Notes under the pieces: generated by a model
What the model saw: the letters and a program-made list of their open reading frames with translations, nothing else
Told to the model about the DNA's origin: nothing
The model's database searches: none
Shown here: piece by piece, positions 1 to 51,370 of the stretch
Layout: each line of letters starts with the position of its first letter
Numbering within the stretch: position 1 is the first letter of the stretch
Source of the DNA: an uncultured Nitrososphaerota archaeon
GTDB taxonomy: Archaea; Asgardarchaeota; Njordarchaeia; Njordarchaeales; Panguiarchaeaceae
Reading direction: 5' to 3'
Assembly: GCA_964636085.1 (NCBI GenBank)
Contig: CAZWPQ010000006.1
Span: 14,075 to 65,444 of the forward strand
Length of the DNA stretch: 51,370 nt
Position numbers and translations under genes: made by a program

Positions 1-16
1 GGATATAATTAGCTGG

Positions 17-104
17 GGGCCCGTGAGGTAGCTAGGACCAGTGCCACGGTCAACCTGGAGGCTTTCGGAGCCTCATGTCGCGGGTTCAAATCCCGCCGGG
101 CCCA
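17..104 (+). tRNA. tRNA-Arg(TCG) with ~12-nt non-canonical D-arm intron (about 42-53, position 22/23)
   Basis: Acceptor stem GGGCCCG/CGGGCCC-A, anticodon arm GAGGC-TTTCGGA-GCCTC, T arm GCGGG-TTCAAAT-CCCGC. The oversized D loop contains a GACC/GGTC helix flanked by 3-nt bulge positions. Confidence 0.9.
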
Positions 105-256
105 TTAACCCTGTAGGGTTATATGATAATCAATATACCAAAAGACTTTGCTTGGAGGGTCCATGATTTATGGTTTAGTGTACTTAGCTTTTTTTATAGA
201 CGGAGCGCTAAAATTGAGGATTCTTGTAGATTTTATCTGGTTATGAGAGTTGTAAA

Positions 257-1171
257 ATGAGTGGAGTTATCGAGAAAACTGGAAAGAGATTACTATTCCT
301 TTCATCGGTAATCGCAACTTCAGTAGTTTTGTTTATAGCTGTTATGATATTTGTTGGTTCTATTCCAGCACTTTCAAAGTTTGGTTTTAAATTGCTCGGC
401 ACCAAATGGAATCCGAATTTGGGGCAATATGGATTACTCCCATTCTTGATCAGTTCCATATACGTTGTTATAATCTCCCTTATCATAGCAGTACCTATCG
501 GTGTATTATCTGCTTTATTTGTCGTAGAATTCAGCCCAAAAAAAGTCAGAGAGCTACTCGAGGCTCTATTCCAAGTGAACTTTAGTATTCCATCCATAAT
601 ATACGGTTTTTGGGGCCTTATATTCATTATACCAATCCTTCGGGATAAAGTCCAACCATTTTTGATTAAATACCTAGGCTTCATACCAATATTCAGTGGA
701 AAACCAAGAGGATTTGGTGTTCTAGCTGCGGGCATTATACTCGCAATAATGATAATACCGCTGATAGCAGCCATTTCAATCGAAGTGATGAAGCTCGTTC
801 CAGAGGAGCTAAAACTCTCGGCATATGCTCTTGGTGCCTCTAAGTCTGAAGTCGCCTTTAGAGTCACACTTAAAGTCGCTTTTCCAGGAATAGGAGCGGC
901 CATACTACTAAGTCTTGGAAGAGCGATAGGGGAAACCATGGCAGTGCTATGGGTCACAGGAAATGTTGCAATGATACCAAAGTCGCTACTTGATCCATGT
1001 TACGTGCTCACAAGTGTCTTGGTTAATGAATTCGGTGCAAGTGTGGGAGATCCCTATCATACATCCGCACTTTTCTGTATTGCATTTGCCCTGCTGCTTA
1101 TCTCCACACTCTTTGTTGCATGTTCAAAATTTATAATTTGGCGTATTGAGAAACGATGGGGTAGGAAATGA
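257..1171 (+). CDS. pstC: Phosphate ABC transporter permease PstC
   Basis: Multi-TM protein with W-N-P-x3-YGLLP, IPSIIYGFWG, EAA-like loop SAYALGAS and LGRAIGETMAV. Confidence 0.93.
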   Translation: MSGVIEKTGKRLLFLSSVIATSVVLFIAVMIFVGSIPALSKFGFKLLGTKWNPNLGQYGLLPFLISSIYVVIISLIIAVPIGVLSALFVVEFSPKKVRELLEALFQVNFSIPSIIYGFWGLIFIIPILRDKVQPFLIKYLGFIPIFSGKPRGFGVLAAGIILAIMIIPLIAAISIEVMKLVPEELKLSAYALGASKSEVAFRVTLKVAFPGIGAAILLSLGRAIGETMAVLWVTGNVAMIPKSLLDPCYVLTSVLVNEFGASVGDPYHTSALFCIAFALLLISTLFVACSKFIIWRIEKRWGRK

Positions 1172-2013
1172 GAAAGATAATCAAGGATAGAATCGCATTG
1201 ATATTGCTTACAGCCACTACCATACTTGCTCTTTCACCCCTTCTATTAATACTGATCACATTATTCCGCACGGGATCCAAATATCTATCGATGTCGTTAT
1301 TGCTAACCTATCCTAAAAATCTGGGAAAAGAAGGAGGTATACTTAATGCCCTACTTGGATCTTTCATTTTAATATCGATCTCGCTCACTATATCTCTTCC
1401 CATATGTCTTGGGGCCGCCATATATCTAACCGAGTTCACCAAAAACAAAAAAATTAAGTCTCTCGCCGAGACCCTAGTGGAGATACTTGCCGGCGTCCCG
1501 TCCATAGTGTTTGGAATATTTGGCTATTATTTATTCGTATACACACTAGGTCTCGGGTTTTCGCTATTGTCGGCGTCGTTAACAATGTCGCTCATGATGA
1601 TACCCATCATGCTTAGAACAATTGAAGAAACGCTGGAACTTGTGCCAAAAGAAGTAAAATTATCTGCTTTTGCATTGGGAGCAACGGAGTGGGAGACTAC
1701 ATGGAATATTACGTTAAGAATGGCTACGCCGGGAATAATTACTGGATGTCTCCTCTCAGTAGGCAGAATCTTAGGCGAAACAGCTCCTTTAATATTGACG
1801 ACTGGTTATAACTTTAAAACACCCGTTAGCTTCCTAGAGGGCGTAGCAACACTCACCTTTACGATGTATGAGTATATTGAGCTAGGTGCGGCATATCCAG
1901 AGCTCTTAGGGAAAGCTGCTGCCACTGGAATCATATTGGTTACAATAATACTTATGATTGATATATTGACGCTATATTTATCGAAAAAACTCACAAAGAC
2001 GATCTTAATATAG
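1168..2013 (+). CDS. pstA: Phosphate ABC transporter permease PstA
   Basis: GGILNALLGS, LAGVPSIVFGIFG, ALGATEW and GRILGETAPL; ATGA overlap with pstC. Confidence 0.93.
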   Translation: MRKIIKDRIALILLTATTILALSPLLLILITLFRTGSKYLSMSLLLTYPKNLGKEGGILNALLGSFILISISLTISLPICLGAAIYLTEFTKNKKIKSLAETLVEILAGVPSIVFGIFGYYLFVYTLGLGFSLLSASLTMSLMMIPIMLRTIEETLELVPKEVKLSAFALGATEWETTWNITLRMATPGIITGCLLSVGRILGETAPLILTTGYNFKTPVSFLEGVATLTFTMYEYIELGAAYPELLGKAAATGIILVTIILMIDILTLYLSKKLTKTILI

Positions 2014-2030
2014 TGATTGTGAGAAATAGA

Positions 2031-2447
2031 TTACCTATAGCTTGTCTGGAACCTAGCTCTTGCTCCTGGGCCACCAAATTTCTTCATCTCTTTCCTTCTC
2101 ACGTCTTCGATTAAAAGATATCTATCATACTGGCGATAGAGCTTCTCTATGCGAGAGTCCTTAAAGAATTCTACTACTGCGCGGGCAATTGCGCATCGAG
2201 CAGCATACGCTCGGGATATTATCCCTCCACCTCTAGTTCTTACTCTGATATTTATACGCTGTACTAGGTCACCTATTAGGAGTAGGGGTTCAGATATTAA
2301 CAAACGTATATACTTATTCTCAATCGACTCAAGCCGCCTCCCATTTATGCGGACAATACCGCTTCCTTGGGTAATTATACATTTCGCTATTGCTGTTTTC
2401 CTGCTCGCGCTGGTAAGTATAACCTCTGGTTTTTCCTCATCCGCCAT
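2031..2447 (-). CDS. rps9: 30S ribosomal protein uS9
   Basis: RKTAIA, G-x-GIVRING and C-terminal KKFGGPGARARFQTSYR. The ATG at 2447 is preferred over the TTG at 2462, which overlaps the upstream gene. Confidence 0.96.
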   Translation of the reverse strand: MADEEKPEVILTSASRKTAIAKCIITQGSGIVRINGRRLESIENKYIRLLISEPLLLIGDLVQRINIRVRTRGGGIISRAYAARCAIARAVVEFFKDSRIEKLYRQYDRYLLIEDVRRKEMKKFGGPGARARFQTSYR

Positions 2448-2448
2448 A

Positions 2449-3480
2449 TTACTCCCGCTCAATCCTTATAATACTTGATGTTATTCCTCTTATATTAATT
2501 GTGATTATTTCACGGCATTTAAATTTCTGTAAGCGATGTATCAGTTCCTTTCTACATAATATTGCAGCATTGTTCCAAAAACTATTTTTTTCCATCAACA
2601 ATATTATCCTTTTAATCAATTCATCTTGACCACTTTTGCTTGGAGCCGTACTGACCAAGTTTGAACATACAATATCTATGTTGTCTCCGACGAAAAAATC
2701 AATATCCTTTCTCTGGATTGGATATCTAAACTTTATTGCTTTATTGGGCATTTCATAACAGGCAACACCATCTCGTTTGTCTTCCCAGTTCCTAGACAAT
2801 AATTCTATCACTCGGTTCTGTTCCACAACCTTTAGATTTACATATGTGGTATCCACTATTCTATCCTTAAGAGGGACATTATTTATATATTCATATGCTG
2901 ATTCGCATATACCATTATGAAAAATTTCGCCTAATCTATCGTCCCTAGAAAGCCCACTCGCTAGAATTATTAGACGGGAAACAATTTCATTAATATCATT
3001 CAAATCAAAACCCGTTATGTCAACACCCAACAAACATTCTTTCCCTACAATTTTCGCAATAATACTAACCTCTGGATTTTTCAAATCAACTTTGGGTCTT
3101 TTCCCCACTTCCTCTTTGAATCTATCCACAACACCTTGACCTACAAGTTTTCCCACATCATATCTACTCAGCGTGTCGGATTCTGGGGCTATTGCAAAGG
3201 ACATGTCTACATCAAAAATGCTTGCCCAATCTATCGCTTTAGACCGCTCATATAAATCACTTTTTGTGGCTATGTCAAATTTATCTAGAATTAGATACAC
3301 CCGGAAAATAGTCCTTGAGAACATAAACAAACGCACTATTGTTTCTGTAATGTCTACTGGATCAATTATTAGTATATCTTCCCCAAAGATCCCCCTCGGT
3401 CTGAATTTCTCGACAATCAAACCCAATTCATTCATAACAATTTCATCTGTTCTAGGGATTATTATTGCACCTATAAGCAA
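2449..3480 (-). CDS. THUMP-domain protein, Trm14/TrmN-like, with apparently degenerate methyltransferase domain
   Basis: THUMP signature DW...SFAI...VGQGVVD...PKVDLKNPEV...LGVDITG. No DPxCGSGT or NPPYG motif in the C-terminal half. Confidence 0.7.
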   Translation of the reverse strand: MLIGAIIIPRTDEIVMNELGLIVEKFRPRGIFGEDILIIDPVDITETIVRLFMFSRTIFRVYLILDKFDIATKSDLYERSKAIDWASIFDVDMSFAIAPESDTLSRYDVGKLVGQGVVDRFKEEVGKRPKVDLKNPEVSIIAKIVGKECLLGVDITGFDLNDINEIVSRLIILASGLSRDDRLGEIFHNGICESAYEYINNVPLKDRIVDTTYVNLKVVEQNRVIELLSRNWEDKRDGVACYEMPNKAIKFRYPIQRKDIDFFVGDNIDIVCSNLVSTAPSKSGQDELIKRIILLMEKNSFWNNAAILCRKELIHRLQKFKCREIITINIRGITSSIIRIERE

Positions 3481-3565
3481 CCTTATCCCCCCTAAGAAAA
3501 ATCAAATGTTATGATTTTAACAACACAATAATTAACTATTAATCAAGGTTTGAAGTGTTTTTGAA

Positions 3566-4711
3566 ATGATGGATGCATTCAAAGATGCTGCTTTCACCTT
3601 TATAAATATAGCGGAAAAAGCACTTGATAAAATCCTTGAAGAACAATCTACAACAATCCATAAATTGACCTCAATATTACAACACGCAAAGGAAAGACGA
3701 GTAATAGTACATACAGTGGGTATGGGGAGATCTGGTCTGGCTGCAAAATTCTTCGCTGATCTTCTCAAATTATATGGAGTAAAATCCTCTGTCTTGGGGG
3801 ATGTACTAGCAAAACCGGTAAATGAGGGTGACATAGTCTTTGCATTCTCTGGGAGTGGCTGGACCAACACAACCAATTTATATGCCGAGATGTGTATCAG
3901 GCGGAAAGCCATATTAGTAGCATTTACAGCCACAAAGGGATCCAAGCTTGCCAGGTTGGCAGATATATCCTTTTACTTGCCGGGAAAACCTATACTACAT
4001 ACGATGGATTATATAACTAGGAAGATCTTTGGAAAATACAAGTCCCCCTTGGCACCAATGGGGTCAATAACGGAGTTCTCAGCACTCGTCTTTGGTGCTG
4101 GTATTGCATCGACCATAGATTCTAGTAACCCAATAAACGAATTTGAAACATCCGTAAAAGCCATTGTAAGCACATGCAAGAAGTCTTTTGAGAGAGCCAC
4201 CAATAATATTGACGCCATCGCTAGAATCCTGAATATATATTTAGATGCAAGAAGCCACAATAGAACATGTTTCTTTTCTGGTTTAGGACTACTCGACTAC
4301 ATCACAAAAATGGTTGCGATTAGGTTCCAGCACTTGGGGCTCATAGTGGGTGGATTATCTGACTGGATTCTAAGAAAACCCCAAGATATACTCACGGCAG
4401 TCTCGGGATCAGGTGAGGCACCAATTCCACGAATACTCACGGAGGAGGCAAAAAAATCAAAAATGACAATTATAGCCATTACTGGAAACGAAAATAGTGC
4501 CATCACAAAATATGCCGATATTTATCTTATAGTTGAGGGGGCCGAGGATAGAAAAAAGTTTTTCTCGGTAGGGAGAGAACCTATAAGGAAATTCATACCC
4601 ACATTTGAAATCGCTACTTTGATGATATTTGAAGCTATCGTGGCCGAGATGGCATACAGATTGGGAATAACAGAAAAAGCAATGATGTCACTACATGCAA
4701 ATATTGAATGA
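3566..4711 (+). CDS. Tandem SIS-domain protein, 6-phospho-3-hexuloisomerase (HxlB/Phi)-like
   Basis: Two SIS repeats (GMGRSG...FSGSGWT; SGLG...VSGSGE), APMGS and PTFE motifs, C-terminal HANIE as in Phi (HANLE). Confidence 0.8.
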   Translation: MMDAFKDAAFTFINIAEKALDKILEEQSTTIHKLTSILQHAKERRVIVHTVGMGRSGLAAKFFADLLKLYGVKSSVLGDVLAKPVNEGDIVFAFSGSGWTNTTNLYAEMCIRRKAILVAFTATKGSKLARLADISFYLPGKPILHTMDYITRKIFGKYKSPLAPMGSITEFSALVFGAGIASTIDSSNPINEFETSVKAIVSTCKKSFERATNNIDAIARILNIYLDARSHNRTCFFSGLGLLDYITKMVAIRFQHLGLIVGGLSDWILRKPQDILTAVSGSGEAPIPRILTEEAKKSKMTIIAITGNENSAITKYADIYLIVEGAEDRKKFFSVGREPIRKFIPTFEIATLMIFEAIVAEMAYRLGITEKAMMSLHANIE

Positions 4712-4798
4712 CTCTTTTCTGGCGATGATTGTTGCTTGTGTATATATGACCAAAATAGGCTTATAAATCGACATTAGCACATGTGATTGGTGTAATAC

Positions 4799-4960
4799 AT
4801 GAGCAGATCGATAGTACAGATGACAGAACCAACAACAGGCCCAGCAGATAGGGCAAAACTATTCATCCCAAAAGACTGGGAATGCATAGAATACATAGAA
4901 AAGATAAGGTGCTTGAACCTAAGTACTGCTCTGGAAACTGGCATCGCCGGTGAGGGCTAA
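4799..4960 (+). CDS. Possible 53-aa small protein (MSRSIVQMTEPTTGPADRAKLFIPKDWECIEYIEKIRCLNLSTALETGIAGEG)
   Basis: ATG..TAA ORF in an intergenic gap, with TTATAAA at 4761 and an SD-like GGTG just upstream. No recognisable family. Confidence 0.3.
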   Translation: MSRSIVQMTEPTTGPADRAKLFIPKDWECIEYIEKIRCLNLSTALETGIAGEG

Positions 4961-5172
4961 ACCAGGGCATTTGAGAGAGTGCCTGAGAAACTTGCATGGA
5001 ATACTTGGGGAGTAGCCCGGTACCCTGCTGGGGGCTGGGTTAGTCCTTGGTGGGCTCGATGAGCCTCGGTGTATATATTTTTCAACAATCACCAGGGGGG
5101 GAGAGCCTTGAATTATAGAAAGATAATAATTGTGGTGAAGAAAACAGAATATCTAGTTGATGGGGGCCCTGA

Positions 5173-5823
5173 TTATAGCATCCTATATAGTTTCCTTAGT
5201 GCATCATATGTAGCATAAACAAAATTTATCGCTGTCCTTGTTCGCCCCAAGGTTTTTGTATATACATCTTGCATACCAGCCAACTCTAATACTCTTTTAG
5301 CACCTTCCCCCGCCACGAGACCCGTACCTCTTGGAGCTGGTATCAGATATATCCTTACACTCCCACTTTCTCCATATACCTTAAATGGCACAGAATGTGG
5401 CATATCGCAACGACATTCCCAACTCCCGCAACCCCTCATTATTGGTATAAGATTCTTCTTCGCATCATTGATAGCATCCTGAATCGAAAATCTAAGCTCT
5501 GGATTACCCCCTTTTCCCACTCCAATAAGACCATCTCTATTACCTATTACAACAACAGTTCTAAAACTCATTTTCCGGCCCGAATCTGTCATCCTTTGAG
5601 TAATTATAATATTCAGTATATATCCATATAAGCGCTCGCCGAGCCAGTCTACAATTTCAGGCTCAGGAATTCGATGAGTGTAGTAAAATACATCCCTTAG
5701 AGTAGTTATTCTTCCTTCCTTGACCAACTTACCTACATATGTCCTAGGTTTCCATGTAATTTCTAATTCTCCTGGCGGGATCAGTATCGATTCAGATGGT
5801 ATCTCACGAACCCTTATTACCAA
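5173..5823 (-). CDS. rps5: 30S ribosomal protein uS5
   Basis: WKPRT.VG.LVKEG, QRMTDSGRK, RGCGSWEC and PAPRGTGLVAG. Confidence 0.97.
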   Translation of the reverse strand: MVIRVREIPSESILIPPGELEITWKPRTYVGKLVKEGRITTLRDVFYYTHRIPEPEIVDWLGERLYGYILNIIITQRMTDSGRKMSFRTVVVIGNRDGLIGVGKGGNPELRFSIQDAINDAKKNLIPIMRGCGSWECRCDMPHSVPFKVYGESGSVRIYLIPAPRGTGLVAGEGAKRVLELAGMQDVYTKTLGRTRTAINFVYATYDALRKLYRML

Positions 5824-5825
5824 AC

Positions 5826-6455
5826 TTACTCCCCTCCCTCAATCCAATCGGGAATCTCCACTTTAAATTCCTTAGCAATGTTTTTAAGTGTATTCAAGAA
5901 ATTTTCAGATATTTTTTCTGGCGAAATCTTCTTCGATAAATAATCATTAAATTGCTTTTGATAAATTTCCTTACTATCTTCCTTTAGTGTTTTTGCATAC
6001 TCCTCAATATGCTTACCTATTATTCTTTCAGAAGAAGGAAAGACCTTTTCATTATGAGGAATGTTCACTCCCGCGTCTATTAGGCCCTTAAGTGCGGCAT
6101 ATATCCGCCCACCATATGTGGATCTCTGGGGCCCTATGTCTAAAATAGCATATTTGATCCCTGCTTTTTTAGCTTTTAATCCAGCAAGAAAACCCGTAAG
6201 ATAGGCTGCAGGGGTATTCCCGCAATTATATTGCCAACCATATTTTCGTAATTCGAGAGACTTTGTGAATAAAAGTGTTCTGTCACCATTGAGCTCCGAC
6301 TTTACAAATTGAACAATTATGTTTCTTAGACTTTTCCTTACTACTGCACGAATTTTTCCAGATAATAGCATCCTATATCTCGCATAGTAGTCAGTTTTGC
6401 CTTCTCGTCTCCGTCGCCAAGCAACACGATATGCTTTTCCAAACCTCTTCCTCAA
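5826..6455 (-). CDS. rpl18: 50S ribosomal protein uL18
   Basis: RRRREGKTDY, NTPAAYLTG and AILDIG. Confidence 0.97.
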   Translation of the reverse strand: MRKRFGKAYRVAWRRRREGKTDYYARYRMLLSGKIRAVVRKSLRNIIVQFVKSELNGDRTLLFTKSLELRKYGWQYNCGNTPAAYLTGFLAGLKAKKAGIKYAILDIGPQRSTYGGRIYAALKGLIDAGVNIPHNEKVFPSSERIIGKHIEEYAKTLKEDSKEIYQKQFNDYLSKKISPEKISENFLNTLKNIAKEFKVEIPDWIEGGE

Positions 6456-6967
6456 CTCTGCCCACCATATTTAAGAAGTATCTCTTTCTTCCAGTCATCG
6501 GGTATGGGTTTTACATTTAGTTCATGCTCCCTAATATAGCTAATAATATGTGCCTTACTCTTGAATACCCCTGCCTTTGCCATTCTTCGTAACTTATTGT
6601 AAGTATTTGGAGTTATTATTCCTGCATATTTTAATGCCCTAAGAATCCTACGAATTGCCCTAATCCTAATTACCCATACATATGAACCACCCATGCGGGC
6701 CTTTTTTGTTCCTTTTTTCTTTCCAGGACCTCTTCTTCTACCTTTTCGCTTTTTCATTGCTCTTATGTTTGCTCTGTGATGCGTTGTACCCTTTATAGGG
6801 CGTTTCCATATTTTTCTCTCCTTTATTAGGCGCCGTATCTCCTCCTTTGTCACGGCTGTTTCAACCTCATCTATAGCATCAGGGTCTATCCAGACCCTAT
6901 TGATGCCACAGCCCAGTATTTCCGCAGCTATACGCCTCTGAGGTAATAGCTTTCTTGGCATAATCAC
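6452..6967 (-). CDS. rpl19e: 50S ribosomal protein eL19
   Basis: QRRIAAEILGCG..RVWIDP and GRRRGPGKKKGTKKAR. Confidence 0.97.
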   Translation of the reverse strand: MIMPRKLLPQRRIAAEILGCGINRVWIDPDAIDEVETAVTKEEIRRLIKERKIWKRPIKGTTHHRANIRAMKKRKGRRRGPGKKKGTKKARMGGSYVWVIRIRAIRRILRALKYAGIITPNTYNKLRRMAKAGVFKSKAHIISYIREHELNVKPIPDDWKKEILLKYGGQS

Positions 6968-7644
6968 TCCCCCAGCTCTTCCTCGATCTTCTTAAGTTCC
7001 TCCTCAAGACTCTCCTCAGATGGCACGCCCTCCTCTTCCTCATGTTCCTTTGCTGTTTCTTTAGTCTCTATTTTTTCTATCTCCTCCGCTAAGGCCCGCT
7101 CGATTTCTTCTCTTGTTTCCTCTTTAGTTACTTCAGTCTCCGCCTCTATTTCTCGCGCAATAGCCTCGATCTCCTCGGGTTTTGGACGCTCAATTGGTGC
7201 TTCTACAGGTATTACCTCTGGTATGCGGCCTGGATTTAATACCCTAATGCCAAATCTCTCTGCGAATTTTATTATTTCAAGTCGTTTTCTACCACCAACA
7301 TTAGAGGCTATTCTCACGACCTCATATTGTGGATTTATATTATATAAGTCCCTGACACGATATACTAGTACCTCTCGTTTAAGTGACGGATGTAAATATC
7401 TAACAAGCTTTGGTGTCCTATAACCAATCTTAACAAGTGGGGGTCTACCTTTTAATTGGAGACGAGCCTTGTTGTCCCTGCCCTTGGGGTAACGCCAACT
7501 TTCATCTAGTTTTTCCCACCGCCACGACATATAGCGCTTGAAAACTCTTCTCCTTGTTCTCTTCACTTTCATTAGTCTTCTCATTTCCTTGGCTATTACA
7601 TCGCTAGTGTTATTAGAGATCATCGATACCACAGTGAAAATCAT
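6964..7644 (-). CDS. rpl32e: 50S ribosomal protein eL32 with long acidic C-terminal extension
   Basis: WRYPKGRDNK, IGYRTP, LHPS and VGGRKR..I...GIRVLNP, followed by an ~85-aa Glu-rich tail. Confidence 0.93.
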   Translation of the reverse strand: MIFTVVSMISNNTSDVIAKEMRRLMKVKRTRRRVFKRYMSWRWEKLDESWRYPKGRDNKARLQLKGRPPLVKIGYRTPKLVRYLHPSLKREVLVYRVRDLYNINPQYEVVRIASNVGGRKRLEIIKFAERFGIRVLNPGRIPEVIPVEAPIERPKPEEIEAIAREIEAETEVTKEETREEIERALAEEIEKIETKETAKEHEEEEGVPSEESLEEELKKIEEELGE

Positions 7645-7818
7645 TCATTTTCTTAATCTAATTAGGTTTATAAATCATCGATTTTAATCGATCAATATCC
7701 CGATTTACCTTCCGAATTCCCCAGCTATGTTATGTTCTATTAGAACCAATGCTCAGAAAGAAAAAATAATTTGGATACACTAGATAAAGGGTTCATCAAA
7801 GAACTACATACTGACCTC

Positions 7819-8139
7819 TTATTTCTCCTCTATTAACTCTGCAAAAATCTCGGCCAATCTTCGGCCCCGGTCCGTTAGCCGATATATCTTCTCTACAATA
7901 AACCCCCCACGTTCTACCGATCTTTCTTCCACAAGACCATATTTCTTAAGTTCTGCCAACTTCCTAGATGTGGTTCTAGGTTGCGGAGAGCCATACTTAA
8001 AAGAATACCTATTAACATCACCTACATTTGCCTCGCCCCCCGCATCTCGAAGGGCAAGTAACGTCATAACGGCATATGGATCAAATATTTTTAAGACGGA
8101 ATAAGAATTCCTAACCCTATATACTCTCATACTAAACAT
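7819..8139 (-). CDS. Winged-helix (HxlR/MarR-like) transcription regulator
   Basis: PRTTSRKLAELKKYGLVEE...YRLTDRGRRLA winged-HTH pattern. Confidence 0.8.
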   Translation of the reverse strand: MFSMRVYRVRNSYSVLKIFDPYAVMTLLALRDAGGEANVGDVNRYSFKYGSPQPRTTSRKLAELKKYGLVEERSVERGGFIVEKIYRLTDRGRRLAEIFAELIEEK

Positions 8140-8314
8140 ACACCTCTATTCCTAGTAAAACACTAGTAATGAAGACTATATTTAAATAAACTCATTTAGA
8201 CATTGCACAGAGAACACAAACGTTTATCAACGCAAAATTTTTTCCGATAAAAAACCAAAAAGTCTATAAAAAGAGCATATTAATAAACCAGATGGATTAA
8301 CACCCGTGCGAGTT

Positions 8315-8646
8315 TATGGCCTTGGGCCCCCCTAAGCCCCCTTCTGTTTCGGGCGATGGCCCTAGCGGGATTTTACTAAGCGGTCAATGCCAGCTCACCA
8401 TCACTGGCATGTCATTCCTTAGTCCCGCGGAGGAGGCCCGTCTCAACGTTCCCCCACCGCTCATCCGTGGGTTAACTCGGGGACCGTTGCCAGCCCCTTC
8501 ACCACATCATCTTCACCGCGGTGAGGACGTGTCGTTTCTTTGCCTCTACAGGGGGTTTACCCCCTGCGGCTTGCGCCGCTCCGCTTCCATGGGACGGGGG
8601 ACTTTTCACCCCTGACGGGGAAACCCGCTAGAGACCCAAGGCCATA
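8315..8646 (-). ncRNA. rnpB: RNase P RNA
   Basis: GC-rich island. Terminal P1 TATGGCCTTGGG/CCCAAGGCCATA; CR-I GAAAAGTCCCCC pairs (P4) with CR-V AACAGAAGGGGGCTTA; GCAAAGAAAC and TTGAGAC conserved loops; K-turn-like GATGA motifs. Confidence 0.93.
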
Positions 8647-8701
8647 TAATATAATGGATTTGAGTCCTTAAAAATATACGTTTAAATTAAAAGAGACACT
8701 C

Positions 8702-9901
8702 CTAGTCGAGATATATTTCCCTGTAAATGCTATCCTTAAGCAAGTATTCTTCGAGTACTTCTGTTGGTACCTCCAGTTTCAATATTCTCGTTCGGCCATA
8801 TCTCCCAAAGGATACTACCGTGGATGATATTATACCTAGTGTCTCGAGCTCAGCTATGTAGTCATTGAGTCTTCGAAGGGTTACTGTTGGTCTACCAATT
8901 CTTTTATTAAATGCATCAAATTCTTTCTTGACGGAACCCGTAGTTATCTTTCCATTTCCTTTTTTTGACAGAGATGCTAAAGCCAATAACAACAGTTGTT
9001 GATTAGGAGGCAATGCGGCCAGAATTTCACCTATTAAATTCTTCTCAACTTCGTTGCAAGCTTTTTTAACATGCTCGAGGGTAACAATATTACTTCCTTC
9101 CCTATCCGCTATTTCGCCAGATACTCTAAGCATATCTATAGCCCTTCTAGCATCCCCATCCCTTGCAGCCACAGCCGCCACATATCTGATGGCTTCATCG
9201 GATATACAACCATTATGAAATGCAAGGGTTGCTCTATGGAGAAGGATGTCATATAGCTGGCCCTGGCTGTAGGGAGAAAAAATTACAGTTTCCTCAGATA
9301 AACTTGAGAGAACTCTAGCATCGAGATAATCCCTAAATTTAACATCGTTTGTGATGCCAATTATGGACACTGAAGAGTTCCTAAGATCGCCGTTTAGCCT
9401 TGTGAATTGATAGAGTATATCATCGCCAGAAAATTTTACTAGCCAATCTATTTCATCAAAAACAACCACAAAAAAGTCGAATTTTTCTTCAAGTCTTTTA
9501 ACAAACATCGAAAAAATCACGTCAGTTGGCAATCCTGTCTTGGGAATTCTTAGACCAGAGTCTATTGCAACTTTTACTAATGCCCTATAATTGCTACGAT
9601 AAAACCTACAATTAACATATGAAAAACAAAATCTGATTTCATGCAAACGCGCTCTCTCATATAATTTTTTCATAACTAATTTCGTGACCGCAGTTTTGCC
9701 AGTACCAACTGGACCATATTCAAAAACATTACTGGGTCTTGTCCCCTTTATAATATTGGCCAAAATACCAGCCAATTTTAAGATTTCTTGTTCCCTATGA
9801 GGAAGCTCCTCAGGAATATAATCTATGGACAAAGCCTTTTTGTCTCTGAAAACAGATTTCCTGTTTAGGACTTTATCAAAAAACCTGTCAAGCAATGACA
9901 T
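8702..9901 (-). CDS. cdc6: Orc1/Cdc6 replication initiator
   Basis: DYIPEELPHRE, Walker A GPVGTGKT, Walker B VVFDEID, GDARRAID and C-terminal winged helix with GRYGRTR. Confidence 0.96.
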   Translation of the reverse strand: MSLLDRFFDKVLNRKSVFRDKKALSIDYIPEELPHREQEILKLAGILANIIKGTRPSNVFEYGPVGTGKTAVTKLVMKKLYERARLHEIRFCFSYVNCRFYRSNYRALVKVAIDSGLRIPKTGLPTDVIFSMFVKRLEEKFDFFVVVFDEIDWLVKFSGDDILYQFTRLNGDLRNSSVSIIGITNDVKFRDYLDARVLSSLSEETVIFSPYSQGQLYDILLHRATLAFHNGCISDEAIRYVAAVAARDGDARRAIDMLRVSGEIADREGSNIVTLEHVKKACNEVEKNLIGEILAALPPNQQLLLLALASLSKKGNGKITTGSVKKEFDAFNKRIGRPTVTLRRLNDYIAELETLGIISSTVVSFGRYGRTRILKLEVPTEVLEEYLLKDSIYREIYLD

Positions 9902-10096
9902 TTCTATTCCACCAACTGGTTCACTTCACATCGAAGAATTTTAAGTATAGGTAATATGCTAACACTACACAGTTACTTTTAAAAAAGTGCGTATTAAAAC
10001 CGCCCATTATAAGTAGTAGGAAACTTTATAAAGAAGAAAACTATGATAAAAATCATCAAAAGATTGAATAAAAAAGCATGCCTACGGTGATGTTTT

Positions 10097-10351
10097 TTGA
10101 TATGCCCTAAGTGTGGGACACCTATGGAAAGGAGGGAGGTCAAATCCAGTAGAGCACTCTATGTATGTCCTGTATGTGGACATACACAGACCGTTAAAAT
10201 TGACAAGAAACCAAGAATTACTGGGATTAAGATCCAGATTGACCGAAAGGGAGAAGGAGTTATTGAAGAACATAAAAGAAAGGTACAAATAACGGAGGAA
10301 GAACTTGAGAGGGTTCTCGAAATACTTGAAAGTTCAGAGATCTCAGCTTAA
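10097..10351 (+). CDS. Zn-ribbon protein, TFS/Rpo15-like N-terminal ribbon only
   Basis: MICPKCG...YVCPVCG followed by a basic linker and an acidic helix; no C-terminal QTRxxDE ribbon. Confidence 0.65.
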   Translation: MICPKCGTPMERREVKSSRALYVCPVCGHTQTVKIDKKPRITGIKIQIDRKGEGVIEEHKRKVQITEEELERVLEILESSEISA

Positions 10352-13269
10352 TCGCCTTGGAAAATGATTATAGGCCTTGCTGGCAGTGCTCTAGTTGCCC
10401 TATCCCTTATATTTTCTTCTGAATTTTCTTCGAAAATTATCTCAATATCCCCCACACCTAATTCATCACATATGTACTCCTTCGCCTCACCTATTATCGC
10501 GAACTCATCCTCTGCCGAGGGAATTACATCAGGTATTTGAATTTTCCCTCCCAAGACGCGTTGAACTATTCTAGATGCCTCCTTCGAATTCGCCTTAATG
10601 CTATCATTGCGCATCAGATTCTTCATTATCACGCCCATCCGTCTCTCACCTGTTGAAATTAGCTCATGCATCACTTTAAATAGCTCATACTTCCATTTTG
10701 CAGCGATAACAATAATTGCTCTTCTCGGTTTCATCTTTAGAACCCTTAAGAGATTCCTCCCTAAATCCACAAGATTCATAACAACCAACTCAAGCACTTC
10801 AATTGTCTTATCGATGTAGCCAACTTTTGGTTCGGGCCATTGTGCCATGTTTATGCTCCATTTACTGGGGTCCTTGTTTATGATAGACCATACCTCCTCG
10901 CATATGTGGGGGATTATCGGGCTTAAACATGTTATCCAATCCTCCAAAATTATTCTTACAATGCTTAGGTTACGATCCCTAGAAGACCGTCTCTTGTGAT
11001 AATTTAAATCATTCATGACCTCATAAAACATTGACACAACGAAATCGCGTATCTTGAAGTTTTCTAGTTGTTCTTTACCATACTCTAGTCTTCTGTAGAA
11101 CCGAGACAAAAACCAGCGGTCTATTCTAGTTAACCCCCCTGTCTCTAGCGGCAATTTAGCGGCTTCAAGTACTATTGATGCAAAATTCAACAGAGATTTT
11201 TTAAGATTTTCAACATCAGCTTCTCGCCAATCCACTATCCCATCTAAATCCGCGCCACTGGCAACATATAGCCTAAATAAATCCGCACTATACTTCTTAG
11301 AAATGTCAGCCAACGGGATAACATTCCCCCTCGATTTTGATATCTTTTTTCCCTCCCTAATTACGGTTTCATTAAGCGATATTGCCCTTGGCCAGTTATC
11401 AGATGGGAAAATAGCTACATGGTGCATAATAAAGAAAGTCAAATGATTGGTAATATGTGGAGTCGCTGTGTGTCTTAGATCATTCGGGTACCAATACTCA
11501 AAGCTTCTACGCATTTCATTTAAAGTATCCACAGGTATCCCTGATTTCTTAGAAACAGATATCGCATCTCCCTCACCTAAGAATACATAATCAAATACTT
11601 CTGGTATAAGTTTGTCAGGCTCTATTTCAGCTGCTCTAATTATGTGAGCTATTGTGTAGAAGGCCATGTATATTGTTGAGTCGCTAAGAGACTCGATCAC
11701 CCAGTTCTTATCGAACGGTAATTTTGTCCCAAGACCCCTTCCCCGTGCACAAGGACGCAGAGATAACCAATCTATTGTATCCTCAAATAACTTTCTATAT
11801 TTTTGCGGTATAATCTTCATTTTTCTTAGCCATTCTTTTGATTTATTCTTCCACCACTCCTGCGAGTAGTCTATGAACCACTGGTCCTTTATTCGAGCAA
11901 CAATTATTTTTCCTCCGCCCCTACATACAGCCTTCCTAGACGTTTCATAGAAAATAATTGCATTGCCCTCTTCTAATAATTTCCTCCTTACCTTTTCCCT
12001 TGCCTCTCTAACAGGTACACCTGCCAATTCTCCAGTATTTTCATTCATAACTCCATAATAGAACTGTTCCTTATAAACCTCCTCTGTAACCCCTTCAAGC
12101 TTTGGATCAAGCTGATTTTTTATACCCGCTTTTCTAACAGCATATTCAGCATGGAATCCCTCAATCCCAGGAACATCTATTATTTTTTTCGGCGTGATTT
12201 CCTTCACAGTTTCGGGGTCTAAACCATATTTCCTGACAATATCTGGATTTTTCTTTAGATCTTCCAATGCTACAAAATCATATGGAGCATCCGCAGGTTC
12301 CGAATAAACAAATCCCGACGCTATATCTGGATCCACAAACGAGGCGGGTAAAATTATTAGTTTATCTCCTAATGGACTTACAACGTGACCTCCGACAAAT
12401 GATTCCCCGCTCAACTCCTCGATTTTCTTATAATCATCTGGGTACTGATACATAATTTTTTCAAATGCCTCCTTTGAGATATACCAATTTTCGCCATAGC
12501 TTGTAGAAATCTTTAAATAGGTAGCATTGGGATTTACCCACATATTTGTCGCACCATAGATGGTCTCTGGCCTTAGCGTAGAGGCAAGTATATAGCCATC
12601 CTTGTACTTGAATTTTATAGCGACAAACTCCTGTATTCGGACCGGATTTACATCCCCATCCGCAATATCGTCCTCTCCAACACTCTGGTTGTGAAGCAAA
12701 CAGTACCTAACAAAATGTTCTCCCTTAACTATCAATCCATGTTCCTTCAATTTTTTATATTGCCACTCCACGAACTTATTATAGTATCGTTCAGCTGTAT
12801 GGAATCTGCGTCGCCAGTCTATACCCAGCCCAATTCTCTCGAAGTCCTTCCTTATGTTCTCAGCAAAAAATTTCGCCACATTCATGGGATCCTTAAATGA
12901 TCCTATAATCTCATCAATACCCTCCTTAACATAATATCCTACGTATTCCCTATACATCCTAATTACTTCCTTGTTTCCTCGGGCAATTCTATCGCTGATG
13001 GAAAGAACAGGCATTCCTGTCACGTGGAACGCCATTGGAAATAGAACATTGTATCCACATAGCCGCTTAAATCTAGCGATAATGTCGCCGATTATGTATG
13101 TTCTTCCGTGGCCAATATGGAGTGGACCACTCGTATATGGGTATGGGACAGTGATAAAGAATTTTGGTTTTGACTCATCTACTTCTGCATTATATATCCC
13201 CTTTTCCCTCCAAATTTTTTGCCATTTATCCTCAATCTCGCGTAGCATTTCTAATGTTACTTCCACCAA
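10348..13269 (-). CDS. leuS: Leucyl-tRNA synthetase (archaeal/eukaryotic type)
   Basis: PYPYTSGPLHIGH, STLRPET.YG.TN editing domain, IESLSDSTIYMAFY and KISKS. Confidence 0.97.
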   Translation of the reverse strand: MVEVTLEMLREIEDKWQKIWREKGIYNAEVDESKPKFFITVPYPYTSGPLHIGHGRTYIIGDIIARFKRLCGYNVLFPMAFHVTGMPVLSISDRIARGNKEVIRMYREYVGYYVKEGIDEIIGSFKDPMNVAKFFAENIRKDFERIGLGIDWRRRFHTAERYYNKFVEWQYKKLKEHGLIVKGEHFVRYCLLHNQSVGEDDIADGDVNPVRIQEFVAIKFKYKDGYILASTLRPETIYGATNMWVNPNATYLKISTSYGENWYISKEAFEKIMYQYPDDYKKIEELSGESFVGGHVVSPLGDKLIILPASFVDPDIASGFVYSEPADAPYDFVALEDLKKNPDIVRKYGLDPETVKEITPKKIIDVPGIEGFHAEYAVRKAGIKNQLDPKLEGVTEEVYKEQFYYGVMNENTGELAGVPVREAREKVRRKLLEEGNAIIFYETSRKAVCRGGGKIIVARIKDQWFIDYSQEWWKNKSKEWLRKMKIIPQKYRKLFEDTIDWLSLRPCARGRGLGTKLPFDKNWVIESLSDSTIYMAFYTIAHIIRAAEIEPDKLIPEVFDYVFLGEGDAISVSKKSGIPVDTLNEMRRSFEYWYPNDLRHTATPHITNHLTFFIMHHVAIFPSDNWPRAISLNETVIREGKKISKSRGNVIPLADISKKYSADLFRLYVASGADLDGIVDWREADVENLKKSLLNFASIVLEAAKLPLETGGLTRIDRWFLSRFYRRLEYGKEQLENFKIRDFVVSMFYEVMNDLNYHKRRSSRDRNLSIVRIILEDWITCLSPIIPHICEEVWSIINKDPSKWSINMAQWPEPKVGYIDKTIEVLELVVMNLVDLGRNLLRVLKMKPRRAIIVIAAKWKYELFKVMHELISTGERRMGVIMKNLMRNDSIKANSKEASRIVQRVLGGKIQIPDVIPSAEDEFAIIGEAKEYICDELGVGDIEIIFEENSEENIRDRATRALPARPIIIFQGD

Positions 13270-13294
13270 CTCGTACCACCAGAGAAACTAAATA

Positions 13295-13345
13295 TCAGTT
13301 CGGCTCTTCCATCATCATATCTTCAGAGACTGTCCGCTTCATCAT
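13295..13345 (-). ncRNA. Box C/D guide sRNA (D guide complementary to the 23S rRNA peptidyl-transferase region)
   Basis: ATGATGA-AGCGGACAGTCT-CTGA-AGAT-ATGATGA-TGGAAGAGCCGAA-CTGA, with all four boxes canonical. Confidence 0.9.
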
Positions 13346-13413
13346 TTAAATTACACAATAAATCTAATAGACACTTAAAATGTGTATAAAAAAGTATCCG
13401 TTTAAACCTTAGA

Positions 13414-15390
13414 TTACTGCGGAGTGCTATATTTACTAAACCTTGATACGATATACCTCAATATCTCGTCCTCCTCAGATCTGGAGACCAGTTTATAACC
13501 CGCAAACTCTAATTGCACACTAATTTTTCCTTGCGAGAGATCCCTGAGCCTACTTGCTATTCCTAATGATTTATAGACGGATATTAGCCCCATGATTTCG
13601 CACACATCATCCTTAATTAGATGCTCAATTATAGCCGCCCTAGACGATAATTCACTAATAATTTTTCCTAGAAATTCACAGTTGACACTTATACTAAACT
13701 TATAATAGGGCTGTATTATTCCCGTGGTTAAACTTGAAAGACATTTCGATAATAGACTAAAAATTTCCTCCTCTCGCACCTTTCTGATCGCCTCTATTTT
13801 TATCCTCATTCCTATAATGGGCTCTCCTATTCTTGGTCCACTCTTAATTGTTTCATTTATTATTGTCTCCACGACTCTTTCTTTGTCCTTTGGCAAACCA
13901 ATTAACTCGATTATGTTTTTACAATGCTCTATTAAACCCGACCTATCCTCATATATTGGTTGTATCTCTATATATAGACCATTAGATGAAGCCTCGACGC
14001 TATTTGTTATTAGTTCTTTAAACGCAACAAGTGGCTCTGTGTAGTATATAGGTACCTGTTCGTTTATTTTTTTGACAAGTAACTCAAGGTGAAGTTCCCC
14101 TATTCCATATAGCAAAATCTGACCTGTTCCGCTGGACACCTCTACACGGGCATTTGGATCCTCGATAACAATGTCATTTAATATTTCCTTGAGCTTACGA
14201 TACATCGAAAATTCTTTTGGCTCAATAGCGACAGCCAACACTGGGTATGCAAAATATCTTGGCCCCCTAAATTTGCCTTCTAATTCTCTATCCGAAAATG
14301 TATCTCCTGGCCGCGCATCAATAAAACATCCAAAAATATTCCCCGCGGGTACAATATCAATACTTTTGGCTTTTGATGCATGTAATATGAAGACTCCATA
14401 CAACTTTCTGATGGTACCGTCATTGAGCCTAATATAGTCCCCAGACTTAACACTCCCTGAAAACACTCGCCCCGTCACGAATATTCTTCCTTTCTCAGGC
14501 ACGGCTTTGCTTACATAGAATACTGTTGGACCTGTATTTGAGCAATCCATTAATTCATCTGTAGGCGATCCCTCCCATAGGTACTTGACACGAAGCCTCT
14601 GTGCTACTGACGGAGGGGGACAAGTTTTTGTCAGAACTTCTATAAGCGCTAGGCCAAGGGGGATTTCTTCTATTAACCCATAGGGATCCCTATTGTAGCA
14701 TCTTATGATGTCGCCAAACTTTATTCCTTTTTTGTGTGCTATGCTGTAAGTAAATCCCCATCCATGTAGTGCTGAGCAGAAAATTACTGTATCTTCCTTC
14801 GGATTTACCTGCCACGATGCTCTCAGCTTGGGGGGAGCATATCTGCTTATTAGATCGTTAAATCTTTTTATAATCATTGACAGCCTCGAGAAAATCTGTT
14901 CTTCATTTAACCTGAGTTCTGTTATTAACCTATCTATCTTGTTTATGCATAACACTGGCCTTACTACTTCCTCTAGAGCCAACCGCAAATAGGATTCTGT
15001 CTGAGCCATAATACCTTCTACAGCATCCACAACAAATATCGCTGAGTCAACAAGTCTAAATGCTCTCGATACTTTGCCAGAAAAATCAACGTGGCCTGGC
15101 GTATCGCATAAATGTATCAGATACCGTTTTTTGTCGTAAGTAACCTCAAAAGACATAACCGTAGTTTTCATAGTTATGCCTCTTCTTTGCTCTTCTAGCC
15201 AATAATCTAGGTATCTAGCCTTCCCAGCCAAGTCTCTTGATATTATCCCAGCTTCGGCCAATATGTGATCCGTCAATGTGGTTTTTCCATGATCAATGTG
15301 TCCAGCCACACCGACATTTCTAATGAATTCCTTATCGAAGAGTAATTTCATAACAATACACTCAAAGCTTGCTGATTCATAGGAAGTCAA
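13414..15390 (-). CDS. Elongation factor 2 paralog (aEF-2p-like translational GTPase)
   Basis: GHIDHGKTT, RGITM, DTPGHVDF, NKID and GIGELHLE. Short domain IV without the diphthamide loop. The start may be the ATG at 15351. Confidence 0.88.
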   Translation of the reverse strand: MTSYESASFECIVMKLLFDKEFIRNVGVAGHIDHGKTTLTDHILAEAGIISRDLAGKARYLDYWLEEQRRGITMKTTVMSFEVTYDKKRYLIHLCDTPGHVDFSGKVSRAFRLVDSAIFVVDAVEGIMAQTESYLRLALEEVVRPVLCINKIDRLITELRLNEEQIFSRLSMIIKRFNDLISRYAPPKLRASWQVNPKEDTVIFCSALHGWGFTYSIAHKKGIKFGDIIRCYNRDPYGLIEEIPLGLALIEVLTKTCPPPSVAQRLRVKYLWEGSPTDELMDCSNTGPTVFYVSKAVPEKGRIFVTGRVFSGSVKSGDYIRLNDGTIRKLYGVFILHASKAKSIDIVPAGNIFGCFIDARPGDTFSDRELEGKFRGPRYFAYPVLAVAIEPKEFSMYRKLKEILNDIVIEDPNARVEVSSGTGQILLYGIGELHLELLVKKINEQVPIYYTEPLVAFKELITNSVEASSNGLYIEIQPIYEDRSGLIEHCKNIIELIGLPKDKERVVETIINETIKSGPRIGEPIIGMRIKIEAIRKVREEEIFSLLSKCLSSLTTGIIQPYYKFSISVNCEFLGKIISELSSRAAIIEHLIKDDVCEIMGLISVYKSLGIASRLRDLSQGKISVQLEFAGYKLVSRSEEDEILRYIVSRFSKYSTPQ

Positions 15391-15403
15391 TTATCCCGCT
15401 TTC

Positions 15404-16264
15404 CTAAATCTCTTTAATGAACCTTCTTATGCCCTCTATTCTTTCTCCAAACCTATTTCGTAGGTTATCAATATTTTCTTCAAATATTGTCCTAGCAACC
15501 TCAACACTTATCTGGGACAATGTCATTATAAATTTGGTGACGTCCTCTACACTACTTTCATAAAGCCTTTTTGTGAATACCCCCCTCAACTCGGGGGAAT
15601 GCTCCATGACAAATTTCTTGGCAAATTCTTTATCGACAACATTTAGCCCGTCGATTAGACTTTCGATATCATTAAGGGAAACATCATGTATGCTTTCATT
15701 AAAGAGCCTCTCGATATTTCCTTGTATTTCCCCAAGAATTTTTCTAGCATGGCTCCTATCCACCAAGCCTAGACAGAGTAAAAATTTCCCTACAGAATAC
15801 ATTCCACTGTTCATCATTTTCGATTTTATGATGTTCAAACATTTATTGATAAACCACCCCTCATTTACACCTACGCAGTATATACCACTAATAACCCGGC
15901 CAATCTCTTCAAGAGACCCCGCCTCCATTTTCTCGAAAATCAGATGGCATGCCTTACCAATAATCTCATTGGCTAATTTGTATGCACCATCCATATTAAT
16001 TGCTTTTAAAACACACAACAACTCGCCAATATCCCCTATCTCTGACCCCCCAATCCCCCTGATCACAAAATCAATGATCCGTGGCAAGTGCTCAATCACA
16101 AGTCTTTCAGCTATACGAATATCTATTATCGCTATCTTCCTTAGAAATATCAGAAGTCTTGGTACTGAGCCCCTCTCCAGTATATCTATTAGCATATTCT
16201 TTATCTTCTCTGGATTCTTTGACAACAGGACCTCGTACATGCAAAACCCCAGAAATTTCATCAA
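15404..16264 (-). CDS. Hypothetical alpha-helical repeat protein
   Basis: About five ~45-aa repeats of the type S-(L/I)-x-D/E-I-G-x-L-L...L-x-x-(V/I)-D/N-x-x-x-A. Confidence 0.7.
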   Translation of the reverse strand: MMKFLGFCMYEVLLSKNPEKIKNMLIDILERGSVPRLLIFLRKIAIIDIRIAERLVIEHLPRIIDFVIRGIGGSEIGDIGELLCVLKAINMDGAYKLANEIIGKACHLIFEKMEAGSLEEIGRVISGIYCVGVNEGWFINKCLNIIKSKMMNSGMYSVGKFLLCLGLVDRSHARKILGEIQGNIERLFNESIHDVSLNDIESLIDGLNVVDKEFAKKFVMEHSPELRGVFTKRLYESSVEDVTKFIMTLSQISVEVARTIFEENIDNLRNRFGERIEGIRRFIKEI

Positions 16265-16314
16265 CCTTTATATAGAAAATTTAGTTTTAACTGAATAAAC
16301 TAAGAGGGTGGGTA

Positions 16315-16626
16315 ATGGCTTCAAGGAAAACATTTGGATTAGATTTTAAGCAACGTTTGGCCCTAATTACAAAAAAAGTTAGAATATTCACTGAGACCCG
16401 CAAAAAAACCCACGTCGTCACGATAATTCAGGGATTGAATGACAAAAATATTGATATAAAGTCTATCGCCAAAAGTCTCAAAAAGCACTGCGCCACTGGT
16501 GGCACATTTAAGGATGATCCACGATATGGAAAAATCATTCTTCTACAGGGGGATCATGTACATAAAGTAAAGGAATTTCTTTCCAAGAAACTAGGAATAC
16601 CTGAACAAAATATTGAAATACTTTAA
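16315..16626 (+). CDS. Translation initiation factor SUI1/aIF1
   Basis: VTIIQGL, LKKHCATGGT and ILLQGDH. Confidence 0.95.
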   Translation: MASRKTFGLDFKQRLALITKKVRIFTETRKKTHVVTIIQGLNDKNIDIKSIAKSLKKHCATGGTFKDDPRYGKIILLQGDHVHKVKEFLSKKLGIPEQNIEIL

Positions 16627-16757
16627 GACATTCTAAGGTATATTTAGTTCAATAAGTTATGTCTCTCTTTATTTTTTTATGACAAGAGCAGATATAGAAA
16701 TTTCTACATTTCTGGATCATCTCCACTTCACTTTAAATTTTATTTATTTGTTTCTAA

Positions 16758-17183
16758 ATGGGTGATCCAAAAATGGGCTCAGAGGATATAACATATCGGC
16801 CTATCGCTACATTAAAGATTGGAGCGTGGATAATGCTTGATGGAGAACCATCTAAAATCGTAGAGATCAGTAAATCTAAACCTGGTAAGCATGGCGCTGC
16901 TAAAGCTAGAATCGTTGCCATAGGGGTGTTCTCTGGGCAAAAGAGAACAATAATAAAATCAACTGGAGACAAAATAGAAGTGCCGATTATAAAGAGAAAG
17001 GATGCACAAGTACTTGGAATAAGAGGCAAATATGTGGAGCTAATGGATCTAGAAACATTCGAAACATTTGAGGCACCAGTTGCTGAGGAGGATTTGCTCA
17101 AAAGAATAGAGGCCGGATCTACCGTTGAGGTTTGGTTCTTAGCTGGTAAACCCCTCGTTATGAGGGCTAGAAGAGTCGAATAG
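16758..17183 (+). CDS. eif5a: Translation factor aIF5A
   Basis: Hypusine-site motif SKPGKHGAAK; LMDLETFETFE. Confidence 0.97.
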   Translation: MGDPKMGSEDITYRPIATLKIGAWIMLDGEPSKIVEISKSKPGKHGAAKARIVAIGVFSGQKRTIIKSTGDKIEVPIIKRKDAQVLGIRGKYVELMDLETFETFEAPVAEEDLLKRIEAGSTVEVWFLAGKPLVMRARRVE

Positions 17184-17186
17184 TAT

Positions 17187-18122
17187 GTGGTATTGATGTC
17201 AGAGGATATGTTAAAATCATTGGAGCAGGCGAGAAAAACACTTGCCATGATTATCGCCTCTCTAGACACAATAGTAAAGCCTAAAGCTAAGCTTGTAGAC
17301 ATAGCTGAACACATAGAGAATGAAATATCTTCCCATGGATGCATGTGGGCTTTCCCAGTAAATACCTGTATTGGTTCAATAGCAGCCCATTACACTCCTA
17401 TTGCAGGAGAGGACTCAACTCTCCCTGAGGACGAAATTATTAAAATTGATTTCGGTGTGGCTGTTAATGGTTACATTTTAGACAAAGCGATTTCGTTTTA
17501 CTTTGGAGACGACGAGAAAAAGAAGTCCTTGATCGAAGTAGCCAATGAAGCTGTTGATCTAGCTATATCCAAGATTGGGCCTGGTGTTCAATTTATGGAT
17601 ATCGCCGCTGAAATACATGATTTTGTAAAATCAAGAGGATTTAAAGTTATTAAGAATCTACATGGCCATAAGTTGGAAAAATGGAAACTACATACGGACG
17701 TGGAAATACCCGTACATCCCGAAATCAAGCAGCACGGAGTATTTATTGAAGGCGAAACATATGCAATAGAGGTTTTCGTAACAGATGGAGAGGGACTTGT
17801 TGAAACCATCGATGATCTAAGAATATACTCGCTCCCTAATTTCTTGATAGACTTAGAGAGATTTAAGTTGCCCATACACCTAAGGGCGGCGAGGGATATA
17901 TTTAACTGGGCTTGGAGAAACAGAAAAACCCTTCCGTTTAGTATTCGGCACCTACAGAAAACATTTGATGAACCAACAATCAAGATTGGTTTAGCTGTGC
18001 TTGGGCAATATGGGCTGATAGTCAATTATCACGTTCTGAAAGAAAAACAAGGAACTGTGGCCCAAGCCGAGGAAACGATTCTAGTCAAAAAGGATGGTGT
18101 GGATATACTAACTAGACCATAA
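17187..18122 (+). CDS. map: Methionine aminopeptidase type II
   Basis: AFPVN, AAHYTP, KIDFG...D.A, NLHGH, YAIE.F and VAQAEET. Confidence 0.95.
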   Translation: MVLMSEDMLKSLEQARKTLAMIIASLDTIVKPKAKLVDIAEHIENEISSHGCMWAFPVNTCIGSIAAHYTPIAGEDSTLPEDEIIKIDFGVAVNGYILDKAISFYFGDDEKKKSLIEVANEAVDLAISKIGPGVQFMDIAAEIHDFVKSRGFKVIKNLHGHKLEKWKLHTDVEIPVHPEIKQHGVFIEGETYAIEVFVTDGEGLVETIDDLRIYSLPNFLIDLERFKLPIHLRAARDIFNWAWRNRKTLPFSIRHLQKTFDEPTIKIGLAVLGQYGLIVNYHVLKEKQGTVAQAEETILVKKDGVDILTRP

Positions 18123-18136
18123 TTCCCCCAACATCA

Positions 18137-20080
18137 TTATGCTGATTCCTCTTTAAATATCCCCACCTTTTGAAGCAAAGACCTATGTATCTCCGATAGC
18201 GTCATTTTTTTAAGATACCCAACCACATAATTAAACAACTCTGGAACCTCCCTAGACTTTATAATTGCATATAAAACATCTCGTAACTGTTCGCCTTTCT
18301 GGGTAGCATACATTGCGGCCAATATTTTTCCAAATGAATCATAATCCTCAGGTAGTATATTATGCATGATCATTACAATTAGCCTCGATAGATTTTTTAT
18401 GGCTTCATCTACGGCAAAATACCTTTCTCTAGGATCAGTAATCGTCAATTCTGCTTCTTTAATTGTACGGAAGACATCTGTAATGAAGTCGATATAAGCA
18501 GCTATCTCAGAGGAATACTTCTTGCCTAATCCTATAAGATATTTCAGTATAGTCTCATATGTAGCATCAATTTCAGGTGGATTAAGAAGTAAATTGAGTA
18601 GTTTTAGTGTTGCATCTGTTTTATCAGCAACCCTCCTCAAGGTCTCGTATATTATCCTAGCGACACCATCAAAAATTGAGACGCCTGGAGATTGATTATA
18701 TGTTGCTATAAGATCATCAGCAAGACTCAAAATTATTCTAGGTTCTCTCTTAGCTATACTGAGGATTATGTTTTCGAGTAATATGACTCTAATTGATACA
18801 CGAAGTTCTCTCTCTGGTAACTTCATCAAATCCAATATTTTCTTAGCCAATAATTGCAGATTGGACACATTTACCTCAGAAATGGCTATTGTTGATAACA
18901 TCTCCTGTAGCTTCCATAAAACGTCCATGTTTCCTTTTTCAACATTAATAATGCCAGCAGCAAATTCTATTATTGGCCCAGCAGACTCAGGTATGTTGGA
19001 ATAAACCAGCAATAATGTGTCCAGAAACATTATTTTTGTATCATCATCCTGAATTCTATCATAATATGAGATAAGTGTCTTTATCAAGTCTACAGGCGGA
19101 TCTAAATTTCTCCAGATACATATAGATATTGCTCTAAGACTAGCTATAATTATCTCTATATTTTCTTCTACTGATGTTAATGATTTTATTATATCTATGA
19201 GCCTCCTTTTCTGCTCAACGAATTTTGGGTGCCTGAAATTATTTGCAAAATTAACTAGGGCCATTGCCCTTATTTTCTGGTTCTTATGCTTTATTATTAC
19301 CTCTTCCAATACCACACGGATTTTTTCTAGAAATTCTAATTCTCTTATGGGTATCACAAGATTAGCTATGAATCTCAATGAGCCATCTGGTATATCCAGA
19401 GAATTTGGATATCTTTCTAATAAAGCATTTACTATAGGCCTTACGGAATAGAAATTTCTCTTACCTATTAGACTCAAATATTCAAAAAGTTTGTCATAAA
19501 GAGGATCTCCTTCATTCTCCATTATTTCCTTTATTATATCCATATACTCGTTAAGTGCCCATGGGACATTCCACAATGCAATAAATAATGTTTCAAGAGC
19601 TCTTTCTCTAATCTTTGCCGATCCCTCCCTGATGGTCTTCTTTATGACCGCTTTAACATCTTCATCAAAAACTAATTCATTCTCCCCACTGAAGAAATGC
19701 TTAAAAGCTGTAAGAAGGGACACTAGACCGAAACCCTTTAGCGTACTCGAGAAATTTTTCATAATTAATTTGATAACCTTGAAAACTTTTTTAATATGCT
19801 TAGGCAATGTTTCTAGCAGCCTAGAAATCTGTATCAGTAATACTCCAAAGAATTCTAACTCCTCCATATTGCCAGCTTCTACTCTTTTAGCCAATTCCGT
19901 TAGCGTAAGCAATATCATCTTTAAGTTTGGTTCAATAACCGTAAGTTCAAAATCCTTTAGAGACATTATAGCCTGTAATCTTTCATCCCTTACAATGTTG
20001 GTGTTTTTAATTTTTTCTAAAGTCCTCATTAAATCTATTCCCGACATTTTACAAACCCAAAAAAAGTTCGACTCCCGCAT
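18137..20080 (-). CDS. HEAT/ARM-like alpha-solenoid protein
   Basis: Entirely amphipathic helical; HEAT-like turns (SAKIRERALETL, NQKIRAMAL, NIEIIIASLRAI); no TM segment or signal peptide. Confidence 0.7.
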   Translation of the reverse strand: MRESNFFWVCKMSGIDLMRTLEKIKNTNIVRDERLQAIMSLKDFELTVIEPNLKMILLTLTELAKRVEAGNMEELEFFGVLLIQISRLLETLPKHIKKVFKVIKLIMKNFSSTLKGFGLVSLLTAFKHFFSGENELVFDEDVKAVIKKTIREGSAKIRERALETLFIALWNVPWALNEYMDIIKEIMENEGDPLYDKLFEYLSLIGKRNFYSVRPIVNALLERYPNSLDIPDGSLRFIANLVIPIRELEFLEKIRVVLEEVIIKHKNQKIRAMALVNFANNFRHPKFVEQKRRLIDIIKSLTSVEENIEIIIASLRAISICIWRNLDPPVDLIKTLISYYDRIQDDDTKIMFLDTLLLVYSNIPESAGPIIEFAAGIINVEKGNMDVLWKLQEMLSTIAISEVNVSNLQLLAKKILDLMKLPERELRVSIRVILLENIILSIAKREPRIILSLADDLIATYNQSPGVSIFDGVARIIYETLRRVADKTDATLKLLNLLLNPPEIDATYETILKYLIGLGKKYSSEIAAYIDFITDVFRTIKEAELTITDPRERYFAVDEAIKNLSRLIVMIMHNILPEDYDSFGKILAAMYATQKGEQLRDVLYAIIKSREVPELFNYVVGYLKKMTLSEIHRSLLQKVGIFKEESA

Positions 20081-20150
20081 TCTTTAAATTCTCAAAATAT
20101 AGATAAATAGATATAGAACATAAATATGATTTAACGGTGTCACTCATCAT

Positions 20151-20909
20151 CTAGACTTGTAACTCTCGCATTCTAGAAATCTGATCGACAGATCCGAGAT
20201 ACAATACCTTTTTATCCTCAACCACAACAAATATTTCGAACCCTATTAGGTCCTTTATTATTGGTGTACTAAACTCACCTGAATCCACAGAACCTGCAAT
20301 CACGTCTATACCAGGAAGCAATGGAGTAAAAGCGGGAAGTACAATTATCTTGTCACTAACTAGAAATATGGGTAATTTATCTCTCGAGATAGAGTCCGAC
20401 AACATAACAGTTGGATGAAGATGCGCCATTATTAGTGTTTTCCTTCTTTGTTCTATAACTTCATCATCGAATATCTTATGCCCATGTAGAAAGATGTAAT
20501 TACCCAACTCTATAGTATTTTGAAAATCAATTCCATATCTTTTGAGAATTCCAATTAAGAAGTTATCATGATTTCCCCTTACCAAAATTATTTCTAAATT
20601 TAGGCTCTTTAGGAATTTTAGCATATCAACAACTTCTTTATGCTCTTGGACTGTTCTCTGAGAAAACACATGTTTTAGATCCCCCACAATTATTATCCGC
20701 TTTGGCTTGAGGCGCTTCACATGAGATCTGAGTTTTTCCTTCATGATTTTATACTGGATCGGGGGTATAAACACACCAGCCTCAGCCATAGCATACTCGA
20801 GACCTATATGAAGATCCGCAAGAACAACCGCATCAAGGCTTCTAATATATGCCATTTTCGATGGAAGTAAAACTATGTCTCCTAAGTCAACAGACATTAA
20901 CATCTCCAA
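20151..20909 (-). CDS. Metallophosphoesterase (COG1407 type)
   Basis: ADLHIG, GDLKH, RGNHD, HGH, AHLHP and LPAF. Confidence 0.9.
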   Translation of the reverse strand: MEMLMSVDLGDIVLLPSKMAYIRSLDAVVLADLHIGLEYAMAEAGVFIPPIQYKIMKEKLRSHVKRLKPKRIIIVGDLKHVFSQRTVQEHKEVVDMLKFLKSLNLEIILVRGNHDNFLIGILKRYGIDFQNTIELGNYIFLHGHKIFDDEVIEQRRKTLIMAHLHPTVMLSDSISRDKLPIFLVSDKIIVLPAFTPLLPGIDVIAGSVDSGEFSTPIIKDLIGFEIFVVVEDKKVLYLGSVDQISRMRELQV

Positions 20910-20999
20910 GTATTAGGGAATAATAGTGACATTTAGATTCAAGTTTTTCACTAATTTAATTTTTATACTGTTAAGAACATTAAAAGAGAAGGGAGAAAA

Positions 21000-21353
21000 A
21001 TGAGCAACATAACCGTAAGGATAAAGAAAAGTTTAAATGAACCTATTACAATATGTTCTAGATGCTTAGATCTACTCTGCCTAGATGGGTATATAGACTC
21101 TAATTTCGTCATCTCTAGAACAATATTTAAGATTAAAAAAATGTGTCAACTTTGTTCGGTTGCGCAGGCCGATTTTATTGTTATTCCCTGTAAGAGGGGG
21201 ATTTTTATTTGCGAAAGATGTTTTAGGGGGCTTACAACAACATCAAAACACAGATGGCAAAGTTGGCCAAAAAAGCAAGTAACGGAGGATATCCCATGCG
21301 ATTTATGTGGTAGGCCAGCTCAATTCCACATTACTCTGCCCAAAAGAAAATAG
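21000..21353 (+). CDS. Tandem zinc-finger protein
   Basis: Two copies of I-C-x-R-C...C-x-L-C-x3-A-x-F-x-(V/I) (CSRC/CQLC and CERC/CDLC). The stop codon overlaps the next start (TAGTG). Confidence 0.75.
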   Translation: MSNITVRIKKSLNEPITICSRCLDLLCLDGYIDSNFVISRTIFKIKKMCQLCSVAQADFIVIPCKRGIFICERCFRGLTTTSKHRWQSWPKKQVTEDIPCDLCGRPAQFHITLPKRK

Positions 21354-21916
21354 TGGACAGCATGATGCAGGGACTTGAGCTTTCACTTGTTGTTATTAAG
21401 AGAGGGTTCTGGGACTTCTCTGAGGATATACCCTTATTGAAGACACCAGATCATCCATCCATTAGCAAAAAGAGAGTAAAAGAGGAAATAGATGTATTCA
21501 ATACATGGAAAAAATTTAATCCTTCTATACCCTTTGACAATCTTACTTACAGAGGCGGCAGTATTTTTCTTATCGATGTTGACTGTTACGTGCTATTTGA
21601 CAAGCTGTGTGGAAGGACAAAACAGTTGACTGTAACCATAATCTGCCCACCTAGTTACCCAAGAGCATTTCCTCGACTTGCTGAAAACCCCAGAAATCTT
21701 CACGATAGAATTTTTCATACACTTGTTTCCCATACAACAAGACATGCTGTCTATCTCTGTATTCCAGCTATTCAGAGGATTTGGTGGACAAGACATGCCC
21801 CTTACGCTGGAATTGCCCATTTTCTCAATATTTTTCTTATATGGTTCTCGATATCATCAACCAATAAAAAGAAATCAAGGATAAATTTCTATGATAGAAG
21901 AACTGTGATTGTTTAG
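21353..21916 (+). CDS. UFC1-like (UFM1-conjugating E2 family) protein
   Basis: Collinear with eukaryotic UFC1 as recalled: SEDIPLLKT~SEIPVLKT, KRVKEE~QRLKEE, PPSYPRAFP~PITYPTTAP and LCIPAIQRIWWTRHAPYAGIAHF~[23 protein letters not shown]. Confidence 0.8.
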   Translation: MDSMMQGLELSLVVIKRGFWDFSEDIPLLKTPDHPSISKKRVKEEIDVFNTWKKFNPSIPFDNLTYRGGSIFLIDVDCYVLFDKLCGRTKQLTVTIICPPSYPRAFPRLAENPRNLHDRIFHTLVSHTTRHAVYLCIPAIQRIWWTRHAPYAGIAHFLNIFLIWFSISSTNKKKSRINFYDRRTVIV

Positions 21917-21928
21917 TCGTGATATAGA

Positions 21929-22684
21929 TTGATTATTATATTGATTGAGGGGCCATGCCTTAAGAGGATAAATTGTCCAAAGATAAGTGCAACGGCAATC
22001 AAACACAGAAACATAATGGATGAACTAAGTGAACTACGTGCACTTGGTATTTATATGCCACAAAGCTCTATAAATATTTTCTCATCCGTATATACGCGGT
22101 TACCACGCATATTAAGCATATTTAGAACAATTGACCCATCAACCTCCGTTTGTTTTATAACGCCTCTGGGCGTCCTATGTGAAAATGATCCCGCGATATG
22201 CTACGAGGAATGCTTTGATGAACTAAGTACTAGTACCATACGAACTATATTTGAAAAATTTGATGTAATGGAAACAATATATGATATGCTCGAAGAAGAT
22301 TTTGACCTCTTAATTTTTTGCAGTTCAAGCAAGTTATTGCGAGTATTGGAGATCGAATACTACCTACCAGCAAATCGGCCATCTATTATAGTATCCAATG
22401 CCTATACCACTGATAGGAGCAATATATATACGATCACGCTGAATCACTATCTCACAAGTAGGCTAAGAAGAATTTATGACAAGATAGCGTTAGTAGATCT
22501 TTATCAGCATGTACTTGAATTCATTGCCAAAGCACTCGATGATCTCGCTAGCAGAGGCTATAAACTTAAATATCTTTTCACTAGGCCCGAGGACCTACAC
22601 AAAACAATATTCTCCCCTGAGATGCTAGACAAAATACTAAGGGTTGGAAGAAGACAGGACAAATTATTGAGATTTATAAGCTAA
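21929..22684 (+). CDS. Hypothetical protein, distant YaaA/DUF6884-like
   Basis: N-terminal strand + PCLKR, later FITPLGVLCENDPAICYE, resembling the ILSAxYGLI...I..YD motif of that fold. Confidence 0.45.
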   Translation: MIIILIEGPCLKRINCPKISATAIKHRNIMDELSELRALGIYMPQSSINIFSSVYTRLPRILSIFRTIDPSTSVCFITPLGVLCENDPAICYEECFDELSTSTIRTIFEKFDVMETIYDMLEEDFDLLIFCSSSKLLRVLEIEYYLPANRPSIIVSNAYTTDRSNIYTITLNHYLTSRLRRIYDKIALVDLYQHVLEFIAKALDDLASRGYKLKYLFTRPEDLHKTIFSPEMLDKILRVGRRQDKLLRFIS

Positions 22685-23165
22685 GCCCCTCGCATTGATA
22701 ACTACCCATATATTCACCATATGATTTGGCAGTTACAAAAATAATCTGACATATTCTTGACCCTCTCTTAATTCTTATCCCATATGGATTATATACAACC
22801 ATCAGTCCTATTCCTCTCCCCTGATAACCACTATCCCAAACCGAGGTATACACTATAGCACCCATGCGTTGAAGACTTGACCTTGGAAAGACTAGCCCAA
22901 TGGCATTAGTGGGGATTTTTACGATCTCTTGGTAACGTACCAAATATGCACCCGGTTTTAATATATAGACCCCCTCACTATTCGGTAATATCTCATCATA
23001 TTTCGGTATGGTTTTACCATCATCAATTGTTCCAAGCCCACTAAAGGCATATACCCAACCCAATGTAAGATCAACGCCATTGGGCTGTATCTGTTCTTCA
23101 CTACAATTTCTTATAAACTTCGCGACTTCTCTCCCCGACCAGATCATTGGACTCACATTAAACAA
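22674..23165 (-). CDS. Trimeric dUTPase / dCTP deaminase family protein
   Basis: QIQPNGVDL, PRSSLQRMG, VWDSGYQG, RICQIIF and Y.GSYQ. Confidence 0.9.
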   Translation of the reverse strand: MFNVSPMIWSGREVAKFIRNCSEEQIQPNGVDLTLGWVYAFSGLGTIDDGKTIPKYDEILPNSEGVYILKPGAYLVRYQEIVKIPTNAIGLVFPRSSLQRMGAIVYTSVWDSGYQGRGIGLMVVYNPYGIRIKRGSRICQIIFVTAKSYGEYMGSYQCEGLSL

Positions 23166-23308
23166 ATAAATACCACCAATTTTAGTTATGTATTACACGA
23201 GAAATACTTTTTTACGTTTAATTAAAATAATGGGTGCATGATTCCGGTAAGAAAATTTTTTAATGGTATTACCATCATATCTAATATTTGTTGTTTTAGG
23301 TGTAACCA

Positions 23309-23686
23309 TTGCCAGCGAACACCGACAAGAATCTTAAGGATCTAGCAATACTTTATCTTGAACGCTTACTCAACGAGCACAAGCGTACGTATAAAATTAT
23401 TGACCCCCCAGAAGATATTAAAAAACGTGGCCTATTAACATTCATCATCTATGTCGAGGAAACAGGAGAGAGATGGGGCGTCCTAGTTAAGGATTGGAGG
23501 CGGTCTATTGGTAGTGATCTTATAATGAGGTTTAAGCGTGTTATTGAGGGGCTTAATCTTTCTTCTGGGATAATTATAGGAAATAAAATATCGGATTTGG
23601 CGAGGGATAGAGCCAAGAGGTATGGATTCTTATCTCTGACACGAGGAGAGATAGTATCATATCTAAGAAATAGAAAAAGTCTCTAA
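23309..23686 (+). CDS. Stand-alone restriction-endonuclease-fold (Mrr-like) domain protein
   Basis: GVLVKDWRRSIG.D.I..F...GIIIGNKIS..A...A..YG matches the Mrr-cat pattern; catalytic acidic residues appear degenerate. Confidence 0.6.
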   Translation: MPANTDKNLKDLAILYLERLLNEHKRTYKIIDPPEDIKKRGLLTFIIYVEETGERWGVLVKDWRRSIGSDLIMRFKRVIEGLNLSSGIIIGNKISDLARDRAKRYGFLSLTRGEIVSYLRNRKSL

Positions 23687-23723
23687 AGTACTCCCTAAAG
23701 TGTTTATAATTATAGTCAAGCTT

Positions 23724-24608
23724 TTAATGACTCGACTCCTCTGCTGTGGTTTCCTGTATCTGCTTAGATTCCTCTATTTTAGCTTTTATTATTTCTCTCT
23801 CTTCCACCCATCTAATTTTACTGACGCCGAACTCACCGTATAATTCCGATTTATTTGACATCAAGATTAGTTTTGGTATGTATATATCCTCCAGTATCTT
23901 TTTAGCTATTTCTCTGTCTAATTCACCATATTTATCAAAATACTCATTTTTGACTCTTAATTCAACCATATCATTCCTGAACTCAAATTCTATGTACCTG
24001 CCTACATCACCAAAGAATTTTTCTATTAGCATCCTCATTCTTTCATCTTTACTATCTGTTGGTTGGACAACCTTGGTAATAGTATATGTCGCACTTATAG
24101 TCTTGCCTGCTAATGGATGATTAGTATCTATTATTACTGATCTATCAGTGGCTCTGATAATTCTCCCAAAATATAGAGGGGTAGCTCCTATATTCATATA
24201 GACAACATCACCAGCCCTAGGCTTTCTCCCGCCGCCTTCCAACACAAATTCATTCTTGTCCACTTTTTCTCTAAATTTTTTAGCGGATATCGTCATTATT
24301 TTACTTGGATCTCGTTTTCCATAGGCTTTCTCGGGAGGAAAACTCGTTTCATAGGGTTTATTCAGCTCTAAATCCACACCGAGGATATGATCCTCAAAAA
24401 ATTTTGGTAACTCCCCACTACCTAATTTTATTATTGTTGGCTTATCTATTACTTCCTCCACAATCTTTACTTTGTTTGTTTTTTCATCAATCTTCTGTTT
24501 TCTCAATATTTTCTTCGTGGTTACAATCACTCTTTTCTCGCCCCCCTCCATATAACTCAGTTCATATTTTATTTCAATATAGCTTCCTGGAGGTATCCGC
24601 ATTTTCAT
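23724..24608 (-). CDS. FKBP-type peptidyl-prolyl isomerase (long SlyD-like)
   Basis: PPEKAYGKRDP and VIIDTNHPLAGKTI, plus the archaeal long C-terminal domain. Confidence 0.9.
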   Translation of the reverse strand: MKMRIPPGSYIEIKYELSYMEGGEKRVIVTTKKILRKQKIDEKTNKVKIVEEVIDKPTIIKLGSGELPKFFEDHILGVDLELNKPYETSFPPEKAYGKRDPSKIMTISAKKFREKVDKNEFVLEGGGRKPRAGDVVYMNIGATPLYFGRIIRATDRSVIIDTNHPLAGKTISATYTITKVVQPTDSKDERMRMLIEKFFGDVGRYIEFEFRNDMVELRVKNEYFDKYGELDREIAKKILEDIYIPKLILMSNKSELYGEFGVSKIRWVEEREIIKAKIEESKQIQETTAEESSH

Positions 24609-24648
24609 TCCCCTTTATAATGACTGTTTTTGGATAAAATGTTCACTA

Positions 24649-25347
24649 GTGGTGAACATGTTAAAGCCAATAATCATTCTCAATCTTAAAGCCTATAAAG
24701 AGGGTATGAATAAGTCTTTATATACCATCCTAGACATTGTAGATTCCGTCTCCAGAGAATATAACAATATCGATTTCGCAATCGCACCCAATATAATTTA
24801 TCTGTTAGATGCCACCAAAAATAGAAAAAGAACCCTAATTTTTGCCCAACATGCCGACCCAGTGCCTTATGGTGCATACACTGGCCATATCCCACTTGCT
24901 GCTATTAAGGATATTGGTGTTGATGGAGTTATAGTTAACCATTCAGAGAGACAGGTAACTTTCCAAGTAATTGAAAATGTTGTGGGTATGGCCCAAAGAA
25001 ATGGACTTAGAACTTGCGTCTGTGGTGGCGATATTGTAGAAATCAGGGCCATATCTCGGATAAAACCAATTTATACAGCTTTTGAACCACCAGAACTTAT
25101 AGGGACCGGTAGAAGTGTGTCTAGAGTTATGCCAGATATCTTAAAGAAAAGTGTAAACATAATTCTGGAGGAGTCTGAGGGCAAATCCATCCCTGTATGT
25201 GGCGCAGGAATATCAAATAAAACTGATGTAGAAATGGCATTTAGATCTGGGGCGAGGGGAATATTAGTTGCCTCAGCATTCGTTAAGGCGAAGGATAGAA
25301 AAAGCTTACTTATGCAATTTGCGGAAGCAATTGAAGAAAATATTTAG
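24649..25347 (+). CDS. tpiA: Triosephosphate isomerase (archaeal type)
   Basis: LNLKAY, AQHAD, NHSE, FEPPELIGTG, CGAGIS and LVASA. Confidence 0.96.
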   Translation: MVNMLKPIIILNLKAYKEGMNKSLYTILDIVDSVSREYNNIDFAIAPNIIYLLDATKNRKRTLIFAQHADPVPYGAYTGHIPLAAIKDIGVDGVIVNHSERQVTFQVIENVVGMAQRNGLRTCVCGGDIVEIRAISRIKPIYTAFEPPELIGTGRSVSRVMPDILKKSVNIILEESEGKSIPVCGAGISNKTDVEMAFRSGARGILVASAFVKAKDRKSLLMQFAEAIEENI

Positions 25348-25397
25348 TTTTTTTTAAGGCCCGATCTCTTTTCTACATCATTTCCCAAACAAAGTGG

Positions 25398-25452
25398 TCA
25401 GAACTCGGTGCCCTCATCACATAGCTCCGTCAGATAGGGCCTCGACCATCAT
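25398..25452 (-). ncRNA. Box C/D guide sRNA
   Basis: ATGATGG-TCGAGGCCCTAT-CTGA-CGGAGCTAT-GTGATGA-GGGCACCGAGTT-CTGA; 12-nt guides; variant box C. Confidence 0.85.
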
Positions 25453-25505
25453 CCCTAAATAAAACTATGATCAGAACAAAATATAAAATCTATTGAACTA
25501 AAAGA

Positions 25506-27269
25506 CTACCTCTGAGACTCTTGGGGGTTTTCTGGTCGCATACTGGAACTCCCCTCAACCATCTCTAGTTCTTTTATGATACTCTTATCTACACTATTAA
25601 CCAAGTATGCATAAAGAACATCCTCTCTAGCCTCATACATATCGACAAATTTCGGATCCGTCATCAAAACTTTTGATACACTTGATGCAAACCGCCTTAT
25701 GTATTTCAAGAAAATCTTCCTGCGCTCGGCTACCCTTTTGAGTTTTTCCTTCTTGGATAAGTATATTCTAAGCCTACGCAGAATTTTCATGAACGCCAAT
25801 TTTATTTCGTTCCTTAGTATATCAACATTATCCACAAAGTCTTTGCTGGTTACTGGGAATGGTATTTTAGTCGAGACTATGCTAACAGCCAATACGATAG
25901 GGTCTTGATCCGTAATTTTATACCTGCTCAGATTTATCTCCTCAAGGGCCTTCCATGCAACATCGCTCTTAGTCCTATGTAATAGAGGTACCCTATTAGC
26001 AAATCTCATCAGTTTTAATCCTGGCGATATTTCACCACCATATGCAACTGCTACCTCGACAACTAAAGGATGACCCTGAAGGGAAATAGGTTTTCTTTGG
26101 AGAGCGCAAACAAACTCTGGTTTAAGTATCGCCTTTAAGCCCTTCTTAAGCAATTCGGGGCCTATAGGCGATAAACATGAAGCATCTGGTCTGGTGAACT
26201 TAAACACTGCTGCTTTTCTTACAAATGCTGTTATTAGCTTATCATTTTTAAGAATCTCCTTAACTATTGTTGTTGGCTGAACTCCTATCTCTGACAGAAA
26301 TTTCTTTGCAGTCTTCGGTCCAACCCTATCGAAGGTTTTACGTAGAAAATCCAACATTGTGAGCCTCTTATTCTCCTTCATCAACTCTATTAATGTCTGC
26401 GCATCTATCCCAGATAGGTGATATCTGGATTCCTTGGGAGGTGGAGGAATAAAATCACTCACACGCTCATAGAATATTTTTTCACCATTAGGATCCTCAA
26501 ATAAAAATGAGGCATATGGCGTAATGATGGCCATTTGTCTTAGATATTCCATTATATAATTCTTGGCTCTACTCCAATCACCTAGTGTTATTAGTCTAAT
26601 AACCGTTCCATGATGTAGCCTTCGCCCCCAAGGATCTCTGTATTTTTTCTTGGGTATTTTCTTATGCTCTCTAACAATTGGTTCATTATGAACTATATCT
26701 ATCTTTAAGGAATAGTAACTCACAAAATTTTGAGATCTTGTTGCCGACCAGACCTCTACTGGTGTGTTAAGTTCTTGTAGAGAGTATATTATCGCCATTT
26801 TTAAACCCAAACCAAAACGGCCTCGATGTTGCTTTACTCGATATTTTGTAGATGTAAGTACCTTGCCTAAGAGTACCGGTATTTTCTCGTCTGGCATTCC
26901 CTTTCCATTATCAGAGATCATTATCTCGAAGATCTCAGGTAACTCTATTCCCGCCTTTTCTTCCCTTGATTCATTCATCCCCTGCCCCGCCTGGGCACCT
27001 TCCTTTTTTTCACTTTTGTTTCCTTCTGCCACATGTTTTGGTACATGCTCGATTATTCCTATCTCTTTTAGCTCATCGGGGGTTAGCCTTCTAAGTCTTA
27101 TACGTACATCGGGGAAAACCCTAATCGCCTCACATGCATCTAGCGCGTTCTCAACCATTTCCCTTATCGTCGTATATAATGCTCTTGCAGGATTATCGAA
27201 CCCCGCTATGCCTCTATTCTGGCTAAAGAACTTTGCAGGCGAAATGCTTTGTACCTTATCTTTTACCAT
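25506..27269 (-). CDS. top6B: DNA topoisomerase VI subunit B
   Basis: ISPAKFF, EMVENALDA, DNGKG, RGRFGLG, HGT and RFANRVPLL. Confidence 0.97.
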   Translation of the reverse strand: MVKDKVQSISPAKFFSQNRGIAGFDNPARALYTTIREMVENALDACEAIRVFPDVRIRLRRLTPDELKEIGIIEHVPKHVAEGNKSEKKEGAQAGQGMNESREEKAGIELPEIFEIMISDNGKGMPDEKIPVLLGKVLTSTKYRVKQHRGRFGLGLKMAIIYSLQELNTPVEVWSATRSQNFVSYYSLKIDIVHNEPIVREHKKIPKKKYRDPWGRRLHHGTVIRLITLGDWSRAKNYIMEYLRQMAIITPYASFLFEDPNGEKIFYERVSDFIPPPPKESRYHLSGIDAQTLIELMKENKRLTMLDFLRKTFDRVGPKTAKKFLSEIGVQPTTIVKEILKNDKLITAFVRKAAVFKFTRPDASCLSPIGPELLKKGLKAILKPEFVCALQRKPISLQGHPLVVEVAVAYGGEISPGLKLMRFANRVPLLHRTKSDVAWKALEEINLSRYKITDQDPIVLAVSIVSTKIPFPVTSKDFVDNVDILRNEIKLAFMKILRRLRIYLSKKEKLKRVAERRKIFLKYIRRFASSVSKVLMTDPKFVDMYEAREDVLYAYLVNSVDKSIIKELEMVEGSSSMRPENPQESQR

Positions 27270-27418
27270 TTGCTCACCATATCTATTATTCTCAAAAAGA
27301 GCTTATTAATCTCGATGCTTTTATTTGATAAGAAACCAAAAGCAGACATCCAGTGTTTTAATGAATTTTTTTATTGATTAGAAGTATATTTGAGCTATTA
27401 ATGCTAGGTGACTATAGA

Positions 27419-27754
27419 ATGAAAATTTGTCCAAACTGTGGAACACCACTAGAGAGACACAAAGAGGCAAAAAAAATTATATGGATTTGCCCAATTTGCA
27501 ATTATCGGACAGAAGATACAGCAACTGATCAGAGTGTACAGTATGGAATCACATTCAAACCTAAGAGCCGTAATGATGATGTCATAATAGAAGACAAACA
27601 ACGTTTTGGAGCACTTAGCGAAGTAACTTCATGTCCAAAATGTGGCCATAGTCCCGTATATTATACTTTCCTACAAACTAGAGCCGCCGATGAACCCCCC
27701 GTGAGATTGTATAAATGCCCAAAGTGTGGCTATTCATGGAGAGAGTACTCTTGA
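27419..27754 (+). CDS. tfs: Transcription cleavage factor TFS
   Basis: N-terminal CPNC/CPIC ribbon and C-terminal CPKC...QTRAADEPP...CPKC..WRE. The ATG at 27419 follows GGTGA. Confidence 0.93.
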   Translation: MKICPNCGTPLERHKEAKKIIWICPICNYRTEDTATDQSVQYGITFKPKSRNDDVIIEDKQRFGALSEVTSCPKCGHSPVYYTFLQTRAADEPPVRLYKCPKCGYSWREYS

Positions 27755-27775
27755 GAATAAAAAGTTTATGGAAAC

Positions 27776-28693
27776 GTGATATCTACTATGTACGTATACT
27801 ACAAGCGGGATGCAGGAAAATATTTCACAAAAAGAGAATTCCTTAGATTTGTGGAACGAAAGACCCTGAAGACTATTCAAAAGTATGATATGCTTAGGTA
27901 CAATGACATAATCGCTGTAGCTGTATCTGGAGGAAAAGATTCTGTTGCACTTCTCTATATCCTTGATAAAATTGAAAAGCCATTTGACACAGAACTTATG
28001 ATTATTCATGTTGACGAAGGAATAAAAGGCTATTCTGACGAATCTATTAACATAATTAGAACCCACGCCAAAAACCTGGGATACAGATATTCCACAATAA
28101 GCTTTAAGCAACTGTTTGGTTATACCATCGATCATGTCGCCCAACTCTTCAAACAAGGAAGAGTAGACTGGGAACCCTGCTCGTTTTGCGGAGAATGGAG
28201 ACGCTGGGCCTTAAATTATTTAGCAGAAAAATCTGGTGCGACAGTTATAGCTACCGCTCATACATTGGATGATTTTGCTCAGACTATTGTTATCAATGTC
28301 ATTAGGAATTCCTTGTCTAGATTACTAAGAATAACATATACGAGAAATGCAGAAATCAAGGGATTCGTACCGAGGGTCTACCCATTTATGGAACTATATG
28401 AAAAAGAAACAGCACTATACACACATATTCGTGATTTGGATCATAATGACATTCCTTGTCCCTATGCCCAATTATCCATGAGATGGGATATCAGGATGTT
28501 TCTGTATGAGCAGGAAGAAAAACATCCAGGCTCCCTCTATAATATTCTAAGATTCCATCAATCGTTGATTAAGGAGTATAGAAAAAAACCAATCAAGCTA
28601 AATAGTTGCATTATATGTGGATACCCCACAACGCAAAAATTATGCAGAGCCCACTTCTTTAAGCAATATGTGGATACAGTATCTAAAACCTAG
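27776..28693 (+). CDS. tRNA 2-thiolation enzyme, TtuA/Ncs6 family
   Basis: PP-loop SGGKDS, CSFC, AHTLDD, CPYA and a C-terminal CIICG Zn finger. Confidence 0.9.
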   Translation: MISTMYVYYKRDAGKYFTKREFLRFVERKTLKTIQKYDMLRYNDIIAVAVSGGKDSVALLYILDKIEKPFDTELMIIHVDEGIKGYSDESINIIRTHAKNLGYRYSTISFKQLFGYTIDHVAQLFKQGRVDWEPCSFCGEWRRWALNYLAEKSGATVIATAHTLDDFAQTIVINVIRNSLSRLLRITYTRNAEIKGFVPRVYPFMELYEKETALYTHIRDLDHNDIPCPYAQLSMRWDIRMFLYEQEEKHPGSLYNILRFHQSLIKEYRKKPIKLNSCIICGYPTTQKLCRAHFFKQYVDTVSKT

Positions 28694-29093
28694 CTTTTAC
28701 CTTCCTATATTCAACCTCGCTAAGGAAATCCGGTTTCCTTTCCCCTTCTTTTACTGCATCCATCAGATTCCCTATGAGTTCAACAGCTTTTTTCTTTAGT
28801 CTTTCCTTAGCCAATTTTAATGCATCAAGAGGTTTTATCTTGGATGGGTCAGTTCGCACGATGAACCTTGCCTTATCAACCAATGGGTGGATAATACGAT
28901 AAGCAGCGAATCTAACACCATCTATGTCAAGCAGCTCCATCCTAAGTGGATTTAGGAAAGTATGTGTCTCTCCATCAACTTCAAATTCCAACAAATCCTC
29001 TGACGACTTTAGTATCTTTATTTTAATCTCCTTTGTCCTAGGCCTCCAAAACCATAGGGGGTCTTCCCCATAGAAGTCCAGATATGACATCAT
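28683..29093 (-). CDS. rpoL: RNA polymerase subunit Rpo11 (L)
   Basis: GETHTFLNPLR..L and FAAYRIIHPL. Confidence 0.92.
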   Translation of the reverse strand: MMSYLDFYGEDPLWFWRPRTKEIKIKILKSSEDLLEFEVDGETHTFLNPLRMELLDIDGVRFAAYRIIHPLVDKARFIVRTDPSKIKPLDALKLAKERLKKKAVELIGNLMDAVKEGERKPDFLSEVEYRKVKARF

Positions 29094-29111
29094 AAGATCC
29101 CTCCTAAATGC

Positions 29112-29164
29112 TCATGACCTTTCAAGCTTCTTCATCCTCGCGTCAGTGGCCAAGCTCTCATCAT
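29112..29164 (-). ncRNA. Box C/D guide sRNA, probably tRNA-targeting
   Basis: ATGATGA-GAGCTTGGCCA-CTGA-CGCGAGG-ATGAAGA-AGCTTGAAAGGTC-ATGA (variant box D). Confidence 0.8.
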
Positions 29165-29176
29165 CGCATTCACTTT

Positions 29177-29389
29177 TTATAAAGCACCATGTGATACTAG
29201 TAGACATAAAAGACCGAATGCGAAAATATATGAATTTATTATTAGAAGGGATATGTACCGCGAATCCAGCTTTCCCATGATCCTAATCACGCGTCCATAA
29301 ATGTAGATATATATAAAGATCGATATTAACATGGAGAATATCCCCAGCAAAGTTCCATATTTCAAAAGCCAGTGTGCTGTCTTCACCAT
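29177..29389 (-). CDS. Small two-TM membrane protein
   Basis: Two hydrophobic segments; GGGGGT SD-like sequence upstream. Confidence 0.6.
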   Translation of the reverse strand: MVKTAHWLLKYGTLLGIFSMLISIFIYIYIYGRVIRIMGKLDSRYISLLIINSYIFAFGLLCLLVSHGAL

Positions 29390-29453
29390 TCAGACCCCCA
29401 CATACAATTATTCTTACACTTATATTCTTTTTAAAGTTGATAGTTGGTGAAGG

Positions 29454-30791
29454 ATGATGCATGCTCCAACAATAAAAACGGATGTGCCTGGCCCAAAATC
29501 GAGAAGGCTTATAGAGAACGCAAAAAATGTATTGATTACAACTACTCGGTTGAATTATATCGTTATATCAAAAATGGAGAACGACCTTATTTGGGATATC
29601 GATGGAAATGTCTTCATAGATTTCGCTGCCAGTATAGCAGTCGCTAATATTGGTCACAGAAATCCAAAAGTTCTAGAAGCAGTAAGGCAACAACTCGACA
29701 AATATATTCATGTGGGGCCTCATGATTGGTATGATGAACTACAGATCGAATATGCTAAAAAACTATCAAAAGTGGTTCCTGGAAAATTTGAAAAGAAAAT
29801 CTTTTATGGAAACTCTGGTACCGAATCTGTTGAAGCTTCCCTTAAGATAGCTAGGTGGAACACCCGGAGGCCAATAATAATAGGTTTTTATGGAGGCTTT
29901 CATGGCAGGACATATGGTTCCTTATCCCTAACAGCTTCAAAGCCTGTTCATAGACGCCATTTATTGCCATACGGTTTATCCATACATGCACCCTATGCCT
30001 ATTGCTATAGATGCCCATTTAGGCTTGATAAATCCTCCTGTGATGCATGGTGCGGCGACTTCATTAAGGAATGGATTCTTGAAAAGGTTGTGCCACCAGA
30101 GGACGTAGCTGCCATAATTATGGAGCCCATGCAGGGCGAGGGGGGCTATATAGTCCCAGATGAGAGATTTGTCCAAAAGGTCTATAAAATCGCTAAGGAA
30201 AATGATATACTCTTCATTGTCGATGAGGTTCAAACAGGGTTCGCAAGAAGTGGAAAAATGTTTGCTATAGAGCACTTCGGTGTCGTACAGGACATAATGA
30301 CCACAGCAAAATCTATAGCTAATGGATTCCCCCTTGGTGCCACTATAGCTAGAGCGGATTTAGATTTTAAGTATGAGGGGGTCCATTCATCTACATTTGG
30401 TGGAAACGCTATCTCGTTAGCAGCGGCAATTGCAACATTGGATTATATAATAGACAACAGATTATGGGAAAGGGCAGAAAAGCTTGGTAATAGGATACTG
30501 GGCTTTTTAAACGAATTAAAAGAGGAGACCGAGATTGTTGGGGATGTTAGAGGCAAGGGTCTTTTCATTGGTATAGAATTTGTTAGGGATAAATACACCA
30601 AGGAATATGGAGTTAAAGAGAGAGATATGATTGAGAAATTATGTTACAAACACGGATTAGTTGTATTGCCCTGCGGCAAATCTACTATACGCATTGCTCC
30701 ACCTTTGACGATCACAGAAGAGCACCTCGAGAAGGGACTAAATATATTGGCCCAAGTTATTCGAGAAGTAGACAAGTCAAAGAGAGGTTGA
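29454..30791 (+). CDS. Class III PLP aminotransferase (GABA/acetylornithine-type)
   Basis: NSGTESVE, FHGRT, EPMQGEGG, DEVQTGFARSG, TAKS and STFGGN. Confidence 0.95.
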   Translation: MMHAPTIKTDVPGPKSRRLIENAKNVLITTTRLNYIVISKMENDLIWDIDGNVFIDFAASIAVANIGHRNPKVLEAVRQQLDKYIHVGPHDWYDELQIEYAKKLSKVVPGKFEKKIFYGNSGTESVEASLKIARWNTRRPIIIGFYGGFHGRTYGSLSLTASKPVHRRHLLPYGLSIHAPYAYCYRCPFRLDKSSCDAWCGDFIKEWILEKVVPPEDVAAIIMEPMQGEGGYIVPDERFVQKVYKIAKENDILFIVDEVQTGFARSGKMFAIEHFGVVQDIMTTAKSIANGFPLGATIARADLDFKYEGVHSSTFGGNAISLAAAIATLDYIIDNRLWERAEKLGNRILGFLNELKEETEIVGDVRGKGLFIGIEFVRDKYTKEYGVKERDMIEKLCYKHGLVVLPCGKSTIRIAPPLTITEEHLEKGLNILAQVIREVDKSKRG

Positions 30792-31154
30792 TTAAGGAAT
30801 TAACCAATATACAAACAAAATTAGTAGACCAACCAACATTGTCAATGCTACCCAAGACTTGTATATGTCCCACTCTTTTTTTGCTTCTATATACGCCCTA
30901 ATCTCAGCATCTCCATAGCCCACACTTTTTAATTCTCTGCGGATTTTATCGTATGCCTCCTCGCGAATCAAATACTTCACTCTTAGATGCAACAATCCCA
31001 TAAAGTATACCATGTTGAAAAACACTGTTGAGTAAAATTTTGTGGGTGGGTTAAAGATAAGTAACATTGCTCCATTTATTATCATTATCGCCGCGACTAT
31101 TATCAGCATGAGGTTTAATATTTTCTCCTGTTTTGATCTACCAAATAGAAGCAT
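30792..31154 (-). CDS. Small membrane protein (3 TM)
   Basis: Three hydrophobic helices with a charged loop. Confidence 0.6.
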   Translation of the reverse strand: MLLFGRSKQEKILNLMLIIVAAIMIINGAMLLIFNPPTKFYSTVFFNMVYFMGLLHLRVKYLIREEAYDKIRRELKSVGYGDAEIRAYIEAKKEWDIYKSWVALTMLVGLLILFVYWLIP

Positions 31155-31230
31155 ACTACCTAGCCCTATCTTCGTACACCTGCACTATCAATTATATAGC
31201 CCACAATTATTTATTTTAAAGAACAACTTG

Positions 31231-32019
31231 CTATAAAATCTCAACTAAGACACCTCTATGATCAAGTGCACTACAAAATGTGAGATCAATATTAGAACCC
31301 TTCCAGTAAATCGTTTTCTTTAGTAATTCATATATGTCAGCCCTGCTCTTTACGGGTTTTCCGCTTAAGAACGAATTCGCATGAGGCAATATTATTAGTT
31401 TTATTTCTTTCGCATTAATAGCTTTTTCATATGGTTGGCTTATATGCCTGAGATCTAGAACAAACTTTGCAACTACCCAAATTCTTTCTCCCGTTACAGG
31501 AGATGCTGGATGGATATGTCCCATAATTATAGTTGATGCAGTAAGAAGCATAGGCATTGGTACTTTCATATGACCATGTGTCAGAAGAATGTCCTCCCCC
31601 TCATATGTGAATATCATTGAATCAACTATCTTAATATCCACATTTACCTCGTTTATTATATCCGATAACCGCCCATCGTGATTACCTCGTATAACTATTA
31701 ATTTATCATAACGCTCCTTAATTTTTCTAAGTAAAGTTCCAATAGAGCGTCCTACAATTCTACTTGGATAACCCAGGGATTCCTTTATATCTCCTAGTAT
31801 TATGACCCTTTCAATTGGATAATCTAGTTTGAGGATAGGGACTAATATCTTATTCAGTTCGCTACGCAGTAGTTTTAATTTAGCTTTTAACGAATATTTA
31901 TAACTGGTTATTGTATAACCCAGATGAATGTCAGCAATTATCAGATTTCCATCAATAATCACAGCGGGGGGGTTCTTAATTGCAAAAACAAAACCAAAGA
32001 TTCTGCGGCCCTTCTGCAT
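31231..32019 (-). CDS. Metallophosphoesterase (COG1407 type), second paralog
   Basis: ADIHLG, GDIKE, RGNHD, THGH and GHIHP. Confidence 0.88.
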   Translation of the reverse strand: MQKGRRIFGFVFAIKNPPAVIIDGNLIIADIHLGYTITSYKYSLKAKLKLLRSELNKILVPILKLDYPIERVIILGDIKESLGYPSRIVGRSIGTLLRKIKERYDKLIVIRGNHDGRLSDIINEVNVDIKIVDSMIFTYEGEDILLTHGHMKVPMPMLLTASTIIMGHIHPASPVTGERIWVVAKFVLDLRHISQPYEKAINAKEIKLIILPHANSFLSGKPVKSRADIYELLKKTIYWKGSNIDLTFCSALDHRGVLVEIL

Positions 32020-32157
32020 TCTACAAAACCAATATTATATATTTTATGTCTATCTTTAGACGACTCATTCATGAATTACCTTAATATTTATAGCGTTATA
32101 ACCAAAAGATTCGGTAGGGATGTAAAGACCATATTCAGAGAGCGCATCTAAGCGATA

Positions 32158-34386
32158 TCACTGTGCTAAAAGATCCTTTATGTATTTTTCAAACGGAACT
32201 TCTATCATGTATTCATCATCTGACGGTTCCACTGCTTTTATTTTTGGCATGTATAAAACATTTTGCGAATCTATTTCCCTTACTTTCACATGAATCAGCG
32301 CTGAATGTGAGGTTAGTTTGACTATCGCTTCTCTTGGTGGCATAACTTGAATGTATCTTTTCAGATTTGTGTCATCTATAATTATGTGTTCATGTTCTGG
32401 TATTTCGGCATTCATCATGAATAGTGTTCCAGCATTTGAAATTATATCTGGACTTATAGTGTAGGGAGATTGTGATATCACTATTAGCCCTAGACCGTAT
32501 TTCCTTGCCAATGTTGCGAAATCTTCTATAGCAGTGGTATCGACCGACGATTGAATTTTTCTCCATGGAATCAAATAACGCCCTTCTTCAACGACTATAC
32601 ACAGTTTTGGGTTCTCCATAATGTTTATTCCATCTCGGAAAATATTCATAACAACATATCTAAGAATTATATTTACAAGCAACAGTATTTCTCGTTTAAG
32701 ATTACGCTTAAAGAGAAAAGAAAGATCAAAAATAACGTTCCTTTTTTTGAGCTTACCTATATCTATGTTACTCCTCTTAACCCAGAAGATGTATCTACTC
32801 GCTCCAGAAAATATCGACTTAATCCTATTTGTAACAGCATAAAATGTATACAGGGCTGTTGGGATATCCGATCCCGCCTCTTTACACCAGTCTATCAGAT
32901 TTTTAAAAAAGAGCAATGGGCTGGGTTTATCTGCCGTAACTGTGGACCATACCGCATATGATAATGCCCTCTCCATTTGAGCCGTTATTTCATCCCCCCG
33001 GAGCCTAATGATCTCAAGTAGCAGTGCTGTCAAAAATGTGGAGTAGGATTCTGGGTCCTCATTTACGCTTTCAAAAATGTTTATCATAAGAGGAAACTCC
33101 ATAGTTCCAGGCATGTAAAAATCAAAATCATATCGTCTTACCAAATCTGCATATTCACGATGAATATCGAACACCCATACATTGCTATGAGTCTTCTCTA
33201 GGATCTCCTCTATGATGACTCTGGCCAATCTTGTTTTCCCCATACCGGTTCTTCCCAGTATTAGAACATGTCTTTGAATATCGGATAAACTAAGATAAAA
33301 TGGCGCTACAGGCTCTCCAAATTTTAGTTGCCACCCAACATGTATGTCCCCTTTAGTAACCCCTTCACAGGGACCAAAATTCGGTATCCAAATTCCTTTT
33401 CTCTTCGCCAATACCAACATATTAATAAGCACAACATAGAAATAAAGGGCCACATCAAAGTCAGCTTTAATCAATATTTCGAATGAACCATTTAAGATTT
33501 CATCGATGATTTTCATCACTTTTAGCCCACGTCTCCTTGTATTTTTCTCAATAAACCTATAGGGCAAAAATGACGATGGTATATATAAAAATTGTTCCAA
33601 CTTATCATAACCGCTATCTAATAAACTAAACATCTCAGCAAGCTCTTGACCAATCAACAAAGTCATTTTTATGGTAACATATTCTATTTGGTTTTCAGAT
33701 CTCCTAACTTTTTTTGGGTCTTTAAAATTCAAAATAGACAATACATTGTGGCGCCTAGGATATATTCTATTGAACGCTTGTTTTATAGAATTAAGATCCA
33801 ATCCTAATGCAATAAACTGGCCATTTTGAATAATACTAAACATAAAACCTTCTAGCAACTTAGAGTCCTGGGTATGTATCAACAAACGATTTTGTATTTG
33901 TTTATCATTTCCTAATATCCCACCCGATTTGCTTGGTTGGTCATACCTTTGGGCTACTATTTCTATCTTTCTTGATTGTTTTAGGACGACTTGCTTTGAT
34001 ATGAGAAATCTCAAGATATCCTCTATTGAGGTTTTATCAAGATACATAAAGTAGAGACCCAGTATTTCAGCAATATTTTTAAGTTGAGCAATATACTTTC
34101 TAACAATTTTCCTTAACTTTGCTAATCTTAGAGCCATTAGGCAAAACAATAAGTAGCACTCCATAACATCTTCTTTTCTTCTAAGAATAACAAAGAATCT
34201 TCCTTCAAGTTCTCCTAATCTTATGATAAAATTTTTGAGGACAGTCATACAATTAGATACGTCGGATATCTTATTTAAAATAATTCTAGATACTCTTGAC
34301 AAAACCACAACTGTTTTCAATATCCCACTAGAAAATATTATCACCAAAAACTTGTTTTCCACATTTTTGATATCTATTTTCAACAC
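32158..34386 (-). CDS. HerA/FtsK-superfamily (DUF87-like) ATPase with long N-terminal region
   Basis: RHVLILGRTGMGKT, VFDIHREY, Walker B IVVEEG and arginine finger ARKYGLGLIVISQSP. Confidence 0.85.
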   Translation of the reverse strand: MLKIDIKNVENKFLVIIFSSGILKTVVVLSRVSRIILNKISDVSNCMTVLKNFIIRLGELEGRFFVILRRKEDVMECYLLFCLMALRLAKLRKIVRKYIAQLKNIAEILGLYFMYLDKTSIEDILRFLISKQVVLKQSRKIEIVAQRYDQPSKSGGILGNDKQIQNRLLIHTQDSKLLEGFMFSIIQNGQFIALGLDLNSIKQAFNRIYPRRHNVLSILNFKDPKKVRRSENQIEYVTIKMTLLIGQELAEMFSLLDSGYDKLEQFLYIPSSFLPYRFIEKNTRRRGLKVMKIIDEILNGSFEILIKADFDVALYFYVVLINMLVLAKRKGIWIPNFGPCEGVTKGDIHVGWQLKFGEPVAPFYLSLSDIQRHVLILGRTGMGKTRLARVIIEEILEKTHSNVWVFDIHREYADLVRRYDFDFYMPGTMEFPLMINIFESVNEDPESYSTFLTALLLEIIRLRGDEITAQMERALSYAVWSTVTADKPSPLLFFKNLIDWCKEAGSDIPTALYTFYAVTNRIKSIFSGASRYIFWVKRSNIDIGKLKKRNVIFDLSFLFKRNLKREILLLVNIILRYVVMNIFRDGINIMENPKLCIVVEEGRYLIPWRKIQSSVDTTAIEDFATLARKYGLGLIVISQSPYTISPDIISNAGTLFMMNAEIPEHEHIIIDDTNLKRYIQVMPPREAIVKLTSHSALIHVKVREIDSQNVLYMPKIKAVEPSDDEYMIEVPFEKYIKDLLAQ

Positions 34387-34741
34387 ATCACCTCCTAAAT
34401 GTCTTCATAGACTAAGCTATTTAAAATCGCGAACCCATGTGATCTTATAAAAAATGGGGTTTGGGTCACGACTGTTCATTATAGATGTTTCACAAAGGAT
34501 ATTAGGTTACATAATAATGTTTACCATCAGCTAATTCATAAAACCATTAAGGATCTAGAAACAGAAATATTTTGTTAACTCAATAACATGGCCCTCGGTT
34601 CAACCTCGATTATATACCGGCCTCTGGCAACAAATCCATAACATTCAGGCCCAATATTTCTAGCCATCTCGCTAGACATGCATTACAAAAATAAAATATT
34701 AGAAAACTTCAATCCTAACTTCTCACCAATAGATCAGCAAG

Positions 34742-35851
34742 TCATTTGCTTTCTCTCCAGCGATCTTTAAGTTTCTCAAGAACCTTAGGTAGGGTAGTAT
34801 ATTCAAGTTCCTCTGGCGTTAACATATGTGGCTCAAATGGGCCCATTGCTCTGATGTAATCAGATATGTACATTGCCTTCTGGCGTACATATTCGAACGC
34901 TGGATCATCAAATAGGTCTATTGGACCGATAAGTCTTCCATCGCATATGTTGAAACCCAATCCCACAATTCTTGGCGGCCCATCGAACCGAGTACATTGG
35001 GAGTACTTCATAGGGACAGGCATAAGAGGCCCATGATGACTACCCCTCATCCATCCCTTCACAAGATGTGTATGACAAAATCCTTCTAAAATTTCTCCCA
35101 TTGCCGGAAGACCATGCTGTGCTCTAATAATGCATACAGGGTCGTCCTTTCCGACATACCGGGATACTATTAGAGATAACTTTTGGGTGGAAACTGCCGC
35201 AGCGATTCCTATCTCTGGATCCTTCGAATAAACATACTTTACCACATAACGTCCAGTATGTCCAATCAATGCTAATATATCGTACATTTCTTCCGGTGCA
35301 CTAAGTTCTATCTCCTTTCCTTCCATGACATCCATAATTATAAATTTGAAGCCCCTGTGCATTCTTGGATCTATTATCAATCCCGCCGTGTTGAATGGAT
35401 CAGCAAATATTTTAAATACTGGAAAATTAAACGCGCCCGGTTCTGTCTTGTCTGCCGCAAAGATCGCAATAGGTTCGGCTTTTCGCTCCTCAAATTCCAT
35501 CTCAGCAACCCCAGGACCCATCCCCTTTACATTACCACTAAAGGCCTCCTTAAGCAAATCTTGGCCAGCCGCGTATAGTTTCAATTCTTTAGCTACCTTT
35601 GTTGCTTCTTTAAATGTTTCCCAAGCTAATTCATGTATCTGGGCATTATCTGGTCCTTTTCTATGTGTCATAAGTAGTTCCAGATCATCCCCCGCATTAA
35701 ATACATAGTAGTCAATTATCAGTCCCTCCTTTTTCGCCCTTTCCAAGTTTGCCTTAGCTACCTCTATAGTTTTCGGATGAACCCTAACGTGACCCGCAAC
35801 ACTACCGATGTCCGCCTTTATAAGACTTACAGTCACCTTCATTTTGACCAC
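34742..35851 (-). CDS. fbp: Bifunctional fructose-1,6-bisphosphate aldolase/phosphatase
   Basis: IKADIGS, GDD, LYAAGQDLL, DKTEPGAFN, YVGKDDP and GWMRGSH. Confidence 0.97.
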   Translation of the reverse strand: MVKMKVTVSLIKADIGSVAGHVRVHPKTIEVAKANLERAKKEGLIIDYYVFNAGDDLELLMTHRKGPDNAQIHELAWETFKEATKVAKELKLYAAGQDLLKEAFSGNVKGMGPGVAEMEFEERKAEPIAIFAADKTEPGAFNFPVFKIFADPFNTAGLIIDPRMHRGFKFIIMDVMEGKEIELSAPEEMYDILALIGHTGRYVVKYVYSKDPEIGIAAAVSTQKLSLIVSRYVGKDDPVCIIRAQHGLPAMGEILEGFCHTHLVKGWMRGSHHGPLMPVPMKYSQCTRFDGPPRIVGLGFNICDGRLIGPIDLFDDPAFEYVRQKAMYISDYIRAMGPFEPHMLTPEELEYTTLPKVLEKLKDRWRESK

Positions 35852-36022
35852 CTATTCATCTTAAAAAATATCACGTATTTAAGCTTCTATCGTAAGCTTA
35901 AGGCCACTAACAATACTACAATAGGTTTTAGTGATAATGATTCATTCCATAATAAGTTGACAGACTCACTTGGTTTTTAAATATGTTTTTATAGTATATC
36001 TGTGCTGAGAAAGGGATAAACC

Positions 36023-36340
36023 ATGACATTAATGGGAGCACTTATCAAAGACAGCAAAGTAGAATCTGTTAAAGGTAAAAGCATCAGCGAGCTACTAACA
36101 GAGGATGTCTGCCTTCTGATAATTGATGACATCAAATCGACGATATATATATGGTGCGGGTCAAAGGCTAACGTTAAAGATAAATTTATGGCCTCCCGTT
36201 TAGCCCACGGACTGAATGGAAAACTATTCGGTATGGCAGGTAAAGTTAATCAACAAAGGGATGTTATTAAGGAAACATTTGAAGAAAAAACTTTTGACGA
36301 CGACGTTCCACTAGAACATATAAAGGCTATCCTTGGTTAG
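36023..36340 (+). CDS. Single gelsolin-like domain protein
   Basis: LTEDVCLLIIDD...IYIWCGSKANVKDKFMA matches the gelsolin repeat core (L...dcfilD...iyvWvG..sn..ek..A). Confidence 0.8.
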   Translation: MTLMGALIKDSKVESVKGKSISELLTEDVCLLIIDDIKSTIYIWCGSKANVKDKFMASRLAHGLNGKLFGMAGKVNQQRDVIKETFEEKTFDDDVPLEHIKAILG

Positions 36341-36695
36341 TCTTTCTGTTTTTTATGAAGGGAATTCTCTTATAATTTTTACATTTCCTACAGTAAATAA
36401 CTATATGAGGCATACGATTACAGCGGATCCTAACCCTCGCTGTCACTCCAGGCATTATAAAACTTTTACATTTCCTACAAAAATAGTACCTCCACTTTTT
36501 GGGAAATTTTACACCCGTCCACCTCGCAAGTTTTTTTGCGAATTTTGCTGTTCTCTCAGCAAGATCGATGTTCCCTGTTACTGCCTGATTAATAGCCTCC
36601 CTCATCATTGCATCTATATGCTCTAGAACTAGTCTTTTTCTCAGTTTTAGAAGTGTATATTTTGATACTCTCCTAAATCTTGATTTCCTCAACAA
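36327..36695 (-). CDS. rnp4: RNase P protein Rpp21
   Basis: FCRKCKSFIMPGVTARVR...CRKC..YKRIP. Confidence 0.92.
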   Translation of the reverse strand: MLRKSRFRRVSKYTLLKLRKRLVLEHIDAMMREAINQAVTGNIDLAERTAKFAKKLARWTGVKFPKKWRYYFCRKCKSFIMPGVTARVRIRCNRMPHIVIYCRKCKNYKRIPFIKNRKTNQG

Positions 36696-37356
36696 ATCCC
36701 TCCCTTCTCGCTATGAGTACATATGCATCTCTGTGAAAAATACCGTTTTCTACTACTCCTGGAATACTATTAATCTCCATTTCAAGTTCCTTGGATACAA
36801 ACTTCATATCTATGTGTATATCTACAAGCCAATTACCATTATCCGTTATTGTTGGCCCTAACTTGCTCCTACCCATCCTAAGCTCTGGTCTTCCAATCTG
36901 GCTTAGCCTATTATAGATCAGAGAATACGCACATGGAATTATCTCAACTACAATGGGAAAAATTCTATTCAGTTTGGAATAATCAGCGATTATTACTAGT
37001 TTAGATGCCACATAATCTACAATCTTTTCCCTTGTTAATGCCCCCCCTCCCCCTTTTAGTATTACTTTCTTATTAAGGACTATAGAATCAGCCCCATCCA
37101 CCGCTAAGTCTATATGGTCGACCCCCAAGGGACTAACAATACCAATCCCGTGCCTTAATAATAACAATTCGGTGTCATGTGACGTAGGGACACATTTTAT
37201 TCTAAGATCGGCCTTGGATAATTCCTTTATGAACTCCCTAACCGTAGATCCCGAACCTACACCGACTATCATATCATTATCTACGAACGATACCGCACTC
37301 TTAGCAACAATTCTTTTGAGAGAAGGCATATTCTTGGTATTTCCCATAAAAAACAA
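36673..37356 (-). CDS. rpiA: Ribose-5-phosphate isomerase A
   Basis: GVGSGST, DGAD, KGGGGALTREK, TDNGN and PGVVENG. Confidence 0.97.
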   Translation of the reverse strand: MFFMGNTKNMPSLKRIVAKSAVSFVDNDMIVGVGSGSTVREFIKELSKADLRIKCVPTSHDTELLLLRHGIGIVSPLGVDHIDLAVDGADSIVLNKKVILKGGGGALTREKIVDYVASKLVIIADYSKLNRIFPIVVEIIPCAYSLIYNRLSQIGRPELRMGRSKLGPTITDNGNWLVDIHIDMKFVSKELEMEINSIPGVVENGIFHRDAYVLIARREGFVEEIKI

Positions 37357-37689
37357 CTAGCCTTCCTTAACCATCTCTATGGCATTCTTAGGGCATATAG
37401 TAGCACAAATTCCGCATCCTTTGCAATAGTCATAGTCAATCCTTGGGTATTCATTAAATTTTTCAACTATAATAGCAGCGTCTGGACAGACGAGATAACA
37501 CTGATAACACTTAATACATTTTTCATAATCAATAACTGGTCTGAATATGCGCCAAGCACCAGTTTTTCCTGCGACACCAACCTTTGGTTTCGAGACTGGA
37601 ACTAGAAGATGACTTATTTTTTCCAAGCGTTCTTGGGATGAATTATCTTGATTCATTTTTCTTCCCCTCATAGATACATTTTTATGCAT
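37357..37689 (-). CDS. porD: 2-oxoacid:ferredoxin oxidoreductase delta subunit
   Basis: TGAWR.FRP, CIKCYQCYLVCPD and DYDYCKGCGICA..CP. Confidence 0.93.
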   Translation of the reverse strand: MHKNVSMRGRKMNQDNSSQERLEKISHLLVPVSKPKVGVAGKTGAWRIFRPVIDYEKCIKCYQCYLVCPDAAIIVEKFNEYPRIDYDYCKGCGICATICPKNAIEMVKEG

Positions 37690-37713
37690 AATTTTAAAGA
37701 GAACACTATGCAG

Positions 37714-38301
37714 CTACCCAGTAAATAGTACTGCTTGCTCATATCCCATCCTTGCAGCACTTGTGTTTTTCTCTACATACTCGGGCCTATCTTTCCAAGT
37801 GTTTTTAATAGCCTTTACCAGAGAATCCAATGACGGTAGTCCTACAAGACGTGAAAATGCACCCAACATAGCTGTATTAGGAATAACCAGTCCAGCTCTC
37901 TTTAGCCCCAAGTCTAGTGCTATCTGAGTAGCATCACAACCTCCAATCCTCAATTTTTTATTGCTTGGAATGTAATCCTTGATCGCATCTAGATTAGGGG
38001 CATTTACTATTAGTAGACCCCCCTCCTTGATTTCATCCATAATATTGACAACACCTAGCAGCTCTACAGAAAAAACGACTGCAACGTCTGGATTATAGAC
38101 AAAATGGTGATACTTTATATATTCGTCAGCTATACGATTATAGGCCCTAACTGGCGCGCCTCTACGTTCAGCACCAAAGAATATTATTGACTGACAGTAC
38201 TTATTTTCATGAATTAGTGCATCTACAAGAAGCCTTGAGGCGAAAACAACTCCCTGCCCTCCACGACCAAGCCAACTAATTTCAATCATTACAATCACCA
38301 A
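37714..38301 (-). CDS. porG: 2-oxoacid:ferredoxin oxidoreductase gamma subunit
   Basis: GRGGQG, FGAERRGAPV and NTAMLGA. Confidence 0.93.
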   Translation of the reverse strand: MVIVMIEISWLGRGGQGVVFASRLLVDALIHENKYCQSIIFFGAERRGAPVRAYNRIADEYIKYHHFVYNPDVAVVFSVELLGVVNIMDEIKEGGLLIVNAPNLDAIKDYIPSNKKLRIGGCDATQIALDLGLKRAGLVIPNTAMLGAFSRLVGLPSLDSLVKAIKNTWKDRPEYVEKNTSAARMGYEQAVLFTG

Positions 38302-38450
38302 GACTTAGGATCGAAAAACAAAATTTAATGGGGGATATTAAAAATAGATTTTCCTAGTACTTCTCCTATCCCCATAGATGATCTATTGTTTTAGAATACT
38401 ACACCAAATACAAAGACACACTCATTATAAAATGGAATTAAGTAAATGAT

Positions 38451-39599
38451 ATGGTGAGCAAATTGCCTAGAACACTTGCTCTTACTGGAGATGAGGCAAT
38501 AGCATGGGGAGCAAAAGTCAGTAGAGTAGAAGTAATAGCAGCGTATCCTATAACCCCCCAGACGGTTATTGTAGAAAAGCTAAGCGAATGGGTTGAAAAA
38601 GGAGAACTTGATGCTGAATATGTACGGGTTGAGAGCGAACATTCTGCGATGTCCACAATAATTGGTGCATCAGCGGCAGGAGCGAGAGCATTTACGGCAA
38701 CTGCGTCCCACGGCTTCTTTTATATGTATGAAATGATATCATTTGCCGCAGGTGCACGTGTGCCTGTTGTCATGGCATGTGTAAATAGACTTGTGGGCCC
38801 TCCCTGGAACATCTGGGCCGACTGGCATGACGCTCTTGCAGCGCGAGACCTAGGATGGATACAGCTCTGGGTATCCAATAACCAGGAGGCGTTCGATTCC
38901 ATTATTCAGGCATATAGGGTTGCGGAGGATAAAAACGTTATACTTCCTGCCATGGTTATTATTGAAGGTTTCGTTCTCTCCCATACAATGACCCCTGTCG
39001 TTATCCATGACCAAGATAAAATCGATGAATTCTTGCCTCCCTATGACCCGCCCCACTATAATATAAACCCAGAGGTTTCTGAGGCATTTACCTTTGGCAA
39101 CATTGTTTGGCCTTGGGACACATCTCCCCTACGTTGGTCCATACATAAGGCTATGCAAAACGCTAAATCGGTCATTGAGAAGGTAGCTAAGGAGTTTATG
39201 GAAATTTTTGGTTATTATCATGGAGGCCTAATTAAGGAGTATAAACTTGATGATGCCGATGTTGCCATAGTCTCTATGTCCTCAATTGCCGAAACTGCTG
39301 AAGTTGTTGTCGACGAGTTAAGAAAGGAAGGAATAAAAACTGGCGTATTGAAAGTGAGGGTATTAAGACCTTTCCCTGACGAAGAAATAGTCAAGGCATT
39401 GAAAGATAAAAGTGCCGTTGTGGTTATAGACAGAGATCTAAGTTTAGGTTATGATGGCGTACTTGGTATAGAGGTTAGAAGTGCTCTGCAGAAGCATAGG
39501 GTTGATATACCAGTATTCTGCAGAAGTATGGGGCTTGGTGGAGATGAAATTCTTCCCCAACATATCAAAAATGCAGTTCTGGAGGTGATTAAGAAATGA
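38451..39599 (+). CDS. porA: 2-oxoacid:ferredoxin oxidoreductase alpha subunit
   Basis: AYPITPQT, VESEHSAM, NR...PWNIWAD and RPFP. Confidence 0.94.
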   Translation: MVSKLPRTLALTGDEAIAWGAKVSRVEVIAAYPITPQTVIVEKLSEWVEKGELDAEYVRVESEHSAMSTIIGASAAGARAFTATASHGFFYMYEMISFAAGARVPVVMACVNRLVGPPWNIWADWHDALAARDLGWIQLWVSNNQEAFDSIIQAYRVAEDKNVILPAMVIIEGFVLSHTMTPVVIHDQDKIDEFLPPYDPPHYNINPEVSEAFTFGNIVWPWDTSPLRWSIHKAMQNAKSVIEKVAKEFMEIFGYYHGGLIKEYKLDDADVAIVSMSSIAETAEVVVDELRKEGIKTGVLKVRVLRPFPDEEIVKALKDKSAVVVIDRDLSLGYDGVLGIEVRSALQKHRVDIPVFCRSMGLGGDEILPQHIKNAVLEVIKK

Positions 39600-40513
39600 G
39601 TATAAAAGAGATCATAGAAAAACCAGAATTGCTTTATAAGGGACATAGTGCATGCCCAGGTTGCCCGTCATCTATGGCCCTAAGGATAGCACTCAAAGCA
39701 CTAGGTAAGAATACAATACTGATTATTCCAGCTAGCTGTAGCTCTGTATACCAAGGTATCTATCCACATTCGGCATTCGCTGTTATGACATATAACGTAG
39801 CATTTGCGAGCGCAGCAGCAGTAGCATCAGGCATTAGACACGCACTATCTAAAAAAGGATATAAGGATGTCAACGTCGTAGTATGGGGAGGGGATGGCGG
39901 TCTTGTAGATATAGGAGCTGCGACGGTCTCTGGTGCTGCCGAAAGAGGCGAAGATATAATCACTATCTGCTACGACAATGAGGCATACATGAATACTGGG
40001 ATTCAGCGCAGTGGTGCGTCACCACCTGGGGCATGGACAACCACAACACCAACTGGTAAAAATCAAATCAAGAAACCAATGCCTTTCATACTACTAACAC
40101 ACGGAGCCAGATATGTTGCTACAGCGTCAGTTGGATATCCACTAGATCTATACAAGAAAGTAAAGAGGGCTGCCGAGTTAAAAGGACAAGGTTTTAGATA
40201 TATCCATATACTCGCGCCAGACCCACCAGGTTGGAGATTCGATGCCTCACTAACCGCTAAACTTGGCAAACTAGCAGTCGAAACAGGTTTTTGGCCCCTC
40301 TGGGAGGCAGAAGTAATCGAGGGGAACATCAAATTTAAGTTAACTCCCCCAAGCGACCGCTTGATAGATCCAAGCAAGAGGAAGCCTCTTGACGAATTCA
40401 TCAAGTATCAGGGGCGTTTCCGTGTCGCTAAGGAAATTCACAAAGAGTTACTTAAACAACAAATTGATTTCTACTGGAATCTCGTTAAGGCATTTTTATC
40501 AACCACTACATAG
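39596..40513 (+). CDS. porB: 2-oxoacid:ferredoxin oxidoreductase beta subunit
   Basis: ACPGC and TPP motif GGDGG...YDNEAYMNTGIQRS. Confidence 0.94.
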   Translation: MSIKEIIEKPELLYKGHSACPGCPSSMALRIALKALGKNTILIIPASCSSVYQGIYPHSAFAVMTYNVAFASAAAVASGIRHALSKKGYKDVNVVVWGGDGGLVDIGAATVSGAAERGEDIITICYDNEAYMNTGIQRSGASPPGAWTTTTPTGKNQIKKPMPFILLTHGARYVATASVGYPLDLYKKVKRAAELKGQGFRYIHILAPDPPGWRFDASLTAKLGKLAVETGFWPLWEAEVIEGNIKFKLTPPSDRLIDPSKRKPLDEFIKYQGRFRVAKEIHKELLKQQIDFYWNLVKAFLSTTT

Positions 40514-40553
40514 TACAACATAGTTATTTTTTTACCAATAATGGGGATAATAT

Positions 40554-41228
40554 GTGGTTGAGCCGCTTGATGGTGATATAGTCGATAGTATACTGAAGTT
40601 AAGTCCATTAGTCGTATATGGAGAGCAGGGGGTGGGGAGAACCATTTTTCTTTATCAACTTGCATTCTCGCTACTACACAGGGATTTTAATGTTTTCTTT
40701 CTTACCTCCGATATTTCGTATCGGGTGATCAAATCATATCTAAGAATCGCCACAGATTTCTATACCCCGAGAATATATGTCTTTGCTGAGTTTTCTCTTA
40801 GCGATCGTATCAGATGCCTAACAGATGTCCTAGAAGACATAATAATGTCGAGTCCTAGTAAAGTAAGTATAATTTTTGATGATTTCCTTCCTACGCACAT
40901 ACAATTATCCCGCATGATCGATGAAACAACCTCGTGTTCCATCGCAAAACTGCTCTTTTGGCTCAATTTCCTGGCTAGGAGCAAGTTTTGCTATCCTATT
41001 GTTTGTTCTGTCCTCGAGAATACTAAAAGTAGCTTGCCTTTTAAGGCTAGATTCTATAGGTCATATGGCTTCAATTTCTTGAGAATCTACAAAATCTCCC
41101 GTATTAGAATCTTTAGAAAATCAATAATTCCAGGAGAGAGGGTTGGTCAAGAAGACCAAGAGGACCTAGGAATGGCTATCATAACCAATAATGGTTTCAT
41201 ATTTGAAAAAACCAAAGCTACATCATAG
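40554..41228 (+). CDS. Divergent RecA/RadB-like P-loop protein
   Basis: VVYGEQGVGRTIFLYQ (Walker A Lys replaced by Arg) and IIFDD Walker B. Confidence 0.6.
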   Translation: MVEPLDGDIVDSILKLSPLVVYGEQGVGRTIFLYQLAFSLLHRDFNVFFLTSDISYRVIKSYLRIATDFYTPRIYVFAEFSLSDRIRCLTDVLEDIIMSSPSKVSIIFDDFLPTHIQLSRMIDETTSCSIAKLLFWLNFLARSKFCYPIVCSVLENTKSSLPFKARFYRSYGFNFLRIYKISRIRIFRKSIIPGERVGQEDQEDLGMAIITNNGFIFEKTKATS

Positions 41229-41583
41229 GAATTTTCAGTTGGACCCAGACATCCTCAGGTACTGGAAGAGAAGCAATTAATGTGAGGTCCCTCGGGGAAA
41301 TTTCACAAACTATTAATCTTCTATGAATATTCAAAACAAAGTGATCATAAGTCTCTGATCCTTGGCCACATGGCGATCTCCTTGTATGAATCCATAAACG
41401 CTTTGTTGGTAATCTTACAAAGCTAACTTTATACTGTCGACTTCTTAGTGCTTTTACAATACTTTCACAGAGACGATCCAAACCCCTATAGTCTAGACCC
41501 ATGAGTCTGATATACACTCTCCTCAATGTTTTTCTTGGTCTCGGTCTTCTATATGGTCTTCTAGGCCTTCTTTGCTGCAACAT
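41218..41583 (-). CDS. rps10: 30S ribosomal protein uS10
   Basis: RLPTKRL...RRSPCGQGSETYDHF...IHRRLI. Confidence 0.95.
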   Translation of the reverse strand: MLQQRRPRRPYRRPRPRKTLRRVYIRLMGLDYRGLDRLCESIVKALRSRQYKVSFVRLPTKRLWIHTRRSPCGQGSETYDHFVLNIHRRLIVCEISPRDLTLIASLPVPEDVWVQLKIPMM

Positions 41584-41677
41584 TTACCCCCCATGATTTC
41601 TTCATATCCCTCTCTAATCCAAAATATGTCTTTTTTAAGTTTATCGTTTGTCCTTTATATTTAGCTAGTCGCCCCGA

Positions 41678-42136
41678 TTGAGAATGTCTAGAAAATATGA
41701 GAGGATCGCTAGGAAATTCTGGATATTCTGGAGGGATATCCTATTCTGTTTGGTAAATGACAATGGATGTATAATCGTTGAGGGGGAGAAGGATGCACGT
41801 ATACTTATGAACCTAGATGTGCCTCCCGACAAAATAGTAACTATAGGTGACAGATCCATTGAGATCGTGGCCGAGGAGGTTTCGAGTCATTTTGATATTG
41901 CCTATATTTTCACAGATCTCGATCGATCTGGAAATATTAAAGCCAGAAAACTATTACTGTTTCTTCAAGACAAAAAAATAAGAGTGGTCGATCTCCGATT
42001 AAAGTTCCGACATTATCTTTCGAGATTCGGATTCAAGTCGCTAGGTAAAATAGAGGAATTAAAAACATTTTCTCGATATATCTCGCGACCTAATGACCTT
42101 ATTATAAAGACGCTTAGGAGGAGACTATATCATTAA
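41678..42136 (+). CDS. Small Toprim-domain protein
   Basis: IIVEGEKD and TDLDRSG Toprim motifs. Confidence 0.85.
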   Translation: MRMSRKYERIARKFWIFWRDILFCLVNDNGCIIVEGEKDARILMNLDVPPDKIVTIGDRSIEIVAEEVSSHFDIAYIFTDLDRSGNIKARKLLLFLQDKKIRVVDLRLKFRHYLSRFGFKSLGKIEELKTFSRYISRPNDLIIKTLRRRLYH

Positions 42137-44153
42137 AGTCCACGATTTTCTTAAGATCTTCTTCTTTTACTCCGATCTCAGCACTTAAGTTCTTAATAAC
42201 GACTCTGATATCCTTCGTTACCTTATATATTCTCTTTGCTTTCTCAGCGATCTTCTCCGTGTTGTACAGGACGAAGCTAAGCGGCCACTCTATAAATTCT
42301 GAAAAGTCCTTACCATACCTAATTATTAGTGGGTCTTTCACCTGTATTTTAAGGTCATCTGAATGTACACTTGGTCGAATAGTTATATTTTCCATAGTTC
42401 GCCCCCTTATCTTCCCCTCATGTTTTACTTTCAATATACCAGAACATTCAATAATATACGGAATATCTATACTCGAGTTGTTTATCAATTTGATTTTGAT
42501 CATATCATTTGTAGTCATGACACCACTATATTTAATATCCACACCTATTGTCCGTATCGGCATAAGGAAAAATTTGTACTGTTTTAATAATTCTCTTCTG
42601 TTTCGAACAATTTTCTCGATAGTTATCAATACTGGGAATGGCACCGTTTTGTCGTGAGCTACAGTCAATTCTATCTTTCCGTCGGTTGTTACTTTTTTAC
42701 TAAGAAGTTCTAGAACATCTGAAGTTACCTCAATCCTCGTTCTTTTTGTAACATTTATATCAGCTATCAGTATCTTATCCAAACTTGCTAAGGACACGAC
42801 CTCAACAAATGAGTCTAGTTTTCCGATGGATGGAACAAATATATTACTTTCCAGCAGTTTATCTTTGTGCTTAATAACGTGAATCTTTACCAATTTTCCA
42901 GCATACTTAACTTTGAATGGCAGTTTATAATAAATTACCGATTTTTTATCATGAGTTTTCTTTGAGTATTCTCTCTTTTTGCTATCTATTTCTATAATAG
43001 GCTCTACATTTATTCTAGAGCCAGCTGGAAGTACTGCTTTTATTATTCCACTAGTATATTTCATATCATTAAACTCTACGTGAAGCCTTGGAATAACAAT
43101 CATGCAGGCTAATGTCTCTTTATTTGTCCTCATTATTATATCTCCATCCCCATAACCAAGTATATCGCCGAAAATCACGCCGTGGTGAGAATTTATTGTA
43201 TCCATCTGTATTGTCTTGCCTGATTCAACGAAATATGTTTTTCCCAAATTATCCACAATAAATATCTCATTCCGCCCATTTCCATCGACATCATGATATG
43301 AAACAGATAAGGGATTTGATGCCAACTTAATCTTTCTAATGGAGGTAAACCTCTGTTTCTCTTGATCATACTTATATATGGAGACCCTATCACCAATCCA
43401 TGACCCGGCTATAAGCTCATCGTTTATGTCCCCATCAATGTCAATCATCCCTGTTAACATAAACTTTCCAGCACTTTTTGACCTAATTTTTTGAATAATT
43501 TTGAAATCATCATCATACAAAGATATAAACGACTCACACCCTACTGCTACGATTCCTCTACTGAACTTTTTAAGCTCCCCGTAAGCCACTGATAGCGTTG
43601 CTGAATCCATTTTCATTCGTTTAATTCTAGAACCGTCTAATGAGTACATATCGATAAGTTGGCCATGAGAAACTAGAACCATTTCTTTTTTCTCTATGTA
43701 CGCAATAGAATTTGACCATGGATTTACAGCGTTATTTTTTTCCCAGTTAATATCCCCATCATACGAAATCGACACCAAATTCCCCTTTAAATCAGACACA
43801 AGCACACTATCATACTTGCCCCAACGCCTTATTGGGTATATCTTAGTGATCCAAGATTTTAGATTTATTGTCCACTCTTTCTTGCCAGTTAGATCAAACG
43901 CTATAAGTTTTCTATGGAAGGACGCCACTATTATATATGGTTTTCCAAGACTGTCATTTAATATTTGCACATTCTCGCATGGATATTCCTGTCTCTCAGA
44001 TTTCCAAAAAACCTCACCATTTCCAGACAGAACATATATTCTCGAGTCCCATGACGCAACGACAACCTCGTCCGTCCCTCCACCATCGATATCCGCGGTA
44101 TCTAATGCTCTTATTTCGGCGGGAAATTTTTTCTCCCAGACCTTGACTAACAT
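42114..44153 (-). CDS. FG-GAP beta-propeller protein with C-terminal beta-sandwich domains
   Basis: Repeated D-(I/V)-D-G-x-G-x-x-E loops (DIDGGGTDE, DIDGDINDE, DVDGNGRNE) in the first ~350 aa; beta-rich C-terminal half; no signal peptide. Confidence 0.75.
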   Translation of the reverse strand: MLVKVWEKKFPAEIRALDTADIDGGGTDEVVVASWDSRIYVLSGNGEVFWKSERQEYPCENVQILNDSLGKPYIIVASFHRKLIAFDLTGKKEWTINLKSWITKIYPIRRWGKYDSVLVSDLKGNLVSISYDGDINWEKNNAVNPWSNSIAYIEKKEMVLVSHGQLIDMYSLDGSRIKRMKMDSATLSVAYGELKKFSRGIVAVGCESFISLYDDDFKIIQKIRSKSAGKFMLTGMIDIDGDINDELIAGSWIGDRVSIYKYDQEKQRFTSIRKIKLASNPLSVSYHDVDGNGRNEIFIVDNLGKTYFVESGKTIQMDTINSHHGVIFGDILGYGDGDIIMRTNKETLACMIVIPRLHVEFNDMKYTSGIIKAVLPAGSRINVEPIIEIDSKKREYSKKTHDKKSVIYYKLPFKVKYAGKLVKIHVIKHKDKLLESNIFVPSIGKLDSFVEVVSLASLDKILIADINVTKRTRIEVTSDVLELLSKKVTTDGKIELTVAHDKTVPFPVLITIEKIVRNRRELLKQYKFFLMPIRTIGVDIKYSGVMTTNDMIKIKLINNSSIDIPYIIECSGILKVKHEGKIRGRTMENITIRPSVHSDDLKIQVKDPLIIRYGKDFSEFIEWPLSFVLYNTEKIAEKAKRIYKVTKDIRVVIKNLSAEIGVKEEDLKKIVDFNDIVSS

Positions 44154-44232
44154 TATTGGTAACCCTACCTACATAGGTTAATATTTTTTGATGCTTTTAT
44201 TTCATGTATCTTATATTATACTAATGCTCTCG

Positions 44233-44287
44233 ATGATGAGGTTCGGCCTGCGGAGTGCACCACAATGAAGAGGATCTTGAGTGCTGA
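44233..44287 (+). ncRNA. Box C/D guide sRNA targeting tRNA-Leu(CAA) C34 and the pre-tRNA-Met intron
   Basis: ATGATGA-GGTTCGGCCTG-CGGA-GTGCACCACA-ATGAAGA-GGATCTTGAGTG-CTGA. Guides are complementary to 46155-46165 and 46350-46360. Confidence 0.92.
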
Positions 44288-44317
44288 TACTAAAAATATA
44301 TTACGAGTTGATTCCTT

Positions 44318-44785
44318 CTACATGTTTTCCTCGATTTTGATAATTCGTCTCGCTTTTGTAGACGAGTCTATCCTTGAGTAGAATTTCGGTAATCTGATTA
44401 CTCTGAGATTCATACCTCTCCTCCTTGCCCATGCCAGTATATCCTCCTCCTTAACATTCTGATCGTAACCTAGGGCAATAATGTCGGGTTTTATTTCTTC
44501 AATTATGTCTAGGATATTACTGCCTTTCTTTCCCAATACGGCCTTATCCACGGGCTTAAGTTCTTGCACAATTTCTAGTCTTTCTTTTTCATCGAATATA
44601 GGTTCCCTTTTTTTGATTTTTTTTACAGTAGAATTCCTAGCCACAACAACTACAAGTTCTGAATTCTCAGCCAATTTTTTAGCTGCTTTTAGAAACCTAA
44701 TATGACCTACATGAATTATGTCAAATGTGCCCGCGACCAAAATACGCACTCTTTTATTTACATTCATAACCGTCACTCTAGACAA
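44318..44785 (-). CDS. ribL: FAD synthase (cytidylyltransferase-like)
   Basis: GTFDIIHVGH, VVVAR, KPDIIALGYDQ and SSTK. Confidence 0.88.
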   Translation of the reverse strand: MSRVTVMNVNKRVRILVAGTFDIIHVGHIRFLKAAKKLAENSELVVVVARNSTVKKIKKREPIFDEKERLEIVQELKPVDKAVLGKKGSNILDIIEEIKPDIIALGYDQNVKEEDILAWARRRGMNLRVIRLPKFYSRIDSSTKARRIIKIEENM

Positions 44786-45186
44786 TTCTGTATATCCATC
44801 ATTATATGCCTTAGTATTACCTCCCTACTCTCACCATAATTTAATTTTTTGGTTATCTGCCTATCAACCAGTAAGATCATACATGCAATTATGTGAGCAC
44901 AGAATTTTCGCTTATCTCTCCTCATTACAATATTGTAAAAAAAGTCGGGGCAAGAACAATAGAAATCCCCATTTATTCTACATACCCAATATGAAGACAA
45001 CTCTCCCTTCACTACGAAGAGATCCATGGAATTAGTATGATATATCACCTCGATTCTACCACCCCGTCTATATTTTAACCCTTTTGTATAAATTTCATGA
45101 AACTCTGTTTTGTATTTCCTCAATATGTTTAATACTTCCCCAATGTAGTCTACATGTATTCCCAGTTCGCCTCCTAAGTATGACAT
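44773..45186 (-). CDS. SWIM zinc-finger protein
   Basis: FYCSCPDF...CAHIIA. Confidence 0.85.
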   Translation of the reverse strand: MSYLGGELGIHVDYIGEVLNILRKYKTEFHEIYTKGLKYRRGGRIEVIYHTNSMDLFVVKGELSSYWVCRINGDFYCSCPDFFYNIVMRRDKRKFCAHIIACMILLVDRQITKKLNYGESREVILRHIMMDIQNCLE

Positions 45187-45233
45187 GAAAGTAATGGCGA
45201 GATTAATTAATCAAATTTAAGAAGAATCCATAA

Positions 45234-45980
45234 CTATCTAACCTTCTTTCTTCTCTTCTCCAAAGCTTCCCTCAACTCAAATATCAACTGCATCCTAGCA
45301 GGCAACGCTGGGGCCCGAGGAGCTTGAGGCGCAGGTGCTGGAGCAGGCTGTTGTGTTGGCGCGGTTGGTGGTGAAGCCCCGCCAACAGATTGTTGCGATT
45401 GTTGCGCAGAGACCACTGATGGCGCGGATGCAGGTGCAGGCTGGGGAACTTGTGTTTGTTGAATTGGTGGCGCAGGAGGGGTAGGGACCGATGGTGCCGA
45501 TACCGAAGGAGAGGGAGGGGCCTGAGGTTGCGGGGAGGCTTGGGGGATTGAAGGCTGAGTTTGCGGCGGAGGAGGTGGAGGTTGTTGAAGAGAAGGCACC
45601 GCCGACTTAGGTTGTGATGAAGAAACAGGTGGGGTAGCCGCTTGTTCGGGTGTAGGAGGAGCAGGGGGTGGTGTTGGAGGTGGCCTGGGGCCCGATACTT
45701 CAACTGTCTCTGCTTTGGATAATTCTGCTGGTTTGGCACCAACCCGTGTACGTTTTTTAAGTACATCTATGGGCTCCTCGCCCAGAACTACTGCTTCCAC
45801 TAAGTCCATTCTTTCTTCTAGATCATCTAGAGTGCTATGAAGTGTATTTATAATATCGATCATCACCATAACGGCTTCTCTCATAAATACATCCAGATCG
45901 CTAACAACAGAAGCCAACATATCATACCTTCGCTTTAGCTCTATTGCCTCCTTCGCCAATTTTTCAATCTTAATAACCAT
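45234..45980 (-). CDS. Coiled-coil / proline-rich protein with C-terminal WH2-like helix
   Basis: N-terminal heptad region, ~130 aa rich in P/Q/A/S including PPPPPP, and terminal ARMQLIFELREALEKRRKKVR. Confidence 0.75.
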   Translation of the reverse strand: MVIKIEKLAKEAIELKRRYDMLASVVSDLDVFMREAVMVMIDIINTLHSTLDDLEERMDLVEAVVLGEEPIDVLKKRTRVGAKPAELSKAETVEVSGPRPPPTPPPAPPTPEQAATPPVSSSQPKSAVPSLQQPPPPPPQTQPSIPQASPQPQAPPSPSVSAPSVPTPPAPPIQQTQVPQPAPASAPSVVSAQQSQQSVGGASPPTAPTQQPAPAPAPQAPRAPALPARMQLIFELREALEKRRKKVR

Positions 45981-46101
45981 CTTAGTTCACTTTGATGAAT
46001 AATATCAACAAAAAATAAACACAAAAAATTTAAAAAAATATTAATCATTTTGTTTTTGATTGGAAAATTCGAACATTGTTATGGGCACAGCTACAAACAG
46101 C

Positions 46102-46203
46102 GCCGCCGTGGCGTAGGGGCTTGCGCGCCGGACTCATATATCCAAGGTGAAACACAGGCCGAACCAAATCCGGAGGTCGCGGGTTCGAGTCCCGCCGGCG
46201 GCA
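46102..46203 (+). tRNA. tRNA-Met(CAT), elongator type, with 29-nt intron at 37/38 (46139-46167)
   Basis: GCCGCCG/CGGCGGC-A, CCGGA-CTCATA^A-TCCGG and T arm GCGGG-TTCGAGT-CCCGC. Confidence 0.9.
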
Positions 46204-46220
46204 TTATAGAAAACACATTA

Positions 46221-46293
46221 GGGCCGGTGGCCTAGAGGCTATGGCGTCCCGTTGACGACGGGGAGGTCGGCGGTTCAAATCCGCCCCGGCCCA
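46221..46293 (+). tRNA. tRNA-Val(GAC)
   Basis: GGGCCGG/CCGGCCC-A and TCCCG-TTGACGA-CGGGG; no intron. Confidence 0.95.
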
Positions 46294-46302
46294 TCAAGAT
46301 GT

Positions 46303-46401
46303 GCGGGGGTTCCGGAGCGGCTAAACGGGCGGGACAGTCATTCTGCCCGACTCAAGATCCCGTGGCGTATGCCTTCGCGGGTTCAAATCCCGCCCCCCGC
46401 A
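46303..46401 (+). tRNA. tRNA-Leu(CAA) with 16-nt non-canonical intron (about 46336-46351, position 32/33)
   Basis: GCGGGGG/CCCCCGC-A; long variable arm; after splicing CGGGA-CTCAAGA-TCCCG. The CGGG/CCCG helix with AC^A and AC^T bulges gives the right excision. Confidence 0.92.
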
Positions 46402-47196
46402 TTTTGGTTTAATGAACCTATAAATTTTCGATAAGACCTCTATATTATCCTCGATAGGTATTACTAAGGGAACACTATCAGGTACTTTATCCTCATAATA
46501 CATTTTTATGATGTTCTTTGATAGCTTTCTAGGGCTTATTATCAAGTACGGTGGCATCAGCTCTCGCATGATAAGATATGTCAATATTACATCTGATTCC
46601 AGTTCTATCATCTTAAAATCCGTGGAGATTATATGCAGATCCCTCTCAAATATTTTTGCCAAGGCAAGGGAGGGCAAAATTTTTTTCTCACTTATGAATT
46701 CCAGTACGTATTTAGAGAACCTAACCACACCCATGTCTGTTTTGATTTCATAATATGGAAGCGCAGGTATACGGGTATTTATTGTCTCTCCTATAATTCC
46801 TTTAATGAGACTCGGAGCTCTGATATTTGCCCTTTTAATTCTTTTGTAGATCGAACAGATTAAGCCATAGAAATTCAGAGCGAATGGATACAGCATATAC
46901 ATCTCAATAGATGCACTTGGATACTCTTCGTTTTCATATCTAGCCTTCCATAAGCCCCTAGAAAGATCATAAGAAACTATGATTTTCATATCTCCTATCC
47001 TTGTCATTATAGGGTGACTTATCAAACCAACAATCTCATCGAAAATTTCTAATCCAAATTCATCCGTAGCCCGGTAAAAAAGTCTTAAGACAGGATTAAC
47101 ATTATATGTTACTAGAATATCTTCATCAATATAGACAATAGTATCCAGAAAATAGATACGCAAATCAAAATTTTTTTGATTAACCTTCACATGCAT
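46321..47196 (-). CDS. Hypothetical protein; 3' end reads antisense through tRNA-Leu
   Basis: 291-aa ORF with typical composition; the last ~27 codons overlap the tRNA. Confidence 0.65.
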   Translation of the reverse strand: MHVKVNQKNFDLRIYFLDTIVYIDEDILVTYNVNPVLRLFYRATDEFGLEIFDEIVGLISHPIMTRIGDMKIIVSYDLSRGLWKARYENEEYPSASIEMYMLYPFALNFYGLICSIYKRIKRANIRAPSLIKGIIGETINTRIPALPYYEIKTDMGVVRFSKYVLEFISEKKILPSLALAKIFERDLHIISTDFKMIELESDVILTYLIMRELMPPYLIISPRKLSKNIIKMYYEDKVPDSVPLVIPIEDNIEVLSKIYRFIKPKCGGRDLNPRRHTPRDLESGRMTVPPV

Positions 47197-47255
47197 TCCT
47201 CCAAAATCTATATATATAGTTTCGCTGTGACTTATTAGTATACAAGGTTTTTCAC

Positions 47256-47651
47256 ATGAGGAAGCAAGCGAAGTTCAAGTGTAAAAAATGTAAGACTACA
47301 TTTAAAAGCATTGAAGAGATATCTGTTGAGAAAACATGGCATGTTGTTTCACCTATACCAGATAAAAATGGCAATATTACGATTAATGTTATGGCCACAT
47401 GGATATGCCCAGTATGTGGACATAAAAATCGGGGCAAGATAACATCAATCAAATCTGGGGAGCGTATTGCGGGGAGAAGCCCCACACAAAAACTTGTAGA
47501 TATTATCAATCGCCACAAAGAAATCAGCATAAAAGAACTATCGATTCAATTGGGCGTAGACGAAGAAACAATACAAAAAGCCCTCCGATACCTCATAAAG
47601 AAAAAAATGATAAATGCCGAAATAAAAAACAATATAGTCAAGGTACGCTAG
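47256..47651 (+). CDS. Zn-ribbon + winged-helix protein
   Basis: CKKC...CPVC followed by an HTH (ISIKELSIQLGVDEETIQKALRYL). Confidence 0.75.
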   Translation: MRKQAKFKCKKCKTTFKSIEEISVEKTWHVVSPIPDKNGNITINVMATWICPVCGHKNRGKITSIKSGERIAGRSPTQKLVDIINRHKEISIKELSIQLGVDEETIQKALRYLIKKKMINAEIKNNIVKVR

Positions 47652-47652
47652 C

Positions 47653-49323
47653 TCATAATTTTCTCTGAGAAGGAGGACCTAATTCCTCGCCTTCAGCTCC
47701 CTTTGGGCCTTTTTTCTCCTCCTTAGGCTTACTTGCAATAATTTCGTCTATCCTTAGCACGGTTGTGGCTGTCTCGATCGCTGTAGTAATTATGTTAGAT
47801 ACAACTCTATAAGGATCTATAAGTCCTTTCTCTTTTACCTTAACGACCTTACCTTCAATTGCATCAAAGCCCCACTCGCCAGGCTCATTAGCTGTCTTTC
47901 TCCTCAACCCACTCAATGTGTCTATAACATCCTCACCAGCGTTTTCGATCAAAGCCCTAGGTATGGCCTCTAATGATTCACTAAATGCTCTAGCAACTTC
48001 TTTCTCTTTCCCGTTAAGTTCATCTGTTTTCTCTGCCCATTCTCTTAACTTCACGGCTAATGCCATTAGTGTTGCCCCCGCACCTCCGACGACCTTCTTA
48101 TCTTCGAGGATATCCTTAAGTACATTTATAGCATCCTGCAGGGCTCTCTCCGCCTCATCGGTAATATGTTTGCTGGCGCCCCTAACTATTATCGTGGTGG
48201 CACCAGGATACTTTGGTTCTTCGATGAAAACCATCTGGTCCTCGCCAACTTTTTTCTGATAAACAAGCCCAGCGTAGCCTATGTCATCTTCATGGAGGTC
48301 TTCAATATTACTAACGATTTTTGCACCAGTGGCTCTGCTAAGTAATCTCATGTCCTTTCTCCGCACTCTCCTTACAGCCATTATCCCATTTTTAGCCAGA
48401 ATGTCCTGTGCTTGGTCACTGATCCCCCTTTGACAAAATAGGACATCAACTTTGAGGTCTATTAATTTCTGGATCATCTCTTTTATGAGTTCCCTTTCTT
48501 TTCTTCTCAGTTCCTCAAAGGCTTCGATGCTATCAACCGTTACATTGCTAGTTACATCAGCCTTTTCGACTTCTATATTTTGATCAACTAATGCTATTCT
48601 CGCATTCTTCTTAATCTTGGGCATCTCAGGATGAACAACCTTTTTATCTATAGCCACACCTTTAACCATGATTGTATCCGCTAGCGTCTTACCCTCCTTC
48701 TGTATTATGTTGATTAAGTCTGGATCAAGATAATTCCTTTCCTTATCATAGGCAGTTATCGCCGCCTCGTACGCCAACTCAGCGAAAAATCGTCTTTCTG
48801 CCTCGGGAAGCTTAGAATTAAGGGCACTGATAGCCGCATTGATCAATGTCTCCTTGTCCTTCTCGATATCCACAGTCCAAGACAACTCATCAAGAAGCTC
48901 TAGTAGTTTCTTTCTTATTTTCTTTAGTGCACTAGTGATTATTATAGGATGGATACCCTTGTCAACTAGTTTATCGGCTTTATTTAAAAACTCCCCAATC
49001 AACACCACAACACTAGTTGTGCCATCTCCCGCAGTATAATCCTGAGATTTTGATGCTTGAACGATAAGTTTTGCTGTTGGATGCGCAACATCAAGCTCAT
49101 CAAGGATTGTTGCACCATCATTGGTAATGATAATATCCCCTAATGAATCAACCATGAGTTTATTCATACCCCTAGGACCCAGCGTCGTTCTAACGATCTC
49201 TGCTAGTGCAGAAGCTGCTGACACATTATTATGAAGAACCTGACGTCCTCTTTCTCTCGTGGCATCTTCACGAAGTATTAAAACGGGTATCGCACCAGCC
49301 GTGGGTGTCGCCATAGATATCAC
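47653..49323 (-). CDS. ths: Thermosome (group II chaperonin) subunit
   Basis: TTLGPRGM.K, ITNDGATIL, GDGTTSVV, GGAGA and LRIDEII. Confidence 0.97.
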   Translation of the reverse strand: MISMATPTAGAIPVLILREDATRERGRQVLHNNVSAASALAEIVRTTLGPRGMNKLMVDSLGDIIITNDGATILDELDVAHPTAKLIVQASKSQDYTAGDGTTSVVVLIGEFLNKADKLVDKGIHPIIITSALKKIRKKLLELLDELSWTVDIEKDKETLINAAISALNSKLPEAERRFFAELAYEAAITAYDKERNYLDPDLINIIQKEGKTLADTIMVKGVAIDKKVVHPEMPKIKKNARIALVDQNIEVEKADVTSNVTVDSIEAFEELRRKERELIKEMIQKLIDLKVDVLFCQRGISDQAQDILAKNGIMAVRRVRRKDMRLLSRATGAKIVSNIEDLHEDDIGYAGLVYQKKVGEDQMVFIEEPKYPGATTIIVRGASKHITDEAERALQDAINVLKDILEDKKVVGGAGATLMALAVKLREWAEKTDELNGKEKEVARAFSESLEAIPRALIENAGEDVIDTLSGLRRKTANEPGEWGFDAIEGKVVKVKEKGLIDPYRVVSNIITTAIETATTVLRIDEIIASKPKEEKKGPKGAEGEELGPPSQRKL

Positions 49324-49466
49324 CAGTTCAAATAGACCAATACAAATTATCCCGAAGGTTAGAATGGCAAAAATTAGAATATTTAAACACTACTATTTAC
49401 CTAGATGATGAATGCAAAAACTTCCAACAGATAGTAATTACAATTTTTCTAACCAATGGAATGTGT

Positions 49467-49556
49467 TGGCGCCGGGGGCCGGACTTGAACCGGCGACCTT
49501 CCGGTTAACAGCTTCGTCCACTTGAGTCGGACGCTCTACCACTGAGCTACCCCGGC
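49467..49556 (-). tRNA. tRNA-Asn(GTT) with 15-nt non-canonical intron (49513-49527, position 30/31); CCA encoded
   Basis: GCCGGGG/CCCCGGC-GCCA. The BHB CGTC-CG^A...GACG-AA^G excises to TCCGG-CTGTTAA-CCGGA. Confidence 0.93.
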
Positions 49557-49654
49557 ATAATACAGGGGAAGTATTACCATGATTAAGACTTATCTATTCT
49601 AGATATAAATTTTTTACTAATCGACTTAAAAATTTGTCTGATATGGATAAATGT

Positions 49655-49882
49655 CTAGAATAATTCTATATTAAGTGCAAATATTCCTTTCTCGTTTTTA
49701 TTCACTTTTTTGGCCAGTACTGATTTCTCTGGATTAAGTATCATTATTACATCGCCGAAATTCTCGGTAAATCTTGTATTGCCACAGTATGGGCATTCGA
49801 GTCTTCCCATTTTTTCAAGTAGACTTTTCCTATTGAATATCCTCATACAACGAGTGCATACAATATAGGCCTTCTTAGGCAT
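49655..49882 (-). CDS. spt4: Transcription elongation factor Spt4 (RpoE'')
   Basis: CTRC...CPYCG..FTENFG.VIMILNPEKS.LAK....G.FAL. Confidence 0.9.
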   Translation of the reverse strand: MPKKAYIVCTRCMRIFNRKSLLEKMGRLECPYCGNTRFTENFGDVIMILNPEKSVLAKKVNKNEKGIFALNIELF

Positions 49883-49885
49883 CGC

Positions 49886-50515
49886 CTATTCCTCCACTAC
49901 AATCCTATAGTATATCTCCTCCCCTGCGGGTATAAGTCTTTTTAGTATTTTATATATCTTCTTGCCGCTGTGCTCTCCATAACGCCTAATCAGTTCCTCT
50001 AATGGCGGAACGACTCTTCTAATTTCTATTATTTGCCCTGGTCTAGCGTTTAATATTCTTACTGCTGGATCACTAGTAAGTATTTTTGGAAAAGTCCTCA
50101 TAGCTACGGATCTATCCCCCCCCGCGTGCTTCTCTAAGACCTTCTTTGTCTCCTCTTCACTCAGTAGTCTATGTTGAGGAACTAACCAATGGTCAAAAAT
50201 ATATATTAGAGGGTGCTTCGAATCTATTATGTCTATCCTATGTTCACTAGCCTCCTTTCTTGCCTGAGGAGTAGCATCACGTGTAGTAGCGAGAATTGCA
50301 TCATTACAACCATACTCCTGCATCTTCGATATTACTCTGCGAACTCTTTGGACACTTATTTTTTTATTGGAAAGCGCAACATATGTCTTCTTGCCTTTTT
50401 TCTGAAATATGGCCTCTATGCTATCCTTTTTATCCTCTAACATTTCCTTTAATTCATACCCTCTACCCTTCTCCATAATTTTTTTGATCTCTGTCCAAAG
50501 TTTTTTTACCGACAT
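49886..50515 (-). CDS. rpoH: RNA polymerase subunit Rpo5 (H), two-domain RPB5-like form
   Basis: C-terminal HWLVPQH, PKILTSDPAV, PGQIIEIRR and YYRIV, plus an N-terminal jaw-like domain (RGY...AIL....TPQA). Confidence 0.92.
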   Translation of the reverse strand: MSVKKLWTEIKKIMEKGRGYELKEMLEDKKDSIEAIFQKKGKKTYVALSNKKISVQRVRRVISKMQEYGCNDAILATTRDATPQARKEASEHRIDIIDSKHPLIYIFDHWLVPQHRLLSEEETKKVLEKHAGGDRSVAMRTFPKILTSDPAVRILNARPGQIIEIRRVVPPLEELIRRYGEHSGKKIYKILKRLIPAGEEIYYRIVVEE

Positions 50516-50522
50516 TTTGAGA

Positions 50523-51191
50523 CTACCTTAACCTTATGGTCTCGGTTTTTTCTAGGATCTTAGAGATTTCACCCTCGATGTAGTTTTGTATCTCTGTTGG
50601 AGGTATCATACTAGTTTCATTAAATGACTTGTAAATAAGCAAGTCCCTAATAGGATATATCTTATGGCATGCCGTTAGTATTTCCCTGTTGAATGCTTTC
50701 CTTATTACAAGGTTCCATAAAAACTGCTGAGATTCCAGCTCCCTCGCTTTTTCCTCTATAATATTTCTAATTGTGTTTCGTACAGCCTTACGCTGTCTAT
50801 AATGCGCCCTCTTAAATGTCATTGCCAACACCGACACCTTAATCCTCTGATCATCCTTTGTGTTTACCCTCGTTATTACCTCACAACGACTTCTCCGTCG
50901 TCTTACAATTGTCGATATTATTTCTCTTGGATATTGATGTCCAACAAATATCGAATAGGCCCCAGCTGGTGTTACCTTTACTATTCTAAATAGTAAATCC
51001 ATTACTTGATCCTCATATCTACTAACGAATCCAATCGCTTTTATTCTTACAATTCTGTTTATTAGATCGGATGGTTCTATTGTTAGTACTTTCACTAGAG
51101 GGTCTTTTCCCAAAAACTCAGGGGGGTATACTGGTATCCAATGATATACTCTCTTTCTTACTATTCTAGAGGATTTTGATGCCAAATACAA
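50523..51191 (-). CDS. rps3ae: 30S ribosomal protein eS1 (S3Ae)
   Basis: W..VYPPEFLG, LINR, VRRRRSR, V.TKD and KIYPIR. Confidence 0.88.
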   Translation of the reverse strand: MYLASKSSRIVRKRVYHWIPVYPPEFLGKDPLVKVLTIEPSDLINRIVRIKAIGFVSRYEDQVMDLLFRIVKVTPAGAYSIFVGHQYPREIISTIVRRRRSRCEVITRVNTKDDQRIKVSVLAMTFKRAHYRQRKAVRNTIRNIIEEKARELESQQFLWNLVIRKAFNREILTACHKIYPIRDLLIYKSFNETSMIPPTEIQNYIEGEISKILEKTETIRLR

Positions 51192-51329
51192 TCACCAATG
51201 AATTTACAGTATCTATCTACCAGAAATGAGCTATTAAAAATCATAATTTATAGTTACCAAAAACCTTCATACTCAAATCTAACCTTAAATAGACCCATAA
51301 GATCTACCAAAAAAGAAGAACCAGCATTA

Positions 51330-51370
51330 TGGGCCCGGCGGGATTTGAACCCGCGACCTTTAGCCCACTT
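51330..51370 (-). tRNA. 3' part of a tRNA gene truncated by the window edge (isotype not determinable)
   Basis: Reverse complement ends AGGTC-GCGGG-TTCAAAT-CCCGC-CGGGCCC-A. Confidence 0.85.

Follow-up and report, generated by a model that had tools for sequence, protein, structure and literature searches.

The window analyzed here, a stretch of 51,370 nucleotides, carries three co-oriented open reading frames on the plus strand, arranged as the earlier note had read them: ORF1 (positions 21000 to 21353, ATG start, 117 aa), ORF2 (21353 to 21916, 187 aa when read from a GTG), and ORF3 (21929 to 22684, TTG start, 251 aa). ORF1 is preceded by a putative archaeal promoter and leader on the same strand (20960 to 20999), in which a TATA-like TTTTTATA (20960 to 20967, plus strand) and a Shine-Dalgarno-like GGGAG (20991 to 20995, plus strand), located 4 nt 5' of the ORF1 ATG, can be read. 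ORF1 and ORF2 are translationally coupled, base 21353 being common to the TAG of the former and the GTG of the latter. ORF2 could equally well start at either of two in-frame ATGs (21362 and 21365), the second of which was chosen in the public gene call (P0001, 183 aa); because the N terminus is not conserved, the exact start is not fixed. ORF3 begins 12 nt after the ORF2 stop, with a Shine-Dalgarno-like GTGAT (21919 to 21923) 5 nt upstream of its TTG, and this start agrees with the N termini of its homologues (M-x-I-I-x-I/V-E-G-P-C). Since each of the three has homologues in other genomes (27 to 64% identity), ORF1, ORF2, and ORF3 are real genes. The unit is divergent from two minus-strand genes, encoding a metallophosphoesterase of the SbcD-related archaeal type (20151 to 20909) and a lineage-specific alpha-solenoid protein of 647 aa (18137 to 20080).

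The product of ORF1, hereafter ZnF, is a basic protein (pI 9.4) in which eight cysteines are invariant across 14 orthologues. They form four CxxC pairs (19/22, 49/52, 71/74, and 100/103) separated by 26, 18, and 25 residues, that is, a CxxC-x26-CxxC module followed by a CxxC-x25-CxxC module. Aligned with one another, the halves give an hhalign probability of 96.5% (E value of 7e-10), and their being tandem duplicates argues for two sequential C4 modules. This spacing does not fit a RING-type cross-brace (C3HC4 or C4C4, with ligand pairs 2 and 3 close together), and the best scores against RING-type Pfam models are 18 to 19 bits, for a cut-off of 27 bits. Together, the CxxC spacing, the subthreshold RING scores, and the tandem halves indicate that ZnF is not a RING, in keeping with the initial description of a duplicated four-cysteine module. 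No relative of known function was detected with Pfam/NCBIfam-type models or by an atlas feature search, which returned unnamed clusters only, all below 0.9.

The AlphaFold2 model of ORF2 (pLDDT of 81) points to the E2 enzyme of the UFM1 pathway, UFC1. The top 28 Foldseek matches are all UFC1 entries, with an E value of 3e-4 versus >0.1 for other E2s, and structural comparison with VIA gives Z scores of 11.0 to 13.4 for UFC1 in 28/28 entries, the best non-UFC1 E2 reaching 7.4. About 139 of 163 residues align in these superpositions, with a root mean square deviation of 3.3 to 4.5 Å and approximately 22% identity. The TM-scores of the model to UFC1 are 0.5 to 0.6 only. When the ORF2 family profile was compared with the PDB, the best match was UFC1 3kpa (E value of 4.6e-4, cysteine on cysteine); the profile alignment places Cys136 on the cysteine of Leishmania UFC1 and pairs the family's "PYAGIAHFL" with "PYFGISHVL" of UFC1. 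Furthermore, the Pfam UFC1 model (PF08694, curated cut-off of 25 bits) is matched by 7 of the 14 clade members, which match no other family (best E value of 4.4e-7); the orthologue P0011 exceeds the cut-off with 26.9 bits over positions 4 to 138 of 155, and P0008 reaches 20 bits. By sequence profile and predicted fold, then, ORF2 is a divergent, putative E2 of the UFC1 type and a real relative of UFC1, as first proposed from its sequence.

Eukaryotic UFC1 (PF08694; PDB IDs 2z6o, 3evx, 7nw1, 8bzr, and 3kpa) and ORF2 share the UBC-core fold, a UFC1-specific N-terminal "IP-L-L-K-T...P" segment, a cysteine at the catalytic position followed by a "W...P-Y/F-x-G-I/L-x-H" helix, a length of about 170 to 190 aa, and the lack of canonical E2 C-terminal helices and of an HPN motif; indeed, both the sequence and the alignment of ORF2 show no H-P-N upstream of Cys136. 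The two differ in that ORF2 is only about 20% identical to UFC1 and falls below the Pfam threshold, has an additional helix (residues 116 to 128) ahead of the active-site loop, ends in a basic C-terminal tail, and has no recognizable TAK motif: Thr129, seven residues upstream of Cys136, is invariant, but the A-K is not kept (T129-R-H-A). The predicted catalytic residue, Cys136 (TGT codon at 21758 to 21760, plus strand), is the sole invariant cysteine in 14 orthologues of 28 to 61% identity.

One could argue that ORF2 is a noncatalytic UBC/RWD-like scaffold, or pseudo-E2, and that the role of the ZnF-E2 pair lies outside the conjugation of ubiquitin-like proteins (Ubls). The window's own ORF2 has no Pfam match at E ≤ 1 and none in NCBIfam, its single sequence finds only matches with E values of about 0.6 to 1 in the PDB, RWD domains among them, and the insertion helix sits beside the active site. 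We nonetheless consider this very improbable, given the conservation of one cysteine at the UFC1 catalytic position across such divergent orthologues and the co-occurrence, in the same genomes as the E2, of a UBA5-like E1 and of a Gly-terminal Ubl with a JAMM protease.

The gene-neighborhood comparison shows that the linkage between ZnF and the E2 is strictly conserved. Of the 14 genomes of the order Njordarchaeales, the same 12 encode both ZnF and this E2 subfamily, and at every locus, in these 12 genomes and in 3 metagenome contigs, the ZnF gene lies directly upstream of the E2 gene, with an overlap or a gap of up to 14 nt. By family, ZnF is present in exactly the E2-bearing genomes (f1, 4/4; f2, 1/1; f4, 6/7; f3, 0/1). 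Beyond the order, the ZnF hidden Markov model returned noise only among the 400 Asgard genomes searched. In the phylogenetic tree, the ZnF-paired E2s make up one side of a split, supported at 99/96, from the other Asgard UFC1-like proteins. Such adjacency might be nothing other than inherited synteny without functional coupling, since relatives share long blocks (e.g., Mrr-like/p294/TIM or eIF5A/MetAP). This explanation appears extremely unlikely to us: the pair survives where all of the surrounding genes are rearranged, the two genes overlap by 4 to 14 nt in several genomes, and their phyletic patterns are identical, down to both being missing from G285 and G289.

What is conserved as a functional unit is the cassette of two genes, ZnF and E2, and not all three, since ORF3 homologues are found at other loci in sister families. 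The earlier note had proposed a single conjugation module made up of the three genes, with ZnF as a possible E3 or adaptor and ORF3 as a possible substrate or effector. ORF3 is probably cotranscribed with the pair in the window's genome, because the 12-nt gap leaves no room for a promoter, and the trio is kept throughout the genus (five genomes), even in G296 with its different flanks. However, ORF3 is not adjacent to the pair outside this genus: its f2 and f4 homologues lie elsewhere while the ZnF-E2 pair is intact (in G291, on the same contig but 95 kb away), and in f4 the place downstream of the pair is taken by a small helical protein and a DEAD/Lhr-like helicase. ORF3 joined the transcription unit in this genus only and is not an obligate member. 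Nothing in our analysis marks it as a substrate or effector, and we regard a single three-gene module as improbable.

The fold assignment given to ORF3 at the outset did stand. Its AlphaFold2 model (pLDDT of 90.5) matches archaeal DUF6884 clusters in an ESM-atlas shape search (TM-score of 0.72 by query and 0.77 by hit, 220 residues aligned) and YaaA clusters at 0.47 to 0.48, and it superposes on YaaA 5caj with a Z score of 6.3 over 174 residues. ORF3 therefore has in common with DUF6884 (PF21818) and YaaA (PF03883, PDB ID 5caj) the "cantaloupe" alpha/beta fold, but it differs from them in having no Pfam-level match: neither Pfam nor NCBIfam is matched by ORF3 itself, and none of 9 family members matches the Pfam DUF6884/YaaA model at E ≤ 1. 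Cys10 and (I/L)-Ser20-Ala are conserved near the N terminus, whereas the Lys of the CxxxK motif and the Gly of the LSAxxG motif, both described for DUF6884 (PMC11701544), are not. A sequence search of the PDB gave no matches. Resemblances to an azoreductase (best Foldseek match, with an E value of only 0.017 and a TM-score of 0.27) and to periplasmic-binding or Rossmann-like proteins (best Z score of 7.6 in a wide VIA search, generic) were set aside as common-fold noise. ORF3 is probably a nucleic acid-binding protein.

Other components of a UFM1-like cascade are encoded elsewhere in the window's genome. The best PDB match of a 262-aa protein (G000:C34:9983-10771) is UBA5 (97 bits, E value of 1.4e-26; ThiF comes next, with 58 bits), and the protein is, on this basis, a UBA5-like E1; its length leaves no room for a C-terminal tail like that of UBA5. 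A 106-aa Gly-terminal Ubl is encoded at G000:C6:72956-73276, beside a JAMM protease gene, which follows it; its C terminus reads MLG-stop in 11/11 orthologues. This genome encodes E1, Ubl, and E2 at three loci apart from one another, and their assignment to one pathway therefore rests on the gene neighborhoods of relatives. In f4, the E1 orthologue adjoins the orthologous Ubl, and a paralogous E1-E2-Ubl operon ties the three families together; a search started from the Ubl of that operon did not retrieve the one in the window's genome, to which it is 30% identical by direct BLASTP. The Ubl shows no sequence signal for UFM1, whether by family profile against the PDB, Pfam searches of each member, or an atlas search, and the Pfam Ufm1 model finds nothing in 400 Asgard genomes; the sole match in the window's genome (E value of 0.08) is spurious and falls within a beta-helix repeat region. 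A single UFC1-like gene was found in this genome, in which UQ_con, ubiquitin, and Peptidase_C78 (PF07910) were not detected; with a completeness of 83%, the assembly could lack a further E2 or Ubl. Three further E1s of the ThiF family were considered and rejected as the cognate E1, L004 being MoeB/ThiF-like and L006 and L007 being closest to NEDD8/ubiquitin E1s. The only UFL1 (PF09743) candidate, a 16-bit partial match to a kinase and winged-helix-repeat protein, was not accepted. In place of a C78 protease, the genome has the JAMM protease gene next to the Ubl.

Taken with the gene neighborhoods, these components make it fairly probable that Njordarchaeales have a dispersed UFM1-like tagging system, of which the ZnF-E2 cassette forms the E2 arm, with ZnF as the dedicated partner of the E2. 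In such a system, the UBA5-like E1 would adenylate the Gly-terminal Ubl, which would then move as a thioester onto Cys136 of the E2. ZnF, made in step with the E2, would bind it and may serve as an E3-like adaptor or as a specificity or regulatory subunit. More tentatively, ZnF could belong to a previously unknown class of tandem-C4 E3s or adaptors dedicated to the UFC1-type E2, perhaps acting with the alpha-solenoid protein, and thus constitute a ligase unrelated to UFL1/DDRGK1; we hold this stronger proposal to be possible but somewhat unlikely. A complex prediction with E2, ZnF, and two zinc ions scored 0.02, against a mark of 0.32, and counts neither for nor against binding.

A different role for ZnF is suggested by its weak similarities to zinc-ribbon ribosomal and NMD3-type models. 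With two zinc-ribbon-like C4 modules, basic tails, and a high pI, it might be a nucleic acid- or ribosome-binding zinc ribbon that localizes or regulates the E2, or it might itself be the main substrate of the E2; the nucleic acid flavor of the locus in this genus (ORF3, the metallophosphoesterase, and a dUTPase) would fit. Since the similarities are all below threshold and the nucleic acid-related neighbors are not conserved beyond the genus, we consider this rather unlikely.

The partner of eukaryotic UFC1 is the UFL1/DDRGK1/CDK5RAP3 ligase, which contains no zinc, whereas ORF2 is accompanied by a dedicated zinc protein gene. Operon-type archaeal UFM1-like sets (Heimdall-group and f4) combine a UBA5-like E1, a UFC1-like E2, and a Ubl, often with a JAB protein; the E1, E2, and Ubl families are the same as in the window's genome, but the operon-type E2s, which have no zinc partner, are separated from the ZnF-paired ones by the 99/96 split, and the window's components are spread over three loci. 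The minimal archaeal ubiquitin operons of the Caldiarchaeum type (PMC6043591) also associate a small zinc protein, a RING, with an E2. Here, however, the zinc protein is a tandem C4+C4 with 26/18/25 spacing and not a cross-brace RING, the E2 is of the UFC1 type and not the UBC type, and the Ubl and E1 lie outside the cassette.

A phylogenomic survey described UFC1, UFM1, and UFSP2 as exclusive to eukaryotes, with only UFL1 and DDRGK1 traced to Asgard archaea (PMC10183829). In a structural survey from 2026 (PMC12962969), Ufm1 homologues are reported in Asgard archaea and UFC1 is not mentioned, and our literature search found no report of an archaeal UFC1. The UFC1-type E2, UBA5-like E1, and Gly-terminal Ubl of Njordarchaeales would move the origin of the UFM1-type E2 into the archaea, and UFC1-like genes in other, larger Asgard genomes point to the same origin. 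With its obligate zinc partner, the system includes a component that is still unexplored. If ZnF is indeed a new E3 or adaptor, the UFM1-like cascade of Njordarchaeales would rely on a ligase with no relation to UFL1/DDRGK1, and UFC1-type conjugation with a zinc-finger partner would be older than eukaryotes; ZnF may then replace the UFC1-recruiting C-terminal tail that is missing from the short archaeal UBA5-like E1. The E1, the Ubl, the E2, and the 117-aa ZnF offer a small reconstitution system for asking how a UFC1-type E2 is directed to its substrates without UFL1.

Finally, the alpha-solenoid protein, which has no Pfam, PDB, or named homologue, is a recurrent neighbor of the pair. In G288, G290, and G291, the gene for its homologue (20 to 25% identity) is the immediate divergent neighbor of the ZnF gene; in G292 it lies directly downstream of the E2, and in G286, G287, and G296 it is located 5 to 9 kb from the pair, so that the gene stays within 0.1 to 9 kb of the pair despite rearrangements. 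The protein is possibly a scaffold for the cascade, as the earlier note had suggested; the high general synteny among relatives weakens the evidence from this linkage. The metallophosphoesterase (TIGR00024, 157 bits, with Pfam Metallophos matches) does not separate the solenoid gene from the ZnF gene in the f4 loci; it is a divergent neighbor in this genus only and lies outside the module.

ORF2 (187 aa, window 21353-21916) is a UFC1-type E2, as the earlier note claimed, and family profile, fold match and catalytic-cysteine position agree on this. Close relatives are few: an exhaustive HMMER search found only four related clusters among 1.8 billion representatives, and a word-indexed search found six close relatives. 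The window's own protein had no Pfam or NCBIfam match; its relatives P0011 and P0008 score 26.9 and 20 bits, respectively, against Pfam UFC1 (PF08694; cut-off, 25), which is the sole Pfam match in 7 of 14 orthologues. UFC1 structures rank first when the family profile is compared with solved structures, and the profile alignment places Cys136 (codon TGT, 21758-21760), the sole invariant cysteine in the family, on the UFC1 catalytic cysteine, the following "W..N.PYAGIAHFL" pairing with "W..NVPYFGISHVL" of UFC1. The AlphaFold2 model (pLDDT 81) matches 28 of 28 UFC1 entries with Z scores of 11 to 13.4 (~139 aligned residues, ~22% identity), whereas other E2s reach at most 7.4; Foldseek agrees with the assignment. 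Unlike UFC1, ORF2 has an inserted helix (residues 116 to 128) and a basic tail and is without a clear TAK motif. UFC1 has been held to be exclusive to eukaryotes (PMC10183829), and our full-text literature searches, which combined UFC1 with Asgard or archaeal terms, turned up no paper describing UFC1 in archaea. The source assembly (2.41 Mb, 83% complete), in which the window spans C6:14075-65444, is archaeal, archaeal housekeeping genes (eIF5A, MetAP, TIM and Topo VI-B) flank the locus, and close homologues are labeled "Candidatus Njordarchaeota archaeon."

The partner of this E2, ORF1 (117 aa, 21000-21353), is a tandem C4+C4 zinc protein. Comparison of its two halves with hhalign shows homology (probability 96.5%, E 7e-10), and all 14 orthologues, the most distant at 27% identity, keep the four CxxC pairs with their eight cysteines. 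Since the cysteine spacing is 26/18/25 and RING scores fall under threshold, a textbook RING is ruled out, in line with the duplicated four-Cys module described earlier. Conservation of the pair is strict: at every locus examined, the zinc protein and E2 HMMs match neighboring ORFs; these loci come from 12 genomes of the order and, at ~30% identity, from 3 short metagenome contigs. Among 400 Asgard genomes, the zinc protein is confined to the 12 with the ORF2-type E2 subfamily, and HMM searches of that set found neither protein in G285 and G289, two genomes of the order. In the tree, the zinc-paired E2s split from other Asgard UFC1-like E2s with 99/96 support.

The three plus-strand ORFs (21000-22684) are present where the earlier note placed them, and base 21353 is common to the ORF1 TAG and an ORF2 GTG. 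In-frame ATGs at 21362 and 21365 are alternative ORF2 starts, the latter taken by the public gene call, and the N terminus is variable among aligned orthologues. Because the zinc protein stop and the E2 start in relatives range from a 14-nt overlap to a 14-nt gap (ATGA-type 4-nt overlaps in three genomes), coupling is tight whichever start is used. A putative TATA-like element, TTTTTATA (20960-20967, +), and a putative GGGAG (20991-20995, +) can be read 5' of ORF1.

The best-supported reading is a UFM1-like cascade whose components would be dispersed in the genome and whose E2 would have an obligate zinc partner. Solely from strict co-inheritance and translational coupling, we infer that this partner is an E3, adaptor or regulator. 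The genome holds four ThiF-family genes, one of which (C34:9983-10771) encodes a UBA5-like E1 (97 bits versus 58 for ThiF); the other three are MoeB-like or NEDD8/Ub-E1-like. At L005:144-2205 (+), on the same contig, the gene for this 262-aa E1 shares 47 nt with the 3' end of the primase large-subunit gene, and a 128-aa coiled-coil ORF lies 6 nt past the E1 gene. About 6.7 kb beyond the end of the window, a candidate Ubl of 106 aa with an EMLG-stop end is directly followed by the gene for a 246-aa JAMM protease (C6:72094-73276, equal to L057:3095-4277, minus strand on L057). This Ubl-JAMM pair is kept across the order, with an MLG-stop end in all orthologues, and in the sister family f4 it adjoins the orthologous UBA5-like E1. 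Kinship of the Ubl with UFM1 was not recoverable by sequence methods, as expected if Asgard Ufm1 homologues are mainly structure-detectable (PMC12962969). In G290 of f4, the Ubl orthologue lies inside a 192-aa ORF (L066:1225-1803, +) that extends beyond the usual MLG end and may be a fusion or read-through.

A second f4 operon (L032:1077-3341, -, in G291; L033:83-2284, +, in G290) is an operon-type UFM1-like set whose E2 is a paralogue of the UFC1 type. It encodes a helical protein (168 to 175 aa), a UBA5-like E1 (272 aa), a UFC1-like E2 (175 aa) and a Ubl (94 to 96 aa) with LLG and then a short tail; its E2s cluster with Heimdall-type UFC1-likes, outside the zinc-paired clade. Further Ubl-type loci lie elsewhere in the studied genome: one (L006:1420-3402, -) combines a NEDD8/Ub-type E1 gene with ORFs of 87 aa (Ubl-like) and 133 aa, and in the other (L007:58-2166, +) a JAB-like protein gene precedes that of a 446-aa E1. 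The UFL1 model PF09743 gives a partial, weak (16-bit) match to a 532-aa protein on contig C52 (L039:391-1989, +), whose N-terminal half is Ser/Thr-kinase-like and whose C-terminal half is repetitive and resembles winged helices. The 5.8-Mb Asgard genome G128 has tandem UFC1-like paralogues of 182 and 176 aa, preceded by a Ubl-like ORF of 88 aa (L026:622-1995, +).

The neighborhood survey across Asgard genomes upheld the zinc protein-E2 adjacency and not that of ORF3 (251 aa, 21929-22684), so the proposed three-gene module is not a conserved one. Of the 14 genomes of the order, 13 have ORF3 homologues, and only those of the window's genus have them beside the pair; in f4 the homologues adjoin unrelated genes, and downstream of the pair lie genes encoding a small helical protein and a helicase. 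ORF3 is a DUF6884/YaaA-fold protein, as initially suggested, and not a conserved member of the unit. Among solved structures its model (pLDDT 90.5) finds no clear counterpart; in the ESM atlas it resembles archaeal DUF6884 clusters (TM 0.72/0.77) and YaaA clusters (TM 0.47). In Pfam, DUF6884 is a YaaA-related "cantaloupe" fold with probable DNA binding (PMC11701544). The TTG start at 21929, 12 nt past the ORF2 stop as first described, agrees with homologue N termini.

Family, structure and homologue searches placed the 647-aa alpha-solenoid protein (18137-20080, -) in no known family. Its homologues (20 to 25% identity) directly adjoin the zinc protein gene divergently in G288, G290 and G291, lie immediately 3' of the E2 gene in G292 and stand 5 to 9 kb away in G286, G287 and G296. 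This linkage to the pair is suggestive, not decisive, since synteny is generally high among these genomes. The metallophosphoesterase gene (20151-20909, -) is of the archaeal SbcD-related type (TIGR00024, 157 bits), its similarity to the ligase-associated PdeM endonuclease (102 bits) being under cut-off. The dUTPase gene (22674-23165, -) runs toward ORF3, and the 3' ends of the two overlap by 11 nt (22674-22684); in this genus only, these two genes and the metallophosphoesterase gene give the locus a DNA-metabolism flavor.

Follow-up and report, generated by a model that had tools for sequence, protein, structure and literature searches.

Does a box C/D sRNA that fits the anticodon loop of one tRNA, and carries a second perfect match to the intron of another, serve both tRNAs? 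This question is raised by an RNA encoded at positions 44233-44287 of the window, the whole stretch of 51,370 nucleotides of DNA that was analysed. An earlier note had proposed that this single RNA directs methylation of C34 in tRNA-Leu(CAA) with its D guide and, by anchoring its D' guide on the intron of pre-tRNA-Met, also methylates Met C34 before splicing. The boxes and the two perfect guide matches on which the proposal was built were all located, and the features concerned are the following.

44233..44287, + strand: box C/D sRNA of the sR47 type, intergenic in an AT-rich spacer, with homologues in all 4 same-genus genomes
44233..44239, + strand: box C, by sequence inspection
44240..44250, + strand: D' guide, putative anchor on the pre-tRNA-Met intron (11/11 match, covariation)
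44251..44271, + strand: K-loop, made up of the D' box CGGA, a 10-nt loop and the C' box ATGAAGA
44251-44254, + strand: D' box CGGA, part of the K-loop unit 44251..44271
44265-44271, + strand: C' box ATGAAGA
44272..44283, + strand: D guide for tRNA-Leu(CAA) nucleotide 34 (a target shared with P. abyssi sR47) and, putatively, for elongator tRNA-Met C34 too
44284..44287, + strand: box D CTGA
46102..46203, + strand: elongator tRNA-Met(CAU) gene, C34 = 46135, CTCATA 5' exon conserved
46139..46151, + strand: 5' intron module, putatively removed second (BHB enumeration)
46152..46167, + strand: 3' intron module, putatively removed first, holding the D' tag (BHB enumeration)
46155..46165, + strand: D' target (intron tag), 11/11 complement, N+5 = C46159
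46221..46293, + strand: tRNA-Val(GAC), lying between the Met and Leu genes of the cluster and targeted by neither guide
46303..46401, + strand: tRNA-Leu(CAA) gene, C34 = 46353
46336..46351, + strand: 16-nt tRNA-Leu(CAA) intron at 32/33, central BHB helix 4/4 in four genus members
46350..46360, + strand: D target, exact 11-mer

Boxes C, D', C' and D and two guides are present in 44233-44287, as in archaeal box C/D sRNAs; comparison within the genus indicates that the boxes are kept while the flanking DNA diverges, and the CGGA/ATGAAGA variant pair is also found in other sRNAs among about 20 other C/D candidates of this assembly. The genome encodes Nop5 and fibrillarin (Pfam), together with an L7Ae-like ORF recognised by sequence motif only. 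In an Rfam search of 44233-44287 no family was reached at its gathering score, the best generic C/D match being sR5 with 23 of 40 bits, below gathering. Judged by its sequence, the RNA is confirmed as a real box C/D methylation-guide sRNA of a Njordarchaeota (Asgard) genome, and is the Njordarchaeota orthologue of sR47, not a member of sR49/sR-tMet. The proximity to the tRNA cluster that the first description mentioned is incidental: in the same-genus genome G001, 28 kb separate the sRNA and tRNA-Met, and tRNA-Leu(CAA) is on another contig. Nor is the arrangement peculiar to this genome, the sR47-type family being widespread. A sigma-70 promoter scan at the locus was set aside as uninformative for archaea. 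An ORF with coiled-coil and polyproline features occupies 45234-45980 on the minus strand, in the interval that separates the sRNA gene from the tRNA genes. Elsewhere in this genome (G000), C/D sRNA genes are found 6 nt and ~40 nt after tRNA genes (contig positions C34:14375 and C9:33444), which suggests dicistronic transcripts.

The D guide provides the simpler part of the answer. It pairs 11/11 with tRNA-Leu(CAA) at 46350-46360, corresponding to nucleotides 31-41, and the N+5 rule designates C46353, i.e. Leu C34, exactly as for sR47. The complement of this 11-mer occurs in the 2.41-Mb assembly at 46350-46360 and at one non-tRNA site, and the chance expectation of a perfect match within the 8.5-kb tRNA and rRNA target space is 0.0008. 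The earlier note did not mention that tRNA-Leu(CAA) is itself interrupted by an intron, whose central BHB helix is 4/4 in each of the four genus members that have this gene; in the precursor, the D target begins with two nucleotides of the intron. As this intron ends in AC, its last two nucleotides copying A31-C32, the 11/11 match of the D guide holds for the precursor as well as for the mature tRNA, with the same duplex energy of -18.4 kcal/mol. The guide is conserved across all five genus members, with the exception of its 5'-most base. A pattern scan of 400 same-phylum genomes and controls, which admitted both Leu-type and Met-type guides, gave matches in 31 of the 400, 26 of these 31 being of the Leu type, and two matches in controls. 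Among the matches listed, Leu-type guides were seen (metagenomes, GTDB) in Micrarchaeota, Nitrosopumilaceae, Thermoplasmata, Thermococcus, Bathyarchaeia, Thermoproteales and Asgard archaea; since two stricter Leu-type scans required the guide itself, this is evidence of spread, not of invariance. P. abyssi sR47 methylates C34 of tRNA-Leu(CAA) in vitro (PMC3413156) and, by analogy, the D guide would almost certainly direct 2'-O-methylation of the same nucleotide here. Taken alone, this function is ordinary.

The D' guide pairs, likewise over 11 of 11 nucleotides, with the tRNA-Met intron at 46155-46165, placing C46159 at N+5. The only other place in the 2.41-Mb assembly where the complement of the D' 11-mer occurs is this intron segment; the chance expectation in the 8.5-kb tRNA and rRNA target space is 0.006, and the duplex of -23.5 kcal/mol has a shuffle p of 0.001. 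A second look-alike (10 nt, contig C10) was rejected as a chance match, as it lies antisense within a coding gene. The D' target is confined to the intron, so the RNA is predicted to act on the precursor, like sR49/sR-tMet. Covariation of guide and intron, which had been put forward as a check, was found within the genus, with changes on both sides at D' columns -1, -2, -9 and -10; breaks in the pairing consist of one C.A (G001), one G.A (G004), terminal mismatches and a G.U at N+5 (G003). The pairing was also compared with shuffled introns in 15 Asgard, Bathyarchaeia and Thermoplasmata-type genomes that have both parts. Cognate pairing of 9-11 pairs was obtained at p<=0.05 in 13 of these 15 genomes, counts that overstate independence because the genomes are related; it was 11/11 in G000, G039, G144 and G422, and weak in G111 and G091. 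Guide sequences differ much between lineages, each being matched by its own intron, and the cross matrix of guide and intron energies is block-diagonal by lineage, not strictly by genome.

The position of the tag also fits with docking. In the 13 significant pairs it is found 9-21 nt into the Met intron, 3' of the D site, an order that would be colinear with that of a dual-guide RNP. Its partner at N+5 varies between C, U (in a G.U pair) and G, as is expected of an anchor; methylation of intron C46159 is possible, although probably incidental. We thus consider it very probable that the D' guide docks on the intron of unspliced pre-tRNA-Met, with which it appears to have co-evolved, the likely job of the intron being that of a docking site. 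We found no published description of such a D'-intron anchor, although Clouet-d'Orval 2001, Joardar 2011 and Nolivos 2005 might mention such pairing; literature searches on Asgard C/D tRNA guides and on sR47 with tRNALeu returned nothing. Note also that G039 contains, on contig C356 (L438, L458), two near-copies of the Met anticodon arm with its intron, both of them tagged and separated by 190 nt.

In this genus, the intron that carries the tag differs in architecture from its counterparts in other lineages. An ARAGORN call of tRNA-Trp for 46102-46203 was rejected, as the CTCATA 5' exon is kept in relatives whose intron ends differ and the genome has a separate Trp gene; the iMet and Ile2 genes are located elsewhere in the genome. 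The helix required for one-step BHB splicing at 37/38, formed by C32-A35 with intron nucleotides -6 to -3, is 0/4 in four genus members and mostly 3-4/4 in other lineages, and one-step splicing of tRNA-Met at this position is predicted to be impossible in this genus. A two-step route is available in G001 and G004, where both helices are 4/4 (0/200 shuffles each) and the first-step helices covary (TGAG/CTCA against TGGG/CCCA). In this genome the same route is modest (3/4 + 4/4, 8/200 shuffles), and in G003, where the tag spans the module junction, it is not significant (48/200 shuffles). The Met intron of this genus is probably composed of two tandem BHB introns, of which the one that carries the tag would be excised first. 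The best-scoring splice route here (46168 against 46139) would leave U38, not A38, in mature tRNA-Met, and a 3/4 route would leave A; the catalytic subunit of EndA is encoded in this genome. Two further tRNA genes of the window are of note. Positions 14-107 on the plus strand correspond to a tRNA-Arg(UCG)-like gene with an intron in the D-loop, which ARAGORN missed and which has a partial Rfam match at 35-104. The ARAGORN tRNA-SeC at 49467-49556 (minus strand) is better read as a tRNA-Asn(GUU) gene that is interrupted at 30/31 by a 15-nt intron, with, by eye, a 4/4 helix; the Leu(CAA) anticodon loop is copied over 7 nt at the start of this intron, where it might act as a decoy for the D guide or be a match by chance.

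Docking on pre-tRNA-Met leads to the question of whether Met C34 is methylated. The imperfect D pairing that had been reported on pre-tRNA-Met, with C46135 at N+5, does exist, and it is weak: 5 bp, a 3x2 internal loop and 4 bp, with only five contiguous pairs, -10.2 kcal/mol at 37 C and -1.2 at 75 C, and two mismatches at distances of 2 and 3 nt from the nucleotide to be methylated. It ranks 10th among the 44 tRNA gene calls of this genome, and the D guide lacks the perfect complementarity to the pre-Met exon-intron junction that characterises sR49/sR-tMet. As this duplex is no better than background when the anchor is left aside, it is by itself no evidence. Similarly, only 5-6 bp are formed in Thermoplasmata, and the ATC with which the Met introns start is also explicable by BHB pairing.

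Other observations bear on the same point from the side of guide repertoires. With a strict pattern, a dedicated Met C34 guide was found neither in the five same-genus assemblies (75-83% complete) nor in the anchor-bearing relatives, including the complete G144; separate wobble guides for nucleotide 34 of tRNA-Trp, Gln and Lys are predicted in this genome (G000 C1:153995, C7:78244 and C15:23373). In addition, the D' of the Trp guide pairs with a more 3' part of the Trp precursor. In G020, which has an sR49-type guide, the Met intron starts with GGG and is devoid of the tag; D' gives a p of 0.44 on the genome's own Met intron and pairs instead with the Leu(CAA) and Leu(UAA) introns. D' thus tends, as far as can be predicted, to shift to Leu precursors where a separate Met guide exists. 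Two Thermoplasmata carry the tag in both the Met and the Leu(UAA) introns, which are the two imperfect D substrates. D' guides of Micrarchaeota and Marsarchaeota have no in-register match to their own Met introns. In those introns (L443-L449, L367, L368) a stretch complementary to the anticodon lies beside K-loop-like boxes, resembling, at the level of predicted motifs, the N. equitans intron sRNA (PMC3491384). In the sister family f3, tag-like motifs occur in Met and Leu introns (L043-L045, L007, L010, L500, L501, L507), and four patterns retrieved no guide from seven assemblies despite these motifs; a pattern search also found no guide in four tag-bearing f12 genomes. G007, of the same order, has a C/D RNA (L196) with a perfect guide for C34 of mature tRNA-Met, a SNORD97-like match; it contains a 36-nt internal insert and is followed by further boxes downstream, and tRNA-Met was not found in G007.

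What became of the single dual-substrate guide is therefore a mixed outcome. Its dual design and intron anchor stood, upheld by covariation, by the lack of a consistent equal rRNA target and by the failure to find a Met guide in the genus, and from these we infer methylation of Met C34 by this RNA, which we regard as moderately probable. The first refuting case named in the note, an equally good rRNA target with no covariation of guide and intron, is thereby not borne out. Against Met methylation stand the weak D-Met duplex, the incompleteness of the assemblies and the tag-bearing lineages in which the patterns retrieved no guide. The alternative that the D' docking is real but serves as a folding chaperone, as a splicing timer or only for methylation of the intron nucleotide, Met C34 being unmodified or modified otherwise, is unlikely, but it deserves serious weight. 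It accommodates the weak D-Met duplex, the Watson-Crick pairing of the intron N+5 nucleotide in all significant pairs but G003, and the coverage of the first-step BHB by the D' duplex. However, it does not account for the presence of the tag in exactly those precursors (Met and Leu UAA) that offer the D guide a half-matching anticodon loop, nor for its departure from the Met intron in the presence of a separate Met guide, and G003 has G.U at N+5.

D' could also be an ordinary rRNA guide for a 23S site near nucleotide 2966 (G001 numbering), the intron match being secondary. As this genome's rRNA is missing from the assembly, that of G001 was used as a proxy, a choice validated by the 9-11 bp sites that it contains for other sRNAs of this genome; both the missing rRNA and the reliance on a proxy leave some room for this reading. 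The guide of G001/G004 forms 9 pairs (8 Watson-Crick and one G.U) at this site near the 23S 3' end, which in G001, whose Met intron has one mismatch to the guide, scores better than the genome's own intron (-16.9 versus -12.9 kcal/mol); the other three genus guides form 7-8 pairs with wobbles. However, the guide of this genome reaches only -16 on the 23S site versus -23.5 on the Met intron, guide changes follow those of the intron and not of the rRNA site, and the latter is missing in G013, other lineages being without an equal 23S match. The scan for alternative D' targets in rRNA, suggested at the outset, found no consistent equal match in the G001 proxy and five other genomes: in 5/5 of these others the own-23S matches have 6-8 contiguous pairs versus 9-11 for the intron, in a comparison restricted to 23S, two of the five loci being partial. 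We therefore hold the rRNA reading to be very improbable.

Equally hard to sustain is the view that D' mainly gives the RNA a second hold on Leu precursors, at nucleotides 24-32 of the 5' exon, with the Met match as a by-product. In three genus members D' forms 8-8.5 of 11 pairs with pre-Leu(CAA), at p 0.04-0.06; in G004 it forms 10 contiguous pairs with Leu(UAA), and the Thermococcus D' pairs with Leu nucleotides 8-15; but here the pre-Leu pairing is weaker than that on the Met intron (-14.4 vs -23.5), and a Leu grip leaves the guide-intron changes on both sides unexplained. It may exist as a secondary site beside Met docking. Least credible of all is that the sRNA helps to splice the Met intron by providing, in trans, the BHB strand that the precursor lacks, a role that the failed one-step helix in all four genus members and the TGAG within the D guide would suit. 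Such a strand would by motif geometry put the second bulge on the sRNA and not at the 3' splice site, a cis two-step route exists in the covarying 4/4 helices of G001 and G004, and the one-step BHB is normal in other lineages that carry this sRNA.

The reading that we prefer, a dual-job sRNA acting on Leu C34 through its D guide and on Met C34 via a D' tether to the intron, is as a whole reasonably probable. The sRNA would assemble with L7Ae, Nop5 and fibrillarin, and its D guide would then direct 2'-O-methylation of Leu(CAA) C34 unaided. For the second job, the D' guide would bind the tag in the unspliced pre-tRNA-Met intron, and this tether would hold the weak D duplex on Met nucleotides 31-35 and the start of the intron, allowing C34 to be methylated. 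The tag would also distinguish elongator tRNA-Met from iMet and Ile2, which have the same anticodon loop and no tag. Since both guide duplexes overlap the BHB splicing helices, the RNP must do its work before any splicing of the transcript, after which the endonuclease would probably remove the 3' module and then the 5' module. More tentatively, an old archaeal sR47-type RNP might read tRNA-intron tags via D' and thereby license wobble methylation of imperfect D matches (elongator Met, Leu UAA), the tag passing from one tRNA to another with the gain or loss of dedicated guides. In this genus, the tag placed on its own excisable second intron would gate methylation before the two-step splice, and the Met/Leu dual guide could be a functional forerunner of SNORD97/133.

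Why tRNA introns persist in archaea is an open question, for which a covarying docking tag represents a concrete and testable function, different from the known cases in which the intron is the guide. If true, Met methylation would mean that, through its second guide, an archaeal C/D RNP can be made to act on a target that it matches poorly, on a different tRNA species; the use of both guides on tRNA has been described as rare (PMC6009581).

Comparison with known systems clarifies what is shared and what is not. The 11-nt D target and dual-box layout are common to this RNA and P. abyssi sR47 (PMC3413156), although the Leu substrate here carries a 32/33 intron, unlike that of the sR47 system. 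The D' guide differs from that of Thermococcales in both sequence and partner: in Thermococcus homologues of sR47 it pairs with Leu nucleotides 8-15, not significantly versus shuffles, whereas here it pairs with the intron of another tRNA. If Met methylation holds, the likeness to sR49/sR-tMet is that of a trans-acting elongator Met C34 guide acting before splicing (PMC2584109). However, the D guide of sR49/sR-tMet is perfect on the Met exon and the GGG intron start and unfit for Leu (PMC2584109), while the one described here is, on the contrary, perfect for Leu and mismatched for Met. From a reading of published sequences, the D' of H. volcanii sR-tMet pairs 8/10 with its own Met intron, 10 nt in (PMC2584109), and intron docking may thus be older and wider than the sR47-type family. 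In pre-tRNA-Trp and N. equitans tRNA-Met, the intron encodes the guide and is needed for wobble ribose methylation (PMC4090602, PMC3491384), whereas here it would only carry the tag on which a separate guide docks. Nested multiple introns are known in archaeal pre-tRNAs, where the last BHB forms only after another intron's removal (PMC3728597); here, by difference, both modules lie at the canonical 37/38 (or 38/39) and the one putatively removed first carries the docking tag. Finally, the Met/Leu pairing in an Asgard lineage parallels human SNORD97 and SCARNA97 (SNORD133), which act on C34 of both elongator tRNA-Met(CAU) and tRNA-Leu(CAA) and engage the tRNA with both D and D' (PMC6601510, PMC10576143). 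Unlike the RNA described here, they are perfect for Met and not for Leu, and their D' targets G22 of an intron-less tRNA (PMC6601510, PMC10576143); the parallel between them is functional only.
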